This document shows positions 1-64,000 of a DNA stretch of 64,000 nt, one piece after another (within the stretch, counting starts at the first letter, position 1; the number at the start of each line of letters is the position of its first letter). Both the position numbers and the translations under genes were made by a program. The DNA is from Candidatus Hadarchaeales archaeon. Its GTDB lineage: Archaea > Hadarchaeota > Hadarchaeia > Hadarchaeales > Hadarchaeaceae. Under the pieces are notes generated by a model. The model did no database searches, was not told the DNA's origin, and saw only the letters and a list, made by a program, of their open reading frames with translations. The stretch is taken from assembly GCA_038851075.1 (NCBI GenBank), contig JAWCLG010000003.1, forward strand, positions 40,973 through 104,972, given 5' to 3'.

Positions 1-371
1 ATCTTCCTGCCCTTTGTTCCTATCGCCATGCCTCTGTCACTCTTATCCACGGCGACCCTCGCAATTTTTCTGCCGTCTTTCTCCTGAACGTTTATCTCAA
101 TTATCTTCGCCGGGCTGAGAAAACTTCTGAATAGGTCTTCCATGTTGTCCGAATGCTCGACCACGTAAACGCTCTTCCCGATGACATGCCTGGCCTTCTT
201 TATCCTGTCGCCGTTCTTTCCAATAGCTAGCCCCAGATTCCCTCTCTTCACTACGAACAGAATGCACTTTCCATCGTCTGAGATAACGCAGTCGTGAAGC
301 CTCGCCCCGGTTAGTCCCTCAAAAAGCGTTATGTATCTCATTTCCTCTGCTGTGAGTTTTATGCCGCTCAT
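1..371 (-). CDS. nusA: Archaeal NusA-like transcription factor (3' end beyond window)
   Basis: Manual translation from ATG at 371: MSGIKLTAEEMRYITLFE...GLAIGKNGDRIK...GMAIGTKGRK (two KH GxxG motifs); canonical position after rpl30e. Confidence 0.93.
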   Translation of the reverse strand, partial: MSGIKLTAEEMRYITLFEGLTGARLHDCVISDDGKCILFVVKRGNLGLAIGKNGDRIKKARHVIGKSVYVVEHSDNMEDLFRSFLSPAKIIEINVQEKDGRKIARVAVDKSDRGMAIGTKGRK

Positions 372-377
372 TGACCT

Positions 378-1833
<1,456 letters not shown>

Positions 1834-4470
1834 TCACGAACCCCCGAGAACCTGCTCTATTATCTTGTTCACGTTTACCGCTTTACCCTTGTCACTTTTA
1901 GCCGGATCGACGCCGTCCTCTCCGTAAACGAACTGCACGATCGCGCCTCGATCATCTCTGACAGTTCCATCGTACTCAACTCTGAGGTCCTGCAGCGCAT
2001 TTATAAGGCGTCTCTGCATGTATCCGCTCTGCGCGGTTCTGACGGCCGTGTCCACAAGACCCTCCCTTCCACCCATGGCATGGAAGAAGTACTCGATAGG
2101 CTTCAGGCCGTCCTTATAGCTCGATCTCACAAAACCCCTCGCTCTGGCTCCGAGATCATCCGGCATGAAATGCGGGAGAGGACGCCTCCTGTAGCCTCTG
2201 CTCAGCCTCTCACCGCGAACGGACTGCTGGCCGACGCATGCTGCCATCTGCGTCAGGTTAAGCATGCTGCCCCTTGCTCCGGTTCTTGCCATTATCACTG
2301 CCGGGTTGGTCAAACCGAGGTGTTTCTCTGCAACTTTACCGGACGCATCCCTGCTCTCCGCCAGAACCTCCATTATTCTCATCTCCAGGGTTTCCCTCAG
2401 GGAGCGCCCGGGAATCGGTTCGAGTTCTCCGGCGTTATATATCTCTATGAGCCTGTTGACCTTCTCCTCAGCCTCGTCCAGTATTTCGCTTATTCTTTCC
2501 TTGGCCTCGGGAGGAATGTCCTCATCGTCTATACTCGTGGTGAACCCGAACATCATTGCCGCGGCTATGGACAGCCTCGTGACCCTATCCAGAAATTCTC
2601 TCGCCGCATCGGGACCAAGGTCCTTTATTATTCTGTCAAGAATTTCGCATCTGTCAAGCGCCTTAAAGCTCTTCGCGTCAACAACTCCGCTGACAAGCTC
2701 CCCATCCTTTATAACCACATAAGCATCGATATCACACTCGGTCTCCTTACACTTTGAACAGTTCTCGCATATCTTGGCCTTGAAGACCATGTTCAACCCC
2801 TTTGGCAAAAGCATGCTGAATATCTGCTTCCCGGTCCAGTACTCCTGTCCCTTTTCCCTGACGGCTGGCTTTGGCAAATCAGAGAATACCCCGGCGTAAG
2901 CCAGCAGCTGATGGGCCTGCTCCCTGTTCAGAAGAGTTCCCCTCCGGGTAAGCATGTAAGATCCAGTAATGTGGTCCTGTATACCGCCGATGATCGGCCC
3001 TCCAAATCTGGGGGAGAGTATGTGCTCCTGCACCCGCATCAGGACTCTTGCCTCAACCCTCGCTTCCTCCGTCTGCAAAACGTGCATGTTCATCTCATCT
3101 CCATCGAAGTCTGCGTTGTATGGCGGGCACACGCTAAGGTTCAGCCTGAAGGTCCTGCCAGGAAGGACCCTTACCTCATGCGCCATAATCGACATCCTGT
3201 GAAGAGACGGTTGTCTATTGAACAGCACGATGTCTCCATCCTTCAGATGTCTCTCCACCACGTAACCAGCTTCAAGTTTTTCCGCTATTTCCTCCCTTTC
3301 AGCATATCGCAGGTCGTATCTCTTGCCGTCCGGGCCAATGACGCTGTTGGCCCCGGGATAAACGTCGGGGCCCCTCCTGATATAGTTCTTCATCTCTTCA
3401 ATGTTGAAATCGGTGACCCTCTCAGGAACCGTCATCTCCTTGGCGATGTTTTCAGGGACCCCCACCTCATTTATTCCGATGTTCGGGTCAGGAGAAACAA
3501 CCGTGCGCGCTGAGAAATCAACCCTTTTTCCGGAGAGATTTCCTCTGAATCTTCCCTCCTTTCCCCTGAGCCGCTGCGCCAGAGTTCTCAGGACCCTTCC
3601 GGACCTGTGTCTGGCCGGCGGAACACCTGAAATGCTGTTATCAAAATAGGTGATTACGTGATACTGCAGCAGCTCCCACAGGTCCTCCACTATCAGGTGA
3701 GGCGCACCGGCCTCTATGTTCTCAGCCAGGCGCTGGTTTATCCTTATGATATCAACCAGCTTATGCGTGATATCATCCTCAGACCTAACTCCTGATTCCA
3801 GCGTTATGCTGGGTCTCACTGTTACAGGCGGAACGGGCAGGACGGTGAGGACCATCCACTCTGGTCTGGCAACCTTGGGGTCCACGCCCATCAGCAATGA
3901 GTCCTCGTCGCTCAGCTTTTCCAGTCTCTCCCTGACATCACTCTGCGTGAGCCTGTTTTTGCCCTCTATGAAAGTTGTTGGCTTTTCGAATTTTATTTTC
4001 GCCTGTTTCTCCCCGCAGTGGGGACACTTTTCTGCAACCGTGGCGATTTTGAGAACCTGTTCTGAAACAGACCACCATTTGCCTCCGCTTCTCTTCAGCT
4101 CATCCATCTGGTTCTTGAATTCGTCCAGCTTTTCCTGGGATACCAGAACCCTGTTGCATTCCTTGTTTCTGCATATCGCCCTGAGAAAGTCGTATATCAC
4201 TTCAACGTATCCAACGTGAATCACCGGTCGGGCCAGCTCAACGTGCCCGAAGTGTCCCGGGCATTTCCCGGCCCTTGCTCCGCATGTTCTGCACCTGAGC
4301 CCTGGATCAACAACTCCCAGCCTCATGTCCATAAGTCCTTTCTCGATCGGGTAACCCTCTTCGTCGTATGTGTCCGCCGTCACAATTTTTGTAACGGACA
4401 TTTTTCTTATGTCATCGGGTGACATCAGCCCGAAGTTTATGCTGTCTATAACTTTTGGAATCCTCATCAT
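1834..4470 (-). CDS. rpoA1: RNA polymerase subunit A' (Rpo1N)
   Basis: Catalytic YNADFDGDEMN, CPGHFGH zinc site, GGREGLVDTAVRT. Confidence 0.99.
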   Translation of the reverse strand: MMRIPKVIDSINFGLMSPDDIRKMSVTKIVTADTYDEEGYPIEKGLMDMRLGVVDPGLRCRTCGARAGKCPGHFGHVELARPVIHVGYVEVIYDFLRAICRNKECNRVLVSQEKLDEFKNQMDELKRSGGKWWSVSEQVLKIATVAEKCPHCGEKQAKIKFEKPTTFIEGKNRLTQSDVRERLEKLSDEDSLLMGVDPKVARPEWMVLTVLPVPPVTVRPSITLESGVRSEDDITHKLVDIIRINQRLAENIEAGAPHLIVEDLWELLQYHVITYFDNSISGVPPARHRSGRVLRTLAQRLRGKEGRFRGNLSGKRVDFSARTVVSPDPNIGINEVGVPENIAKEMTVPERVTDFNIEEMKNYIRRGPDVYPGANSVIGPDGKRYDLRYAEREEIAEKLEAGYVVERHLKDGDIVLFNRQPSLHRMSIMAHEVRVLPGRTFRLNLSVCPPYNADFDGDEMNMHVLQTEEARVEARVLMRVQEHILSPRFGGPIIGGIQDHITGSYMLTRRGTLLNREQAHQLLAYAGVFSDLPKPAVREKGQEYWTGKQIFSMLLPKGLNMVFKAKICENCSKCKETECDIDAYVVIKDGELVSGVVDAKSFKALDRCEILDRIIKDLGPDAAREFLDRVTRLSIAAAMMFGFTTSIDDEDIPPEAKERISEILDEAEEKVNRLIEIYNAGELEPIPGRSLRETLEMRIMEVLAESRDASGKVAEKHLGLTNPAVIMARTGARGSMLNLTQMAACVGQQSVRGERLSRGYRRRPLPHFMPDDLGARARGFVRSSYKDGLKPIEYFFHAMGGREGLVDTAVRTAQSGYMQRRLINALQDLRVEYDGTVRDDRGAIVQFVYGEDGVDPAKSDKGKAVNVNKIIEQVLGGS

Positions 4471-4479
4471 TCACATCAC

Positions 4480-7400
4480 CTACGCCCTGTCCCGCAGCTT
4501 CAGACGGGGAAGCATGCAAAGCGACTTTAGTTCGTCGAGAAGAAGTTTGAAAGCATACGACATTTCGACTCCATATATCTCCGAATCCTCTTCACAGAGC
4601 GGGCAGTAAGCACGGTCCCTCTTCAGGTCGTATACCGCCATGGCCCCGCACTTTCCGCAGACTAGGCCAGTGTACCTGTCCGAGGCATCGAGAAGCCTCT
4701 CCATGAGAAGCATCGCGGCTCCGTGTCCGATGAGGCAGTCACGCTCCATTTCTCCGACCCTCAGACCTCCCTCCCTGGCTCTCCCCTCCGTGGGCTGGTG
4801 AGTAAGGACCTGAACCGGTCCCCTCGACCTAGCGTGTATCTTGTCCGCCACCATGTGGTGCAGTTTCTGATAATAACACACACCGATGAATATCTCTGCC
4901 TGGATCATCTCACCGGTCGTTCCGTTGTAAAGAACCTCCTTTCCGGTGTTCTTGAAACCGTGTGCCACCAGCATCTCACGGAGTTCCTTCTCAGGGACAG
5001 CCATGAAGGTGGTGCCTTCGATCCTTTGGCCTGCCATGGATCCGGCTTTACCTGCTATCATCTCAAGAAGCTGCCCTACTGACATCCTGGAGGGGAGAGC
5101 GTGGGGGTTTATGATGATATCTGGAACCGTTCCATCCTCAGAAAACGGCATGTCCGCGCCATTCATTATTATTCCCGCAACTCCCTTCTGACCGTGTCTC
5201 GACGCAAGCTTGTCCCCTATTTCTGGTATCCTTAGATCCCTGACCCTGACTCTGGCGAATTTGTTGCCCTCAGACGTAGTGCTCATGAGCACCATATCAA
5301 CAATGCCCTCCTCACTCGGCCTTACCCTCACGGAACTCTCGCGTCTGCCGTGCTCAACCGGCAGTCCGAACTCATCAATCTCCTCAAGGAAACGCGGCGG
5401 GCTGGTCTTTCCAATCAGGACATCGTCGCCCCTCACCTCAACCTCAGGCATTGTTATTCCGTCATCACCGAGATTGCGATACTTGCTCGCGTCGGAGTAT
5501 CCCCGAATGTCTTCGCCTGGTATTTCAAACTTGTCCATCTGTCCTCCGGGATACCTGCTCTCTTCAGCCTCGTATATCCTATAAAATGTGGTTCTGCCAA
5601 AACCTAGGTCGACCGCCTCCCTCTTGAGTATCAGCGCATCCTCCATGTTATATCCGCCATAGCATGCGATCGCAACGACCACATTCTGACCTGCAGGCCT
5701 GCGGTCGAATCCGACAAGATCCATTATCTTCGTTTTAACGAGGGGCACCTGCGGATAGTGCATGAAGTGTCCACGCGTGTCAACCCTCCTGTGAATACTC
5801 GTGGTCATGACTCCAAGGGCCTGCTTTGCCATGTTTGCTCCGTATGTATTTCTCGGAGACTGATTGTGCTCGGAGTAAGGAACAAGCGCCGCGCTTATAC
5901 CGAGAATCACCAGTGGATGAAGCTCCAGGTGAGTGTGGCTCTCATTGAGCTCGTTCTCAAAGACCGCGATATGTGCGTTCTCCTCTTCCTCCGCGTCGAG
6001 ATACTCAACGATTCCTCTTTCAATAAGCTCCCTCCATGACATGCCCCTCTTAACTTTTTCAAGAATATCTGGCGTCAGAAGTGACTTTCCCCTCTCAACG
6101 ACTATAACGGGTCTCCTCACTCTGCCCGGATCCGTATTTATCTTCACCTCGTTTGTGTCTTCACGGTATGCAACGTTGACCTGCTCATTTATCTCACCCT
6201 TTCTACGCATTTTCCTCAGCTCCGAAACCAGCTCTATTCCTCTGTCCGTTATGCCCACAAGTCTGCCGTTTATGTAGACGCTCTCCTTTTCTCCCCTCTC
6301 GCTCCCTTTCTCTATCCTTGTAACTCCAAGCTTGTAGAGAACGCGCTCGACCGCCCCATCATCAGTGCCTGTTGATATCTCCGCCAGTGTCGACAGGTTC
6401 TTGACGAGTCCGCAGTTCGGTCCCTCCGGAGTTTCACACGGACATATTCTTCCCCAGTGGGTCGGATGTAAATCTCTGGCCTCGAAGTGCGGCTGACTCC
6501 TGCTAAGCGGGGAAACCACCCTCCTGAGGTGTGATATCGTGGCGATATAATTGGTCCTGTCAAGAAGCTGGCTCACCCCGGTTCTTCCGCCTGGCCAGTT
6601 TCCGGTCGCCAGCGCGTGCCTGACTCTCTCTGTGAGAACATCCGCCCTGGCCGCAGTCCTGACGTTGAGCTCCCTGCCCCTGGCGTGGGCACGCTCGAGC
6701 TGATACTTTATGTCCCGTGTGAGATTCAGAAAAGCAAGCCTGAAAACGTTCTCAAGAAGGTCTCCAGCCAGCTTCAGTCGCTTGTTTGCATAGTGATCCT
6801 TGTCATCCACATCACGCTTGCCGAGCGCCAGCTCTATCACAAGCTCCACCATTCTTCCGAGATAATACGCCTTGCTTACCCTATCCTTAGGTTTTGATCC
6901 TATGTGTGGCAGGAGATACCTGTCCAGAACTTCCTTCGCACGCTGTATTCGGTACTCTCGAGTCTGCCCTATTGCAACCCTCTTTCCTATTACATCAAGA
7001 GCCTCCTCCTGATTCCGGACCTCAACGGCCTCCTGAAGGTTCTCAAAAAGCTCTCTGACTATCTCCGGGTCCTTGGAAACCGCGTCCACGATCTCCCGGT
7101 CCTTCTCAACCCCGAGCGCACGCATCACCACAACAAAAGGTATCTGCCCTGGAACCGCAGGAAAGGAAACGCGCAGCAGTCCGTCCCTTTTTCTCTCAAC
7201 AAGAACAAGAGCCCTGAATCCGCGATGAGTCGAGAAAACCTTCGCAACCTCAGTTCCCATCCGCTCGTCACGCTCAACTAGGACTACATTCGAGGCCAGA
7301 TCTTCCTGAGCGACAATCACCCTCTCTGAGCCGTTCACCACGAAGTACCCGCCAGGATCGAGCGGGTCCTCCCCAACATTGATAAGCTGCTCCTCGGTCA

Positions 7401-7791
7401 GGCCATAGAGCTTGCATTTCTTGGACTTTAACATGACTGGAAGTTCTCCTATGTAAACATTCTCTGGCGGCCCTTCTCTGCCCTTCTCAACAACTGACAT
7501 CTCGAGATAAATCGGGGCAGTATATGAAAGATTCCTCAGTCTGGCCTCTGACGGATAAACTGATGGATTTGAACCGTCCGCCTCCTTTATCGAGGGTGGA
7601 TGTATGGTGACTTTTCCAAACTTCACGTAAACTCCAGGTATATCAAGCTCTATACCCGCGAGCTCATCAATTACCTGCTGTATTCCACGTTCCACGAAAT
7701 CGTTGTAGGAATCGAGGTGCTGCCTGACGAGACCCTTTTCCTTTATAAATGCTTCAACAAGCGGCCATGTATCCAAACTTTCACCCCTCAA
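4480..7791 (-). CDS. rpoB: RNA polymerase subunit B (Rpo2), unsplit
   Basis: [24 protein letters not shown]-terminal zinc ribbon; single 1103-aa ORF. Confidence 0.99.
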
Positions 7792-8023
7792 TCACGTATC
7801 TGTAAGCTATCGCTTTACCTGCGGTTTGACTTTTTCGAGTAATCTTCAAAACGTCTCCGGGTTTTGCTCCCACCGCCCTCGCTGCAGGGTCTGAGGCCTT
7901 GATCATTGGAAGCTGATAAGGAGTCACTTTATATCTCTGGAGGAGCTCTTCCACTTCCTTCTTTGACATCACCTCATGCTTTGGCACGAGCACGTGCCCC
8001 GTTATGTCTATTTCTTCCGTCAT
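7781..8023 (-). CDS. rpoH: RNA polymerase subunit H (Rpo5)
   Basis: HVLVPKHEV...LPMIKASDP...[10 protein letters not shown]. Confidence 0.98.
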
Positions 8024-8043
8024 GGTTTTACCCGCGTTCGCGA

Positions 8044-8118
8044 CGGGCCCGGCGGGATTCGAACCCGCGACACCCGGCTTAAAAGGCCGGTGCGCTGGCC
8101 AGACTGCGCTACGGGCCC
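8044..8118 (-). tRNA. tRNA-Lys(TTT), intron-less
   Basis: GGGCCCG acceptor stem, CCGGC-CT TTT AA-GCCGG anticodon arm, GTTCGAATC T-loop. Confidence 0.95.
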
Positions 8119-8201
8119 CTATAAAGCGGCGTAAAATCCCCTTTTATCTCTTTCGTGATTTTAAATCGCGTAAAGTGTTTTTAAGCTTTTCTGATGCCGG
8201 C

Positions 8202-9068
8202 TCACGAAATGGTGCCACCGCCGGAGCCGTCCATGGACAGGGTAGCAACAACCCAGTCATAACCATACGTTGTCTCAAAAGATGTTTCTATTGTCTGATC
8301 TTCGTATCCGAAGGTGTGCCTGAACACTCTCTCCGTTCCCTCCGCTATCCTTATCCTAACCGTGGCCTCTGTGTTTTCTTGGACCCCATTTGCCGAATAA
8401 TATCTGACCTTGACAATGTAGTTGCCCGCCCTGGCGCTCTGCATGGTAAAGTGCTCCGGACCGTACCCGTTTACATCGTCCACATCAAGCTCGGCCCCCG
8501 GTATGCCACTTTTATTTCCATAATAGCAGTGATTCATGTCGGGATCCCACACATGGAGATCGACATCATTATAGTCTGTATTCCACGTTAACTGAATCCA
8601 TATGTCCATCGGAGGGATATCCGCATACACTGTGAAGACATCGCTCTGCGCAGCGGTATTGCCTTGCAGGTCTCTCACGATTATCCTGAAGGTGTTGGCC
8701 CCCCTAGTTAAAACACGTGTTTCATAAAAAATCCATTCATCGCTCACATATGAAACCGGAATCTCCTCCTCCTGACCATTGAACACCAGATAAACAGTGC
8801 CAGCAAACTCCTGCGTGTTTCCGGCATCCGGATTTTCTACTGTGCCCGATATGCGCTGGATCCTCTGACCTGTAGTTCCACCGTTCGTGATCAGGTTTCC
8901 TTCGGCATCGTAAAGTCCTGTTATAACCGCGTTGCCGAAGCTTCCTCCTCCACCGCCACCGCTGCTCACTGCAACCAAAACAACGGTGACCGAAACTGAA
9001 ACTACTATAATCACCACTATTACGGCAATGAGAACGGGTGCGAATCCACTGTTTTCAATTTTAACCAT
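8202..9068 (-). CDS. Membrane-anchored YfaP/DUF2135-like protein
   Basis: N-terminal hydrophobic anchor; LTWNTDYNDVDLHVWDP...LDVDDVNGYGPEH motif; likely start MVKIENSG at 9068. Confidence 0.75.
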   Translation of the reverse strand: MVKIENSGFAPVLIAVIVVIIVVSVSVTVVLVAVSSGGGGGGSFGNAVITGLYDAEGNLITNGGTTGQRIQRISGTVENPDAGNTQEFAGTVYLVFNGQEEEIPVSYVSDEWIFYETRVLTRGANTFRIIVRDLQGNTAAQSDVFTVYADIPPMDIWIQLTWNTDYNDVDLHVWDPDMNHCYYGNKSGIPGAELDVDDVNGYGPEHFTMQSARAGNYIVKVRYYSANGVQENTEATVRIRIAEGTERVFRHTFGYEDQTIETSFETTYGYDWVVATLSMDGSGGGTIS

Positions 9069-9239
9069 TTCATCTATTATAGCAGTCATCAGGCACAATA
9101 TAAACATATCCCCACGTTCGCGTTTTAGCAAAATTCAAGTATTCCAGCTCATTTTTTCGATATCAAAACTCAGAGATGAAAAACGCATTTAGCGATTCAG
9201 CGATTCTGTGCAATCAAATGAGTGGTGCCCGGGTTCAGG

Positions 9240-9339
9240 TGGCGCCCATCGGCGGAGCGTTTAACTCCTTGGCCGGGATTTGAACCCGGGGCGGAGCCTC
9301 GACAGGGCTCCATGTTGGTCCGGTCTACACCACCAGGGC
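9240..9339 (-). tRNA. tRNA-Asp(GTC) with 22-nt BHB intron in the 3' acceptor strand (68/69; 9248-9269) and encoded CCA
   Basis: GAGCC-CT GTC GA-GGCTC arm; removing AGGAGTTAAACGCTCCGCCGAT gives CCAGGGC-G-CCA, perfectly complementary to 5' GCCCTGG. Confidence 0.9.
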
Positions 9340-9423
9340 ACCGGTTTGAACTTAAGTATGGGGACTTTAAACCTTTAACGCCGGAAACCACAAATTTTGC
9401 TCCAGAATAAATCGACATCTTAG

Positions 9424-9547
9424 TGGTTGGCAGCGTATCGGGCTTCCCGCCGGCTTGCGCACGGCAGTACAACCTCGATCGCTGGCGGGCTTAACTTCCG
9501 GGATCTGACGGGACCGGGTGTCACCCCGCCGCTATGGCCGCCAACCA
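9424..9547 (-). rRNA. rrf: 5S rRNA (stand-alone, within tRNA cluster)
   Basis: GGTTGGCGGCCATAGCGG...CCGGAAGTTAAGCC...GTACTG...GGGAA...CGCTGCCAACC, paired ends, ~122 nt. Confidence 0.95.
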
Positions 9548-9588
9548 AGTATGAGGTCTTGTTCAGACCGGTTAAAAAGATTGTCGGA

Positions 9589-9706
9589 TGGTCCCGCGGG
9601 GGAGATTTGAACTCCCGACATGTCGGTTCCTATCTTTTTTGGGTCTCTGGCCCGCCTTCCATATGGCGAACAGCCGACCACTCTAACCAGGCTGAGTTAC
9701 CGCGGG
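9589..9706 (-). tRNA. tRNA-Tyr(GTA) with two introns: 35/36 (9647-9669) and 37/38 (9628-9644)
   Basis: C1:G72 and A73 (archaeal Tyr identity), encoded CCA; 47-nt anticodon loop reduces to CT GTA GA after two BHB excisions. Confidence 0.88.
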
Positions 9707-9739
9707 ACCAATTAAGTTTCTTCTCTAATTTCTTAAATA

Positions 9740-10849
9740 TCATCCCATGAACACGTGCAGTCTTCTCAGGGCGTCCAGTTTTTCTCTTTGCCCGATACCG
9801 GCAGATTTAACCGCATCTCCCAGAATTTCTATCGTTCTCTGATAAGTTATTTTGTCTACCGGGTATGGAACACCGTCCTTACCTCCATGTGCGAAGCTGA
9901 ACTTTACAGGGTCTTTCCATGAGGGCGGTTTTCCGTAAATTAGATCGGAAACTAGCGCCAGCGCTCGCACGGCTTTTGGACCTATACCGCGGATGGCAAC
10001 AAGCCCCTCGTAGTTCTCGGGCTGAAGCTCGTATGCTCTCTGCAAAGCCGCGAGCGTTTGCTCCGTCAGCTTAGTTATCGCGTGAGAGGTTGGCATCACA
10101 AGCTTCGGCACTTTGGGACTTCTTTGATCAAAATATTCATCGAGGGAGCGCTGTTCCGCCTCGCGCACGTATGGCAGCAAACGCTTCGGGTTGTCCCGAA
10201 CCAAATCTACGCAGGTCTTGCGCGTTTCTTCACTATCCCGCGCGGTCATGTCCAACACCACTTCCTCGCTTCGGTCACCAATGATTCCAGAGTGAGGTTC
10301 CTCCACGAAACTTTTCACCCCTTCGAAGAGCCAGTGGTAACGCCTGGCCATTTGCCCGTGCATCCCCTGCTGTATCACCGCCCAGTCTCCGTTCTCTGTG
10401 AAAATGAAAACGTGATGATAAAGCTGATAACCATCTTGGACGCAGGCGCTGTCGACCTTTGCAGCCATCCTGCTCGCATGCTTTAACCTATCGATCGTAT
10501 GCGAGGAGAGGGAGAAAACATCACCGGCCCTTTCAATTTCCTCAGGCGTGAGTCTCGATGTTCTTCCCTTTCCTCCGCACACGGATATCCCAAGCTCCTC
10601 CGGTCTTATCGCCTCTTTCAGAGCCCCACAAACGGTCGTTGTAAGTCCGGAGGAATGCCAGTCAAAACCGAGGGTGCATCCAAGAGCCTGAAAGAAAAAA
10701 GGATCCCCGATTCTTCTCAAAAATTCCTCTTGACCATACTCAAGAACTATCGCCCGACATATTGCTTCGCTAAGGCATTTCATTCTCTTGAAGAGCCACG
10801 GCGGACATCTCCCTCCGTGAAGGGGCAGTTCAGCGATACCGGATTTCAT
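9740..10849 (-). CDS. DUF763 family protein
   Basis: LPLHGG..PPWL, GFDWHSSGLTT, FAHGGKDGVPYPV; start MKSG at 10849. Confidence 0.88.
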   Translation of the reverse strand: MKSGIAELPLHGGRCPPWLFKRMKCLSEAICRAIVLEYGQEEFLRRIGDPFFFQALGCTLGFDWHSSGLTTTVCGALKEAIRPEELGISVCGGKGRTSRLTPEEIERAGDVFSLSSHTIDRLKHASRMAAKVDSACVQDGYQLYHHVFIFTENGDWAVIQQGMHGQMARRYHWLFEGVKSFVEEPHSGIIGDRSEEVVLDMTARDSEETRKTCVDLVRDNPKRLLPYVREAEQRSLDEYFDQRSPKVPKLVMPTSHAITKLTEQTLAALQRAYELQPENYEGLVAIRGIGPKAVRALALVSDLIYGKPPSWKDPVKFSFAHGGKDGVPYPVDKITYQRTIEILGDAVKSAGIGQREKLDALRRLHVFMG

Positions 10850-10931
10850 CAGAAAGCACGTGTAGTTTGAAAAAGATAAATCTAATATCAAATAGGCTGT
10901 GGAACGCAGGTCCGCTGTTGAAAGCATGGAG

Positions 10932-11147
10932 TCATTTTGTTAGATGGTACCCAGCGGCCTTTTCACGCGCCACGCGCTTGGCGTACCCCTTCGCCACGAG
11001 CTCCATCAGCGCGTTGTTAACCATTCCTTTCGGAAGTTTTGCAGCGCGCATGACGTCGTCGGCCGTCTTCAGGGTCGTTGGCGCGGTGGCACCAAGCTTT
11101 TTCATGATGTCATACACTTTCTGGGCATTCGGAGTAAGATCCGTCAT
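10932..11147 (-). CDS. Small basic winged-helix protein
   Basis: 71 aa, helix-turn-helix-wing pattern (TADDVMRAAKLPKGMVNNALMELVAKGY), GAGGTG RBS. Confidence 0.65.
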   Translation of the reverse strand: MTDLTPNAQKVYDIMKKLGATAPTTLKTADDVMRAAKLPKGMVNNALMELVAKGYAKRVAREKAAGYHLTK

Positions 11148-11198
11148 TTTCTACACCTCTGTTTTCATCGGTCCTGTAGAAATTTAAAACATTCGCTT

Positions 11199-12047
11199 TT
11201 AAGGTTTTACCATGTCCAAACTGATGTCAATGGCCGGCGCCCGCATTGTTATGTGACCGGAGGAAATTATATCCACCCCTGTCGATGCGAAAGCTGAAAT
11301 ATTTGATGGTTTTATTCCTCCTGAAGCTTCAAGGATAACATGTGATCTGAGGCCTTCTCTCTTGAGATCCGCAACCGCTTTCCTTATTTCTCCCGGCTTC
11401 ATGTTATCAAACATTATTATATCTGCCCCGGCCCGGGCAGCTTCGAGAGCCTCCTTTCTTTTTCTGACTTCGACCTCAACCCTGAGCGAAGGGTAAGCTG
11501 CCTTTGCCTTTTTAACCGCCTCCGATATGCTTCCTGAAAAGCGAAGATGACTGTCCTTTATAAGAACGTGATCGCTGAGCGTCCACCTGTGAGGAACCCC
11601 GCCACCGACAATAACCGCACGCTTGTCAAAGTAAGTGAGAAGTGGCGCTGTCTTTCTGGTGGCGGCAATCTTAACATTTTTTGATTTATTTCTGGCGAGT
11701 TCTACAAGGGCCCTCGTTGCCGTGGCTATCCCGCTCATCCGCATCATGAGATTCAGCGCAGTTCTCTCGGCGGCAAGTATGCCTCTGGCAGGCCCTTCGA
11801 CAACCGCAACCGTCTCTCCCGACTTGACTTTCTCACCGTCCTTTTTTCTCGGAAATGCTCTAACACCAAACATTCTGAATATCTCTACAACCTCCGCCAA
11901 ACCAGCCAGAACTCCGTCCTCATGAACCACTATCTCCCCTCTGCCGACAGCCCCAGCACCCACCAGTGCCTTTGAGGTCACGTCCCCAGATCCCAGATCC
12001 TCTCTTAGCATCTCCTCCAATTTTCTTCTTATTTTAGGTTCAACCAT
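11199..12047 (-). CDS. nadC: Quinolinate phosphoribosyltransferase
   Basis: AATRKT, HRWTLSD..LIKDSH, EVEV, IMFDN, EASGG. Confidence 0.96.
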   Translation of the reverse strand: MVEPKIRRKLEEMLREDLGSGDVTSKALVGAGAVGRGEIVVHEDGVLAGLAEVVEIFRMFGVRAFPRKKDGEKVKSGETVAVVEGPARGILAAERTALNLMMRMSGIATATRALVELARNKSKNVKIAATRKTAPLLTYFDKRAVIVGGGVPHRWTLSDHVLIKDSHLRFSGSISEAVKKAKAAYPSLRVEVEVRKRKEALEAARAGADIIMFDNMKPGEIRKAVADLKREGLRSHVILEASGGIKPSNISAFASTGVDIISSGHITMRAPAIDISLDMVKP

Positions 12048-12978
12048 GTGAAATCCTCCTGGTCAGCCTTATCATTCTCTCGGTAGCAGCCCTCGCCCTT
12101 TTAGCTATATCGTCCGGAACCTTCACAACATGTTTAAAACCTGCGAGCGATTCGTAGATTTTCTCAAGTGTGGTTCTCTTCATCTGTTCGCAGATGGCGT
12201 TTTCCAGCGCAGGGATAAAATCCCTGTCCGGATAATCCCTTCTCAGCCTTTCTACCATACCGACCTCGGTTGCTATTATGAATCTCCTCGCCGGGGAAAC
12301 CATGACTCTCTTCACCATCTGACTCGTGCTGCATATGTGGTCCGCGAGATCCTGCACCCCGGGTTCGCATTCGGGATGCACCAGAACTTCGGCATCAGGG
12401 TGCTCCTTTTTTTTCAGCATGATGTCCCCTGGGGAGAAAATTCTGTGGACGTAGCAGTAGCCATAGTCGGGCAGTGGAATTACCTTCTTTTTCGTGCGCT
12501 TCTGAACGAACCATGCAAGGTTGCGATCCGGACCAAACAAAACTTTATCCTCATCAAGCGCGTTTACGACCTCAGCTGCATTTGCCGATGTGCAGGTGAC
12601 ATCAGCCACAGCGCGCGCCTCTGCGGATGTGTTTACGTAAAGAACCACCGCGGCGTCTGGATGTTTTTTCTTTGCCTCACGAACGAGTTGAGCCGGAAGC
12701 TGAGCAGCCATGGGGCATTTCGCATCTGGATCCGTAATCAAAACATTCTTATCCGGGTTTAGGATTGCAGCTGTCTCCGCCATGAAATCAACGCCCGCGA
12801 AAACAATAACGTCTGCTTTGACCTCAGAAGATTTCATCGCAAGCTCAAGTGAGTCTCCGACGAAATCCGCAATATCCTGCACCTCGAGCCTCTGGTAATT
12901 ATGCGCCAGGACAATTGCGTTTTTCTCCTCCTTGAGACTTGATATCCGACTGACCAGATCTCTCTTGTCCAAATTCAA
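12040..12978 (-). CDS. nadA: Quinolinate synthase
   Basis: LAHNYQ, GDSLELA, FMAETA, CPMA, HPEC, three Fe-S Cys. Confidence 0.97.
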   Translation of the reverse strand: MNLDKRDLVSRISSLKEEKNAIVLAHNYQRLEVQDIADFVGDSLELAMKSSEVKADVIVFAGVDFMAETAAILNPDKNVLITDPDAKCPMAAQLPAQLVREAKKKHPDAAVVLYVNTSAEARAVADVTCTSANAAEVVNALDEDKVLFGPDRNLAWFVQKRTKKKVIPLPDYGYCYVHRIFSPGDIMLKKKEHPDAEVLVHPECEPGVQDLADHICSTSQMVKRVMVSPARRFIIATEVGMVERLRRDYPDRDFIPALENAICEQMKRTTLEKIYESLAGFKHVVKVPDDIAKRARAATERMIRLTRRISHG

Positions 12979-13016
12979 CCCTCAAAAAATAAGGTAGAGG
13001 AGAACGTATAAATGTC

Positions 13017-13871
13017 CTATGTGCCCACTCTGATGCTCTCTCCGATGTTCTTCAGGGTACGTATTGCCGAAAGCGCTGCAAGATAGCTTGTCCTGCGGCT
13101 CTCCGGAAACGGAAGATTATGGGCTTGGGTAAAAAGAGATCCGAATTTTCCTCTGACCCAGATTTCATGAACATTTCGGCTGATTGTCGGATCTGCGACC
13201 ACACGCACCCTCGTCCTGTCAAATCCTATGCCGGCCAGACTCAGGGTCGCTGCCACATTGACACTTGCCGGAAACGCCTTGACCGCCTCCCTGGCTGGAC
13301 CTTCGAACACGATCTTGGGCGACTTTAAACCTTTCACGGATATCCTGCGGCTCTTCAGATAATCGCTGTAGGCAAGCGCTGAGGGCGGTTTTCTCGTCAC
13401 AAGCAGGACTTTCTCTATGCCCCCAATCTGGCTGGCCTTAATTCCGTCTATACCGAGGATAGCTCCCGAAGGGATGTAAACCCTCCTGCCCTTCGCGTCT
13501 GCCATCTTTCTCACCCTGCTGAGAAGCTTTTCATCAGAAAATGCTCCGACGCTCATCACCATCAAATTTTTTCCGCTTTTCAGCACGTCCAGCGAATACT
13601 GTCTGACTGCTTCTTGAGACGCGGCCTCAACGACAAGGTCCAGATTCCTGTCAGAGTATATGTCTCCAGCCGTATTCGCGATCTTCGGCTTTTTTCTCAA
13701 TTTTTTTGCAAGAGCATCCGATTTTTCAGGTACTATGTCGTAGAGCCAGCTGAGCCTGACACCTCCAATAACGCCGCTGTCAACAGCCTTTGCCAGAAGC
13801 GTGCCTATCGCACCGCATCCTATTATCGCGATCCTGATATGTACCCCCTCCAAAAAACTAGACACGGACAA
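13017..13871 (-). CDS. nadX: L-aspartate dehydrogenase
   Basis: IGCGAIG Rossmann motif, SVGAF, PSGAILGID, FPASVNVA, TSYLAALS; start codon uncertain. Confidence 0.93.
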   Translation of the reverse strand: MSVSSFLEGVHIRIAIIGCGAIGTLLAKAVDSGVIGGVRLSWLYDIVPEKSDALAKKLRKKPKIANTAGDIYSDRNLDLVVEAASQEAVRQYSLDVLKSGKNLMVMSVGAFSDEKLLSRVRKMADAKGRRVYIPSGAILGIDGIKASQIGGIEKVLLVTRKPPSALAYSDYLKSRRISVKGLKSPKIVFEGPAREAVKAFPASVNVAATLSLAGIGFDRTRVRVVADPTISRNVHEIWVRGKFGSLFTQAHNLPFPESRRTSYLAALSAIRTLKNIGESIRVGT

Positions 13872-13901
13872 GGTATAATTGTTTTGAGCAGCGTGGAACG
13901 T

Positions 13902-15431
13902 TCAGGAGTAATTCTGAAGCGACTGAACGGTGGCTGGGCTTTTGGCTGCTCCATTTCCTTTAAACGGATTTATCCCCTCGTCCATGAGCCTGAGGTAGGG
14001 CTTGAGAGCACGTTTTAAAACCCGGATTATTCCATCCTTGAAAATAATGCCCTTGAGCCCTCTTCCACCAAGATAGTCCTCAGCAAGCTTATCCACCCAC
14101 CTGAAATCGTGGCGTATGCAGGCCGCCATCAGCTGCCAATGATCTGGTCTCATGTCTTTAGCAAGGAAAAACTTCTCGTTACCGAGTCCTCCCAGAGGCA
14201 CCATGAAAAGCGGGACTACGAGGGACATGTAATCGTCAATTCTGTCCAACAGCTCGATGGTTTTCGCCGTATCCTCGGGAGTCTCTCCGGGAAGCCCCAT
14301 TATGAGCGTGCAGCAGGGCACCCATCGATTGTCCGCAAGAACCTTGTGCGCTTCGACGACGACCTCCGGCCACTCCTCCGGTTTAAACGGCAGGGCTTTT
14401 CCGCGCATGTGCTTTTCAACTATTCTGGGTGATCCCGTTTCAAGCCCAACCTGACCGGAGATATAGGAGAGATCCTCGTCGGCCGAGGCGATCATCTCAG
14501 TTATTCTTTCGATCAGGCCGGGATTCGCCATAACTGAAGAAAATGCAAAATGAGATATCCAAACATGAGGGGTCAGCTTCAGGGCCTCTGAAAACAGTCT
14601 TATTACTCTCTCCTCGTTTGGGACAAGTCCATCGGCGCCGTACCTCAGCGTATCCTCGGCATGCAGCAATGCGCCCTCTGCCCCTCCAGCGAGGTTTATC
14701 TTTATCTCCTCCGTGATCTTCTCTATGGGCCTGCACCTGAGCTGTTTAAGGGTCGGAACGCAGAAATGACACCCTTTTCCGCACCCACGTGCGATTTCAA
14801 CCAGACCGCACACCGTGGGGTTCCTTATATTGGGTATCTTCTCCAGCGGGACCACTTCACCGTGAACCACGCGTGGCACATCTTTTCCCTCCACAGCCCT
14901 GCGGAACATCTCGACTCCTGTTATTTCGCCCTCCCCAACGACGACGCAGTCTATTCCCATCTTAACGGCTATTTTTTCATCTGCCACCTGCCAGGCCCCC
15001 GGTCCGCCCACAATGACTTTGGCACCGCTGGACCTGAGAGCCGGGTCCATGATCAGTTTTCTGAAGAAAAGCGCTGAATACGTCTCTCTGCCGATTATGC
15101 TGCTGAAAGTAGAGGAAGCAGGGCCCAGGCCTAGCGGGTCATTCGCTGTGATCCCAACAACCTTCGTGTCCGGGCCTATAACTTTATCGAGATGCTCGGG
15201 ATGGGCCACCTTTACATCGAAACCCTGCTCTAAGAGGGCCGCCTCCATTTTTCTCAAACCGCAAGGGGCGCGCTTTGCTATCCCATTTTCCTTAGGGACC
15301 GAAGGACACAGAATTTTTTTGTACAGCCACTCGTCGAGCAAAGTCGGAGCGCAGGCCGCAAACCCTAAAAATATTCCCCCACCGTACTCTGACATCAGCG
15401 AACGGTCGGCAGTGAGGACTATCTGGCTCAT
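13902..15431 (-). CDS. Radical SAM protein with B12-binding-like N-terminal domain
   Basis: EIARGCGKGCHFC (CxxxCxxC), VGGPGAWQ, GLETGS. Confidence 0.88.
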   Translation of the reverse strand: MSQIVLTADRSLMSEYGGGIFLGFAACAPTLLDEWLYKKILCPSVPKENGIAKRAPCGLRKMEAALLEQGFDVKVAHPEHLDKVIGPDTKVVGITANDPLGLGPASSTFSSIIGRETYSALFFRKLIMDPALRSSGAKVIVGGPGAWQVADEKIAVKMGIDCVVVGEGEITGVEMFRRAVEGKDVPRVVHGEVVPLEKIPNIRNPTVCGLVEIARGCGKGCHFCVPTLKQLRCRPIEKITEEIKINLAGGAEGALLHAEDTLRYGADGLVPNEERVIRLFSEALKLTPHVWISHFAFSSVMANPGLIERITEMIASADEDLSYISGQVGLETGSPRIVEKHMRGKALPFKPEEWPEVVVEAHKVLADNRWVPCCTLIMGLPGETPEDTAKTIELLDRIDDYMSLVVPLFMVPLGGLGNEKFFLAKDMRPDHWQLMAACIRHDFRWVDKLAEDYLGGRGLKGIIFKDGIIRVLKRALKPYLRLMDEGINPFKGNGAAKSPATVQSLQNYS

Positions 15432-15514
15432 GATTTATCCTCCAGCAATATGTACTTTTTATTACATACAAGCGTAGAGATACATTATATATAATCGTTT
15501 CCTAAAAAACAACG

Positions 15515-15808
15515 ATGCCCATGAGGCCAAAGTTTACAGCGAGAGCATCAAACCTTTTCGGAATACGCGGTTGCGGGAGACGGATCATGGAGCTCTTAGA
15601 AGAGAGAAGAAGCGGGCTCACGATCACGGATCTGCTGAAGCTAACAAAAAGATCTGAGCGAAGCATCAGGAAACACATCAAAAGGCTGAAGGAACTCAAT
15701 TTGATAAAAACCGTTGAGACAAAAACAGAAAACAACCGCAGAGCCCACCTTTACGTTTCATCCTCTCCGGATGAAGTAATTCTATCTCTAAAAAGACTGT
15801 TGGGTTAA
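15515..15808 (+). CDS. Winged-HTH transcriptional regulator
   Basis: LTITDLLKLTKRSERSIRKHIKRLKELNLI. Confidence 0.75.
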   Translation: MPMRPKFTARASNLFGIRGCGRRIMELLEERRSGLTITDLLKLTKRSERSIRKHIKRLKELNLIKTVETKTENNRRAHLYVSSSPDEVILSLKRLLG

Positions 15809-15835
15809 AGATCAGGTCTTTTACGGAGGGAAACA

Positions 15836-18088
15836 GTGGAGAGGAGATTGTCTGAAATCGCCATCAAAAGGCCATCCCTAACCGTGCTCACCGTGATTCT
15901 TGTCACCGTCATCATGACATACGGATTAAGCAAAGTTTCAATGACGACCGAGTTCAAGGAATTTTTACCAAGCGAATCACCCGCCGTCATCACAACCGAG
16001 GAGTTTGAAAACAAGTTCGGAAGTGCAACTGAGCTCATCCTCGTAAGGGGCGAAAATGTTCTTGAACCTAGGGTATTTCGTGCAATGCTTGACCTCGAGA
16101 ACCTGATAAAGACGGAAATCGATAACTATGTGGCAAACACGACCTCCTACGCCAGCCTTCTGGCAGAGGGTATTCCCGGAGTTATTGATGAGACTCCGGA
16201 CTCCAGTCTGGAACTCATTATAACAAGCGCGTTTTCTGGCCAACAGGCTCCTAGGATGAAGGGCTTTGTAAATGACAACCGAACTGTGGCTCTCATCACA
16301 GTGTCAACATCTCCTGGAATGTCAAAAGATGAACGAAACAAAAAAACAGAGACCTTCGTGAAGCTCGTGATGGAATTTGATGAAAACAGGGATGAGGTCG
16401 AACTGGAGGTTACCGGAGACCTAGTCGTTAGCAACGAAATTTACGGGCTCATGAACAGAGATAATAAAGTCCTGATTCCGGCTGCAGCTGTTCTCGTCCT
16501 TGTCATCCTGATCCTGACATTCAAGAGATTTTCAGACATAGGTATATCGCTACTAACCGTCGGACTCAGCGCACTTTATGCGGTTGGGACAATGGGACTT
16601 CTCGAGATGAAATTTACGATGATTCACGTCGCGCTGATACCCCTTATCCTCGGCCTCGGTATCGATTACTCGATCCACATGCTGAACAGATACTATGAGG
16701 AACTCGGAAAAAACGGATCGTGCAAAAAGGCCGTCAGCTCCTCAATAAGAACCACCGGGCTGGCGGTTGTCCTCGCTGCGTTGACAACCATTATCGGTTT
16801 TGGATCCTTCATGGCCTCCGAACTTCCTGCCATAGGAACGCTGGGCGTGTTCGCCGGACTTGGAATAGGGTTCTCATTTCTGCTGGCCACATGCTTCTTG
16901 CCGGCCGTACTTGTTCTCCGCGGAGATAGACCAAGAGAAATAAAGAAAGCGGAGAGAGGCAGAACAATCGACAGGGTGCTCGGCAAGGCCGCCAGAGCAT
17001 CTGAGACCCATGGAAAATTCCTTGTATGCGCGGCTGTTCTGGTCACTCTCCTGTGTGCGTTCTGGGCATCCGACGTTTCAACAGAAATGTCCTTCAAAAC
17101 TTTCCTGCCGTCAGATGTTCCATCCATGGTCGCGCTGGACCATCTCTCAGATGAATTTGGAGGCAGATATGTGATGGTTGTGCTGGTCCACGGTGACTGC
17201 AGGGACCCGAAAGCTCTCCATGACATTTTCATGGTGGAAAACGCGGCTGCGGAAAGAAGCGAGATTATAACTGGCACGCTCAGCATCGCCGGCACCGTGA
17301 AAACCATGGCACAGCAGATATACGGAGACGTGCCGCTTGAAAATCTCACAGAGGAGCAAATAGATTCGCTCATAGCGCTTATAGAAAACGAGGAGCTGTC
17401 AAAACTCGTCAAGGATAACACATCGGTCATATACTTCTACATCAACGCAAAAACCGACAAAGAGATGGCCAGGGCAAGCGGGGTCGTGAGGGATGTTATA
17501 ATGGAGGAAAACCGTGCTGTCGAGATGACCGTTAAAGGGAAACCAGCGGTTGGAGGACTGCCAGTCATAATTGGGGATATATCGGAGTCAATCTCATCGG
17601 GAATGATGAGAACCACAATTATTTCAATTCTGCTATGCCTTTTGGTCATCGTGCTTGCCCTGAAGTCCGCTGTTCTGGGAATAATTGCGCTGATGCCACT
17701 TGTTCTGACAATGGTCTGGGAATTCGGTGCCCTGAAATTCATGGGATGGTCGCTGGACATTCTCACAATGGGGATATCGTCACTTGTGATAGGGGTCGGA
17801 ATAGACTATGGAATACACATAGTGCACAGATTTTTGGAGGAGAGGAGAAAAGGCGGTGAAAGAGCGGCCAGCGTGCATCTCGCGGTAACGCATGTAGGGA
17901 GGGCGATTGCAGCTGCGGCCGCTACGACGGTCGGAGTATTCGGCGTTCTTGCGCTATCGCGCATGCCCGCCGTGGCGAGATTCGGAACGCTGACCGCGCT
18001 GCTGATACTGTTCGCATTTATAGCCGCAATCCTTGTCATGCCCTCAATGCTGTCTCTCTGGACAAAAAGAAAGGAAGGTCGTGGCTGA
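15836..18088 (+). CDS. RND/MMPL family transporter
   Basis: Two repeated halves, each with a GxGIDYxIH motif, ~12 TM segments. Confidence 0.92.
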   Translation: MERRLSEIAIKRPSLTVLTVILVTVIMTYGLSKVSMTTEFKEFLPSESPAVITTEEFENKFGSATELILVRGENVLEPRVFRAMLDLENLIKTEIDNYVANTTSYASLLAEGIPGVIDETPDSSLELIITSAFSGQQAPRMKGFVNDNRTVALITVSTSPGMSKDERNKKTETFVKLVMEFDENRDEVELEVTGDLVVSNEIYGLMNRDNKVLIPAAAVLVLVILILTFKRFSDIGISLLTVGLSALYAVGTMGLLEMKFTMIHVALIPLILGLGIDYSIHMLNRYYEELGKNGSCKKAVSSSIRTTGLAVVLAALTTIIGFGSFMASELPAIGTLGVFAGLGIGFSFLLATCFLPAVLVLRGDRPREIKKAERGRTIDRVLGKAARASETHGKFLVCAAVLVTLLCAFWASDVSTEMSFKTFLPSDVPSMVALDHLSDEFGGRYVMVVLVHGDCRDPKALHDIFMVENAAAERSEIITGTLSIAGTVKTMAQQIYGDVPLENLTEEQIDSLIALIENEELSKLVKDNTSVIYFYINAKTDKEMARASGVVRDVIMEENRAVEMTVKGKPAVGGLPVIIGDISESISSGMMRTTIISILLCLLVIVLALKSAVLGIIALMPLVLTMVWEFGALKFMGWSLDILTMGISSLVIGVGIDYGIHIVHRFLEERRKGGERAASVHLAVTHVGRAIAAAAATTVGVFGVLALSRMPAVARFGTLTALLILFAFIAAILVMPSMLSLWTKRKEGRG

Positions 18089-18158
18089 CCACGCAGTTTG
18101 ACTCGAGCAATCCGAAAATTGCTTAAGCAAAAGCGGATAATTATTTGAAGGGAGCCTC

Positions 18159-19730
18159 ATGAAGACCATAGCGGATGAGCTGTTCAAGGAGTTCAGAGAA
18201 CACAGCGTCAGCGAGTTTTTCAGGAAAAACGCGGCGATGTTGGGCTACACCGGAAAGATAAGGTCGCTCACAACCATCGTGCATGAAGGTGTGACGAACA
18301 GCATCGACTCCGCAGAGGAGTCGAGCATACTGCCCAAGATTTACGTCGCTATAAAAAGAGTTGATGATGATCCAGAGCACCTCAAGGTTATTATAGAGGA
18401 CAATGCCTCCGGAATACCAGAGCAATATATCCCCGATGTCTTCGGGAAGATGCTTGCGGGAACGAAGCTCCACCGCCACATGCAGCAGCGCGGACAGCAG
18501 GGGATCGGCGTGAGCGGAGCGTGCATGTTCGCCCAGATCACCAGCGGAAAACCGGCGACCGTGATTACATCAACAGGAAACGGTGAAACAACGCGAATGG
18601 ATGTGATGATCGATGTCGACAAGAACAGGGGCAAGGTCCTGAAAAGCGAAAAAATTAAGGGCAAATGGCGTGGCACAAGAATTGAACTTGAAGTCAAAGA
18701 AGTTGCATACATGCGCTCCAGATACGGTCCATTCAACTACCTCAGGATGACTGCAATAGCCAATCCACACGTGCACATAACATTTGTGGAGCCAGATGGA
18801 GTAATGACCGTTTTCGAGAATGCCGTTGACAAAATACCTGACCGCCCTAAACCCATGCCGCTTCATCCATGGGGCATAATGGCGGATGACCTGCTCATGC
18901 TCGCCAAGAGAACCAAAGCGAGAACACTGGTGACTTTCCTGTCAACCGAACTCTCCAGGGTCAGTAAGAATAAAGCGGAGGAGACCTGCAGCATTGCCGG
19001 AGTATCACCTGATAAAAAACCCCTCGAGCTCACATGGGAAGACGCCGAGCGGATAGTTTCCGCTTTCAAAAGGGTTAAACTGCTCGCACCGCCAACATCC
19101 GGACTCCGGCCGATCGGTGCATCAGATGTGGAAAAAGGAATAAAAAAGATACTCAATCCGGAATTCGTTTACGCGTCCACCCGGCCTCCGAGGGTTTACC
19201 GCGGGGGTCTGCCATTCATTGTCGAGGCTGGGATCGCGTACGGAGGAAACGCGGGGAAAACTGCGGAAGGGAAGAACGAAGATGGAGAAGGGGAAACTGG
19301 AATGGATTTAATAAGGTTCGCTAACCGCGCGCCGCTCGTGTTCGACCAAGGAGGATGTGCGATAACCGCCGCGGTCAAAAACATAGACTGGAGGAGATAC
19401 GGCGTGGATCCAGACAACGCGCCCATCACGCTGTTCGTCAATGTCTCGTCGGCATATGTCCCGTACACCTCCGCCGGTAAACAGTCTATAGCTGATGAGC
19501 CGGAGGTTATTGAGGAGATAAGGGCGGCGATAATGGAGGTTGCAAGGGAACTCAGAAAATATCTCTACCGCAAGATAAGGTCCAGGGAAAAACAGGAGCG
19601 CGCTGGGGTGTTCGAGCGCTACCTGCCGGTCATCGCAAAAAAAGCCGCAAGACTGGCAGGTGTGAACGAGCCGAACATCAAACCTCTCCTGAAAAAAATA
19701 ACCGGTGTGGAATATGACGAAGAAAGATAA
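18159..19730 (+). CDS. top6B: DNA topoisomerase VI subunit B
   Basis: [25 protein letters not shown] motifs, RFANRAPL. Confidence 0.97.
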
Positions 19731-20820
19731 ACCGGAAAACGTCCACGCAAGAAAAACTATCGAAAAGCTAGCAGAGCTCGGAAAAACTGTTCTGAGCGAT
19801 ATAGAGAAGGCACAGCCGCCCAAGCTAAAGATACCATCACGGAGCACATCGAACATAATATACGACGAGAAAAACAGATACTTCGTGCTAGGTCCACGCT
19901 ACGGCATACGCACAGCGGCCAGCATGAAACAGGTGAAAAAGTTCGCACAGCTGCTATGCACTGCGGAGTTTGCCAAAGAGCTCATCGAAAGCTCCAAGTT
20001 TGCCACACTGAGGGAGATGTATTACACTGCGGAGGGCTGGGAGACCGGTCCGTTCCGTGATCAGGGCGAGTCCGATCTAATGGTTGAGGACCTTGAAGCC
20101 GTTTTCGGAATAAAGAGGGAGAGCATGGGGCTTGTTCCTGAAGAGGACGGTGCGGCGGTATACGGCCAGATCACCGTGAGGGAAGGCGACGCTGTGATTG
20201 ACGCCACGAAAGCAGGTCGGGGGGGTTACACCATACCTCCTACGATAGACGATGTGGAGTTCCTGAAGTGCAAAGCGAGGCGCGTCATTGCCATAGAAAC
20301 TATGGGTATGTACCACAGGTTCGTTCAGGAGGAAGCGTGGAAAAAATTCGACGCGCTCATAGTGGGGCTGAAAGGTCAGGCCGCGAGGGCGACGAGGAGA
20401 TTCCTAAAAAGAGTCAACGAAGAATTAAAGTTGCCTGTATATCTCTTCTGCGACGGAGATCCGTTCGGATACCACATAGGGATGGTTGTGATCTCAGGCA
20501 GCGCGAAACTGGCCTATATAAACCACGAACTCGCAGTGCCCGATGCCAAGTACATCGGCGTAACGGCAAGCGACATCATAAAGTACGATCTGCCCACCGA
20601 CAAGCTACGCGAGCTCGACATGGCCCGTCTAAAACAGCTGCTAAAGGACCCGAGATACAACACGGAGTTCTGGCAGGGTGAAATAAAGAAGATGATGGAG
20701 CTCGGCAAAAAAGCTGAGCAGCAGGCTTTTGCAAAATACGGCCTGGCATACGTGGTCAAGGAGTACCTGCCCGCGAAGCTTAAGGAAGTAGAAGGTCAGG
20801 AATTCTTGGGCAAATCCTGA
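19714..20820 (+). CDS. top6A: DNA topoisomerase VI subunit A
   Basis: TLREMYY catalytic Tyr, DGDPFG Toprim motif, KAEQQA. Confidence 0.97.
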
Positions 20821-20821
20821 T

Positions 20822-22678
20822 TCATTTTGATAGATCTATGACAACGTAGTAAAGGTTTCCCTCAACTTTGTACCTCATCGGATGACCGCACTTTTTAAAT
20901 ATGTGCATCATCTTGGCGTTGTTCACAGCGACCCAAGCGATGAAGCTCTTGATTCCTTTTTTTGCAGCTATTTCCGTCAGATAATTCAAAAGCCTTGTCC
21001 CGAGCCCCCTGTTCTGCCAGTCGTCTCTCACAAGAAATGAAACCTCTGCAGTGTCAGTCCCTGGAATCTTAACGTAACTTCCAATCCCGACCATCGCCTC
21101 AACACCATTTTGCTCGATGACCGCAACTATGGCCATCTCATTTTCATAATCCACGGTGACATATGGCCAAACCCTTTTTATTGGCATTGACTTCAGAGAC
21201 CCAAGAAAACGGGTGTTCACGCTTTCCTTCGAAAGAGCGTAGAAAAGATGCTGTTTAAGTGTCGCGTCGGAGGTTTTTATCGGTCTCAGGAGAACACGGG
21301 TTCCGTCCTGCAAAGACACCACTCTCTTTAGATCATCAGGATATTCTGCATCAGGGAAAGGAAGGACCTCCTCGGGCACTAACTTTTTTTCCTTTGCCCA
21401 TTCCAAGAGGTGATTTCTGAACTTTGGATGTGCCACGTTAATAAGCGCAAGCGCACGCTCTTTAATCGTCTTTTCCCTCAATGAAGCCACGCCGTATTCG
21501 GTGATAACAAAGTCCACGTCTCCCCTCGTCAGCACCACCCCTGCCCCCTCGCTCAGCGTGGGTTTTATTCTTGAATACTCCCCCTCCTTCGCGGTAGAAG
21601 GAAATACCGTTATCGCTTTGCCTCCTCTTGACCTGATTGCTCCACGAACAAAATCTGCCTGTCCCCCAAGTCCGCTGTAAAACCTGTAACCTATGGAGTC
21701 TGCACAAACCTGCCCCGTCAGATCCACCTCAAGCGCCTGATTTATCGCGACCATCTTATCATGCTGGCTTATCACGAAAGGATCGTTAACGTAATCAGAC
21801 TCATAGAATTCCACCATCGGATTGTTGTCTATAAAGTCATAGAGCCTGCGCGTTCCCATCGCAAAGGAAGCGATGATCTTGCCTTTGTTTATTGTCTTTT
21901 TCTCGCAGGTGACCACTCCCTCCTCGACAAGATCAACCACGCCCTCCGTGAGCAGCTCGGTGTGTATTCCAAGGTCCTTTTTACCTTTAAGCGCCCCAAG
22001 AATTGCATTTGGAACCGTTCCGATACCAACCTGAAGCGTTGACCCGTCATCGATAAGATCCGAAACATACTTTGCAATCCTATCGGAGACTATATCTCCC
22101 TCCGAAGGCTGAAGTTCCAGAATGGGCTCATCGTGTTCAACGAATGCATCAATCTCAGAAACGTGAACAAAGCTGTCGCCCAGAACCCTAGGCATGTGCC
22201 GGTTGACCTGGGCTATTACCAGCTTCGCGACCTTTGTGGCTGTTTTGGTTATCTCAACTGAAACTCCCAAGCTGCAAAACCCGTGCTCATCTGGAGGAGT
22301 AACTTGTATCAAAGCCACATCTATTGGAACCATGCCCCTTAAAATGAGTTTAGGGAGCTCTGAAAGAAAAACCGGAGTATAATCCGCCCTGCCTTCGGCC
22401 ACGGCTTCTCTTGCATTAACTCCAACAAAAAAGGCGTTTAACCTGAACCTTTCAGAATATCTCGGCTCAGCATAGGGCGCAACTCCAAGTGTATGAACGT
22501 GCAGAATTTCATTGTCTGAAAGATGATCTGCTTTTTCAACAAGACCCCTCACGAGATACTGTGGCTCTCCGCACGCTGACCCTATGAATATATGGTCCCC
22601 GGTCTTTACCATGCCTAGGGCCTCAACGAGACTCATTTTTCTCCTTTCATATGATTCCAGATTGTCACGAGAATCCAA
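20822..22678 (-). CDS. Acetyl-CoA hydrolase/CoA-transferase fused to a C-terminal GNAT domain
   Basis: TLQVGIG, GIHTE, SGLGGQADF; C-terminal AEVSFLVRDDWQNRGLGT GNAT motif A. Confidence 0.9.
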   Translation of the reverse strand: MDSRDNLESYERRKMSLVEALGMVKTGDHIFIGSACGEPQYLVRGLVEKADHLSDNEILHVHTLGVAPYAEPRYSERFRLNAFFVGVNAREAVAEGRADYTPVFLSELPKLILRGMVPIDVALIQVTPPDEHGFCSLGVSVEITKTATKVAKLVIAQVNRHMPRVLGDSFVHVSEIDAFVEHDEPILELQPSEGDIVSDRIAKYVSDLIDDGSTLQVGIGTVPNAILGALKGKKDLGIHTELLTEGVVDLVEEGVVTCEKKTINKGKIIASFAMGTRRLYDFIDNNPMVEFYESDYVNDPFVISQHDKMVAINQALEVDLTGQVCADSIGYRFYSGLGGQADFVRGAIRSRGGKAITVFPSTAKEGEYSRIKPTLSEGAGVVLTRGDVDFVITEYGVASLREKTIKERALALINVAHPKFRNHLLEWAKEKKLVPEEVLPFPDAEYPDDLKRVVSLQDGTRVLLRPIKTSDATLKQHLFYALSKESVNTRFLGSLKSMPIKRVWPYVTVDYENEMAIVAVIEQNGVEAMVGIGSYVKIPGTDTAEVSFLVRDDWQNRGLGTRLLNYLTEIAAKKGIKSFIAWVAVNNAKMMHIFKKCGHPMRYKVEGNLYYVVIDLSK

Positions 22679-22787
22679 CCTAACCCCCTCCTAACTGATA
22701 AATCGGGTGAAATATCAACCTACCGCTATCCTGCTTCCGAGGATAATTAAATAATACTCGGACGCCATCCTTTCAGGGGGAAAAAAT

Positions 22788-24884
22788 ATGGGCATGGAGT
22801 ATATGCTCAGTCCTAAATCGGTTGCAGTCATAGGTGCAAGCAGGGAACCCGATAAAGTCGGCTACAGAGTGCTGAAGAACATTGTCGAAGGTGGGTTTGG
22901 CGGCGGAGTATATCCAGTCAATCCCAATGCGGAAGAGATACTTGGCCTGAAATGTTTCAAAAATGTAGTCGATGTTCCTGATGATATCGACCTTGCGATA
23001 ATATCGGTCCCGGCAAAAATAGTTCCATCTGTTGCAAGAGAATGCGGAAACAAGGGTGTGAAGGGGCTCGTCGTCATATCAGCTGGGTTTGGAGAAACCG
23101 GTGCCGAAGGTCTCAGGCTTGAGAGGGAACTGGCTAACACGTGCAAGGAGTATGGAATGCGCCTTCAGGGACCAAACTGTCTGGGAACGATAAACACCAG
23201 ATTGAGGCTGAACGCCACATTCTCCAAGACCACTCCAATAAGTGGAAAGGTCGCGCTGTTATCACAGAGCGGTGCTCTAGGAAGCGCCATGCTGAACTGG
23301 GCGCTTGACAAAGGTGTGGGTTTCACCAACTTTGTGAGCTTGGGAAATGAGGTTGACCTGACTGCTGCTGACTTTCTAGAGATGCTTGAAAACGATGATT
23401 CCACCAAAGCGATTGGGATGTATATCGAGGGGGTTAAGGACGGGCGAAGATTCATTAAAATATGCAGGAAAGTTTCACGCAAGAAACCGATCATCGTTCT
23501 CAAATCCGGAACGACAGAAACCGGAATAAAAGCCGTTTCGTCTCACACCGGGTCCCTTGCAGGGTCGGATGTCGCATTTACTGCGGCCTGTAAAAAGGCA
23601 GGCCTCATAAGAGTCCTCAGCCTGGAGGATCTCTTCGACCTGATCAGGGGATTTGGGTCATTCCATCTAGTGAACAGCAGTGGAGTTCTGATTGTCACAA
23701 ATGGTGGAGGCCCTGGCGTTCTGGCAGCCGATACATGCGAGATGGAATCTCTCACGGTCCCGTTGCTTGATCAGGAGATCTATATGAAACTGAGAGAAAT
23801 GCTTCCGCCACACGCCACAGTGCACAACCCGGTCGACGTCCTCGGAGATGCCGATGACGGGCGCTACAAAAATGCCCTTGAGGTCTCTTTATCTAGCACG
23901 AAAATAGGCGGAGCCATAGTCATTGTAACTCCACAGGCGATGACCCCGCTGAGGGATATAGCACGCGCTCTGGCCGAGGTGAGGAAAATCTATCCCGATA
24001 AAATAATTCTGCCAGTCTTTATGGGAGTGTCCGGAGAGCCAATCGATATTTTGAAGAACAACGGCCTCCCGAACTACGAGTTTCCCGAATCAGCGGTAAA
24101 GGTGATGAGCAGGATGCATCAGTATACTCAATACCGTGCTGAACGGGAAGAACCGCCCGCAACTTTTGACGATTTCGATTACTCCAGAATTAAAAGCATC
24201 ATAAGCCGGGTGAAAGAAAGCGGAAGAACCGCTATGACCGTAGATGAGTGTATCGATGTCGCTAAAGCATGCAATATAAATGTGCCAGAAATTGCCATAG
24301 CGAGGAATGCAGAAGAGGCTGTTGAGATTGCCGAGCGAATTGGCTATCCAGTAGTGATGAAGGTGATCTCTCCAGACATCTTGCACAAGACAGACATCGG
24401 AGGGGTCAAACTCAACGTTAACGGAGCAAACGATGTAAGAAAAAATTATGAACTTATGATGAGAAAAATAAAAACAGTACTCCCAGAAAGCAGGATATCT
24501 GGAGTGATGATCTACCGGATGGCTCCTCAAGGAAAAGAGATCATAATAGGTGCAGTCAGGGATGCTCAGTTTGGGCCAATCCTCATGTTCGGGCTAGGAG
24601 GGATATATGTTAACTTTCTAAAAGATGTGGCATATGCAATGTGTCCAATATCATTGAATGAAGCCAGTGAACTCGTCAAAGAAACAAAAGCTTATACTCT
24701 GCTGAGAGGGGTCAGGGGCGAACCTCCATCGGACACCGCATCTGTTATTGACACCATACTTAGAATTTCCCATCTAATCAGCACCTTCGACGATATACTT
24801 GAGATAGAGATAAATCCGACTTTTGTTTACGGGGAGGGGAAAGGATGTCTTGCAATAGATATAAGAGCAGTGGTCTCTCAGTAA
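22788..24884 (+). CDS. ADP-forming acetate/acyl-CoA ligase, alpha-beta fusion
   Basis: AVIGAS, GPNCLG, SQSGA, phospho-His SHTGSLAG, HKTDIGGV, EINP. Confidence 0.93.
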   Translation: MGMEYMLSPKSVAVIGASREPDKVGYRVLKNIVEGGFGGGVYPVNPNAEEILGLKCFKNVVDVPDDIDLAIISVPAKIVPSVARECGNKGVKGLVVISAGFGETGAEGLRLERELANTCKEYGMRLQGPNCLGTINTRLRLNATFSKTTPISGKVALLSQSGALGSAMLNWALDKGVGFTNFVSLGNEVDLTAADFLEMLENDDSTKAIGMYIEGVKDGRRFIKICRKVSRKKPIIVLKSGTTETGIKAVSSHTGSLAGSDVAFTAACKKAGLIRVLSLEDLFDLIRGFGSFHLVNSSGVLIVTNGGGPGVLAADTCEMESLTVPLLDQEIYMKLREMLPPHATVHNPVDVLGDADDGRYKNALEVSLSSTKIGGAIVIVTPQAMTPLRDIARALAEVRKIYPDKIILPVFMGVSGEPIDILKNNGLPNYEFPESAVKVMSRMHQYTQYRAEREEPPATFDDFDYSRIKSIISRVKESGRTAMTVDECIDVAKACNINVPEIAIARNAEEAVEIAERIGYPVVMKVISPDILHKTDIGGVKLNVNGANDVRKNYELMMRKIKTVLPESRISGVMIYRMAPQGKEIIIGAVRDAQFGPILMFGLGGIYVNFLKDVAYAMCPISLNEASELVKETKAYTLLRGVRGEPPSDTASVIDTILRISHLISTFDDILEIEINPTFVYGEGKGCLAIDIRAVVSQ

Positions 24885-24900
24885 GGAGGTGGGCTGAAGC

Positions 24901-25959
24901 ATGACCGTTTCCTCGATATACGTAATTTCTCCGGCGGAATGCTCAGGAAAAACCAGCATCATAGTTTCCATGGCCATCAAAGCGAGGGAACTCGGAAAAA
25001 GCGTCGGGTATTTCAAGCCGATAGGATACAGATCTCCGGTGGAACAGACCGAAGAGCACATTGACGACGATGCAAAAAATATTAAGGAGATACTCGGCCT
25101 TGAAGAAGAACCAGATGTCCTGTGTCCAGTCGTTATCGACAAACAAGATTTTTTGAAGAATATCTCGCAAAAAAATGAAATAAGAAAAAGAATAATCGAA
25201 TGCTATAAAAAAGTATCTAAAGGAAAAGATCTGCTGCTCATCGAGGGTCCCCACTCAATTTCAGGGGGAATATCTATCGACTGCGCAGCACCGGATCTAG
25301 CCAGAGAGTTTGGCTCAAGAATAATAGTGGCAGCAAACGCAGAAAACGACTCATTTATGGAGGAGCTTCTACTTACCGTAAAATTCTGCGAGAGGTACAG
25401 TATAACTCCTGCAGGAGCGATACTCAACAAGGTTTCAGATTACTATTCTGAAGTGGAGAGCGCGGTGAAATCTATTCTCGAAAAAGAGGGAATCGAGCTG
25501 CTGGGATCTATACCAAAGAACGAGATACTCGGCTCACCCCGGGTTCTTGAGATAGTCGACTCTATTGGCGGAGATATCATCGCAGGAAGAGAGGGTTTGG
25601 GCAACATCGTCCAAAACCTGATGATCGGGGCAATGTCTCTGGAAAGCGCGATGAAACATTTCCGCAAGAGCACAAAAAAGCTCGTGATAGTCGGCGGGGA
25701 CAGAACCGACATCATCTCGGCGGCTCTGGAAACGGGGGCCTCCGCGGTTGTCGTCACCGGAAATCTCTACCCGAGTGTAAAGATACTGCCAAAAGCGGAC
25801 GAGCTTAAAACACCGGTGCTGCTTGTCCCATATGACACCTACACGGCGCTTAGCATGATTCAAAAAATAGTTGGGAAGATAAAACCCAATGACAGAGCTA
25901 AAATTGACGTCATAAAAAAATTTGGAGCAAACATCAACTTGGATAAAATCATGAACTAG
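24901..25959 (+). CDS. Phosphotransacetylase N-terminal-like protein (BioD-like P-loop plus DRTGG domain)
   Basis: SGKT, YFKPIG, LLIEG, GGDRTD; lacks the catalytic Pta domain. Confidence 0.85.
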   Translation: MTVSSIYVISPAECSGKTSIIVSMAIKARELGKSVGYFKPIGYRSPVEQTEEHIDDDAKNIKEILGLEEEPDVLCPVVIDKQDFLKNISQKNEIRKRIIECYKKVSKGKDLLLIEGPHSISGGISIDCAAPDLAREFGSRIIVAANAENDSFMEELLLTVKFCERYSITPAGAILNKVSDYYSEVESAVKSILEKEGIELLGSIPKNEILGSPRVLEIVDSIGGDIIAGREGLGNIVQNLMIGAMSLESAMKHFRKSTKKLVIVGGDRTDIISAALETGASAVVVTGNLYPSVKILPKADELKTPVLLVPYDTYTALSMIQKIVGKIKPNDRAKIDVIKKFGANINLDKIMN

Positions 25960-28414
25960 AAAACTTTCTGGTACCAGCCCCTATCTCCCTGACAATCCTT
26001 CCAACGTTTTCTCTCGGATTGGACGAGTTATAAATCGCGCTTCCCGCTATGCATATGTCGGCTCCAGCGGCGACCACATCTCCAGCGACGCCTTCCTTTA
26101 TGCCTCCGGCGACGGCCAGCAGAAAGTCTCCGGCAACTTTCTTTGCCTCCGATATGAGCTGCGCCTGTTCATATATTCCCCTGCCCTTCAGCTGCTCGCT
26201 TATTCCCCTGTGGATGCAGAAGATAACCCTGTTTTCATGACCCCCAAGGAGTTCCTTCAGCTCTCTCATAACATGCAACGGGTTCAAACAGTCTATGAAA
26301 TCCACGAGAACCGCTCTGTCCCATCTTGTGGCCTCGCTGATCGCCTCCATTACCTTGGTCTTGCCCCCGATGGCCAGTACAGCTGACACGTCGGCCCCTG
26401 CTCTGAACGCTATTCTGGCTTCCAAGTTACCTACGTCCATGGTCTTCAGGTCAGCTACAATTATGGCATCCGGAGCGACCTTTCTGAGCGCCGGGATAAG
26501 ACGATCGACTCCATGCCTTTTGACTGCTGGTGTGCCAGCCTCGATGATACGTGCACCTCCAAGGTAAGCATCCTTCGCAACTGAGGAGATCGTTTCAATG
26601 TCTGAGTCCATATCCAGAGCGACCTGAAGCGCGGGAAGAGAGAGCCTCTCGATGGGGCTCAGAACGACCTCAAACTTCCTGGCAAACTGAACCCTCCTCA
26701 ACCGCACTGGTTTCGGAACACCCTTGGTGCTCCATTCCCTCTCGGAATAATAAGCTCTGATAAGCCCCCTAAGATCAATGCCAAAATCTCCCGGAAGCCT
26801 GTCATCCCCGGGCCCAAATTTTTCTCTGATGTTGAAAAGACGCTCTGTGTCATAAATGCGTGACCCGACATCGTGGAGATACTCTCCGGTCCACAGCATA
26901 CCCGTGACCGCGGTCAGCGCCTTTGCCACATCGTCAAGCTCATAGTCAAGCGTTGCGAAAAGCGCGAATCCATGGTACTTGCATCCGATCATTGAATCGT
27001 AAACCGCAAAAGCATCCTGCATTCTCCTCACCAGCCTTGCCTTTCCCCTGTCTGATCTCGGGTCCACAAACTCCGGATTACTCAGTATCTCTGGTCCAAT
27101 GGTATACGCACGGAGGTGACACGCCCCCCTATTTGATGTCGCATAAGCGAGTGCTATCCCTCTCGCGCCTCTTGGATCATATGCCGGAAGTTCAAGTCCC
27201 TTCACGATCGGTGCCAGCAGCCCCTTTACCCTCCCGATTTTTGCAAGTCCAAACGAATACTTTGACCTTCCACCCGCTATCTCCCTGATAAGTCTCCTCG
27301 CATCCTCGATTCCTTTTATTTCTTCAGCCTTCCTTGCGTATCCCAGAATTCCGCCGACAGAAATCGCATCAAGACCCAGCTCATCGCACATCCTGTTGAG
27401 CTCCGAGATCTGTTCGTACTCATAAAATCCTGAATTCGGACCCAGCATCACGATATTCTCGAACTCCGCGCCCTTACCCTCCCGCCCTCCGACATTGACC
27501 CATCTGCCGCAGGCCGTGGGACACGCGAAACAAGCGGTCTTTCTGACGAGATATTTCTCCCGCACCGTCTCTCCGGAAAACGCGTCCACGTCATCAAAAC
27601 TCAACCTTCTTCCAGAGAAGTTATCGTTTGGGAGCATGCCCGCGGCTGTTATCCTGTGAACCAGCAGCGCGGTTCCAAATCTGGCCAGGCTTCCATCGAT
27701 TCCTGTGATGGGGTGCGTCTCAACTATCTTTCTGATCTTTTTCAGTACTTTTTCAAACTCCCCGGGGTGCTCAACCCTTACCTTTTGGGTACCTCTCACA
27801 ACCACCGCCTTCAGCCGCTTTGATCCCATAACCGCGCCCATACCGCACCTTCCCGCAAATCCCTCCCTGCCGCCCTTTCCGGCGGTGTAAACGCACGCCA
27901 TTCTCGCCAGATTTTCACCTGCAGGACCTATCGTCGCCACCCATGAACCACCGTGTGAATTAAGAAGCTCGCTGCCAGCTTCCACCGTGCTTTTGCCCCA
28001 GAGTTCCCCTGCATCCTCAATCGAGACATTTTCACCATCCACTGAGAGATAAACGGGCTTTTTGGAGGCGCCTTCAAAAACGATACCGTCAAAGCCGGCC
28101 ATCTTCAGGAAAGCACCGAACGACCCGCCCATCAGCGAATCCGCCACGGTCCCTGTCAAAGGAGACTTTGAACAAACAGCGGTTCTGCCGGCTCCCGGAT
28201 ACGGAGTTCCGGTGAGGGGCCCTGTCATGAACACTATCCTGTTTACAGGACTCAGCGGATCGGTTCCGGGAGCAAGCTCATCGTAGAGCAGCTTTGCGGC
28301 GTACCCCCTTCCGCCAAGATAGTTGTAAGCCACCGAGAGGTCCAGCTTCTCAACTTCTGTTCGCCCTTCTGTGAGGTCAACGCGCAGAATCCTTCCCGCA
28401 TAACCCCCGACCAT
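25949..28414 (-). CDS. Aldehyde:ferredoxin oxidoreductase fused to a C-terminal 3-hexulose-6-phosphate synthase (HPS/KGPDC)-like barrel
   Basis: AOR motifs SKSPLTG, GMGAVMGSKRLKA, CFACPTAC, RGACH; C-terminal LQVALD, EAGTP, ADLKTMDVG, AVAGGI, GSAI. Confidence 0.88.
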   Translation of the reverse strand: MVGGYAGRILRVDLTEGRTEVEKLDLSVAYNYLGGRGYAAKLLYDELAPGTDPLSPVNRIVFMTGPLTGTPYPGAGRTAVCSKSPLTGTVADSLMGGSFGAFLKMAGFDGIVFEGASKKPVYLSVDGENVSIEDAGELWGKSTVEAGSELLNSHGGSWVATIGPAGENLARMACVYTAGKGGREGFAGRCGMGAVMGSKRLKAVVVRGTQKVRVEHPGEFEKVLKKIRKIVETHPITGIDGSLARFGTALLVHRITAAGMLPNDNFSGRRLSFDDVDAFSGETVREKYLVRKTACFACPTACGRWVNVGGREGKGAEFENIVMLGPNSGFYEYEQISELNRMCDELGLDAISVGGILGYARKAEEIKGIEDARRLIREIAGGRSKYSFGLAKIGRVKGLLAPIVKGLELPAYDPRGARGIALAYATSNRGACHLRAYTIGPEILSNPEFVDPRSDRGKARLVRRMQDAFAVYDSMIGCKYHGFALFATLDYELDDVAKALTAVTGMLWTGEYLHDVGSRIYDTERLFNIREKFGPGDDRLPGDFGIDLRGLIRAYYSEREWSTKGVPKPVRLRRVQFARKFEVVLSPIERLSLPALQVALDMDSDIETISSVAKDAYLGGARIIEAGTPAVKRHGVDRLIPALRKVAPDAIIVADLKTMDVGNLEARIAFRAGADVSAVLAIGGKTKVMEAISEATRWDRAVLVDFIDCLNPLHVMRELKELLGGHENRVIFCIHRGISEQLKGRGIYEQAQLISEAKKVAGDFLLAVAGGIKEGVAGDVVAAGADICIAGSAIYNSSNPRENVGRIVREIGAGTRKFSSS

Positions 28415-28462
28415 GTTACCACAAACTAATTATCGGTAGAATAAATAACATCTTGGGGCACT

Positions 28463-29317
28463 ATGAAGGTAACTGCGAACAGCATCCGGGAGATGAAATC
28501 CAAGGGAGAAAAGCTGGTGATGGTTACCGCATACGACTTTCCCACAGCGGCAATTCTTGATGCGGCTGGAGTCGACTCGATACTCGTTGGTGACTCTGTC
28601 GGGAACGTGGTACTCGGATACAGAGACACCCTCCGGGTCACTGTGGAGGACATGATCCATCACCTGAAAGCCGTTTCGAGGGGAACTGAAAGAGCGCTTG
28701 TGGTTGGAGACATGCCATTTATGTCGTATCAGGCCAGCGAAGAGGATGCTGTGAGGAACGCGGGCAAGCTGTTCAAACAGGGGGGAGCCGAGGCCGTCAA
28801 GGTTGAGGGTGGTGGCCCGATAATCAGAAGAATCCGGGCCATAGTTGAATCCGGAATGCCCGTTATGGGACACCTCGGCCTGACGCCCCAGTGGTATCAC
28901 CAGTTCGGAGGGTTCAAAGTACAGGGAAAGACAGGATCAACCGCGAGGCAGATACTGGATGACTCGGTGAAGATCGAGAGAGCTGGAGCCTTTGCACTTG
29001 TCCTCGAGTGTATTCCGTGGCAGCTGGCCAAGCTGATAACCGAAAAGCTGGAAATCCCTACCATAGGAATAGGGGCCGGACCTTACTGCGATGGACAGGT
29101 GCTCGTGCTTCACGACCTGATCGGGATGTCCGATGCCCAGCACAAATTCTCCAAGACCTACGCGGACGTGAGGGGCATCATATCCAAGGCGGTGTCCGAG
29201 TTCAGAAACGACGTGAGATCGGGAAAGTTTCCGACGCTCGCTCAGAGCTACGAGATGCCTAGGGAAGAAATGCGAAAGATGCTCTCGGAATTCAGGAAGA
29301 AAAGAAAACATTCTTAA
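28463..29317 (+). CDS. panB: 3-methyl-2-oxobutanoate hydroxymethyltransferase
   Basis: TAYD, LVGDS, GDMPF, VKVEGG, GHLGLTPQ, IGIGAG. Confidence 0.97.
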   Translation: MKVTANSIREMKSKGEKLVMVTAYDFPTAAILDAAGVDSILVGDSVGNVVLGYRDTLRVTVEDMIHHLKAVSRGTERALVVGDMPFMSYQASEEDAVRNAGKLFKQGGAEAVKVEGGGPIIRRIRAIVESGMPVMGHLGLTPQWYHQFGGFKVQGKTGSTARQILDDSVKIERAGAFALVLECIPWQLAKLITEKLEIPTIGIGAGPYCDGQVLVLHDLIGMSDAQHKFSKTYADVRGIISKAVSEFRNDVRSGKFPTLAQSYEMPREEMRKMLSEFRKKRKHS

Positions 29318-29411
29318 TTCATCCTTTTTTGACCCAGGAAGGACTTATGATGCGGTAGGGTTAAATACACCTGAAAATAGGAATAAACAGTTAAAAATGG
29401 AGGTGTGCTGA

Positions 29412-29576
29412 ATGGCATACGTGGTTAAATCTGCGGTCCGGACGTTGCTGAAGGACGTTCGCGCGAGCGGTGACTTTTTCAAGGGACTCGACGCCCTTGT
29501 GGCTGAGAGCTGCAAAAAAGCAATTGCCCGCGCAAAGGCCAACGGGAGAAAAACCGTCCGGGGCTGTGACCTGTAA
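29412..29576 (+). CDS. Short histone-fold protein (alpha3-truncated, DUF1931/face-to-face type), 54 aa
   Basis: Manual translation MAYVVKSAVRTLLKDVRASGDFFKGLDALVAESCKKAIARAKANGRKTVRGCDL; GGAGGTG RBS; below the ORF-track cutoff. Confidence 0.85.
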   Translation: MAYVVKSAVRTLLKDVRASGDFFKGLDALVAESCKKAIARAKANGRKTVRGCDL

Positions 29577-29597
29577 ACGGTCATATAAATTTAATTT

Positions 29598-29987
29598 TTA
29601 TTTTACTCTTTCAATTTTTCTTCTTCCAAGAGCCTGAATGTACTCTACTTCCACTCCCTCTTTCACGTCGCCTCTCAGGTTTATGGGAATCGGGAGCTCA
29701 AAAGTTTCGTACGTTGCTAGGTCCATGAGCTGTGCATTGTTCGAGACGATGGCAAGCACCTGGGCCGAACCCCTTTCTATTATTGGAACTTCAACCTTTG
29801 CGCTGGTCGGTTTCACTATTGTCCGCTTCTGGGAGTCAAAAAGACCAACCGCATCGATCTTTGCCTTTGCGTGACCGTGTTTTCCCGGAGCTGAGGTCGA
29901 GTATCCCACTATCCTGCAAGGTTCATCATCGATAATTATGAAACGTCCCTCCTTCAGCTTTCCGACCTCGGTCATCTCCTTTGACAT
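29598..29987 (-). CDS. eif5a: Translation factor aIF5A
   Basis: Hypusine motif SAPGKHGHAK. Confidence 0.97.
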   Translation of the reverse strand: MSKEMTEVGKLKEGRFIIIDDEPCRIVGYSTSAPGKHGHAKAKIDAVGLFDSQKRTIVKPTSAKVEVPIIERGSAQVLAIVSNNAQLMDLATYETFELPIPINLRGDVKEGVEVEYIQALGRRKIERVK

Positions 29988-30108
29988 TTTCGCACCTTTT
30001 AACATGTGCTCCCGGAGTTTAAAAATTTTGGTAAAATGCGATTTTTGAAGATTGAAGAGGGGCGGCTAAGATATAATATGCCTTCAGCAGAGTTTAAGTG
30101 GTGGTCAG

Positions 30109-30912
30109 ATGAAGGTCGGTCTTATCGTGAAAACGGAAATCCCGGGATCCGTGGAACTCGCAAAGAGAGTCATCTCGATGCTGCCAAAGGATGGCGTGAT
30201 CCTGGACGGAAAAATAGCGAAAAAGCTCGGAAAAAAACCCGGAAGGAGATGCGAGTTCAGGGAGGCAGATGCCGTGGTAACAATAGGTGGAGATGGGACC
30301 GCGCTGTTGGCCCAATCAATCGCTCCGAACGTGCCGCACCTGGGGATAAATATCGGGGAGAGAGGATTTCTGGCAGAGGTTTCTCCGAATGATGCTGCAA
30401 AGGCGATCAGACTTTTGAAATCGGGCAAACTTGAAATCGGAAAACGCGAGAGGTTGAGCTGCTCGGTTATGGGTAGAAAGGTATCGGATGCCCTGAACGA
30501 TGTTGTTGTGGTCTCTGCAGAACCTGGAAAAGCCGTGACCCTCAGGGCAGAGGTTGACGGCAGAGAGGTATTTGAAGTAAAAGGAGATGGGATGCTCATA
30601 TCAACGCCAACAGGGAGCACGGCCTATGCCTACGCAGCCGGAGGGCCTGTACTGGACCCCAGAGTCCCCGCCTTTGTGCTGGTCCCAATATGTCCGTCCT
30701 TTCCCAGAGTTTCACCTGTTGTAGTGCCGATGTCAAGCACTGTAGAGATAACAGTGAAAGGGCACGGAAGAAAAGCCTGGGTGATTGTCGACGGCAGGCG
30801 CGTGCACTGCGCAGGACCACGTGACCGAATAAGGCTGAATAGATCTGGGACTCCGGCGCTTTTTTTTAGGTGGGAAGAGTTCTATCGAAAAGTGAGGGAG
30901 AAACTGCGTTGA
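30109..30912 (+). CDS. nadK: NAD kinase
   Basis: GGDGT, ND motif, DGMLISTPTGSTAY. Confidence 0.94.
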   Translation: MKVGLIVKTEIPGSVELAKRVISMLPKDGVILDGKIAKKLGKKPGRRCEFREADAVVTIGGDGTALLAQSIAPNVPHLGINIGERGFLAEVSPNDAAKAIRLLKSGKLEIGKRERLSCSVMGRKVSDALNDVVVVSAEPGKAVTLRAEVDGREVFEVKGDGMLISTPTGSTAYAYAAGGPVLDPRVPAFVLVPICPSFPRVSPVVVPMSSTVEITVKGHGRKAWVIVDGRRVHCAGPRDRIRLNRSGTPALFFRWEEFYRKVREKLR

Positions 30913-31397
30913 CTGGAAAAGTGCTGGTGCTGGACACCTCGGCTGTGATAGCCGGGTTCGTGCCTGGGCTGGCAAAGGCAGAGCAGGTCACCGTGAGCGA
31001 GGTCATGGACGAGGCAAAAGACCTCTGCTCGAAACTCGAACTGGAAACCGCAATCATCACGGGCGGTCTGAAAATTATTGAGCCGTCTCCTGAATCCATC
31101 CGCGAGGTCGTTGTTAAGGTCGGAGAAACCAGAGACATGGTTTCGCCAACCGACATGAAGCTGGTTGCGCTTGCGCTTGAACTCAAGGACAGGGGAGCCG
31201 AGATAGTCACTGACGACTATGCCATACAAAACCTGGCCACAATTTTCGGAATACCATATCGCAAAATCGCAATGCCCGGAATAAAGGAGGTTCTGAGGTG
31301 GGAGTTCGTCTGTAACGGGTGTGGAAGAAGATATCCCGTCGACATGAGGACGTGTCCCGAGTGTGGCTCGTCGCTGACCAGAAAGGCAAAACGATGA
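30909..31397 (+). CDS. nob1: Nob1-like PIN/zinc-ribbon rRNA endonuclease
   Basis: VLDTSA, SPTD, TDDYAIQN, C-terminal CxxC...CxxC; TTG start overlaps the nadK stop. Confidence 0.9.
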   Translation: MTGKVLVLDTSAVIAGFVPGLAKAEQVTVSEVMDEAKDLCSKLELETAIITGGLKIIEPSPESIREVVVKVGETRDMVSPTDMKLVALALELKDRGAEIVTDDYAIQNLATIFGIPYRKIAMPGIKEVLRWEFVCNGCGRRYPVDMRTCPECGSSLTRKAKR

Positions 31398-31433
31398 GTA
31401 TTTTTATCAGGATGAGCAATATCTGATGGTTGA

Positions 31434-32147
31434 ATGAGAGTTATCGCCGCATCTTTCACGCCGATCATCGGTAAGGGGGAAAAGACCGCGCTGGAGAAAC
31501 TGAAAAACAATTCCCAGCGCGTTTTTGACACTGTTAAAAAAGCCGGGGAGCTTCTGAAAACATACTTTCTAGAGAAGAACATGGAGAAGGCCGAGACTAT
31601 CGGAAAAGAGGTATCAAGAATGGAAACCGAGGCAGACAGGGGAAGAAGAGAATTCATGGAGGTTCTCCACAGTGGGGCCTTCCTTCCGGCGCTCAGAGGG
31701 GATCTGGCGAGGCTTGCGGAGTCTCTGGACAGGGTTGCTGACGTGGCAGAGGGGATGATGCGGGACCTCCTCCTCAGAAGAAGATTGATGGATGCGGTTC
31801 TCGAGGCTGAGCGCAGGAATCAAAAAGTAAGAGAGCTCTGGGATAACATTTCAAAGATGGTGGAGCTCACGGAAAAGACCGTCAGCGTGATGTGCGAATC
31901 GATAAACCTGCTCGACAAAAACATGAACACCGCGATTGAAAAGGCGAAGGAAGTTGACAGGCTTGAGCATGAGGTCGATATAATCGAACATGATATCCTG
32001 CGAAACATCTACGCGCTAGAAAACACATTCGACCCGGTCAGCATATACCAGCTCGCAAGCGTGATCAACAGATACGAAAACGTGACGGACAGGGCGGAGG
32101 ATGTCGGAGATCTGGTTGCAATTCTTGTATATTCTTTCAGGGCGTGA
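31434..32147 (+). CDS. DUF47/PhoU-like phosphate transport regulator
   Basis: ETEAD and EHEVD repeats, DRVAD/DRAED; converges on the PiT gene. Confidence 0.88.
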   Translation: MRVIAASFTPIIGKGEKTALEKLKNNSQRVFDTVKKAGELLKTYFLEKNMEKAETIGKEVSRMETEADRGRREFMEVLHSGAFLPALRGDLARLAESLDRVADVAEGMMRDLLLRRRLMDAVLEAERRNQKVRELWDNISKMVELTEKTVSVMCESINLLDKNMNTAIEKAKEVDRLEHEVDIIEHDILRNIYALENTFDPVSIYQLASVINRYENVTDRAEDVGDLVAILVYSFRA

Positions 32148-32162
32148 ACTTATCTAACCATA

Positions 32163-33140
32163 TCACATCAGACCCAGCGTAAACAACCCTAAGATGGATG
32201 CCAGAGCCATCGACGCTGCGGGCACAAGTATCCACACCGCAATTATTCTCCTCATGCTGCCTAGATTCACGGTTGATACTCCTCTGGAAAGGCTGGCTCC
32301 TATCAACCCCCCAACGAAAGCCTGCGTTGTTGACACTGGGATTCTCATCTGCACGAATGACCACACGACCACAACGGTACTGAGCTGTGCGGAAAATGCC
32401 GTAAAGGCGTCGAGCCTCGTTATTCTGCTCCCAACAGTCCTCATGACCTTAGTGCTGTACGTCAGGGCTCCAAAAACCGCTCCCGCCCACCCGAGCACTC
32501 CTGCCAACAGAAAGGCGCTCGGCCATCCCTCTCCCGATAAAAAAGGATAAAAAAGCCCCGTTGACGCGCCAAGGTCGTTCGCTCCAAACACGTATGCCGT
32601 GAGGGCGCTGCTGAGGACCAGCCCGACCAGCATGAAGTGGCTTATGCCGGAGATGGACGCTATCCTCAAAGTCGCTGAAACGGTTGCCTTCCTCACAAGA
32701 AAGGCTCCGGCTGCGGAAAGCAGCGGACTCAGGCACCACGAAACAAGGACTGCGATGAAGAGACCGGTGTTTATCCATATGCCAGTGCCCGGACAAGCTA
32801 AAATGACCACGATTCCAAAACCCATAACCGCACCGACCACCGCCTGGGAAACCGAAACTGGCATTCCAATAAGAGTGGCCGAAGTCACGGCCACCACGGC
32901 CGATATCATCGAAATAAGCGCGAAGAGTGAAAAGCCTGCGATCTGACCCTCAAACCCACCCACCAGACCCTCGCCAACTGTGCTCATGTTTTTCCATCCT
33001 TCAACCGAGACCCCGAGGGCAAGAAAAACTGTGAATATTATTAGAGCGTGCCTTCGCGAAAGCATTCCGCATCCCGCAACGGCTCCAACGCATCCGGAAG
33101 AATTGTTTGCACCTAGCACCCATGCCGCGTATAGGCCCAC
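32163..33140 (-). CDS. PiT-family inorganic phosphate transporter
   Basis: GANN/GAND signatures, PVSVSQ/PVSTTQ; true start may be ~11 codons upstream. Confidence 0.92.
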   Translation of the reverse strand: MGLYAAWVLGANNSSGCVGAVAGCGMLSRRHALIIFTVFLALGVSVEGWKNMSTVGEGLVGGFEGQIAGFSLFALISMISAVVAVTSATLIGMPVSVSQAVVGAVMGFGIVVILACPGTGIWINTGLFIAVLVSWCLSPLLSAAGAFLVRKATVSATLRIASISGISHFMLVGLVLSSALTAYVFGANDLGASTGLFYPFLSGEGWPSAFLLAGVLGWAGAVFGALTYSTKVMRTVGSRITRLDAFTAFSAQLSTVVVVWSFVQMRIPVSTTQAFVGGLIGASLSRGVSTVNLGSMRRIIAVWILVPAASMALASILGLFTLGLM

Positions 33141-33213
33141 TATAACTGCCGCAAAGCTCAGAAGCTCTATCAGCTGCTCACCAATGTGGATTTGGGCATC
33201 ATCTAAAAAGAGC

Positions 33214-33738
33214 CTATATCTTGACTATCTCCACGTCCATGTTATCAAGGTCGACAATCGCCACCGTTCTTTCCCCGGACAGATAACCGCAGACCTCTCC
33301 TGGATTCACGCACAATGTTTTCCCGGGTTTTACATCTACCCGGTGTGTGTGTCCTCTGACCACCAGATCGAACGAACCGGAGTTCACGCACAGGTCCACC
33401 AGCTCTTCACCGGAACCATGGAGAAGCGCAATCCTCTTGCCGTTTAACCTGAGCACTGCAAAGCTTCCAAGCGGTTTCAGTCCAAGCTCAGACATCCTTG
33501 CCTCTATCGTTTTCTTATCTCCTTCATTGTTGCCCCACACATAGTGTAGCTTCGCCTTTAGCTTTGCAAAGCATGCCACGACAAAGGGTGAAACCAGGTC
33601 GCCGGCATGCAGAACGTGGTCCACCCCACTGGAGTTGAATATCTCAACCGCACGATCAACCGCATTTACGTTGTCGTGGGTGTCCGCCATCAATCCTATC
33701 TTCACGCAAATCCCATTCGAATAATTTTCTTTTCCCAT
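33214..33738 (-). CDS. Metallophosphoesterase (MJ0936/YfcE family)
   Basis: DTH, HAGD, GNNE, HG, GHTH, NPG. Confidence 0.92.
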   Translation of the reverse strand: MGKENYSNGICVKIGLMADTHDNVNAVDRAVEIFNSSGVDHVLHAGDLVSPFVVACFAKLKAKLHYVWGNNEGDKKTIEARMSELGLKPLGSFAVLRLNGKRIALLHGSGEELVDLCVNSGSFDLVVRGHTHRVDVKPGKTLCVNPGEVCGYLSGERTVAIVDLDNMDVEIVKI

Positions 33739-34896
33739 TTATATTGTTTTAACACATTCAAGAACTATTTTACCTGCGAGCTCCAAGGCATCTGCTGAGA
33801 TCTTATCCGGCAGGTCTGTTTCCGTATGGATATAAGGATGAACCCATCCGATTGAGTTCGGCCTTCCTATGATTTTACCGATAAACCTGCCCAACCTGTC
33901 ACCCTTCTGCGGTACTCTTGTGAGGGTTGTGGATCTTACTCCATTTTTGAGCAGCGGAATGTGATCGTGGTTCGAAAACGCTGCCCAGATATAGGCCGGT
34001 GACTGTCCGTTCCTTCTTACGATTTCCTCGAGCAACACGTTGATCTTCTGATCGGTTTTAACCTGGCGGAAAACACCATTGCCCTCCACTACGGCGAATC
34101 TATCACCCGTACCAAGAGTATCGAGGTTCAGGACAACGTCTCCGTTCTGAATATGTCTCCTTTGGATACTTTTAGATCCCACCAGCCCCTGCTCCTCCGC
34201 TCCAAAGGCCACGAATCCCACCTCCCTATCCAGATTTTCCTCTCCAGAAAGTGCGCGCGCGCATTCAAGCATGACCGCCACACCGGAGGCGTTATCGTTT
34301 GCACCAGGAGCCCCTCTACCACTGATTCCGATAAGAGGGACTAAGAGTGAGAAGAGGACCACCGGTGCCAGCACGACCCATACTATCCACGGTATGTCGA
34401 GTGGGGAGAGAAGCCTGAGGATCAGAAGCGCTGAAATAAGGGCGAGCAGCGGAACAAACGTAAATTTACGGAAGAGAAGCAACTTCCTGTTTCTAATGCA
34501 CGGAGCGGTATCATAATGAGCTGAAATTATCACTCTCTTTTTTGGCTCTGGTACTTTTTTGAAGGCGATTATATTCGCGCTCTCCGCGGCCGGAAGAACA
34601 CTTTTCAGTGAAAAAACTGTTACTAGTGAAGCAATCCAGATCAACAGACCGATGAGCGGTTGAAGAAGTAACGCAAAGATAAATGATGCCGACAGAATCA
34701 ATCCGGATGCACTCAGTGTGCTGACACGCCCCGTGAATTCAAACCACTGCACATCGACCTGCAACCCGCACTCCCTGAACTTCCTTACTATGTACTCCAC
34801 TGCCAGTCTCTCCCCGCGCGTACCAGATACCCTTGGCCCTATCTCATAGGCCAGCTTGTCTATATGCTCGAACGCGTTCTTTACCTCAAACTCCAT
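33739..34896 (-). CDS. Membrane-embedded M28 family peptidase
   Basis: AHYD, GANDNASG, AEEQGLVGS, NLD, NHDH; four TM segments. Confidence 0.88.
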   Translation of the reverse strand: MEFEVKNAFEHIDKLAYEIGPRVSGTRGERLAVEYIVRKFRECGLQVDVQWFEFTGRVSTLSASGLILSASFIFALLLQPLIGLLIWIASLVTVFSLKSVLPAAESANIIAFKKVPEPKKRVIISAHYDTAPCIRNRKLLLFRKFTFVPLLALISALLILRLLSPLDIPWIVWVVLAPVVLFSLLVPLIGISGRGAPGANDNASGVAVMLECARALSGEENLDREVGFVAFGAEEQGLVGSKSIQRRHIQNGDVVLNLDTLGTGDRFAVVEGNGVFRQVKTDQKINVLLEEIVRRNGQSPAYIWAAFSNHDHIPLLKNGVRSTTLTRVPQKGDRLGRFIGKIIGRPNSIGWVHPYIHTETDLPDKISADALELAGKIVLECVKTI

Positions 34897-34948
34897 GAAG
34901 ATCGCTCCTTTCCTGAAAGTTAATAGTATGAACTCCTAATTTTCAATT

Positions 34949-35050
34949 GCGGGGGTAGCCAAGCCAGGTCAACGGCGCCAGTCCCTATGGGCGAAACTCA
35001 AGATCTGGTCTCCTAGGAGTTCGGGGGTTCGAATCCCCTCCCCCGCACCA
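34949..35050 (+). tRNA. tRNA-Leu(CAA) with 14-nt intron at 30/31 (34982-34995)
   Basis: GCGGGGG/CCCCCGC-A-CCA, long variable arm; removing TCCCTATGGGCGAA gives CCAGA-CT CAA GA-TCTGG. Confidence 0.92.
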
Positions 35051-35091
35051 TTGGTTCATGGAAAAATCCGTAAATCTTGGGCATCCAAAAC

Positions 35092-37410
35092 TTAAATCGT
35101 CCACCTGACGTTGTCCACGTAGAAGGTCACTGAAGGCTTGACCACGGTTATGAGGAAAGGTCCAAATACCCTCGATAAATCCGCTGATCCAAATGTGGAA
35201 CTCGGGATAACTATCTCCTGCCACGTGTTCGTATTGTCCCATCCTTGATAACTCAGATAAGTCGTATATTTCCTGCCCCCAACATTTCCTATCGTCTGTA
35301 TCTCTATCTTCAGGTCCTCCGGTGTCTTTACCCAGAACTTTAGATAGTTATAATCGGAGAAATCAACCGTGTAATCGGTGTTGTCACTGCGATAAAAGAC
35401 TCCCCACCCTGCGTAGTTCACGTGTCGATTACCGTCCCAGTTAGCACCGCTGGCCGTCTTGAAGCATTTTGTGCCCTCCGGAGGGGTCTCGCCCGCATAA
35501 CTGTTGTCAAAAGACCCGGCAGGCCCACCCCAGTCAGCACCGCTCCAGACCCAGATAACCGAGCCGCTCGGGCAGACGATGGAATCGCTGTAAATTATCA
35601 TGTCCTGAAAGATTCCTATTTTAAGCTTGAACTGAGCCGCGGCCGTCTTTCCATCAGATCCGGTCCCCACGATGTTTATGTAATGCGTTCCGAATTCGGC
35701 CCCTGGACCAGCGGTAATCGTGACACTCGTGGTAAACGGAGGCACGCCGAGACCGTTTTCAAATTCCACCGTCACACCTGAGGGAACATTTTCGGCTGAC
35801 AGCGAAACTGTATTACTATAGCCACCGCTCGAGAACAATCTAAGTGTTAATCTGATGGTGCCTTCACCAGAGATGCTTCCGGAGCTCGGACTCGCCGACA
35901 TGCTGAACTCAGATACCGCGCTGGCCGACCACGAATTCTTGAGAACATAATACGCCTCTCTGGGTGTCTTTTCGTAGGTTCCGGTAGAGGTGCTAGTTAT
36001 GCCCCACCACTCCTCGTTCATGTTATTTCTGCCGGCAACATGATCGTAGTAAGCCGCATTTGCCCATTGCCCGGTCTTGTCATGAACTCCGGAATTTCCT
36101 CCCTTCCACCACTCGTCGCACCACTCGAAAACCGTGCCACCCCAGCATATTCCTCCCCCGGTGTGCAGCTCCGCCTCGATATCATTCCACATTGATATTA
36201 TGTAACTGGCCTGAGAACTCTGATCCTCTTCCATATTTCGAATATCAAGCGCATCGCATCCCCACTCCGTCATTATAATCGGTTTGTTTGTTCTGGTTCT
36301 GTATTCCAAAAACAGTCCACCGAATGAAGAGCCTCTGTAGGAGTTAATCCCCCAGGCATCGAGCGCTGACAGGGTGGCATCATCGGAACCTATCTCCGCG
36401 TTTCCAATATCGCCCATCCGATCGCCTTCTATTATTATAAACGGGTGATTCGGGTCAATTGCCTTGGTGGCCAGCGCGGTCTCTCTGACCAAGGTGAACC
36501 ATCCGCTCTTGTAAGGGGTGTTCATTGCAACCTCGTTACCGAAAGCCCACATGAGGACTGCAGGGTGATCCTTCCATTTGCTAACCATCGTTGTAAAAAC
36601 CGTTTTAGCTGAATCCCTGCTTGACTGGTTTGAAAAGTTTATATTGTGATCGACCCAGTAGCCCATTATAACCTTCAGACCATTTCTGTAGGCCGCGTCC
36701 AGAGCCTCCTTGGTTGCATTTCTTGCGTCATAGGTCCTTATCGTGTTAGCACCCATCTCCCTTATCATGGGGAAATCTGACTCGTAAATCGCGGAGTTAC
36801 TCCACCAGTTGTATCCTGCGCCCTGCCCGACAGGTGTGGGGGAGTAGCAGACGCCTTTAATCACAAATGGTTCTCCGTCCACAAGAATCTGGTAGCCGTT
36901 GATAGTCACCTCAGAACGCGGCATGTTCTCGACAAGCGTCACATCATAAAAAGATTCCAGAACATCTCCGGTAAGCGAATAAACTATATCGACTCTCACC
37001 ACAGTTCCGTTCTCGAACTGGGTCTGACGTCTAGCCGTCAACTTGGAGCCAGAGGTGAAAACGCCTGATCCTTCAGATACTGTGAGCTCATCTCCAGAGA
37101 TACCAAAAGCGTTTCCAGAATTGTCGGTCAGCATTATCCTCAGTGAACTTAGATTTACATTATCCCCTCCGGCGTGGAATATTTCAAGTACCACCTCCCC
37201 GGCAACTATAGCCGCACTTTCAAGCTCGATTTCCAGAGAAGGTGCTGAAACTGTAGTCACGTCTCTTCCCCGGTACGTGACCAAAAAAATGGCACCGATT
37301 ACAACCGCTATGAGAACGGACCCAGCTGCAGCGGACTTCACTTTACCAGAAGGTCCGCCCTTTTTCAGTATAACGGTCTTACTTTGCTTTTTTCCAGCCA
37401 AAGCAACCAT
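35092..37410 (-). CDS. Membrane-anchored clan GH-A (GH2-like TIM barrel) glycoside hydrolase with an N-terminal archaeal pilin-like domain and a C-terminal CBM-like domain
   Basis: KGVCYSP, MGANTIRTY, HPAVLMWAFGNE (acid/base), MTEWG (nucleophile); IFHAGGDNV motif. Confidence 0.82.
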   Translation of the reverse strand: MVALAGKKQSKTVILKKGGPSGKVKSAAAGSVLIAVVIGAIFLVTYRGRDVTTVSAPSLEIELESAAIVAGEVVLEIFHAGGDNVNLSSLRIMLTDNSGNAFGISGDELTVSEGSGVFTSGSKLTARRQTQFENGTVVRVDIVYSLTGDVLESFYDVTLVENMPRSEVTINGYQILVDGEPFVIKGVCYSPTPVGQGAGYNWWSNSAIYESDFPMIREMGANTIRTYDARNATKEALDAAYRNGLKVIMGYWVDHNINFSNQSSRDSAKTVFTTMVSKWKDHPAVLMWAFGNEVAMNTPYKSGWFTLVRETALATKAIDPNHPFIIIEGDRMGDIGNAEIGSDDATLSALDAWGINSYRGSSFGGLFLEYRTRTNKPIIMTEWGCDALDIRNMEEDQSSQASYIISMWNDIEAELHTGGGICWGGTVFEWCDEWWKGGNSGVHDKTGQWANAAYYDHVAGRNNMNEEWWGITSTSTGTYEKTPREAYYVLKNSWSASAVSEFSMSASPSSGSISGEGTIRLTLRLFSSGGYSNTVSLSAENVPSGVTVEFENGLGVPPFTTSVTITAGPGAEFGTHYINIVGTGSDGKTAAAQFKLKIGIFQDMIIYSDSIVCPSGSVIWVWSGADWGGPAGSFDNSYAGETPPEGTKCFKTASGANWDGNRHVNYAGWGVFYRSDNTDYTVDFSDYNYLKFWVKTPEDLKIEIQTIGNVGGRKYTTYLSYQGWDNTNTWQEIVIPSSTFGSADLSRVFGPFLITVVKPSVTFYVDNVRWTI

Positions 37411-37464
37411 CTCCTAACTACCGCCGTGAACGCATTTATTGTTTTCCAATCTTAATGTACACTT

Positions 37465-39066
37465 TCATCTTCTGGTTTTGGCCCCAGGCCTGGCTCTACT
37501 GGCAGTTGATTTGAACAGTATCTTCTGCAGAACCCCTAAATACCACAGCAGCGCAAGAGCTGCAACTATCCCAACCGCCACCAGAACCGGCACGATGGGT
37601 GAAGGCCCACCTCTCAGCGAACCGGAAGTGGACAGCTCCTCAGACACAATAACGTTAACTCCGTCTGAAGCCTCGAAATGATAGGAGTACGCACCAGGAG
37701 GAAGATCCACAGAAACCGCGTAGGTTTTTCCATCTGCATATCTTGTATCTGACGGATTTTCCTCTGTCATATCGTAAGTAGAGCCATTCACTTGAACCCT
37801 TATGTACTCCGGCGCATCGTCATCAAGATCTGAATATGTGACGAGAAAAGTAAACGTGAGAGGGCCGCCCCTGTTATCCACTATCGCTCTGCCGTACCGG
37901 AGAACAGGACTGCTCGAAATTCCTCCCCACCTATCGCGGAGTTCACTGTACACCTTTCTCGGAACTATCACATCTGGACCCGAGCCGTTGTCCAATATCT
38001 TCATTATCCCCCACCACTCCTCGTTTAGAAATCCATCTGGACTGGACGGGAAATCGTAACCTCCAGTATCGTGACTTGAAGAATTCCCGCACTTGTACCA
38101 CTCGTCGGAATATGACATGAGCGATCCTCCGAACGTAATGCCTCTGTTATAATAATCCTGAATGCTGTCCCAGAGCGATGCATCGTAAAATGCCTGCGTA
38201 TCCTCGTCCTCCTGACCGCTGATCTCGTCCCAGGCATCGATTCCGTACTCGGAGACCCATACTGGCTTTGAGCTCTTTGACTGATATGCGCTGAAGACTC
38301 CTACGAAATCTGTGCCTCCCTGATAAACCGCAATGCCCCACGCGTCAAGGTAATCCATAGAAGCGTCATCGGAGCCAAGGGATGAATCACCTATCGTTGC
38401 CAGTTCCCCGTTCGATGTCGTGACCGGGTGATAATTGCTTCCCTCAACCTCATATGCGGCTCTTGCCATCTCATTGAGCAGCGAATACCATGCCCTGAGG
38501 TTATCGTTGCCGTTCACCTGGAGATTTACCTCGTTGCCGATCGCCCACATCAGTACCGCAGGGTGATCCTTATATCTGGACACGTAATCCCTGAACTCGC
38601 TTATGTAGTGTTCTCTGACGGTTGACGAGGATAAATCCAGGCTGGGGTTTATGGTGAATCCCATTATAACGTATATCGGGTGGTCTCCTTCATTATACGC
38701 CGCGTCCAGAAATTCTCTGCTGGTAACGTTGGTCCAAGTGCGAATTGTGTTGCACCCCATTACCCGAAGTGCCAGAAAATCCCTGTTGTAAATCTCAGGT
38801 TTGCCGTAAAAATCGAACGCCCATCCAGAACCTATCGGGATAGGGGAGTATCCAACTCCCTTCATGATAAAAGACTGCCCGTTCACCAGAAGCTGGTTCC
38901 CTGAGAACCTGACTGGACCGGTGCTCTGCGGCTTTGCTAAACCGTTAAGCGTCGGTGTCGAGGTGCCCACCTGTAGACCACATGCTAACTCAACACCGAA
39001 TACGATAGCGAGGAAAATCCCCAATACTGCACCCAGAACTGCGATTTTTGACTTCATCGCAACCAT
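37465..39066 (-). CDS. Secreted GH2-like TIM-barrel glycoside hydrolase with C-terminal TM anchor (paralog of 35092-37410)
   Basis: KGVGYSP, MGCNTIRTW, HPAVLMWAIGNE, VSEYG, NEEWWGI. Confidence 0.85.
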   Translation of the reverse strand: MVAMKSKIAVLGAVLGIFLAIVFGVELACGLQVGTSTPTLNGLAKPQSTGPVRFSGNQLLVNGQSFIMKGVGYSPIPIGSGWAFDFYGKPEIYNRDFLALRVMGCNTIRTWTNVTSREFLDAAYNEGDHPIYVIMGFTINPSLDLSSSTVREHYISEFRDYVSRYKDHPAVLMWAIGNEVNLQVNGNDNLRAWYSLLNEMARAAYEVEGSNYHPVTTSNGELATIGDSSLGSDDASMDYLDAWGIAVYQGGTDFVGVFSAYQSKSSKPVWVSEYGIDAWDEISGQEDEDTQAFYDASLWDSIQDYYNRGITFGGSLMSYSDEWYKCGNSSSHDTGGYDFPSSPDGFLNEEWWGIMKILDNGSGPDVIVPRKVYSELRDRWGGISSSPVLRYGRAIVDNRGGPLTFTFLVTYSDLDDDAPEYIRVQVNGSTYDMTEENPSDTRYADGKTYAVSVDLPPGAYSYHFEASDGVNVIVSEELSTSGSLRGGPSPIVPVLVAVGIVAALALLWYLGVLQKILFKSTASRARPGAKTRR

Positions 39067-39087
39067 CCGGGAGAATGAAATAAACTA

Positions 39088-40017
39088 CTAGCTCTTAACC
39101 CAATTAACCCAGTCAACATACCATTCAACATTAGGATTGCTGCCAGCCGTCGATATCATGAATGGACACCATATATACTGAAAGTCAACGTTCCTGAAGG
39201 CGCTCTTCGGGATAGTTATCTTCTCCCAGCCCCCGGTATTGGCCCATCCATAGTTACCAATCCATACTTGGTTTGACTTTATACCTTTGTTGTCAGTAGT
39301 CAAATTCCAGCTCTGGAGCTCAACATGCAGATTCACGGGACTCTTTACATAGAACTCTAAGGTGTCAACACCAGACAAGTCTATATAATGGGTTGCTGAG
39401 GGATCAATACCTCCTGGCATGCTGGAATTTGCCCCGACAAACACTCCCCATCCCGCGTACGCATTAGACTCCGGACCGTTTCGGGTGTACCAACAGGAAA
39501 CTCCCTCAGGTATCCCGGAAACACCGGTATACTGCCCTTCAACATAAGGAGCGGTTAGACCGTACTCTCCCTCCTGTGGCCAAACAAATGCATCCACCTG
39601 AAGACCCAACTCCGGCAAAAGCCCGGCATCATTGAAAACCGCTATGTACTCCCCAGCCGTACCGCCACCAACGGTTATGCTCCTTGAATAGGTATCACTC
39701 TGACCACCGCTAGATGTAACCGTCAATGTAACGGTATAGGTACCGGCAGAGAACTGGTGTGTTGGATTTCGGTCCGTGCTCGTGTTTCCGTCTCCAAAGT
39801 CCCATGACCATGAAACAATATCTCCGGTGGAAGTATCCGTGAACGCGACATTCTGTCCAGCCTGCGGGTTAGAAGGGCTGTATGTGAAACTTGCATTCAG
39901 TCCACTTGGAGTACTTCCACCACCAGATGACAGAATCAAAGCAGCTGCGATAACTACAATTATAATTACCACGAGAATGATCACGACCGGAAGATTTAGC
40001 TTCCTTCCCCCACCCAT
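39088..40017 (-). CDS. Membrane-anchored PKD plus CBM-like protein
   Basis: N-terminal TM; WSWDFGDG PKD motif; Trp-rich beta-sandwich. Confidence 0.8.
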   Translation of the reverse strand: MGGGRKLNLPVVIILVVIIIVVIAAALILSSGGGSTPSGLNASFTYSPSNPQAGQNVAFTDTSTGDIVSWSWDFGDGNTSTDRNPTHQFSAGTYTVTLTVTSSGGQSDTYSRSITVGGGTAGEYIAVFNDAGLLPELGLQVDAFVWPQEGEYGLTAPYVEGQYTGVSGIPEGVSCWYTRNGPESNAYAGWGVFVGANSSMPGGIDPSATHYIDLSGVDTLEFYVKSPVNLHVELQSWNLTTDNKGIKSNQVWIGNYGWANTGGWEKITIPKSAFRNVDFQYIWCPFMISTAGSNPNVEWYVDWVNWVKS

Positions 40018-40155
40018 CTCATCAGAGATAGTCCCACCTGTCTAATAGTAGGAAAACCGGTATTTAAAAGCCTTTTGTCAATTTTTGGTCTGATTTTGAA
40101 AAATTGCAAAACAGGATATGCGTCTCATACCTCAGATTTGAAACATCAGTGCCAC

Positions 40156-41313
40156 TTACGGCTCATAAAAAATGTCGTCCAGATAAATCGTGGCTCCACC
40201 AGGATTGCTGGTGCTATTTGTAACCCAGCAGAACCCTCCGATAACGTTGCTAAGATCCTTCCCGCTGAGATTTATTGTGTACTGTCTCCAGTTATCAGAA
40301 AGCACTATCACGCCGGTTGAGACTGCAGGATAAATTGAATCACTATATTCTTTTCCAGTTTCGCGTATTCCTCCGACCTTAAACTCCGCCTTCTCACCGC
40401 CGTTCTTCCCTCTTGCCCAGAATGTCAGCTTTGTCGTTCCAGTAAGATCCTGACCGGCATAGTCTCCCCAGTTTCCTTCGGGATATTGCCAGTATATGCC
40501 AGACCATACTGAAGTTCCAGACGGGGTATATACTATCTTTATGCAGGTGTCGCCAGAGTGGGGATTATCTGTGGAAGAGGGGTCGTACTGTATATCCCCG
40601 ATGACACCCATCCACCCAGAGGGTATGAACATGTCCTCCACAGAGTAAGTGGGTAACGAACTTATGGTGATCCTTTTGATTGCATTATCCATCAATCCGG
40701 AATTATCTATCACAGTGAGAACCACGCTGTAACTTCCAGGAGCACTGTAGGTGTGAGTGACCTCTCTGCCGGACCCGGTTGTACCATCTCCGAAATTCCA
40801 GCTGTAGCCAACGATAGATCCGTCCTCGTCATTGGAATTCTCTCCGCTGAAGAACACCTCCTCCCCCACCATTGCTGTGGAAGGTCCTGAAATTCTGGCC
40901 TCCGGTGGCTTTTCACTCGTACTTACGGTTATTCTGAAGGAAGATGTGACCTGACCACCTTTTCCATCCCTGACGGTAACCGTGATGTTGTATACTCCTG
41001 CTGACGGGGGAGTCCATACCAGTGTGTTTTCTGTATTCGAACTTATCTGCGGATCCTGCGAACAGCTCCACGTATAGGATAAGGTGTCCCCATCGAAATC
41101 TATCGCTTTCACTCCAATTGTAACTGGGGTCCCCGCCTGCGCTCTGTTATCCGGAGGAGCCTGCACCGACTGTATCTGCGGCGCTCTGTTCGTTGAAAAT
41201 GTCGGGCCAAAAAAGGCAAGAACGATTCCTATTGAAACACCAATTACGATACTCAAAACGACTAACAAAAGATAATTTCTCTGGTGTGGCATACTTTCCA
41301 TATACTCCGTCAA
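40156..41313 (-). CDS. Membrane-anchored Ig/PKD plus CBM-like protein
   Basis: TM; DGDTLSYTW and YSWNFGDG; PSGWMG...GIYWQYPEGNWG...LTFWARG domain. Confidence 0.8.
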   Translation of the reverse strand: MTEYMESMPHQRNYLLLVVLSIVIGVSIGIVLAFFGPTFSTNRAPQIQSVQAPPDNRAQAGTPVTIGVKAIDFDGDTLSYTWSCSQDPQISSNTENTLVWTPPSAGVYNITVTVRDGKGGQVTSSFRITVSTSEKPPEARISGPSTAMVGEEVFFSGENSNDEDGSIVGYSWNFGDGTTGSGREVTHTYSAPGSYSVVLTVIDNSGLMDNAIKRITISSLPTYSVEDMFIPSGWMGVIGDIQYDPSSTDNPHSGDTCIKIVYTPSGTSVWSGIYWQYPEGNWGDYAGQDLTGTTKLTFWARGKNGGEKAEFKVGGIRETGKEYSDSIYPAVSTGVIVLSDNWRQYTINLSGKDLSNVIGGFCWVTNSTSNPGGATIYLDDIFYEP

Positions 41314-41807
41314 AACTTTTCACCACAGTTAAATTACTGAACTAAGTTTAAATATATTTTCAAAGATGTATGCAAAATTTTGGTCTCATACCACTGATGG
41401 GCTCTTGTCCTCAAGCAGAGCATTACTTCTCGGGCCCCCAACCAAATGAAGAGGCTCGGCATGACCGCGGTACAGGCGCTCTTAAAAAACTAAACGGCAT
41501 CGCTAGGTGATGCTGGCCAAACTCACAGCCGCGAACTCCCGCCTAATTTTCTGCGGGACCCAAGGCGAAATTTATTTTTATGCACATTTGACTATTCTGG
41601 GGATTCAGATTAAGATAGAAGTCGCGAAAAAATCGTGGCTTACAAATGATAAGATACGGCTGAAGTTGGTGTAAGAGTTTCAAGATTGAGGTAAAACTTC
41701 AACACCCTTTTAATTTGCACACTTCGGATTTTCTATTAGAACACCAACAGCCGGACTCACATGTAAGTCAAATAAGGTAATAATAAAGAAAACAAAATAT
41801 CTGGGGT

Positions 41808-42332
41808 ATGTGGATGAAGGAACTTTTTAACTCTAAATTCGAGGAAATAAAACAGTTCCTAACCGAAACATTCAAGATCGCTGCAATTTTTTCAATCGTT
41901 TTCTTTTCAATTCATATATCCTTAATTATAGCACTCCACAACAATAACCCTGCCTTTGTTGTTACATCAAACAGCATGTTACATCAAAACGAATCCTGGA
42001 GAGATTACTACACTGCGATGGGTATAGACACTTCAAATTTCCCCATCCAAGGAGGATTCGCACGTGGCGATATTTTATTGGCCGAAGGGGTTAACCCAAA
42101 CAACATTGCGGTTGGTGACGTGATAATCTTTGAAGCCAGCGGCACCGAAATCGCGCACAGAGTTGTTGAGATAAGCTTCTCAGATAACAAACCTAAATTC
42201 AAAACAAAGGGCGATGCAAATATGTATTCTGCATGGTCTGAATCCTCAATTTTTCCAGAAAACATAAAGGGCAGAGTAGTTTTTGTACTCCCAAAGATTG
42301 GACATATCTTCCTTTGGTTAAGCGGAAAATAA
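41808..42332 (+). CDS. Signal peptidase I, Sec11/SipW type
   Basis: VTSNSM (catalytic Ser), RGD, GDVIIF, IAHRV (His), TKGDAN. Confidence 0.9.
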   Translation: MWMKELFNSKFEEIKQFLTETFKIAAIFSIVFFSIHISLIIALHNNNPAFVVTSNSMLHQNESWRDYYTAMGIDTSNFPIQGGFARGDILLAEGVNPNNIAVGDVIIFEASGTEIAHRVVEISFSDNKPKFKTKGDANMYSAWSESSIFPENIKGRVVFVLPKIGHIFLWLSGK

Positions 42333-42374
42333 ATCAGCACGACTGAATTCTTATGCGTTCGCAACTGCCCAAAC

Positions 42375-43016
42375 TTAATAGCGAGTCCACCGGATATAAT
42401 CAATGTAAAAAGTGACTGGAAAAACTGGTGTGCCTCCGTAAATCGTGCACATAAAAGGAGAAGTAACATTACTCAAATTGCTGGTGAAATCTGAAACCGG
42501 AATGGATATCTCCTGCCATTCAAAATCGCCGTTCCACCCGTAAGCACTAATCCATTTGGAACATTTCATATCGGATGCGGTTATCTCAATCCTCAGATCT
42601 TTTCGAGTCAGGACCCAGAACTTCAGATGCCCTCCAGCATAAGGTGACATGTCGCGCCCGTCCCAGAAGTAGCCCCAACCCGCTGAGTCCGAAGTTATGG
42701 TCTTAAAACATATCTGACCCTCAGGAACTCCAATTTCCCCACATTGTGAATTGAAGTAGCCTTCTCCCCACGTGTATATATGGCTGTTTGGACCCCAGCC
42801 TGCAAATCCTGCGTCGCTGTAAATCACAAACTCTTCAGGAGACGATGGTTCTGTGACATTAACTGTAAGAATTCCTCTGCCCACGATTATTGATGCAGCT
42901 GTATAACTCACTGTCAAAGACACGGCGAATACTAAAACTAGAAAAAGAAAACGGCCTAAAGACCTGAATGCCCCACGACCCCAGTCAGTTTTTTTTGCCA
43001 AACTCTTTGCCTCCAC
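42375..43016 (-). CDS. Exported CBM-like protein
   Basis: Signal/TM segment, then a domain paralogous to the C-termini of 35092 and 39088. Confidence 0.72.
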   Translation of the reverse strand: MEAKSLAKKTDWGRGAFRSLGRFLFLVLVFAVSLTVSYTAASIIVGRGILTVNVTEPSSPEEFVIYSDAGFAGWGPNSHIYTWGEGYFNSQCGEIGVPEGQICFKTITSDSAGWGYFWDGRDMSPYAGGHLKFWVLTRKDLRIEITASDMKCSKWISAYGWNGDFEWQEISIPVSDFTSNLSNVTSPFMCTIYGGTPVFPVTFYIDYIRWTRY

Positions 43017-43099
43017 TATTATATTTGCTTCCTCCTACAATAAAAAATAATTCAAAGCGGGAGATGAACTCTCCCGCCGCTTGCATTGGGCAATCCCGC

Positions 43100-43600
43100 C
43101 TATTCCTGGTTGACGTCAAAGTACAGCGTTGACTGGAAGCCCTGCCCCACAGTATTGTAGTGGCCGACCTGTACCTTGAGTATAATGTAGCTGTTTCCAC
43201 CGATGCTGAAGGTTCCATGAGACTGACCACCACTGTAGAGATCAGTTCCATCTAGTTTCCACACGTTCATCCATACTCTATCACCGCCGCCTGAGACGAA
43301 CAGATTCGACATCACTGAGCTTCCGGTGTTCCTCAATTTGACATAGCAGGTCGCACTGGTTCCCTGGGGGATCTGCACGCTTGTTATCTCCTGGGTTGCA
43401 TTCTGGTCGCTGTAGAATTTGACTTCTATAGCAGTGGGTGGCGCAACAACCGTAATGCCAAGCGTTCCTTGACCAACTACCACGGATGCGGCCACATAAC
43501 TGCCAGCTGCTGCAATTGCTATAAGGCTAACAAGAAGTGCTCCCACGATCGCCCGAGAGGTGCCCCTTGCGCTGCTTTCCAGCAACCATTCATCACTCAT
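43100..43600 (-). CDS. Exported small beta-sandwich protein (candidate fibre subunit)
   Basis: GGAGGT RBS; signal peptide; shares SYxAASxxVGxGxL motif with 42375. Confidence 0.7.
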   Translation of the reverse strand: MSDEWLLESSARGTSRAIVGALLVSLIAIAAAGSYVAASVVVGQGTLGITVVAPPTAIEVKFYSDQNATQEITSVQIPQGTSATCYVKLRNTGSSVMSNLFVSGGGDRVWMNVWKLDGTDLYSGGQSHGTFSIGGNSYIILKVQVGHYNTVGQGFQSTLYFDVNQE

Positions 43601-43665
43601 TTTCTTTTACCTCCTTTTTTATTTTTTCGATTAAGTCTATGATAAAAACATTTAATATGAGTTTA

Positions 43666-43720
43666 CCCTAATTTTGAGCTAATTTTGACAATTTTGGTTA
43701 ATTTTGAAATAGTTTTGACG
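43666..43720 (-). promoter_or_regulatory. Candidate operator GTCAAAATTAGCTCAAAATTAGGG plus further CAAAA(T/C)T units
   Basis: 43666-43689 (reverse complement) matches 49094-49117 at 23/24 positions; upstream of the gene starting at 43600. Confidence 0.65.
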
Positions 43721-43782
43721 ATTTCGAGTTTATCTAAAAACTTACCCAGCGCTCTTTGAAATAAATTTCCAGACACAAAAAA

Positions 43783-46248
43783 TTAACCCATCAAGACTCT
43801 CACAGAGTGTACCTTCCCATCTCGATGAGGCATTATAATATTGCCCTCCAGCTCCTCCCCATCAACGTGAATTTCCTTCACTCCACGCTGTACTCCACTT
43901 GGGTTTTCAATGGATATGTTATACGACGCCCCCCTGAAAGGCCTCGTTATCGAACATTTTTTCCATTTTGATGGTATACATGGGTCAATTCTAAGACCCT
44001 GATAATCTGGTTTTACACCTAGCATGTGCTCACACATGACTTGAAAACTCCATCCTGCAGTTCCAGTTACCCATGTATATGCGCCTCGGCCCGAATCGTA
44101 AGGGTGCTCTGGCCCGATAAGATACTCTGCGAAAACATAAGGTTCCGCCTTGTATCGTCTTTGCTCCTGTTTGCAGGGCATTATCTTGCAGAGACGCCTA
44201 TATGCAACATCTCCTCTGCCAAGCATGCAATCTGCAGCTATCATAAACGCGTTTGCGTGACAAAATATCGCAGCGTTTTCCTTTGTTCCTCTGGCAAACG
44301 CTGTTATCCTCCCTATTCTAGGGTCTGTAGAAGTGTACGCAGGATAGAAAAGCACCAGACCGTTATCCTTCTCTAGATATTTATCAACCGAAGCAGTCAA
44401 TTTTTTGATTCTCTCTGGCGGGACCACTCCGGAAAGTATCGCCCAGGACTGTGGATTCAGATATATTTTTCCTTCTTTATTTGCGGATGAACCAAAAGGC
44501 TCTCCATCATCGGTGAAACCCCTCAAATACCACTCTCCGTCCCAGCCCACTTTGTTTATCCTTCGCGTCATTTCGTCAGCCTTTTTTATTAGATCGGTGG
44601 AGATTTCCTTTTCATTGATTAGAACCGCGAGATCTGCCGCTATCTTAAGAGATCTTACAAGCGCCATTGCAAGCCAGACGCTTTCCCCAACACCCCTCCT
44701 GCCAACCATATCCAGAGCATCGTTCCAGTCCGCCTCCCCGATTCTTGGCAAACCATGATCACTAACATCGTTGAACGTGTAGTTCAGCTGGGCTAGCATA
44801 TGCTCGAATATAGTTCCTTCTCCGTCCTCAGTGGCTCCTTTGTGCCAGTTAGGATCCCTTATCGTTCCACCCATCCTCCATGCGTCCCTTAGCCAAGGTG
44901 CTTTTTGCATGAGAAAATTAACGTCTCCTGTCTCCTTCACGTAGGACGCCACGGAAGGGGTGAACCATATCGGATGATCCTTGTACGGCTTCTGCGGGAA
45001 CGGTCCATAAGTATCAGACCACCCCGGAGCGCATGTGCCATCTCTCCTTATTATTGAAGCTATTTTCAATAATTTTTCTCTGGCATGAAGTACATCTACT
45101 GCGAGCAGGGCTTGGGCATCCTGACAGGAATCGCGGTATCCTCTACCTCCCTGCCCCTCGTGGTAGTATGATGGAGATCTGCTCCAGTAATTGCATACGT
45201 AAAGTTGGTATTTCGTCCATATGTTAGCCATGATGTCAAAATCAGAGTCTGGAGTGCTGACAGCTATTTTACCTAGACGCTCTCTCCAAGTTTTTTTGAC
45301 CTCATCCAGCTCACTTTCCACATTTTTTAAGTCATAGTATTTTTTAAGTGTCATAACCGCTTTTTCCTCGCCTTCGGTTTCACCCACAACAAAAACTATA
45401 ATCCTCTCTTCTCCGGGAGCAAGCGCAATGTTATGCTGCAAGACACCGATAGCTTCATTGCCCTCGCAAAGGCTCTGGTTGCATTTTCCTCTGAAAATCG
45501 ACTCGGGCTTTTCCTCGTTATTATAAAGTCCCAAGAACTTATGTTTATGACAGTCCCAACCATCGACCTTAGATGGTGTTCCAATGAAAGCGATCAGCGG
45601 ATTCGATGAAACTGGCAGTTGCTCGTAGACCGCCTGCCCGAAAACCAGCGTCTTTTTGGCAAAAATAGCGTTCGCATTTTTTTCAAACCATGCTCTATTA
45701 TACAGTATTGCTATGTTGTGGAAGTTCATCTCAACGTTGTCCCCAAGCATCCACTCAAGATAGCTGAACACGCTTAAATTCCGTTTTTTCTTTGATTTGT
45801 TTTTTATTCTTACCCTCCATATTTCACATGTATCTACTCTGGGGACGAAGTAGGTTACCTCACCATATATGCCCCCTGAGGATGAGGAGATAACCTGATA
45901 CCCTAAACCGACCCTAGCTTCAAATTTATCTAAAGCCCTCCTCAAAGGTTGCCAAGTTATGCTAAAAACTTCTCCGCTGTCTCTATCTCGAATAAAAACA
46001 TAACGCCCCGGTCTGTCCGTCCATAGATCCCTGCCCACCCAATAAAGTATTCGATCTGTTTTTGGGTCTTTATAAAAGCTGTACCCGCCACCTGTGTGCG
46101 ATATAACCGCGCAATACTTCTCGTTCGTCAAAAAATTTACCCATGGGGCAGGGAGATCCGGTCTGTTTATAATATATTCATAATTATCTTTGCTAAATCT
46201 CCCATATTTCATTTTCAGCCACTCTCCTTTTTTTGATCTATTTCTCAC
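43783..46248 (-). CDS. GH94 glycoside phosphorylase (cellobiose/chitobiose/cellodextrin phosphorylase-like)
   Basis: PAPWVNFL, GRGYRDSCQD, ADWNDAL, GESVW, KENAAIFCH, WVTGTAGW. Confidence 0.93.
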   Translation of the reverse strand: MRNRSKKGEWLKMKYGRFSKDNYEYIINRPDLPAPWVNFLTNEKYCAVISHTGGGYSFYKDPKTDRILYWVGRDLWTDRPGRYVFIRDRDSGEVFSITWQPLRRALDKFEARVGLGYQVISSSSGGIYGEVTYFVPRVDTCEIWRVRIKNKSKKKRNLSVFSYLEWMLGDNVEMNFHNIAILYNRAWFEKNANAIFAKKTLVFGQAVYEQLPVSSNPLIAFIGTPSKVDGWDCHKHKFLGLYNNEEKPESIFRGKCNQSLCEGNEAIGVLQHNIALAPGEERIIVFVVGETEGEEKAVMTLKKYYDLKNVESELDEVKKTWRERLGKIAVSTPDSDFDIMANIWTKYQLYVCNYWSRSPSYYHEGQGGRGYRDSCQDAQALLAVDVLHAREKLLKIASIIRRDGTCAPGWSDTYGPFPQKPYKDHPIWFTPSVASYVKETGDVNFLMQKAPWLRDAWRMGGTIRDPNWHKGATEDGEGTIFEHMLAQLNYTFNDVSDHGLPRIGEADWNDALDMVGRRGVGESVWLAMALVRSLKIAADLAVLINEKEISTDLIKKADEMTRRINKVGWDGEWYLRGFTDDGEPFGSSANKEGKIYLNPQSWAILSGVVPPERIKKLTASVDKYLEKDNGLVLFYPAYTSTDPRIGRITAFARGTKENAAIFCHANAFMIAADCMLGRGDVAYRRLCKIMPCKQEQRRYKAEPYVFAEYLIGPEHPYDSGRGAYTWVTGTAGWSFQVMCEHMLGVKPDYQGLRIDPCIPSKWKKCSITRPFRGASYNISIENPSGVQRGVKEIHVDGEELEGNIIMPHRDGKVHSVRVLMG

Positions 46249-46515
46249 AGATTAAATCAGTACAGGATAAAAATATAACCCATAGTGCACAGTTTTAGAG
46301 TACTGGGGCAGTAAATTGCACAAACATGAGAAAAACCCGTTGATCATGTTTTTTCACTGCCTCGCAGGCGACCTGCAGGCTACGCTCGAACTTGCTCAGC
46401 CTGTTTATCCTGAGACAAATGGTCTACGGTGGTTCAACCCTTATCCTCACATAAGGTCAAAGTTATGCAACGTATCATTTTTATAGCAACATACTTAAAG
46501 ATATTATGAAAACAT

Positions 46516-47418
46516 ATGGATAACGTTCAAGAGTGGTTAGAACCAACAAAAAAAATACCTACTGCAATAGTAACTGTTATAATTTTGATTATTTGTGTTG
46601 CCTCTGCTTTTACAGTTATAATCATTTTCACACCAAAAGCTGCAGACAATGGTTCCACAGGTAGTGGTGGAGGTAATGGAACGGCAAGCCAAAATATGCC
46701 ACCTACGGCCATGTTTACTTACTCACCGAGTTCCCCAACTGTGGACGACGATGTATTCTTCATTAATATGTCCACTGACATCGATGGCACAATCATAAGC
46801 TACAGCTGGAACTTTGGGGATGGAAATACAAGCACGGATCAAAATCCCATTCACAAATATTCTACAGCTGGTACTTACTCTGTTAGACTCACCGTAACAG
46901 ACAACGGTGGGAAAACGGGGGATTATGAGAAATCAATAACTATTGGAGGAACCGGAGAAAACGTCTTCCAAGACTTCGAGTTAAACAACGGCACACCAGG
47001 AGCATATTTCTATAACGCTTGGAGAGCAAGCTCCGCATTTGAAACAAATATAGTGCAGGGAGGGATCAGATCTGTGAAGTTTGTGGTACCCCCACCAGAT
47101 AATCAGAATAATGGCGCCACTCTCGGGATAAATGTCGCCTCACCAACTGGGACAATCGACCTCACTAATGCAACGAATATTTCACTATGGGTTTATGATA
47201 CTCAAGGGAACAATACCATAGAACTCAAACTTAAAGACAAAAATGGAACCCTCGGTCCAGGCATTTGGTCAAGCTTGTCGTCTGTATGGAACACTTGGAC
47301 AAAGATAACTTGGAACATCAGCGAATATCAGGGTGTCGATATGAGCCAGATCGCAGCAATAGAACTTTATGAGTGGAATGGGGGCACATACTACTTTGAT
47401 ACTATTGCATACAAATGA
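46516..47418 (+). CDS. Membrane-anchored PKD plus CBM11-like protein
   Basis: TM; YSWNFGDG; FQDFE...IDLTNATNISLWVYD...YYFDTI. Confidence 0.78.
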   Translation: MDNVQEWLEPTKKIPTAIVTVIILIICVASAFTVIIIFTPKAADNGSTGSGGGNGTASQNMPPTAMFTYSPSSPTVDDDVFFINMSTDIDGTIISYSWNFGDGNTSTDQNPIHKYSTAGTYSVRLTVTDNGGKTGDYEKSITIGGTGENVFQDFELNNGTPGAYFYNAWRASSAFETNIVQGGIRSVKFVVPPPDNQNNGATLGINVASPTGTIDLTNATNISLWVYDTQGNNTIELKLKDKNGTLGPGIWSSLSSVWNTWTKITWNISEYQGVDMSQIAAIELYEWNGGTYYFDTIAYK

Positions 47419-47703
47419 TGCATCCCTACGATTCTAACGTCTTTACATTTCACCAGTATTTATTAAAAGCTACGCCAAACCCGATTATTCGCCGCAAACT
47501 TTGGTAGAAAAATAATCACGACACCTTCACACGAATCAGCTACATATTTACAAAAATAAAACTGGAAAATTCATGTATACAAGACACTTCAAAAAAACCT
47601 GTCGTCCCCTATTTGAAATAGCTCCACCAATCAGGATGTTTTTTTCATGGATTCGGTTTTATGAACCAGATTGTACTAAAAAGAGACCGGGAAGGCATCC
47701 GGC

Positions 47704-48945
47704 CTAATATTTTACCTGGCTTTTTACATGAGTAACGTTTCTAATATTTTTTATCTCTTGCAAGATTGAAGGTGACTTTTCAAGAGCCACGCCCTTCATT
47801 ATTTTTATATCATCCAACATGTGCCAATTGGTCTGACCGCCAGTGCTGGCTGAAAATCCGATTCCGTCATACGCTCGTTCTATTTTTCCGCTCCATTCCA
47901 GAACTTTATTCTCATCGATATGGACTGTCACAGCAGAGTCCTCAACTATAACTTTTACATAGTGCCATTTAGAATCGACAACCCTGGGCTCTTCCACGTA
48001 CTCAAGGTGATTTTTTGGATGGTTTTTGATAAGCGCAAGATGAGGATATGGAGGATCTCCGTAATCTACGTTTTGTACTCCATCAAACTCTATCCCATAT
48101 CCTGGAATTGGAGCAACTCCAGACACAAAACCCAAGTTTCCACCGTCACACGGCCAATAGTTTTTTTTCTTGTAAAACATGAAAACAAAACCATCGCCTC
48201 CACTACCGCCTCCGATCTTGTATTTGAAATCCGCAATGAATGGAGATTTTATTCCTTTTTTAAGCCACATTATCCCGGCCTGCCATTCCTGATTTTTTGT
48301 GAGAACAACACATTTTTTAGAAATGTCATAATATGCATCGCGCACCATAATCCACATCCTCTTATTAATATTGGTAGACTTTGCCTCAAGCAAAGATTGT
48401 ACGTCAACTGTACCGCTTGAGATGTTGTTGATTATGTTTGTGTAGTTTATACGCAGCACTGGGGTTTCTCTTAATTGGAACGTTTCAAGTGTACAGACTC
48501 TTTTCATAAAATACTCGGAAAAAGATTCATTTTCTTTTGAGGATAATATATCTGGATCCTCCTCAGCCTTTGGGATGTATTTCAGATATGTGAGAAGATC
48601 GTTTATTTCCATTTCCTTAAACTCGCCATTTAGATCCTTGACTTTTATTATTTCTCTGCCCAGCCTTTCTTTTATAGTTCGATATGCTGAAAGTCCCTCA
48701 TCAGTAAGGAAATAAACATTCTTAAATCTGCCAGTGCTTCTTGAGAATTTTCTGTCGTGCGCGACCAGTTTATTTTTTTCCAGTTCCTTTATGGTTGTTG
48801 ATATTCGCTCCAGAGACATATTAATATTTTCAGCGATACCTGCTTGTGTCAAAGAATGAGGAAACTCATCATTATAACTCCTGACGATATCCCTATTGTC
48901 ACCTAGATAGATGATTATCTTTTCATCTAACCGTATGGTTAACAT
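47704..48945 (-). CDS. Winged-HTH regulator fused to a legume (L-type) lectin-like domain
   Basis: LTQAGIAENINMSLERISTTIKELEKNKLV...YFLTDEG; C-terminal LTKNQEWQAG...GGDGFVF...GIEFD...GFSASTGG. Confidence 0.78.
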   Translation of the reverse strand: MLTIRLDEKIIIYLGDNRDIVRSYNDEFPHSLTQAGIAENINMSLERISTTIKELEKNKLVAHDRKFSRSTGRFKNVYFLTDEGLSAYRTIKERLGREIIKVKDLNGEFKEMEINDLLTYLKYIPKAEEDPDILSSKENESFSEYFMKRVCTLETFQLRETPVLRINYTNIINNISSGTVDVQSLLEAKSTNINKRMWIMVRDAYYDISKKCVVLTKNQEWQAGIMWLKKGIKSPFIADFKYKIGGGSGGDGFVFMFYKKKNYWPCDGGNLGFVSGVAPIPGYGIEFDGVQNVDYGDPPYPHLALIKNHPKNHLEYVEEPRVVDSKWHYVKVIVEDSAVTVHIDENKVLEWSGKIERAYDGIGFSASTGGQTNWHMLDDIKIMKGVALEKSPSILQEIKNIRNVTHVKSQVKY

Positions 48946-49091
48946 TACACCCCTATTTTAATATATATTTCTCTCTTTTATTTAAATATTTTTCGCTTTA
49001 AAGTTTTTTAATTATTTTTTTTTAATTTTGGGATTTTTAAAAACCTTAAATTTCTAATTATTTAAAAAAATAATTTTTTTAATATCACTAT

Positions 49092-49155
49092 TGGTCAAAA
49101 TTAGCCCAAAATTAGGGCGTATTTACCAAAAACTGGTCAAAATTAGCCCAAAATT
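49092..49155 (+). repeat. Perfect 22-bp direct repeat TGGTCAAAATTAGCCCAAAATT x2, period 42 bp; candidate operator
   Basis: Copies at 49092-49113 and 49134-49155 in the divergent intergenic region between the regulator and the GH26-ABC operon. Confidence 0.85.
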
Positions 49156-49242
49156 TACAAGGGTTAACATCCCTATTAAAAGCAAGTAGCAGTTGCTCGC
49201 GTCAGAATTCCCAAAGTTTAAATAAAAACAGGGACACCAGTA

Positions 49243-50823
49243 TTGAGGATTATCGTGGTAAACAAAAAAATCGTCTTGGCTACCGGGCTTTCGATAGCCG
49301 CGGTGATTATCGCTGTCTTCTTCATTCTTAACTTAGAAAAAAGGTGGTGGATCGAGGAAACCCGAGAAGATCAGGTTTACTTCGGTGCTTTCGTGCCCGG
49401 TGTTGAGGCATCAATTAAACTTCTTGATCAGCTTGAGAGCACTATCGGACAAAAGCTAACGATAATAAACACATTCCTGCCATCCAGCGCTGATTTTCCG
49501 GCCGAGTTCTGCGAACGCATAATCTACCACGGAGCAATACCCATGATAACTTGGATGCCCCAGCCCAGAGACCCGAGCACCGAACACGGCAGAGTGCTGG
49601 ACAGCATCGCCGGGGGCAACTGGGACAGTTATATAAGAAAATGGGCCGTGGATGCAAGAAACTTCGGTAAACCGGTGTACATTAGATGGGGGCATGAGTT
49701 CAACGGATACTGGTACCCCTGGAGCGTCCCAGCGAACGAAAACAGCCCCGATAAATTTGTGGCGGCATGGAAGCACGTTCACGACATATTTGCCAGAGAG
49801 GGTGCAACAAACGTCCAGTGGGTATGGTGCCCGTACCTGCGCAGCAACCCTGATGAGGCGTGGAACGATCCACTGCTCGCATATCCGGGTGACGAGTACG
49901 TGGACTGGATCGGAATCGATGAGTACAACTGGGGATCAAGCTTCATATGGAGCAACTGGCTTGAGTTCAGCGAGATCTTCTCGAACAAGGTGAGGATATT
50001 CAGCACGCACTTTCCGACAAAACCGATAATGATCGCCGAGGTCGGGTGTACCGAGGAAAATGAGCTACCGGGTCAGACGAAAGCCCAGTGGGTGAGAAAC
50101 ATGCTGGACTCTCTAAAGTGGATGACTCCAATACGTGCTGTTGTTTGGTTCAACTCATTTAAGGAAACAGACTGGCGCATGGAGTCGAGCGAAAGTTCTC
50201 TGGATGCTTTTAAAGAGATTTTTAGGGATGCGTACATAGCAGACGATGCGAGAGGTCTCTGGAAGATCCCTGATAACTTCAGATCTGACCCGAACATATG
50301 GCCCACTTCAACAGTAAGGGCGGAGATGCCGTTCTACGTTTACGGAGACAACGGTGGAAACTTTGCTGCCTCTGGGTGGATGGGGGACTACCAATCCATG
50401 ACCCTTTCAGAGTACTGTACGGAAACCCCAGCTGTAGGAGACACCTGCATGAAGGTAAAGTACGACATAACAACCAGCAGGAAGGTCTGGGCAGGAATCT
50501 ACTGGCAGAACCCGCCCAACAACTGGGGTAACGAAGATGGAGGATATGACCTCTCAGATGCAACAAAGTTAGTATTCTGGGCCAGGGGCGAAAACGGAGG
50601 GGAAATTGTGAACTTCAAAACAGGCGGTATAAGCGGCAGTTACCCGGACTCGGCTTTCGTCGTGCTCGGAACAATAACCCTGTCAAAAGAATGGCGAGAG
50701 TATGAGATTGACCTCAGGGGACACGATCTGTCATACATATCCGGTGGGTTTGTTTGGGTCGCCAAACAGGACCAGAACCCCAAGGGGTGCACGATATACC
50801 TAGACGAGATAAGATATGAATAA
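49243..50823 (+). CDS. GH26 glycoside hydrolase with C-terminal CBM-like domain
   Basis: IRWGHEFNGYWYPW, YPGDEYVDWIGID, KPIMIAEVG; C-terminal domain paralogous to that of 40156. Confidence 0.92.
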   Translation: MRIIVVNKKIVLATGLSIAAVIIAVFFILNLEKRWWIEETREDQVYFGAFVPGVEASIKLLDQLESTIGQKLTIINTFLPSSADFPAEFCERIIYHGAIPMITWMPQPRDPSTEHGRVLDSIAGGNWDSYIRKWAVDARNFGKPVYIRWGHEFNGYWYPWSVPANENSPDKFVAAWKHVHDIFAREGATNVQWVWCPYLRSNPDEAWNDPLLAYPGDEYVDWIGIDEYNWGSSFIWSNWLEFSEIFSNKVRIFSTHFPTKPIMIAEVGCTEENELPGQTKAQWVRNMLDSLKWMTPIRAVVWFNSFKETDWRMESSESSLDAFKEIFRDAYIADDARGLWKIPDNFRSDPNIWPTSTVRAEMPFYVYGDNGGNFAASGWMGDYQSMTLSEYCTETPAVGDTCMKVKYDITTSRKVWAGIYWQNPPNNWGNEDGGYDLSDATKLVFWARGENGGEIVNFKTGGISGSYPDSAFVVLGTITLSKEWREYEIDLRGHDLSYISGGFVWVAKQDQNPKGCTIYLDEIRYE

Positions 50824-52258
50824 CACCACAAGTATTAAAAGAAAACCCGATGAAGGAGAAGAGATGAAAATGATGATGATTTCCTTCAGGAAAGAGAACA
50901 GGGGAGTATCAAAAACACTCCCTGTGATAATTATTATTGCAATAGCGGTGTTCGGAATTCTTATTTATAGAAGCCTGGGCGGCGGTGCCGAAATGCGCTG
51001 GTGGACCGTTCACTCAGGCGCATGGGGGCACTCTGAATGGCACACGTATTCCCTTGAAGAATACGACAAGCTTTACGGACACCTTATTGAAAGAACCGAC
51101 TATGACAATCCAAACTTTAAATCTTCAATACTCAACGCAATGCTCGCTGGTGACCCGCCGGAGATATGGCATTCCTGGGGGGGGACCCAGCTGAAGAACT
51201 TTGTTGAGATGGGGTACGTTGAAGACCTGACCGACCTGATGAATGAGAGCTGGGCACTGGATATACTTCCCCTCGAAAGCCGCGATAAGCTGATATGGAA
51301 CTCCACCTGGAACGGAAAAAACTATGGATTTCCATACAGCGTTGGAGTTATCCAGATATACGTTAACAAAGACCTGTTCGATTCGTGCGGCATAGATTTG
51401 CCATCAGTTGAAAACGATGAAACATGGACATGGAGTCAGTTCATTGACGCGATACAGACACTTAAAAATCACGGGATAACTCCAATAACGATCGCGGGGA
51501 CTGAGACATGGCAGCTCTCATTCTGGTATATGTACCTTGTAGACCGAATTGGAGGACCGGAGTACTTCACCAAAACGCTGAACCGCTATCCGGGATACTC
51601 CTTTGAAGACAATGTGTTCTTGGAGGCTGCCAGAAAGTGCAGGGAGCTCGTGGAGATGGGTGCATTCCAGCAGACATTCATGGCGGACGGATACGACAAG
51701 GCCATAACGATGTTCTCCCAGGGACAGGCCGCAATGTACCTTCAGGGCTCCTGGGAGATAAAAACTATGAAAACTTACTATAATCAGAACCTGAACGTTG
51801 ACGTTATCAGGTTCCCCCTCATGGACAACAGCGCCAACGGCGACCCGCACTCAATTGTTGTGAACGTTCAGGACTACTTCTGCGTCTCATCAACTACGAA
51901 GAACAAGGAGGCAGCGTTCAACTTCATAAGGCTGCTTGGCAGAGAGGACGTGATTAGAAAATTTGTTGAAAAGGCCGGGGATATATGCGTGTTCGACTCC
52001 AGAGTCGGGGGAGGAGTAGACATTCCATCCTCGCTCTACGAGCCGGTGATCAACAAGCAAATCGAAGAGTTCAACAACTCCACCCATACACAGATGCCCT
52101 GGGATCAGTACTCTCCGCAGCAGTTCGCACAGAAGCACCTAGAGTGCATGAAGAGGCTCTTCGATGGCACGTGGACTCCAGAGAAGGTGGCCCAAGAGCA
52201 TGAAACAATAGCCCAATCCCTGAAAACGAGTGGTTACCTGCCGGTCTCATATGGATGA
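50816..52258 (+). CDS. ABC sugar transporter substrate-binding protein
   Basis: AGDPPEI..SWGG, YGFPY, YVNKDLF, WTWSQF, GQAAMYLQGSW. Confidence 0.9.
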   Translation: MNNTTSIKRKPDEGEEMKMMMISFRKENRGVSKTLPVIIIIAIAVFGILIYRSLGGGAEMRWWTVHSGAWGHSEWHTYSLEEYDKLYGHLIERTDYDNPNFKSSILNAMLAGDPPEIWHSWGGTQLKNFVEMGYVEDLTDLMNESWALDILPLESRDKLIWNSTWNGKNYGFPYSVGVIQIYVNKDLFDSCGIDLPSVENDETWTWSQFIDAIQTLKNHGITPITIAGTETWQLSFWYMYLVDRIGGPEYFTKTLNRYPGYSFEDNVFLEAARKCRELVEMGAFQQTFMADGYDKAITMFSQGQAAMYLQGSWEIKTMKTYYNQNLNVDVIRFPLMDNSANGDPHSIVVNVQDYFCVSSTTKNKEAAFNFIRLLGREDVIRKFVEKAGDICVFDSRVGGGVDIPSSLYEPVINKQIEEFNNSTHTQMPWDQYSPQQFAQKHLECMKRLFDGTWTPEKVAQEHETIAQSLKTSGYLPVSYG

Positions 52259-52276
52259 TGCCGGAAGTGGGGTAAT

Positions 52277-54040
52277 GTGAAGAGAAACTTTTTACCCTAC
52301 ATCTTCATTTTACCTGCACTTGTCCTATTTCTGATGTTCTTCATATTCCCGAATGCCTACGTTTTCTATTTGTCGATGCACGAACTTGGTCCGAGCGGTG
52401 AGGCGCAGGAAAACTGCCTTACCAGCATTTACCCTCGATACCTGAATGAGAACAACTTCTATCGGGCAGAGTTTGATATAAAATCCGGAATTTTTTGCCT
52501 GATGAGGATATACGAAGGAAACGAAGAAACTCTCATTTCTGACGGTTTTTCATCTGGTAGGGTCGGAACCTGGTACAAATTAAGGGTTGAGGTGATAAAA
52601 AAGGACAACGTCGATACGATAAGATCTTGGATAATCGGAATTGAGAACGGATATAAAATCTTTGAAAACTCGTGCGCTCCGCTGAACCACGGCGGACTTG
52701 CCCTGTCAGCATATTTCAACAGGGATTTTACTGTGGTCTGGGACGATCTCCGGATGATGGAATATCTCGAAGATAAGCCGAATGTGGCTTTTGGCGAAGA
52801 AACAAGTTCAGACATTGAAAACTGGGAAAGGAGCAGAACCATTGAAATCGAGGGAACTGGTAAAGCACTGGAAAACTATCCGATCCAGTTCGATATTGAA
52901 TGGCAGACAGACATGAGGGCTGACTTTGGAGATATCCGGTTTACGGGGGAAAATGGAGCCGAATTTCTGGACTACTGGATCGAGAGGTACTCGCGCGGTC
53001 AGCTTGCAACCGTCTGGGTGAAAATCCCATTATTGCCGGAGAACGGTACCGCAATCAAAGTTCACTACGGCAACCCTGAGGCAACTTCATCAAGCGAGAT
53101 TCGGAAAACTTTTGTATTCGGGGACGATTTCGAAGACGCCGCCTGGACGAACGCCCACTTTGAGATGTCCGAATGTGAAGGGTGCTCGCAAGTGGCTGAA
53201 AACGGAGAATATGTGATGATGGGCAATGCTGGGTCTCTTGTGTTCACCAATATAAACCTCCCAGAAATTCCTGAAAACATTGTTTTGGAGGTAAACGTGA
53301 AGTTGAAGAAGGTAGGCACAAGAGAATTTGGTCTTTCGTTCGTCGGGGCAAAAAATTTCTTGGAGCTATTCTCAGACAACATGTTTCTGATGTCTCTGCT
53401 TCTGGTCGCAGGCATAGCGATACAGTCCATAGTGGTGCAGGTCCCCGCGGGTCTGGGGCTCGCTCTTGCGCTGAGGAACATCAGGGGATCCCGCACTTTC
53501 CTAACCATATTCTTCCTCCCGATGACAATATCCCTCGTCACACTCTGCCTTATGTGGAAGTACCTCATATTCAGTCCTCAGGGCATTCTTAACTCAACCT
53601 TTGGGATGAGCCTCGACCCGACCAAAGATGCGTTCACGCTCTTCCTCGCGGTGAACATCATCGCGGACTGGATATATATTGGACTTTACACTGTGATGTT
53701 CAACAGCGCCATGAAAAGCATACCAAAATCTGTTTTTGACGCCGCCAAGGTCGATGGGCTCTCAGGATTCAAAACCCTTAGAAAGATAGTGATACCTGCC
53801 CTGAAGAACATCATTCTGGTATCGATAATAATGTGCATCTCCGGGACTTTCAAAACATTTGACACGTGGTGGGTGCTGGGAGGAGGTCCGACCGCCCCGC
53901 TTCATCTGCCCTCAACCTATCTGGTGACAAAAATAGGGTCCGGTCTAATAGGATATGCCTCAGCCATAGCTGTGATCAGTTTCTTCATATGTCTGGTCAT
54001 AGTGCTAATCCAGCTGAAGGCGATGAAGGTGAAGGTATGA
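52277..54040 (+). CDS. Carbohydrate ABC permease (MalF-type) with a large extracellular insert containing a DUF2341-like domain
   Basis: YIFILPAL...FVGAKNF framing; EAA-type loop FDAAKVDG; insert DFGDIRF...YWIE...VWVKIP...HYGNP. Confidence 0.87.
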   Translation: MKRNFLPYIFILPALVLFLMFFIFPNAYVFYLSMHELGPSGEAQENCLTSIYPRYLNENNFYRAEFDIKSGIFCLMRIYEGNEETLISDGFSSGRVGTWYKLRVEVIKKDNVDTIRSWIIGIENGYKIFENSCAPLNHGGLALSAYFNRDFTVVWDDLRMMEYLEDKPNVAFGEETSSDIENWERSRTIEIEGTGKALENYPIQFDIEWQTDMRADFGDIRFTGENGAEFLDYWIERYSRGQLATVWVKIPLLPENGTAIKVHYGNPEATSSSEIRKTFVFGDDFEDAAWTNAHFEMSECEGCSQVAENGEYVMMGNAGSLVFTNINLPEIPENIVLEVNVKLKKVGTREFGLSFVGAKNFLELFSDNMFLMSLLLVAGIAIQSIVVQVPAGLGLALALRNIRGSRTFLTIFFLPMTISLVTLCLMWKYLIFSPQGILNSTFGMSLDPTKDAFTLFLAVNIIADWIYIGLYTVMFNSAMKSIPKSVFDAAKVDGLSGFKTLRKIVIPALKNIILVSIIMCISGTFKTFDTWWVLGGGPTAPLHLPSTYLVTKIGSGLIGYASAIAVISFFICLVIVLIQLKAMKVKV

Positions 54041-54924
54041 AAACCGAATTCGAGAAGGAATGGCACGGTAAAAAGATACTGAAATACGCCGTCCTGGTGA
54101 TTTTCGCCGCGATAATACTTGTTCCCATAATTATGCTCGTGGTGGAATCACTGAAAACCGGTGAAGAGTTCGTCAAGAATCCCCTGTCCCTTCCATCAAA
54201 TCCGCAGTTCTCAAACTACATCGACGCCTGGAGAGGTGAGACCACAACAATGGTCCCGGGACAAAAAATCAATCTCGGGATAGGAATCGAAGATGGTTTC
54301 ATAAACAGTCTCATAGTGGTGATTGCTTCCGTTTTTATAATTCTGGGCATAGGGCCGCTCGCCGCATACGCACTTTCATCCCTTGACCTGAGAGGAAGAC
54401 GAGCATATTTCTACGTTTTTATGAGCGGCATGTTCATCGGAGGACCTGCGCTGCCTGCCCTCTGGATGCTGACAAACATGCTCGGCATTTACAACACATA
54501 TCTGGCGCTGATACTCCCATATGTAGCCGGGGCCCTGCCGTTCACCATCCTGATAATGTGGTCGTATTTTAAATCCACCTCAAGGTCCCTGTACGAGGCC
54601 GCAAAGATAGACGGTCTCTCCCAGTTCAAAACTTATTACAAAGTGATGCTTCCAACCGCCATGCCCGCGCTCATGACGGTAGCCATACTGCAGACAATAT
54701 GGATATGGAACGAATTTTTGCTATCGCTTGTGCTAATACAGAACCCCAACTTTTACACAATCCCCAGGGCGGTTTACTTCTTCTCAACCGCGGCCACCAA
54801 AGGACCGGGCTGGGGGATATTCTTCGCCGGAGTTCTGCTGGCAGCCCTTCCCACAGTGATAGCATACTTGCTGTTCTCTGAACAGATAAAGAGAGGCATG
54901 AGCATGGAGGTCTTCAAGGGCTGA
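54037..54924 (+). CDS. Carbohydrate ABC permease (MalG-type)
   Basis: FSNYIDAW, FINSL, YEAAKIDG, WNEF; ATG overlaps the upstream stop (ATGA). Confidence 0.92.
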   Translation: MKTEFEKEWHGKKILKYAVLVIFAAIILVPIIMLVVESLKTGEEFVKNPLSLPSNPQFSNYIDAWRGETTTMVPGQKINLGIGIEDGFINSLIVVIASVFIILGIGPLAAYALSSLDLRGRRAYFYVFMSGMFIGGPALPALWMLTNMLGIYNTYLALILPYVAGALPFTILIMWSYFKSTSRSLYEAAKIDGLSQFKTYYKVMLPTAMPALMTVAILQTIWIWNEFLLSLVLIQNPNFYTIPRAVYFFSTAATKGPGWGIFFAGVLLAALPTVIAYLLFSEQIKRGMSMEVFKG

Positions 54925-54936
54925 GCGAAGGAACGC

Positions 54937-56046
54937 TCAGGCCACCATCACTCCTCCGGGCTCATCAAAAAACCTGACGCATTCCATACTGAGGGTCAGA
55001 TAAACCGTGCTTCCAACGTCCTTCCCGAAATCGGGGCGAACCACTGCAGTCATCTTCGTCCCACCAGCGTCCAGCTCCAGATATTTAACGTTGCCCATCT
55101 GCTGAGAGAAATAAACCTTGGCCGGCATGGCCCCCCTCATCCTCTTTTCGCTCACCTGAATATGCTCCGGTCTTATTCCGATGGTTATCTTCGAGCCTGA
55201 GATGCTTCTCTTTAACGCGCGCCACAGCGGCAAAGGTATCAACAGACTGAAATCACCAGTCGCCTCAAAGAACACTTTTCCTCTCCTTCTTACCAGATCT
55301 CCGGTCACGAAATTTATTTTTGGACTGCCTATGAACTCCGCTATAAACTTGTTAGCGGGACAATCATATATTGTCTTTGGCCTGTCCAGCTGGAGCAGCT
55401 TTCCGTCCTTAAGCACCGCAACCCTGTCAGCAAGTACCATCGCCTCGGCCTGATCATGTGTTACGTACACGGTTGTTGTCTTCAACTTATTATGCAACTT
55501 CTTGAGCTCTGTTCTCATGGAAACCCTAAACAACGCGTCCAGGTTTGAAAGCGGCTCATCCATAAGATAAATGGATGGGTTTCTGACGATCGCCCTCCCA
55601 AGAGCCACCCTCTGTTGCTGCCCTCCGCTCAGCGCAGTGGGCCTTCTTCTAAGCAGGTGCGTTATCTGAAGTATTTCTGCGGTCTTTGTCACCCTCTCAA
55701 CTATTTCTTCCTTTGGGACTTTGTCGACCTGAAGACAGAGGGCCATGTTATCAAAAACCGTCATGTGCGGGTAAAGGGCGTACTCCTGAAAAACCATTGC
55801 CACGTTTCTTTCCTTGGGCTCGAGATCGTTGACGCACTTTCCGTTGAACAGTATTCTGCCCTTGGTTGGCTTTTCTAGACCGGCAATCAACCTCAATGCG
55901 GTGGTCTTGCCGCAGCCTGACGGGCCGAGAAAAACCATGAACTCTCTATCCTTTATTTCTAGATCTAGGTTATCGACAGCCTTCACGCTGCCGAACTCCT
56001 TGCACAGATGTTCAAGCTCAACTTCTACCATTTTTGACCATTCCAT
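54937..56046 (-). CDS. Sugar ABC ATPase (MalK/MsmX type)
   Basis: GPSGCGKT, LSGGQQQR, MDEPLSNLD, VTHDQ, GIRPE. Confidence 0.95.
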   Translation of the reverse strand: MEWSKMVEVELEHLCKEFGSVKAVDNLDLEIKDREFMVFLGPSGCGKTTALRLIAGLEKPTKGRILFNGKCVNDLEPKERNVAMVFQEYALYPHMTVFDNMALCLQVDKVPKEEIVERVTKTAEILQITHLLRRRPTALSGGQQQRVALGRAIVRNPSIYLMDEPLSNLDALFRVSMRTELKKLHNKLKTTTVYVTHDQAEAMVLADRVAVLKDGKLLQLDRPKTIYDCPANKFIAEFIGSPKINFVTGDLVRRRGKVFFEATGDFSLLIPLPLWRALKRSISGSKITIGIRPEHIQVSEKRMRGAMPAKVYFSQQMGNVKYLELDAGGTKMTAVVRPDFGKDVGSTVYLTLSMECVRFFDEPGGVMVA

Positions 56047-56151
56047 CTTGGGTAGTGATGTATAAAAAATTAGTCCACATCAACTAAAGCAGGTTATTGC
56101 TTGAGCGGTGCCCTATTTTATAACCCTTCCACATTCTTTATGGTGCTGCAC

Positions 56152-56727
56152 ATGATGGAAGAGGTCCTCAGGACGTTTCTTTCACTTTTTGTTATCATGG
56201 GGCCGTTTGCCAGCATACCCGTGTTCATGTCGGTAGTCAGGAGGGTAAAAAATAGAGGCAGGACTGCCGTTGCTTCACAGGCGGTGGGAATTGCCGCCGC
56301 TGTTCTCTTCACTTTCCTGTTCGTGGGAGAGTACATCCTGCAGGCGTTCATGATAGACATGAACTCCCTCAGGGTCGGTGGAGGAATCATACTCGCGGTG
56401 CTCGGCATAGAACTCGCGCTGGGATTCTCAGTAGCCGGGGTGAAAAGAAAGTACTCCCCTGCTGTGGTTCTGATCGGCACTCCGCTCCTTACCGGTCCCG
56501 GCGTGATAGTGACCACCATGATATTCGTAAGCGAGTACGGACACCTGATAACCGCGCTCGGTGCGATAGCAGCGCTGTTCCTCAGCTGGGTACTTCTGTG
56601 GCTATCAGCTAAGCTCATGAAGGTGGTAGGTGAACCTGGCCTTGAGATAGTGTCCACGGTCACCGGAATACTTCTAGTGGCGGTGGCGGTGAACTTCATC
56701 ATCACCGGGCTCGGAAACCTCCTCTGA
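56152..56727 (+). CDS. MarC family membrane protein
   Basis: LFVIMGPFASIPVF, RVGGGII, TPLLTGPG. Confidence 0.88.
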   Translation: MMEEVLRTFLSLFVIMGPFASIPVFMSVVRRVKNRGRTAVASQAVGIAAAVLFTFLFVGEYILQAFMIDMNSLRVGGGIILAVLGIELALGFSVAGVKRKYSPAVVLIGTPLLTGPGVIVTTMIFVSEYGHLITALGAIAALFLSWVLLWLSAKLMKVVGEPGLEIVSTVTGILLVAVAVNFIITGLGNLL

Positions 56728-56779
56728 GAAACCTATTTAGGCTGTGCTGAAAATGATGTCAAGTGTCTGGGTGGTAAAC

Positions 56780-57145
56780 ATGCCGGCACCAACAGGTCCG
56801 ACAAACCCGGTGCTCCGCAGGCTGATAAGGGAGCTTAGAAAGTCCGGGAAGGAGAACAGGTCCAGGATATGGTCAGAGTTAGCTGATAGACTGGAGAGCC
56901 CGAGAAGGATGCGCGCCGAGGTGAATCTGAGCCAGATAAACAGGTACACCGAGAATGGAGCAGTGGTTGTTGTTCCGGGCAAAGTCCTGTCCGCAGGCAA
57001 ACTCAACCATCCCGTGACAGTGGCCGCCTTCAAATTTTCAAATCCTGCCAGACGGAGAATAGTTGCCGCCGGGGGGAGAGCGATAAATATATCCGAACTC
57101 ATCAGAGAAAACCCTGCCGGAAAAGGCGTAATATTGATGGGATGA
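56780..57145 (+). CDS. rpl18e: 50S ribosomal protein L18e
   Basis: TNPVL...EVNLSQINR...VVPGKVL. Confidence 0.96.
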
Positions 57146-57149
57146 TGCC

Positions 57150-57578
57150 ATGCTCGTAATAGATGGAAGAGATACCATACTCGGAAGGCTCGCGAGCTTT
57201 GTCGCGAAAAAACTCCTGGAGGGGGAGAGTGTGACAATAGTTAACGCGGAGCACGTGGTGGTGTCGGGAAAACGTGAAAAAATAATCGAAATATATAGAG
57301 GATGGATGCAAACACGTAACATCGCAAATCCGAGGAAGGGCCCTTTCCATCACAGAAATCCGGATGCCCTTGTCAGAATGGCGGTCAGAGGAATGCTACC
57401 ATACGACAGGCACAGGGGGCGGGAGGCTTTCAGAAGGCTCAGGGTTTACACCGGTATCCCTGAGGAGATGAGCGGCATGGAAACTGCACATGTTCCTGTC
57501 GCCAAGATTGACAGTCTTGGAACAAGGCGTTATATCAGAGTGGGCGAGATAAGCAGGTTTTTGGGAGGGAAATCGTGA
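57150..57578 (+). CDS. rpl13: 50S ribosomal protein L13
   Basis: ILGRLASFVAK, VRGMLP. Confidence 0.96.
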   Translation: MLVIDGRDTILGRLASFVAKKLLEGESVTIVNAEHVVVSGKREKIIEIYRGWMQTRNIANPRKGPFHHRNPDALVRMAVRGMLPYDRHRGREAFRRLRVYTGIPEEMSGMETAHVPVAKIDSLGTRRYIRVGEISRFLGGKS

Positions 57579-57973
57579 AGACTGTGATAACCACCGGAAA
57601 GAGAAAAACCGCTCTGGCACGCGCTGTCCTCAAGAAAGGGAATGGCAGAGTAAAGATAAACGGCAAGGCGCTGGAAACAATTGAGCCCGAGCTGGCCAGA
57701 CTGAAGATCATGGAACCGCTTGTACTGCTTCCAGAACTCTCCAAACAGGTGGACATAGAAGTCGAAGTGAAAGGCGGCGGGACAATGGGCCAGGCTGATG
57801 CCGTGCGAACCGCGATAGCAAGGGGGCTGATAGGATGGTCCGGAGATGAGAAGGTTAGAGAAACGCTGAAGCAGTATGACTGGTCTCTCACAAAAAGCGA
57901 CGTACGCTTCAAGGAGCCCAAAAAGCCAGGCGGCCCGGGGGCACGCGCAAAATTCCAGAAGAGCTATAGGTGA
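57575..57973 (+). CDS. rps9: 30S ribosomal protein S9
   Basis: GKRKTALARA, GGGTMGQA, ARAKFQKSYR. Confidence 0.97.
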   Translation: MKTVITTGKRKTALARAVLKKGNGRVKINGKALETIEPELARLKIMEPLVLLPELSKQVDIEVEVKGGGTMGQADAVRTAIARGLIGWSGDEKVRETLKQYDWSLTKSDVRFKEPKKPGGPGARAKFQKSYR

Positions 57974-57982
57974 GGTGATTGT

Positions 57983-58174
57983 ATGAGGCCCGTTAGATGC
58001 ATGAGCTGTGGAAAACTGCTGGCTGACAAATATAAGGAGTTCGATGAGCGCGTTAAAAATGGTGAAAACCCAAAGCGAGTTCTTGATGAACTCGGACTGA
58101 AGAGGTACTGCTGCAGATCAACCATGCTCACCAGCATCGACCTGACGGACGAAGTGGCGAAGTACAGAAAGTAG
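57983..58174 (+). CDS. rpoN: RNA polymerase subunit N (Rpo10)
   Basis: PVRCMSCGK...RYCCR. Confidence 0.97.
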   Translation: MRPVRCMSCGKLLADKYKEFDERVKNGENPKRVLDELGLKRYCCRSTMLTSIDLTDEVAKYRK

Positions 58175-58218
58175 CGCCCAATATCCTTTTGAGCCCAGAG
58201 ATACGTTTTAATGAGAGC

Positions 58219-59517
58219 ATGTCCAGCGAGTGGTATCTCGAGTTCGTGAATGAGAAGTACAGGCCGTCTGAAACCGACATAAAGGTGCTTTTCTACTACG
58301 AGCCAGCTAAAGGCATTTCCAGAAAAGATGCCATCGGCAGGATAGCATCTGAGAGCTCCTCCGGAACTTGGACAACTCTGGCGGAGACTCCCGCGCTGCT
58401 GCCCAAGGTGAAGGCATACGCTTACTGGAATAATCGAAGTTATGTGAAGGTGGCCTACCCGATAACATGTTTTGAAAGAGGGTCTCTGCCCGGGCTGATG
58501 AGCGCGATAGGCGGCAACATATACGGCATGAAGGCGCTCAAAAACCTCAGACTCTTAGATGCAGAGCTGCCCGAGGAATACCTGAAGTCGTTCAGGGGAC
58601 CAACCTACGGGAGAGGCATCATAAAGAGGATATTCAGGAGGGATTCAGGACCCATCACTGCGGTCGTGCCGAAGCCGAAAATAGGCTACACGGCCGAAGA
58701 ACATGCGAAAGTGGGGTACTCGATCTGGATTGGAGGCATAGATTGTCTCAAGGACGACGAGAATCTCACCGATCAGGACTTTAATCGCTTTGAAAAGAGG
58801 GTGAGGCTCGTAGCGAAATACAGGGAAAGGGCCGAGAGTGAAACCGGGGAGGTCAAGGAAGCCTTTCTGAACGTCACGGCACCGAACCTCAAAGAGCTGG
58901 AGAGAAGAATAAAACTTGTCCACGATCACGGTTTCAGATACTTCATGCTGGATGTTGTTGTGGGCGGTTTCACGGCTGTTCAAACTGCCGCAGACCTAGC
59001 CCACGACTACAGGATGGCCATACACGGCCACAGGGCCATGCACGCGATGTTCACTAGAAATCCGAGGCACGGAATGTCCATGCTTTTCCTCGCGAAACTC
59101 ATGAGGCTCACCGGTGTCGACCAGCTCCACATAGGCACGGTGGTGGGAAAACTGGCAGGGGAGAAAAAGGAAGTGCTGGCAACCAACGAAGCGATAACGC
59201 AGGATGAGGTCAGGGAGATACCTGGTCTCAGAATGCCGCAGAGATGGGGGAGGATAAAGCCGATGTTGCCGGTCGCATCCGGAGGTCTGCACCCTGGCCT
59301 GCTACCGGATCTTTTCAGAATCTACGGAACGATGGACTTGATACTCCAGCTTGGCGGCGGGACTCAGGGGCATCCAATGGGGACAGAAGCAGGCGCAAGG
59401 GCCGTGACCCAGGCGATTGAGGCCTGCAGGGAGGGGCTGAGTTTAAAGGAGTACGCGGAAAAGCATAAAGAGCTGAAAGCAGCCCTCGAGAAGTGGGGAA
59501 CAACAAGGCCGAGATAG
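58219..59517 (+). CDS. rbcL: Form III RuBisCO large subunit
   Basis: ESSSGTWT, PKPKIG, LKDDENL, HGHRAMH, HIGTVVGKL (loop-6 Lys), SGG, GGG. Confidence 0.92.
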   Translation: MSSEWYLEFVNEKYRPSETDIKVLFYYEPAKGISRKDAIGRIASESSSGTWTTLAETPALLPKVKAYAYWNNRSYVKVAYPITCFERGSLPGLMSAIGGNIYGMKALKNLRLLDAELPEEYLKSFRGPTYGRGIIKRIFRRDSGPITAVVPKPKIGYTAEEHAKVGYSIWIGGIDCLKDDENLTDQDFNRFEKRVRLVAKYRERAESETGEVKEAFLNVTAPNLKELERRIKLVHDHGFRYFMLDVVVGGFTAVQTAADLAHDYRMAIHGHRAMHAMFTRNPRHGMSMLFLAKLMRLTGVDQLHIGTVVGKLAGEKKEVLATNEAITQDEVREIPGLRMPQRWGRIKPMLPVASGGLHPGLLPDLFRIYGTMDLILQLGGGTQGHPMGTEAGARAVTQAIEACREGLSLKEYAEKHKELKAALEKWGTTRPR

Positions 59518-60465
59518 GTGATCAGTTTGTCATACCAGGTTGAGCTGATATCTCCATCCGAGAAAGAAAGACTGTTCAAAAAATACTCCGGACGCTACCT
59601 GTACACTAAAAAAGCCAACATCTACGGGTGCTGCATAAAGCTCCTCACCGAACTTGAATTCGTGAAGGACATGTGGGAGGAAAACTTCTACACTGCTGAC
59701 GAGAACATAAGATCGCACGGCAGGCTCATCGTTCTTGAGGAACCGGGAGAGCCGATGAGCGTAAAGTACGACCCATACACAAACACGGCATTTCTGATCA
59801 ACGTGGATTATTACGGGTGGATAAAGAGCATAGCGCTCGCGGTTGCAGGAGACGTTCTGGAGGACGAGCATGGGATATACTCTGTCCACGGTGCAGCAAT
59901 AGACGTGGGAGGAGTCGGCATATCAATCATGGCTCCATCAAAAACGGGAAAAACCACCCATTCATGGGGCCTACTGAGGTTGAAAGAAGCTAGGCTGATC
60001 ACCGACGACTGGTACTTTGTCCGTATTTATGAGAGGGGTGCGCTGGCATTCGGATCTGAAAAAAACTGCTATGTGGAAGCCGACATCGGGAACATCTGGA
60101 AGGAATATGAGGGAATACTGGAAAAAGCAACGTTTGATCAGCGCGGCAGGGCAATAGTGAACGTCAGGTGGGCGATCGGGAGCGGAGGAGTAATCCCGAT
60201 GACGACGCTCAGAAAGATCATCATGCTGAAGAGGGACAACGGGGACCCGGTCATAGCCAGAAGGCTGAGCACTACGGAAGCTATGGGATATCTGGTCGAT
60301 AACGATTTCTGCAACCCCCACCAGCTCATCCGAGATGAGCGCAAGCTGGAGATAAGAAAGAATTTTTTTGAGAGGCTGTTCAACGTTGCTGAAGTTTACC
60401 TTGTGAACACAGTAAAACCGCCTCTTGAAACCCACGCGGAGATATTAAAGTTATTGAAGGAGTGA
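59518..60465 (+). CDS. HPr-kinase/PEPCK-fold P-loop protein of unknown substrate
   Basis: VHGAAI...APSKTGKTT...LITDDW pattern; abuts the rbcL stop. Confidence 0.7.
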   Translation: MISLSYQVELISPSEKERLFKKYSGRYLYTKKANIYGCCIKLLTELEFVKDMWEENFYTADENIRSHGRLIVLEEPGEPMSVKYDPYTNTAFLINVDYYGWIKSIALAVAGDVLEDEHGIYSVHGAAIDVGGVGISIMAPSKTGKTTHSWGLLRLKEARLITDDWYFVRIYERGALAFGSEKNCYVEADIGNIWKEYEGILEKATFDQRGRAIVNVRWAIGSGGVIPMTTLRKIIMLKRDNGDPVIARRLSTTEAMGYLVDNDFCNPHQLIRDERKLEIRKNFFERLFNVAEVYLVNTVKPPLETHAEILKLLKE

Positions 60466-60504
60466 AGGAAGCCGTTTTATCCTGGATTGTAGATTTTTTG
60501 CGGG

Positions 60505-60608
60505 GGGGCCGTGGGGTAGCATGGTCCAGCCTCCCAGCTTGGGGTGCTGGTGACCCGAGAAACCTGTACAGGCCGGGTTCGGGAGTTCAAATCTCGGCGG
60601 CCCCACCA
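60505..60608 (+). tRNA. tRNA-Pro(GGG) with 26-nt intron at 53/54 (60560-60585)
   Basis: GGGGCCG/CGGCCCC-A-CCA; CCAGC-TT GGG GT-GCTGG; excision restores CCGAG-TTCAAAT-CTCGG. Confidence 0.92.
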
Positions 60609-60659
60609 TACTATTAGAAGCCGAAGCACGTTAGATCATGGATGCGTGGAGGAATCACC

Positions 60660-60791
60660 ATGGGGGGTAAGAAGACCGAGAGAGAAGAAGATGAAGAAAT
60701 AATTGAAGAGGAAGAAGAGCAGGAAGAGATGGACGAGGAGGAGGCCTGGCAGGACGAGGACGACATGGAGGCCAACGAAGAGGAATCATAG
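60660..60791 (+). CDS. 43-aa hyper-acidic small protein
   Basis: GGAGG RBS; MGGKKTEREEDEEIIEEEEEQEEMDEEEAWQDEDDMEANEEES*. Confidence 0.55.
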   Translation: MGGKKTEREEDEEIIEEEEEQEEMDEEEAWQDEDDMEANEEES

Positions 60792-60804
60792 CCTTCCGAA
60801 ACTC

Positions 60805-61335
60805 CTAAAATCTCATGAACTTCTCTTTCATCTCCCTGCGTTTATCCTCCAAGAATCTGAAAACTGAAGAATGTTTTGCGCCGCGGAGTATCATGTCAAC
60901 TGCCTCACGTGCGACGGCCAGCTGATCTGCGGTGCCGATGAGCGCCACTGTTTTTCCGTAAACCGAAATCGATGACCCAGTGCTGTCTTCCACCAATTTC
61001 CGAACTTTACCCTTCTCCCCTATGAGCCTCCCCTTTATCCTCACAAGTGCGTTTTCAGAGTCTCCAACGTAATCCCTTATGTCAACTATCTCGAGTTGCA
61101 TCTCATCTTCCAACAACCTGAAGGCCCTATCAGAGCTGAACCCCCTGGCTATGGCGTTCACAACATCCCTTGCCTTCATGGCCCCGAGGGGGTCATCGCC
61201 GGACTCTATATAAACCTCACCGGTCTCGCTGTCGAGTTTCAGCTTGGTCTTGGTTCTCTCCTCTATCTCACGTTTGACCCTACCATCTGGACCTATGACA
61301 ACACCAATCCTGTCCTTCGGGAGTCTTGTGTACAT
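60805..61335 (-). CDS. Dim2/Pno1-like KH-domain ribosome biogenesis protein
   Basis: IGVVIGPDG, AIARGFS, KGRLIGEKG, GAKHSSV. Confidence 0.92.
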   Translation of the reverse strand: MYTRLPKDRIGVVIGPDGRVKREIEERTKTKLKLDSETGEVYIESGDDPLGAMKARDVVNAIARGFSSDRAFRLLEDEMQLEIVDIRDYVGDSENALVRIKGRLIGEKGKVRKLVEDSTGSSISVYGKTVALIGTADQLAVAREAVDMILRGAKHSSVFRFLEDKRREMKEKFMRF

Positions 61336-61435
61336 ACAACCACGCGATGAAACCCACATTTCTAAAGTTGACCCAAAAAATAAACCTTCTGGCCACACGG
61401 GAGATATTTACGGATGAGAGAAAGTGTTATTCGGT

Positions 61436-61520
61436 GCCGGGGTAGCAAAGCTAGGTAATGCGCACGCCTTGAGAGCGTGTGGCCCTTCGGGCCTCGAGGG
61501 TTCAAATCCCTCCCCCGGCG
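61436..61520 (+). tRNA. tRNA-Ser(TGA), intron-less
   Basis: GCCGGGG/CCCCGGC-G; CACGC-CT TGA GA-GCGTG; long variable arm. Confidence 0.95.
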
Positions 61521-61567
61521 CCTCTGCAAAGTCTTAATCACACCATCGGACATCTTCAATTGAGAGC

Positions 61568-61993
61568 ATGAAGCGCTTCGAGTGGATCGAGCATCCATCC
61601 GACATAGGCTTCAGGGCATACGGCCAGGACCTTGCGGAGGCATTCGAAAACGCTGGGCTTGCGCTGTTTGAAATAATGACTGACACATCGAAAGTTGAGC
61701 CAAAAGAGGAGAGGAGGATAGAGCTGGAGGCTGAAGACGAGGGGGCCCTTCTATACGACTGGATCGACAGGCTCCTCTACCTCCACGACTCCGAGCACCT
61801 TCTGATGTCCAAATTTGAAGTTAACATCGCGAAGGGCAAAAAGAGGCTGAGCTTGGCAGGTAGGGCATGGGGGGAACTATTTGATCCGAAGAAGCATGAA
61901 AGCAGGACTGCTGTGAAGGCCATGACGTACCACATGATGGAGATCAAACATGAGAAAGGTATGCACTCAGTACAAGCGGTGGTGGACATATAG
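61568..61993 (+). CDS. Archease (RtcB activator)
   Basis: FEWIEHPSDIG, AFENAG, VKAMTYH, C-terminal VDI; directly upstream of rtcB. Confidence 0.95.
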   Translation: MKRFEWIEHPSDIGFRAYGQDLAEAFENAGLALFEIMTDTSKVEPKEERRIELEAEDEGALLYDWIDRLLYLHDSEHLLMSKFEVNIAKGKKRLSLAGRAWGELFDPKKHESRTAVKAMTYHMMEIKHEKGMHSVQAVVDI

Positions 61994-62116
61994 CCGCAGC
62001 TTGATTGACTTGTTTATATGCGGGGAAAGAGCTTTCCATTATTGTAGCGAAATCTGCCCTCCTTTCAACCAAAAGGTAAATAATAACATCCTCACCTCAC
62101 TTACTCAGGTGAAAAA

Positions 62117-64000
62117 ATGATATCGCTAGGTGGAATAAAGCAAATCGACGAGGTCCGCTGGGAGATTCCACAGGATTACAAGCGCGGCATGAGAGTTCCA
62201 GCGCGCATCTACGCTGACGCCGATATGCTGAACGAGATGCGCAAAGACCTAACGCTCGAACAGGCCGCAAATGTGAGCTTCCTGCAGGGCATCTATAAGT
62301 ATTCGATAACACTCCCCGATGGGCATCAGGGCTATATGAGCCATGCTTAGGCATGCTCAGGCTAAGGATTCCCCATCGGTGGAGTTGCCGCCACAGATGC
62401 CGAAACTGGCGTCATCAGTCCTGGGGGAGTCGGGTATGATATCAACTGCCTTCCGGGAAATAGCAAGGTTTTGACATCCCTCGGGTACCGAACCAAAATC
62501 GAAAAAGTTTGCCTGGGAACCCGTGTGGCCGTACTAAATCAAAACCACGCCAAGCCTGCTGAAGTTATTTTGACACTCAACAGGGATGAGCATACCCTAC
62601 AAAAAATCAAGACAGGTGCGGGGTTCGAATTGATTTCCACCTTGGACCATCCAATTCTGACCAGAGAAGGCATGAAAGAGGCCTGGAAACTCTCATTAGG
62701 CGAAGAGGTTGGGATTCACCCATTTGAAGGCGTTGAGTATGAAGATCCGAAGGAATTTGAGATCTTATCGGAAAAAAACTTCAGGGGAGCTGTCATAGAG
62801 GAGTTAAAGAAACGGAAGTTGCTGCCCCTCACTTCTAAAAACGAGAAGCTGCCGTATATCGTAAAAATATTCGGTTACCTGCTGGGAGACGGAGTCATCT
62901 ACGACAAATATGTGGTGTTTTACGGCGAGAGGGCTGATTTGGAGGATATATCAAGAGACATACAAATTTTGGGATATACGGGCGGAGTATATGAAAGACG
63001 GCGGGAACACCACGTCAAAGGATACAACTTCACCAGAAACGAGACCTTTTTGAAGGTTTCTGCCAAGAGCCTTGCCGAACTTATGTGGGCGCTTGGTTAC
63101 CCAAGAGGAAACAAAACTAAAACAGATTTCTGTGTTCCAGCATGGCTGCTTAAACTGCCAAAGTGGCTGAAAAGACTCTTTTTGGCTGCATATTTCGGGG
63201 CTGAGATGTCTAAACCAAAAACTATGAACGGCTACAACTTCTACATGCCAGAGATAAAACTATCTAAAAAGAAAGGAAATGAAAAGAACGGTCTAGAGTT
63301 TCTGCAGCAGCTACAGGAGATGCTCAAAGAGTTTGGTGTGGATTCAACTCTTTCCATAGCCGAGGAAACAGGGAATAGCGTGAGTTTTAGAGTTTTAATT
63401 AAAGGAGATCTTGAAAATCTAACCAAACTGTGGTCCCAAGTAGGATACGAATACAATAGGAAACGAAGAGAACTCGCCATGGCAGCCGTCGTCTATCTAA
63501 AATTAAAACAGGCCATCATCAACGAAAGGGAGCGCCTGAGGGAGAAAATACGGGAAGAACGTGGAAAGAGCGGTGACAACGAGCTATTGCGAAAATATCG
63601 AGATACTATCAACAAAAAATTCGTTGAAAGTCTGTACGAGAAAACTAAAGGGGCAAGGCCACCCACGCGCTACATGAAATTTGAAGAGTTCGTGAAGAGG
63701 TTTTCGGAGGGGGAAATTGTTTACGATAGAATCGTGCAGATCGAGAGGCTCGAACATCGGGGCCGTGTGTATGACTTCACGGTCGATAATGAGAACCACA
63801 ACTTCGTTGCGGATTCTTTTGTGGTTTCGAACTGTGGCGTACGCCTGCTGCGGACAGATTTGAACTCCTCCGACGTTAAGCCAAAACTACGCCAGCTCGT
63901 CGAAACCCTCTTCCGAAACGTCCCTTCCGGGCTCGGAAGCACCGGACACATGAAACTCACACCGGCCCAACTCGATCAGGTACTGGAGAACGGGGCGAAA
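62117..64000 (+). CDS. rtcB: tRNA-splicing ligase RtcB, interrupted by a 30-nt putative intron and an intein; 3' end beyond window
   Basis: MRVPARIYA...LPDGHQGY (to 62335) | GFPIGGVAA...SPGGVGYDIN (62366-62446) | intein | CGVRLLRT...PSGLGS. Confidence 0.93.
62336..62365 (+). other. Putative BHB-type mRNA intron in rtcB
   Basis: ATGAGCCATGCTTAGGCATGCTCAGGCTAA; in-frame TAG and TAA; internal hairpin; GGCU/GGCU central helix with AU^A and AA^G bulges. Confidence 0.8.
62447..63832 (+). mobile_element. Intein (462 aa) with LAGLIDADG-type homing endonuclease, inserted at RtcB DIN|CGVR
   Basis: Block A CLPGNSKVLT, block B TLDHPILT, IFGYLLGDG and FLAAYFGAE motifs, block F/G VYDFTV...HNFVADSFVVSN/C. 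Confidence 0.93.

Follow-up and report, generated by a model that had tools for sequence, protein, structure and literature searches.

We consider it very probable that the tRNA-Asp(GUC) gene of this Hadarchaeales archaeon is functional, that it carries a 22-nt BHB intron at site 68/69 which would be spliced out by EndA and RtcB, and that the sequence transcribed beyond its 3' end, the trailer, favours the fold in which splicing can take place. At the level of sequence, the insert is confirmed as a real intron, of the known BHB kind, in an otherwise intact tRNA-Asp. The intron is thus a known kind of element at a rare site, and the trailer helper is the undescribed part.

The gene lies on the minus strand at 9339-9240 of the window (the whole 64,000-nt stretch of DNA that was analysed), with G1 at 9339, and direct reading of the sequence places the interruption 8 bases from the gene end. 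The features on which our argument rests are the following, in the direction of transcription.

9425..9545, minus strand: 5S rRNA, directly upstream of tRNA-Asp (Rfam); the order 5S, then tRNA-Asp, is found in carriers and non-carriers of the intron
9340..9342, minus strand: leader GGU, able to pair with the trailer or with G73-C75 (folding)
9270..9339, minus strand: 5' exon of tRNA-Asp(GUC), positions 1-68, 70 nt, ending in CCCGGCCA (positions 61-68) (sequence, ARAGORN, Rfam)
9281..9290, minus strand: predicted target of the trailer, namely the variable-loop end, the T-stem 5' strand and the first T-loop bases (CCCGGGUUCA) (duplex search, folding)
9272..9277, minus strand: exon side of the BHB, C61-C62 (helix h) and C63-C66 (helix H); in the mature tRNA, T-stem 3' strand and first acceptor base
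9248..9269, minus strand: 22-nt BHB intron at site 68/69 (sequence, motif, chance control, stem restoration)
9254..9268, minus strand: inner helix h' (GGAGU/GCUCC) and its 5-nt loop, with compensatory changes at pairs 1, 3, 4 and 5
9250..9253, minus strand: intron side of helix H, GCCG; all 16 genome carriers and 44 of the 45 distinct metagenome inserts have GCCG or GUCG here
9240..9247, minus strand: 3' exon of 8 nt (GGGCGCCA), made of G69-C72, the discriminator G73 and an encoded CCA; unchanged in 16/16 genome carriers
9224..9237, minus strand: candidate trailer helper; UGAACCC(GGG) complements the T-stem 5' strand and T-loop, GGGCACC complements leader GGU and G1-C4

Read linearly, the unspliced 3' end of the gene is CCAAGGAG, and the acceptor stem has five of seven Watson-Crick pairs; without the 22 nt all seven form, followed by the Asp discriminator G73 and CCA. 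The preliminary description had proposed just this broken and restorable stem, and its coordinates for the insert (22 nt at 9248-9269, site 68/69) agree with our own reading. Removal of the insert gives a 7/7 acceptor stem, G73 and CCA in every one of the 16 genome carriers, and ARAGORN reports a 78-nt tRNA-Asp from the intron-free sequence in 13 of them, those without a further intron. The native gene behaves differently, and the expectation that standard scanners would truncate it holds for both programs used here: ARAGORN calls a linear tRNA-Asp at 9264-9340, and the Rfam tRNA model matches 9265-9339 with 38.0 bits. Two other interrupted genes score 38.5 and 40.9 bits, and intron-less orthologues (n=3) 54.6-56.2 bits. 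As set out in part of the tRNAscan-SE 2.0 paper (PMC8450103), that program extends its candidates by 60 nt, a step aimed at introns close to the ends of genes. That ordinary gene finders mis-call such genes bears on the "missing" tRNAs reported in uncultured archaea, and the arrangement itself means that a separate mini-exon can supply the last eight bases of a tRNA, including the identity-bearing discriminator and the CCA.

tRNA-Asp is the third gene of a row on the minus strand, after a tRNA with a 43-nt insert (9706-9592) and the 5S rRNA. Its exons are colinear, 22 nt apart and on one strand, which is not the layout of a split or permuted tRNA gene, and inserts of 19-32 nt do not have the character of self-splicing group I or II introns; Rfam intron families gave no match between 7500 and 10500 of the window. 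Among the neighbour genes, searched with Pfam, no homing endonuclease or integrase adjoining tRNA-Asp was found. It is the single tRNA-Asp, with exons conserved across 7 genera, which does not fit a tRNA pseudogene; no second tRNA-Asp was found in the genome studied (G000), whose assembly is 88% complete. The row is followed by a gene for a 309-aa membrane-anchored protein (8205-9131, minus strand) with weak Ig-like matches, and preceded by one for a DUF763 protein (9743-10927, minus strand; 443 bits in Pfam).

Together with its flanks, the insert folds into a strict hBHBh' motif. C61-C62 pair with G70-G71 as the outer helix h (CC/GG), C63-C66 pair with the intron GCCG as the 4-bp central helix H (CGGC/GCCG), and the inner helix h' is GGAG/CUCC, lengthened to 5 bp by a U-G pair. 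Between them lie two bulges of 3 nt each, CA|A and AU|G, with the junction after the second base of each. All the helices and bulges named in the preliminary description are therefore present, and its reading of a BHB intron at 68/69 is borne out by the strict motif in 16/16 carriers and by compensatory changes in h'. In the canonical intron of tRNA-Ile(GAU) in the same genome, read by eye, the 37/38 junction likewise follows the second nucleotide of both 3-nt bulges. The precursor cannot hold the BHB and the cloverleaf at once, because H takes up three bases from the 3' strand of the T-stem.

How often such a motif arises by chance was estimated from 3,000,000 random pairs of position and length (15-40) in the genome studied. 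The strict motif with an h' of at least 4 bp occurred in 160 of them (5.3e-5), and with an h' of at least 3 bp in 406. Because the need to rebuild the stem fixes the position and length of the insert independently of the motif, the chance of finding a strict motif there is about 5e-5. Covariation points the same way. Across 13 distinct genome sequences, pair 1 of h' occurs as GC, GU or AU, pair 3 as AU or GC, pair 4 as GC or CG, and pair 5 as four types. H varies less, being CGGC/GCCG in the 16 genome carriers with a change from G-C to G.U in two and no other variation. Among the 45 distinct metagenome inserts H is kept in 44, pairs 1-3 of h' are paired in all, with frequent AU/GC switches, and pair 4 is paired in 41. 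The h' and H pairs were counted by a bulge-anchored script, as the MAFFT alignment misregistered h' in two rows. The outer helix has only 2 bp, made of invariant exon bases, and hence is uninformative for covariation.

The search of relatives suggested with the original observation found the intron at 68/69 in 16 of 66 Hadarchaeota genomes (7 genera, one family) and in 58 metagenome stretches, counts that overstate independence, since the carriers are related to each other. A further 24 of the 66 genomes have a tRNA-Asp without the insert (22 sequences read, 2 judged from the match range only), and tRNA-Asp was not found in the remaining 26; rows L024-L026 and L028-L030 were excluded because they are tRNA-Glu, not Asp. 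The 16 genome carriers reduce to 13 distinct sequences, with introns of 19-22 nt and the strict motif in all. The metagenome stretches, recovered by an exact-pattern scan of contigs, hold 45 distinct inserts of 19-32 nt; GGGCGCCA was part of the search pattern, so that the constancy of the 3' exon there is uninformative. DNA of the genome studied occurs in four hot-spring metagenome DNA runs.

The 27-32-nt class of inserts comes from far more divergent tRNA-Asp genes, with up to three further inserts. One of these long-intron contigs encodes an aRF1 whose best named relatives are Bathyarchaeia, at 62-67% identity, and which is 47% identical to the aRF1 of the genome studied; a restriction-modification methylase of the same class was uninformative as a taxonomic query. 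Because that one contig carries a Bathyarchaeia-like aRF1, the site 68/69 is, as judged from its placement, occupied in at least two phyla, Hadarchaeota and a Bathyarchaeia-like lineage. Within Hadarchaeota the distribution is patchy, and genera g8, g9 and g11 contain both intron states. An RpoB tree implies at least eight changes of intron state over the 39 rows with known state, although this tree (a quick search with one gene and 55 rows, in which other families are nested inside family f1) is too unreliable for counting gains and losses.

Of the machinery that such an intron calls for, RtcB (601.9 bits) is encoded in the genome studied, as is the RNA of RNase P (208 bits). In the assembled 88% of G000 no EndA turned up: Pfam PF01974 and PF02778 gave sub-threshold matches only, and tblastn with the same-genus EndA and its two flanking genes found none. 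One sub-threshold EndA candidate proved to be the ORF of a HAD-type phosphatase. Because both genes that flank the same-genus EndA are also missing from G000, the EndA locus probably lies in the unassembled 12%. Among 41 relatives, 38 have an EndA, same genus included, where it is 179 aa long, and the five genomes checked show a single gene with an open frame of 176-199 aa; one bin holds two copies, 89% identical, which look like two strains. The relatives' EndA is closest to that of M. kandleri and to the homotetrameric enzyme of M. jannaschii. The strict hBHBh' motif seen in all genome carriers is what a strict EndA needs. In the sections of Kaneta et al. 2018 that deal with Hadesarchaea (PMC5829648), their EndA is described as alpha4-type with an extra loop, alongside many strongly disrupted tRNA genes, a picture with which G000 agrees, as 18 of its 40 ARAGORN tRNA calls bear an insert.

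If the intron is of a familiar kind, what follows the gene is less so. Three nucleotides after the CCA, at 9237-9224, lies UGAACCCGGGCACC. The first ten bases of this segment are exactly complementary to C-CCGGG-UUCA, a target that runs from the last base of the variable loop through the T-stem 5' strand to the fourth base of the T-loop; the last seven complement the leader GGU and G1-C4. These are the very strands left partnerless once the BHB forms. We scored this complementarity with a test of the duplex that the 45-nt trailer can form with a 14-nt stretch whose end lies in the T-loop, a locus passing when its value is reached by at most 5% of 300 shuffles. Thirteen of the 16 genome carriers pass versus 1 of 22 intron-less orthologues, with the apparent pairing inflated by the optimiser that chooses the duplex; in the one passing intron-less locus, the next tRNA gene begins inside the trailer. 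Three genome carriers fail the 5% threshold and four more barely pass (0.043-0.05); for L008, one of those that fail, the probe spans a T-arm insert. The metagenome loci behave similarly, with 15/17 short-intron and 26/34 long-intron loci passing; among those that fail (two short-intron, eight long-intron), four of the eight have a T-arm intron, which makes the probe the wrong one.

The pairing is also constrained in position and in sequence. It starts 2-12 nt after the CCA in 55 of 59 distinct sequences, and over these 59 compensatory pairs occur at three target positions. At one, for instance, the pair is C-G in 20, A-U in 26, G-C in 2 and U-A in 1; at another it is C-G in 45, U-A in 7 and U.G in 6. 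Genus g11 has a variant of its own, where the trailer repeats the acceptor 3' strand almost perfectly; its partners are the leader and G1-G7, and its base opposite leader position -1 covaries with that position. A reading of the trailer as solely a clamp against the acceptor strand was considered and is largely superseded: that pairing passes the 5% shuffle mark in 14/16 carriers versus 6/18 non-carriers, and pairing with the T arm is preferred as the better discriminator between the two groups. G000 has both pairings.

Folding models suggest what the trailer could do. We forced either the cloverleaf-like or the BHB pairs and left the rest free, for 29 distinct one-intron loci with their natural 45-nt trailers. 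The mean of E(BHB) minus E(cloverleaf) at 37 C is -11.8 kcal/mol with the trailer and +0.8 without it, and at 70 C it is -9.0 with and +1.1 without. In these models the natural trailer thus tips the precursor from the cloverleaf to the BHB form, the shift being in this direction in 29/29 loci. Shuffled trailers give a mean of -1.7 at 70 C, and in 26 of the 29 loci the real value lies beyond all 20 shuffles. Free ensembles at 70 C, computed for 13 carriers (both they and the constrained folds left out the three carriers with a second intron), behave likewise: adding the trailer takes the G1-C4/G69-C72 pairs from a probability of 0.80 down to 0.04 and H from 0.27 up to 0.48, while the outer 2-bp helix stays low, at 0.09-0.15 even with the trailer. 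For the G000 precursor the free MFE structure does not coincide exactly with the strict BHB fold, and unconstrained MFE folds are heterogeneous between loci, in nearest-neighbour models that contain no proteins, modifications or tertiary contacts.

Put together, these elements suggest the following path. The precursor would leave the cloverleaf so that both 3-nt bulges face EndA, with the T-stem 3' strand and C66 paired to the intron GCCG (H), C61-C62 paired to G70-G71 (h) and the intron hairpin serving as h'. The trailer, by pairing with the 5' strand of the T-stem and with the T-loop (some lineages adding the leader and 5' acceptor strand), would favour this splicing-competent fold, or tether the tiny 8-nt 3' exon, or do both. 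We infer that EndA would then cut at both bulges, after A68 and before G69, and that RtcB would seal the tRNA body to the 8-nt 3' exon. Splicing would precede 3' trimming, and once the trailer is cut off the cloverleaf is predicted to be the better fold again. This order gains indirect support because a conserved, covarying trailer stabilises the BHB in the models and 3' trimming would remove it. If the trailer helper is real, it answers how a BHB that melts the T-stem can form in a molecule that prefers the cloverleaf, it explains how a very short exon stays put at high temperature, and it fixes the order of processing, splice then trim.

A different division of labour, which we judge rather unlikely, is that the trailer helix does not create the BHB at all and acts mainly after cleavage, holding the 8-nt exon for RtcB, or as a quality control that keeps the unspliced precursor from folding as a tRNA, so that it is passed over by RNase Z, the CCA enzyme or AspRS. 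At hot-spring temperature the 3' exon would otherwise be held by the 2 bp of h or the 4 bp of G69-C72 with G1-C4, to which the trailer adds 7-14 bp of pairing with the tRNA body, and the trailer of genus g11, which mostly complements the leader and the 5' acceptor strand, would tether rather than open the T arm. However, most lineages target the 5' half of the T arm, exactly the strand that the BHB sets free. The models cannot tell a tether from a folding switch, and both may hold.

The origin of the trailer raises another alternative, that the intron is real and spliced and the trailer is a relic of a tRNA 3'-end duplication, or of a tRNA-targeting integrative element, with no role in splicing. 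The trailer does look like a degenerate repeat of the 3' end of its tRNA: its sequence is similar to the T-stem 3' strand joined to that of the acceptor stem and ends in A-CCA in G000 and in G001, and a decayed duplicate of the tRNA 3' end is a plausible origin for it. In intron-less orthologues the sequence 3' of G73 is unrelated to that of carriers, a change right after G73 that is expected of recombination at a tRNA 3' end, and since this difference covers their entire 3' flank, one replacement event could account for the joint absence of trailer and intron. A strict BHB could, moreover, in principle be cut unaided by any archaeal EndA. But covariation of the trailer extends to T-loop bases 54-58 and the variable-loop end, which is not expected of a mere 3'-end copy; the trailer persists in a second phylum beside different intron sequences; and natural trailers move the modelled balance far more than shuffled ones. 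We consider a trailer without function improbable.

The remaining alternatives concern the gene itself and are much weaker. An assembly that is 88% complete and the low Rfam score of 38 bits would suit a decaying or non-functional tRNA-Asp copy with a chance insertion, the working tRNA-Asp lying in the unassembled 12%, but this is highly improbable: in 16 genomes from 7 genera the tRNA-Asp found is this same interrupted gene, placed after the 5S rRNA, with intact exons, an invariant 3' exon and covarying intron helices, and G000 yielded no second tRNA-Asp. Recognition by RNase P, AspRS and elongation factor is generally at odds with an interrupted acceptor helix, and retention of the insert in the mature tRNA as an extra acceptor-arm hairpin is still less credible, since although the insert does form a hairpin, such a hairpin would have no use for a GCCG that complements the T-stem 3' strand or for 3-nt bulges in junction register, both of which are conserved, and it would clash with those three.

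A spliced intron aided by its trailer leads to a broader proposition, to which we give an even chance: tRNA introns embedded in stems may rely on a surrogate strand that is transcribed from beyond the gene, the trailer here switching the fold, tethering the exon and forcing the order splice, then trim. If true, this would be a general, undescribed design rule, given the conservation and covariation seen in Hadarchaeota and a Bathyarchaeia-like lineage, and it would explain how a strict single-subunit EndA handles introns embedded in stems.

The system has to be set against several that are known. Like the non-canonical BHB introns of Thermoproteales, Thaumarchaeota, DPANN and Asgard archaea, the tRNA-Asp intron is short, has two 3-nt bulges around a 4-bp helix and lies outside 37/38; as with them, exon-intron pairing competes with the cloverleaf, and the intron is presumably cut by EndA and sealed by RtcB. 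Unlike them, it lies in the 3' strand of the acceptor stem, leaving a last exon of 8 nt, in Hadarchaeota with a single-gene (alpha4-like) EndA, and its trailer is predicted to pair with the displaced T-arm strand. A parallel to a helping sequence outside the gene is found in the split tRNA halves of Nanoarchaeum equitans and Desulfurococcales, whose extragenic sequences, the trailer of one half and the leader of the other, pair, hold the pieces and build the BHB for EndA (PMC4090602); a 13-14-bp stem adjoining the BHB is mentioned in PMC3218864. Unlike those, the tRNA-Asp gene is in one piece, and its helper would pair with the T arm and acceptor strand, not with a partner's leader, and outside the BHB itself. 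The Hadesarchaea of Kaneta et al. 2018 share with our genomes the lineage, one EndA gene per genome and many interrupted tRNA genes, and the main text of that paper (PMC5829648) makes no mention of a tRNA-Asp intron at 68/69 or of trailers.

The preliminary description was not aware of an intron at 68/69. Non-canonical archaeal BHB introns are placed at positions such as 20/21 to 59/60, with 3/4 in the acceptor stem called extreme, in the relevant section of Yoshihisa 2014 (PMC4090602), and a 2026 preprint on Asgard archaea has a few acceptor-stem inserts. We found no mention of a tRNA intron at 68/69 in literature text, although catalogues of intron positions such as Sugahara 2008 or Marck and Grosjean 2003, and published supplementary tables, may already list it. 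The intron itself is common in metagenomes, with its 58 stretches. Nor did literature text yield a report of a trailer that opens the T arm or aids a BHB.

Several observations touch on these genes without bearing on the argument. Four intron-less tRNA-Asp genes of genus g8 (L016, L022, L107 and L108) have G73 followed by TCTC and encode no CCA, their 3'-flank homology stopping right after G73, whereas the carriers of the same genus encode the CCA. L008, from the same-genus sister genome G001, has a T-arm insert of about 29 nt (at about 1560-1590) besides the intron at 68/69; a T-arm insert with similar borders is also seen in L192 and L204, two Bathyarchaeia-like loci.

Other tRNA genes of G000 are also interrupted. 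The 43-nt insert of the tRNA upstream of the 5S rRNA (9592-9706, minus strand; 50.3 bits in Rfam) lies in the anticodon region, and ARAGORN misreads this gene as tRNA-Pro(agg), its anticodon looking like GUU. Inserts outside 37/38, in the D loop or D arm, near position 9 or in the variable region, are seen at C4:26569-26656, C6:23879-23948, C7:17395-17488, C23:2817-2933 and others, and the Gly, Asn, Tyr, Met and Ala-UGC isoacceptors are missed or mis-called by ARAGORN. Besides a full-length RtcB elsewhere in the genome, a second RtcB-like gene (62261-64000, plus strand) runs off the end of the window and contains an intein with a LAGLIDADG domain (Pfam). Between its HQGY and GFPIGG codons lies a 30-nt insert (about 62336-62365) with an in-frame TAG and TAA; read by eye, it shows a 4-bp helix with two G.U pairs beside a long hairpin, with no outer helix seen, and it may be a BHB-type intron in the splicing ligase's own mRNA.

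What the first reader, a model, noticed from the sequence alone, without database searches (positions are those of the whole stretch)
62318..62380. The RNA-splicing ligase gene rtcB contains its own BHB-type intron: candidate self-referential splicing switch
Seen: the conserved motif PDGHQGY|GFPIGG is split by exactly 30 nt (62336-62365, ATGAGCCATGCTTAGGCATGCTCAGGCTAA) with in-frame TAG and TAA, so unspliced mRNA gives only a 77-aa stub. The RNA folds with an inner hairpin (UGAG/CUCA, CAUGC/GCAUG, UUAG loop), a 4-bp central helix GGCU/GGCU (two G-U pairs), bulges AU^A and AA^G, and a relaxed outer helix (AUC/GAU, GAUGGG/CCCAUC). Cutting after the second base of each bulge, the EndA rule, joins TAT|GGA and restores Tyr-Gly exactly. 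Known: EndA cuts BHB motifs, RtcB activated by archease (the upstream gene) ligates the exons, and the established archaeal mRNA intron precedent is cbf5 in Crenarchaeota. Inference: RtcB synthesis needs EndA plus pre-existing RtcB, a feedback loop that ties ligase supply to endonuclease activity in a genome loaded with tRNA introns, reminiscent of Ire1/XBP1 non-spliceosomal splicing. I am not aware of this being described for rtcB.
Basis: partly seen in the sequence, partly recalled or inferred. Interest (0 to 1): 0.95.

Follow-up and report, generated by a model that had tools for sequence, protein, structure and literature searches.

The report
Splicing-type mini-intron inside the RNA ligase gene
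The gene for the archaeal RNA-splicing ligase RtcB is itself interrupted by a tiny 30-base intron of the kind that this same ligase has to rejoin, and related introns sit at the same spots of this gene in two distant groups of archaea, which appears not to have been described.

Summary
A 30-nt insert (62336-62365, in-frame TAG and TAA) splits GHQGY|GFPIGG of rtcB, which lies downstream of archease and also carries an intein.

Comparative evidence makes a spliced bulge-helix-bulge (BHB) intron by far the best reading:
- Same-site inserts of 29-31 nt occur in 6 of 62 rtcB-bearing genomes of the order (record titles: Hadarchaeota/Hadesarchaea) and in 13 metagenome contigs.
- The 29-nt forms shift the frame.
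- The inner helix shows compensatory changes.
- Exon codons are fixed (GGC-TAT) or biased to keep the helices.
- In five relatives the interrupted gene is the only rtcB found.

Aenigmatarchaeota carry 16-33-nt introns at this site and two nearby sites in at least 14 of 141 genomes. One relative has a second intron next to the intein site.

The "second intact rtcB" in this bin looks like an alternative allele that shares the downstream flank, not a paralogue. The interrupted allele is under purifying selection.

No RNA data exist, so splicing itself is inferred. RtcB synthesis would then depend on existing RtcB. The "regulatory switch" idea is untested and not favoured. Five literature searches found no prior description.

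The parts
61568..61993 (+). archease gene (activator of RtcB), directly upstream
   Evidence: ORF of 141 aa. PF01951 Archease, E 2.9e-47, covering 136 of 136 profile positions.
62117..62335 (+). rtcB exon 1 (73 codons, ends ...PDGHQGY)
   Evidence: PF01139 match with stops inside; translation. 5' splice site after U62335 by the BHB cut rule.
62336..62365 (+). 30-nt BHB-type intron with in-frame TAG and TAA
   Evidence: Same-site homologous inserts of 29-31 nt in 5 relatives and 13 metagenome contigs. No Rfam family matches it.
62330..62363 (+). BHB core. Central helix 62330-62333 (GGCU) pairs with 62360-62363 (GGCU). The 5' bulge is 62334-62336 (AU^A) and the 3' unpaired triplet is 62364-62366 (AA^G). 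The inner hairpin pairs 62337-62341 with 62355-62359 and 62343-62346 with 62351-62354, with loop 62347-62350.
   Evidence: MFE fold. The central helix is invariant. Inner-helix pairs 34:56, 36:54 and 37:53 of alignment A1 change on both sides. The core is present in the MFE of 16 of 17 Hadarchaeota-type sequences.
62311..62385 (+). Exonic outer helices that clamp the motif: 62311-62315 with 62381-62385, 62316-62323 with 62372-62379 (the codons of P-D-G against those of P-I-G), and 62325-62327 with 62367-62369. A62328 and G62329 are unpaired opposite the 3' triplet.
   Evidence: helix 1: 91.2% of cells paired. The P-D-G and P-I-G codons pair at a mean of 8.3 of 9 positions in 17 intron-bearing genes, against 5.8 of 9 in 35 intron-less genes.
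62366..62446 (+). rtcB exon 2 up to the intein (GFPIGG...GVGYDIN)
   Evidence: Translation; same frame as exon 1.
62447..63832 (+). intein (462 aa, Cys1...Asn462, followed by Cys+1) with a LAGLIDADG homing-endonuclease domain, inserted at GYDIN|C
   Evidence: PF14890 Intein_splicing, E 2e-13, and PF14528 LAGLIDADG_3, E 6.7e-07.
63833..64000 (+). start of the C-extein of rtcB, cut by the contig end
   Evidence: The last ~100 nt are identical to contig C8, which carries the rest of an rtcB gene.

Best explanation
The 30 nt are a genuine archaeal bulge-helix-bulge (BHB) intron in the rtcB pre-mRNA.

Proposed steps:
1. The exon codons for P-D-G-H and F-P-I-G-G pair with each other. This presents a 4-bp helix (GGCU/GGCU) flanked by a 3-nt bulge (AU^A) and an unpaired triplet (AA^G), on top of an intron hairpin. 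This step is shown by folding and covariation.
2. The tRNA-splicing endonuclease EndA cuts after U62335 and after A62365. This is inferred from the cut rule. In this lineage EndA is a single ~180-aa alpha4-type subunit that the literature links to relaxed substrates.
3. RtcB, with archease, joins the halves. This restores TAT|GGA, that is ...GHQGY-GFPIGG... (inferred).
4. The protein then still has to remove its intein (inferred).

Consequences and origin:
- New RtcB can be made only where RtcB, or another 3'-P/5'-OH ligase, already exists. The dependence is autocatalytic and passed on through the cytoplasm.
- I think the intron is most likely a tolerated, selfish-type mini-intron that the exons have adapted to, not a tuned switch.
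- It recurs here because the P-D-G and P-I-G codons are natural reverse complements and supply a ready-made outer helix.
For: (1) Same-site inserts:
- In the order, 6 of the 62 genomes with an rtcB match (65 searched) carry one: G000, G003, G004, G016, G022 and G042 (sequences).
- 13 of 16 metagenome contigs found by a 3'-junction pattern are of this type.
- Lengths are 30, 29 or 31 nt. The 29-nt forms (G022, G003, G042) shift the frame, so only RNA-level removal gives RtcB.

(2) Only copy: in G016, G004, G022, G003 and G042 the interrupted gene is the only rtcB found (completeness 76-92%). It aligns over its full length with intact RtcB. In Aenigmatarchaeota genome G065 the only rtcB also has the intron.

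(3) Covariation on 17 distinct sequences:
- 92.2% of cells are paired, against 28-62% when partners are slid.
- Pair 34:56 is C-G in 12 and U-A in 5. Pair 36:54 is A-U in 12, G-C in 2 and G-U in 1.
- 0 of 500 shuffles reach the observed covariation score.
- The BHB core is in the free MFE of 16 of 17.

(4) Exon constraint:
- The Gly-Tyr codons before the intron are GGC-TAT in all 25 true pattern hits. The pattern constrained only the 3' side.
- Only 3 of 35 intron-less junctions have GGC-TAT.
- P-D-G/P-I-G pairing is 8.3 against 5.8 of 9.

(5) The cut rule restores the conserved motif and frame for other intron variants:
- Site A (GY|GF): L084, L090, L093, L094, L096 and L043.
- Site B (G[FY]DI|NC): L083, L089 and L043.
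- Their central helices differ: GGCU/GGCC, AAGG/CCUU, GGGG/CCCC, UAGG/CCUA, CGAU/GUCG and ACAU/GUGU.

(6) Not decaying: 75 identical, 62 synonymous and 18 non-synonymous codons of 155 against the intact allele.

(7) Not a general MAG artefact: cbf5 has 0 of 43 matches with stops in the same family of genomes.

(8) Machinery:
- EndA was found in 23 of 25 genomes searched, including the intron carriers G003 and G004.
- PMC5829648 (passages read) reports alpha4 EndA with the L3 loop in Hadesarchaea and DPANN, linked to heavy tRNA gene disruption.
- 18 of 40 tRNA genes here have predicted introns.
Against: - No RNA evidence: no listed run holding the locus is RNA, so neither the spliced junction nor the excised intron has been seen.
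- EndA was not found in this assembly. It is 88% complete, so this does not show absence.
- The 3' site is not a strict 3-nt bulge in this lineage (3 nt face 2 nt). Alpha4 enzymes are classically strict, and cleavage of this form is assumed from the literature's correlation, not from an assay.
- The 17 sequences are related, so shuffle statistics overstate support. The central helix never varies, and its 3' strand was fixed by my search pattern.
- An intact intron-less, intein-less rtcB lies in the same bin. If it sat in the same cell, the interrupted copy would not be needed.
Confidence: 0.85

Rival explanations
1. Regulatory switch (the first reader's reading; it builds on the splicing explanation and does not exclude it). 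The intron has been kept because it couples RtcB supply to EndA activity, or makes RtcB synthesis bistable, analogous to Ire1-XBP1/HAC1.
For: - The dependence on pre-existing ligase follows from the mechanism.
- The intron recurs in rtcB in two phyla and at three nearby sites.
- In the genome-wide scan of this assembly, rtcB is the only strong mRNA candidate.
- cbf5, the classical host gene, is uninterrupted in all 43 matches of the family.
- Exon codons are adapted to the structure.
Against: - Presence is patchy. Only 6 of 62 genomes of the order with an rtcB match have it. G009 lacks it while three other species of its genus have it. Intron-bearing genes do not form one clade on the RtcB tree.
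- An intron-less allele coexists in the same population.
- The loop is positive feedback: when ligase runs short, less ligase is made. That is a liability, not homeostasis.
- No condition-dependent element, such as an alternative fold or a ligand site, was seen.
Confidence: 0.15
2. Protection against homing. Introns in rtcB persist because they break up DNA target sites of mobile elements, above all the homing endonuclease of the rtcB intein, which inserts at GYDIN|C.
For: - The second intron site (G[FY]DI|NC) lies 3 nt from the intein insertion point.
- The carriers of a site-B intron that I inspected (G042, G089, G081, G139, G150) have rtcB reading frames of normal length (428-519 aa), so no intein.
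- Inteins at this point are common in both groups.
Against: - The intron in this window (site A) is 81 nt from the intein site and coexists with an intein here and in G003. It cannot be explained this way.
- Five carriers without an intein are expected by chance, given intein frequencies of roughly 10-20%.
Confidence: 0.08
3. Dead or dying allele or pseudogene. The insert is damage, and the intact copy on contig C8 does the work.
For: - An intact rtcB exists in the bin.
- The interrupted gene is cut by the contig end, so its 3' part is not seen on the same contig.
Against: - The same-site insert is conserved across genera and studies with compensatory changes.
- It is the sole copy in five relatives and in G065.
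- Synonymous changes far outnumber non-synonymous ones, 62:18.
- The intein motifs are intact.
Confidence: 0.03
4. Recoding at the ribosome: translational bypass of the 30 nt (as in phage T4 gene 60) or stop-codon read-through.
For: - There is a stable hairpin in the gap, and GGCUA occurs at both ends.
Against: - There is no matching take-off and landing codon pair. After the second GGC comes UAA.
- Gap lengths of 16-33 nt, some with and some without frameshift, and different flanking sequences at three sites all obey the BHB geometry instead.
- Read-through cannot mend the 29-nt and 31-nt forms.
Confidence: 0.02

Closest known systems
BHB intron in the cbf5 pre-mRNA of Crenarchaeota (Watanabe 2002; Yoshinari 2006; Yokobori 2009, PMC2738675: abstract seen in listings; the first two seen only as references)
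   Same: It is a protein-coding gene of an RNA-processing enzyme interrupted by a short BHB-type intron. The intron is removed by the tRNA splicing machinery and is patchily gained and lost among relatives.
   Different: - The host gene is the ligase of the pathway itself.
- The hosts are Hadarchaeota and DPANN (Aenigmatarchaeota), not Crenarchaeota.
- EndA here is a single alpha4-type subunit, not the heterotetramer to which cbf5 splicing was linked.
- The introns are very small (16-33 nt), occur at three sites, and up to two sit in one gene.
- cbf5 itself is uninterrupted here.
Archaeal tRNA and rRNA BHB introns, including relaxed (HBh'/hBH) motifs at non-canonical positions
   Same: It has the same geometry (4-bp helix, 3-nt bulges, cut after the second bulge base), the same presumed enzymes and the same size range as tRNA mini-introns. 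ARAGORN-15-nt introns in this genome.
   Different: The substrate is an mRNA, so the exon helices are built from codons, and splicing decides the reading frame.
Ire1-dependent HAC1/XBP1 mRNA splicing with RtcB ligation in eukaryotes (named from general knowledge; RtcB's role is mentioned in the abstract of PMC8718801)
   Same: It is spliceosome-independent: a protein endonuclease cuts an mRNA at two structured sites and RtcB ligates, changing the reading frame.
   Different: There is no Ire1 and no stress sensor. The recognition motif is a BHB rather than twin 7-nt loops. The mRNA spliced is that of the ligase. It works like this system but is not a member of it.
RtcB inteins (an intein in Pyrococcus RtcB is recalled from memory, not checked here)
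   Same: This gene also carries an intein at GYDIN|C, as do many relatives.
   Different: The intein acts at the protein level. The finding is an additional RNA-level interruption 81 nt upstream.

Membership tests
Archaeal BHB (EndA-cut, RtcB-joined) intron | A 4-bp central helix with a 3-nt bulge on the 5' strand next to an inner helix | tested here: met
   GGCU/GGCU with AUA, and the inner helix stacked, in the MFE. Present in 16 of 17 Hadarchaeota-type sequences.
Archaeal BHB (EndA-cut, RtcB-joined) intron | A second 3-nt bulge on the opposite strand, directly followed by the outer helix (strict hBHBh') | tested here: inconclusive
   In this lineage AAG faces two unpaired bases, giving a 3x2 internal loop and so a relaxed form. 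In the Aenigmatarchaeota mini-introns a strict form is possible by my reading (UC/GA after the bulge). The MFE, however, prefers a 2-nt bulge (0 of 4 minis show the 3-nt form).
Archaeal BHB (EndA-cut, RtcB-joined) intron | Cuts after the second base of each bulge give exons that join into the functional product | tested here: met
   TAT|GGA restores GHQGY-GFPIGG. The same rule restores motif and frame in 9 further introns: 6 at site A and 3 at site B.
Archaeal BHB (EndA-cut, RtcB-joined) intron | Helices maintained by compensatory change among homologues | tested here: met
   3 pairs change on both sides and 12 cells show double changes. 0 of 500 shuffles reach the covariation score, and slid controls are far lower. 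Caveat: the sequences are related and the central helix is invariant.
Archaeal BHB (EndA-cut, RtcB-joined) intron | The host encodes the splicing endonuclease EndA | tested here: inconclusive
   EndA was not found in this 88%-complete assembly. It was found in 23 of 25 genomes searched (the window's own genome and 24 relatives), including the intron carriers G003 and G004, as a single ~175-240-aa reading frame.
Archaeal BHB (EndA-cut, RtcB-joined) intron | Spliced RNA and excised (often circular) intron observed | not testable with these tools
   No RNA run holds the locus. Only DNA contigs could be laid.
Programmed translational bypass (T4 gene 60 type) | Matching take-off and landing codons flanking the gap | tested here: not met
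   The codon after the 3' GGC is UAA. The Tyr codon UAU has no matching landing codon.
Intein (for the 62447-63832 insert only) | Intein splicing domain with N-terminal Cys, C-terminal Asn and +1 Cys, plus a homing endonuclease | tested here: met
   PF14890 and PF14528. Cys...Asn|Cys read.

The most novel reading that the evidence does not exclude
rtcB is a specific, recurrent target for BHB mini-introns across distant archaeal phyla: three sites within 30 codons, up to two introns plus an intein in one gene. The reason is that the ligase acts on its own message.

Two versions are open:
- Introns enter by reversal of the cut-and-join reaction on the mRNA that nascent RtcB sits next to.
- The autocatalytic requirement (RtcB is needed to make RtcB) is used as a heritable on/off state or as a check that ties ligase synthesis to a working endonuclease.

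Either version would make this the first archaeal case of an enzyme that controls its own expression by unconventional mRNA splicing. It would also be the first set of mRNA introns in archaea outside Crenarchaeota that depends on an alpha4-type endonuclease.
Probability: 0.15. Interest if true: 0.92.

Novelty: new variant of a known kind. Interest (0 to 1): 0.82.

Why it matters
- Introns in archaeal protein genes are still cited as essentially one case, cbf5 in Crenarchaeota. A 2025 paper cites only that trio (reference list seen).
- Here the same kind of intron turns up in the ligase gene of the splicing pathway itself. It occurs in two other phyla, at three hot spots, in sizes down to 16 nt, and with clear covariation and exon adaptation.
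- If spliced as predicted:
  - mRNA splicing by the tRNA machinery extends to lineages with a single-subunit endonuclease.
  - It gives a natural minimal substrate for that enzyme.
  - It creates a self-dependent gene: ligase is needed to make ligase, after which an intein must also be removed.
  - Gene callers mis-annotate an essential gene as fragments in these genomes.
- It also offers a testable idea for why introns land where they do. The P-D-G and P-I-G codons are reverse complements and pre-form the outer helix.

Tried and rejected
RNA evidence. The look-up of sequencing runs listed 9 holders, none on record as RNA: no RNA holder listed. Read laying could use DNA contigs only. They show that the insert is present and show no intron-less joint. 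They say nothing on expression.

Second interruption in G022 rtcB. It turned out to be a run of N, not an intron.

Other mRNA introns in this genome.
- The scan left only rtcB and a weak hit at C9:33990 (62 nt, -26.6 kcal/mol). I did not follow up the weak hit.
- A tempting candidate at C1:65732 (29 nt between frames of 738 and 642 codons) is an ordinary overlapping gene pair: one gene is T2SSE-like and the other has no family. I rejected it.
- The scan is strict (BHB core required in the MFE, 25-nt flanks, 60 open codons or more on each side), so it can miss introns.

cbf5 as host. It is uninterrupted here and in the family.

Rfam. No family covers the intron. Only a tRNA at 61436-61520 and a chance lncRNA match were found.

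EndA in the own genome. It was not found with the Pfam model or with tblastn using two relatives' EndA.

Single origin of the intron. A quick RtcB tree (48 rows, LG+G4, SH-aLRT only; rows with fewer than 300 filled columns dropped, except the window allele) does not put the intron-bearing genes in one clade. Support among them is weak, and the window allele has only 141 columns. I draw no conclusion on gains against losses or on transfer between phyla.

Aenigmatarchaeota site A' (insert after PDGH; loci L085-L089, L091, L092).
- My strict BHB script did not resolve these.
- By eye, L085 fits: GGCC/GGCU, bulges AUA and AAU, one inner mismatch.
- L087 has only 3 of 4 central pairs.
- The others show a hairpin insert, but I did not fix their splice sites.
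- Three script hits were spurious: L084 site B at 44 nt, L086 site B at 41 nt and L093 site B at 85 nt. Their junction lies at the motif edge and they would remove coding sequence.
- L095 (G196) looks like an intein case, and L097 is cut by its contig end.

Taxon name. Two record titles say 'Candidatus Hodarchaeaceae', an Asgard family in NCBI. The tool's grouping nevertheless puts those genomes (G003, G004) in the same family as records titled Hadarchaeota or Hadesarchaea. I take the title to be a mislabel but did not test it.

Papers' supplements were not opened. The supplementary EndA and tRNA tables of PMC5829648 may bear on the L3-loop claim, which I took from the main text only.
Full report
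THE OBSERVATION

Window 62336-62365 is a 30-nt insert with in-frame TAG and TAA between ...PDGHQGY and GFPIGG... of an rtcB gene that starts at 62117. Read as it stands, the gene gives a 77-aa stub. The frame is open again from 62366 to the window end.

The gene follows an archease gene (PF01951, E 2.9e-47). It also carries a 462-aa intein with a LAGLIDADG domain at GYDIN|C (62447-63832).

The energy is -40.5 kcal/mol against -26.3 +/- 3.5 for shuffles, z = -4.03, and 0 of 200 shuffles fold as well. One correction applies: the 3' triplet AAG faces two unpaired bases, so the motif is a relaxed bulge-helix-bulge (BHB) here.

The insert is present, without gaps, in DNA contigs of three runs from two studies.

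WHERE IT COMES FROM

The window is the end of contig C3 of a 1.0-Mb, 29-contig, 88%-complete assembly. Titles of matching public records name Hadarchaeota or Hadesarchaea. Two titles say 'Hodarchaeaceae', which I take to be a mislabel. The runs that hold the sequence are hot-spring metagenomes.

COMPARATIVE EVIDENCE IN THE SAME ORDER

I searched the RtcB family model over all 65 species genomes of the order. It matched in 62. Six of these have stops or a frame break at this site: G000, G003, G004, G016, G022 and G042. All six belong to one family, in four genera.

The inserts are 30 nt (G016, G004) or 29 nt (G022, G003, G042). The 29-nt forms shift the frame.

In those five relatives the interrupted gene is the only rtcB found, and it aligns with intact RtcB over its full length.

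A pattern built on the 3' junction found 13 more contigs of this type in metagenomes, with introns of 29 or 30 nt.

As a control, cbf5 shows 0 of 43 matches with stops in the same family of genomes.

STRUCTURE IS CONSERVED, SEQUENCE IS NOT

The analysis used 17 distinct sequences (alignment A1).
- 92.2% of cells of the proposed pairs are standard pairs, against 28-62% when partners are slid by 1-3 columns.
- The basal inner-helix pairs switch between C-G (12) and U-A (5), and between A-U (12), G-C (2) and G-U (1).
- 0 of 500 shuffles reach the observed covariation score.
- The apical hairpin changes wholesale, for example CAUGC/GCAUG, CGUGC/GCACG, GCGUG/CACGC and ACACG/CGUGU, yet stays paired.
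- The BHB core appears in the free MFE of 16 of 17.

Caveats:
- The sequences are related.
- The central helix is invariant.
- My pattern fixed the 3' strand of the central helix.

THE EXONS ARE ADAPTED TO THE STRUCTURE

The Gly-Tyr codons before the intron are GGC-TAT in all 25 true pattern hits. The pattern did not constrain them. Only 3 of 35 distinct intron-less junctions of the order have GGC-TAT.

The P-D-G and P-I-G codons can be exact reverse complements. They pair at 8.3 of 9 positions in intron-bearing genes against 5.8 of 9 in intron-less ones. This built-in complementarity is my proposed reason why introns settle here.

A SECOND PHYLUM AND MORE SITES

The same pattern hit four Aenigmatarchaeota-type genome records and one metagenome contig. 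These carry 16-18-nt introns at the identical position (PDMHFGY|...|GFPIGG) with the same central helix. Two further contigs have a 30-nt form.

In a sample of 151 genomes of that class, 141 have rtcB. Eight matches contain stops. Six more break frame at the same region. That makes at least 14 interrupted genes.

The inserts fall at three places: after PDGH (A'), at GY|GF (A) and at G[FY]DI|NC (B).

Applying only the BHB geometry and the cut rule restores the conserved motif and the frame in 9 introns, whose central helices are unrelated in sequence. Several A' cases were not resolved by my script.

G042 of the window's family has two introns: 29 nt at A and 31 nt at B. Site B is 3 nt from the intein insertion point.

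In G065 the intron-bearing gene is the only rtcB.

Aenigmatarchaeota-type intron sequence also appears as loose ends in two of the runs that hold the window, so both hosts live in the same springs.

THE SECOND rtcB IN THE BIN

Contig C8 carries an intact rtcB without intron or intein.
- Its end is syntenic with the window's end (archease, tRNA-Ser, rtcB) at 77.6% identity over 2.6 kb.
- The last ~100 nt of C3 are identical to C8.
- In run X1 the unitig depth goes from 9.25 over the intein-bearing gene to 17.5 after the join.
- A contig of run X3 joins C8-type sequence to the same downstream words.

This fits two alleles of one locus, or two sister strains binned together. Several other contig pairs of the bin are also syntenic at 68-86%.

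The two proteins are each other's nearest on a quick tree. Of 155 aligned codons, 75 are identical, 62 differ synonymously and 18 non-synonymously, so the interrupted allele is under purifying selection.

The C3 haplotype also has a 26-nt insert at a non-canonical place in tRNA-Pro(GGG) that the C8 haplotype lacks.

MACHINERY

EndA was not found in this assembly. It is present once or twice in 23 of 25 genomes searched, including carriers, as a reading frame of about 175-240 aa, which is the alpha4-like size.

Kaneta et al. 2018 (PMC5829648, passages read) report alpha4 EndAs with an extra L3 loop in Hadesarchaea and several DPANN lineages. They associate this with a marked rise in disrupted tRNA genes. 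These are the two groups in which I find rtcB introns.

ARAGORN predicts introns in 18 of 40 tRNA genes here.

That RtcB is the archaeal tRNA-splicing ligase and that archease activates it is established knowledge, stated from memory.

MECHANISM

Shown:
- The fold.
- Its conservation by compensatory change.
- Exon adaptation.
- Frame restoration by the cut rule.

Inferred:
- Cleavage by EndA after U62335 and A62365.
- Ligation by RtcB and archease.
- Translation.
- Intein removal.

Consequence: new RtcB needs existing RtcB.

I rate a spliced BHB intron at about 0.85. I rate a tuned regulatory switch low (0.15), for three reasons:
- Presence is patchy, even within a genus and within this population.
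- Intron-bearing genes are not one clade.
- The loop is autocatalytic rather than homeostatic.

Pseudogene, assembly artefact and ribosomal bypass are contradicted by the comparative data.

NOVELTY

Five full-text searches and look-ups in three papers found no description of an intron in rtcB. A 2025 paper still cites only the cbf5 trio for archaeal pre-mRNA introns (reference list seen). The library lacks most subscription journals, so 'not found' is not proof.

I class the finding as a new variant of a known kind, for five reasons:
- The host gene is new and self-referential.
- The host phyla are new.
- The endonuclease type differs from the cbf5 case.
- The introns are very small.
- They recur at several sites in one gene.

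Noticed in passing
window 62447-63832: rtcB also carries a 462-aa intein with a LAGLIDADG domain at GYDIN|C. The gene product therefore needs both RNA splicing and protein splicing. Inteins at this point are frequent in both the Hadarchaeota order and the Aenigmatarchaeota class (long open frames).
   Followed up: partly
window 60505-60608 (C3:101477-101580) against C8:43371-43445: On this haplotype the tRNA-Pro(GGG) gene has a 26-nt insert in the T-arm region that the C8 haplotype lacks. ARAGORN mis-calls it as tRNA-Gln with an intron, and Rfam does not see it at E<=1. It is probably a BHB intron at a non-canonical position.
   Followed up: partly
G000 contigs C3/C8, C3/C21, C20/C23, C6/C14, C24/C25, C15/C27 and others: Many contig pairs of the bin are syntenic at 68-86% nt identity, although the contamination estimate is 0.21%. 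The bin mixes two related haplotypes or strains. C3 and C8 overlap by ~4.6 kb at 78-88% identity and then become identical.
   Followed up: partly
L043 (G042:C92), gene strand, GYDI|NC: This is a second rtcB intron of 31 nt in a relative. It has central helix ACAU/GUGU and bulges AAU and UAA, and lies 3 nt upstream of the intein insertion point. The same site is used in Aenigmatarchaeota (L083, L089; probably also L088 and L096).
   Followed up: yes
runs X2 and X3, loose ends at window 62360 and 62391: Contigs from the same hot-spring runs carry the Aenigmatarchaeota-type rtcB mini-intron sequence and match the window only over the shared 3' junction. The two intron-bearing lineages co-occur.
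   Followed up: no
L056, L058 (records titled 'Candidatus Hodarchaeaceae'): Two record titles give an Asgard family name. The tool groups these genomes (G004, G003; ~1 Mb) in the same family as records titled Hadarchaeota or Hadesarchaea. This is probably a naming slip by the submitter.
   Followed up: partly
G000:C9:33990, + strand, 62 nt: This is the only other candidate left by the genome-wide BHB-plus-reading-frame scan. It has weak energy (-26.6 kcal/mol) and flanking open frames of 138 and 104 codons. It is probably chance.
   Followed up: no
L033 (G022:C1), about 100 nt before the end of rtcB: A run of 10 N interrupts the gene and mimics a frame break in the family search.
   Followed up: yes
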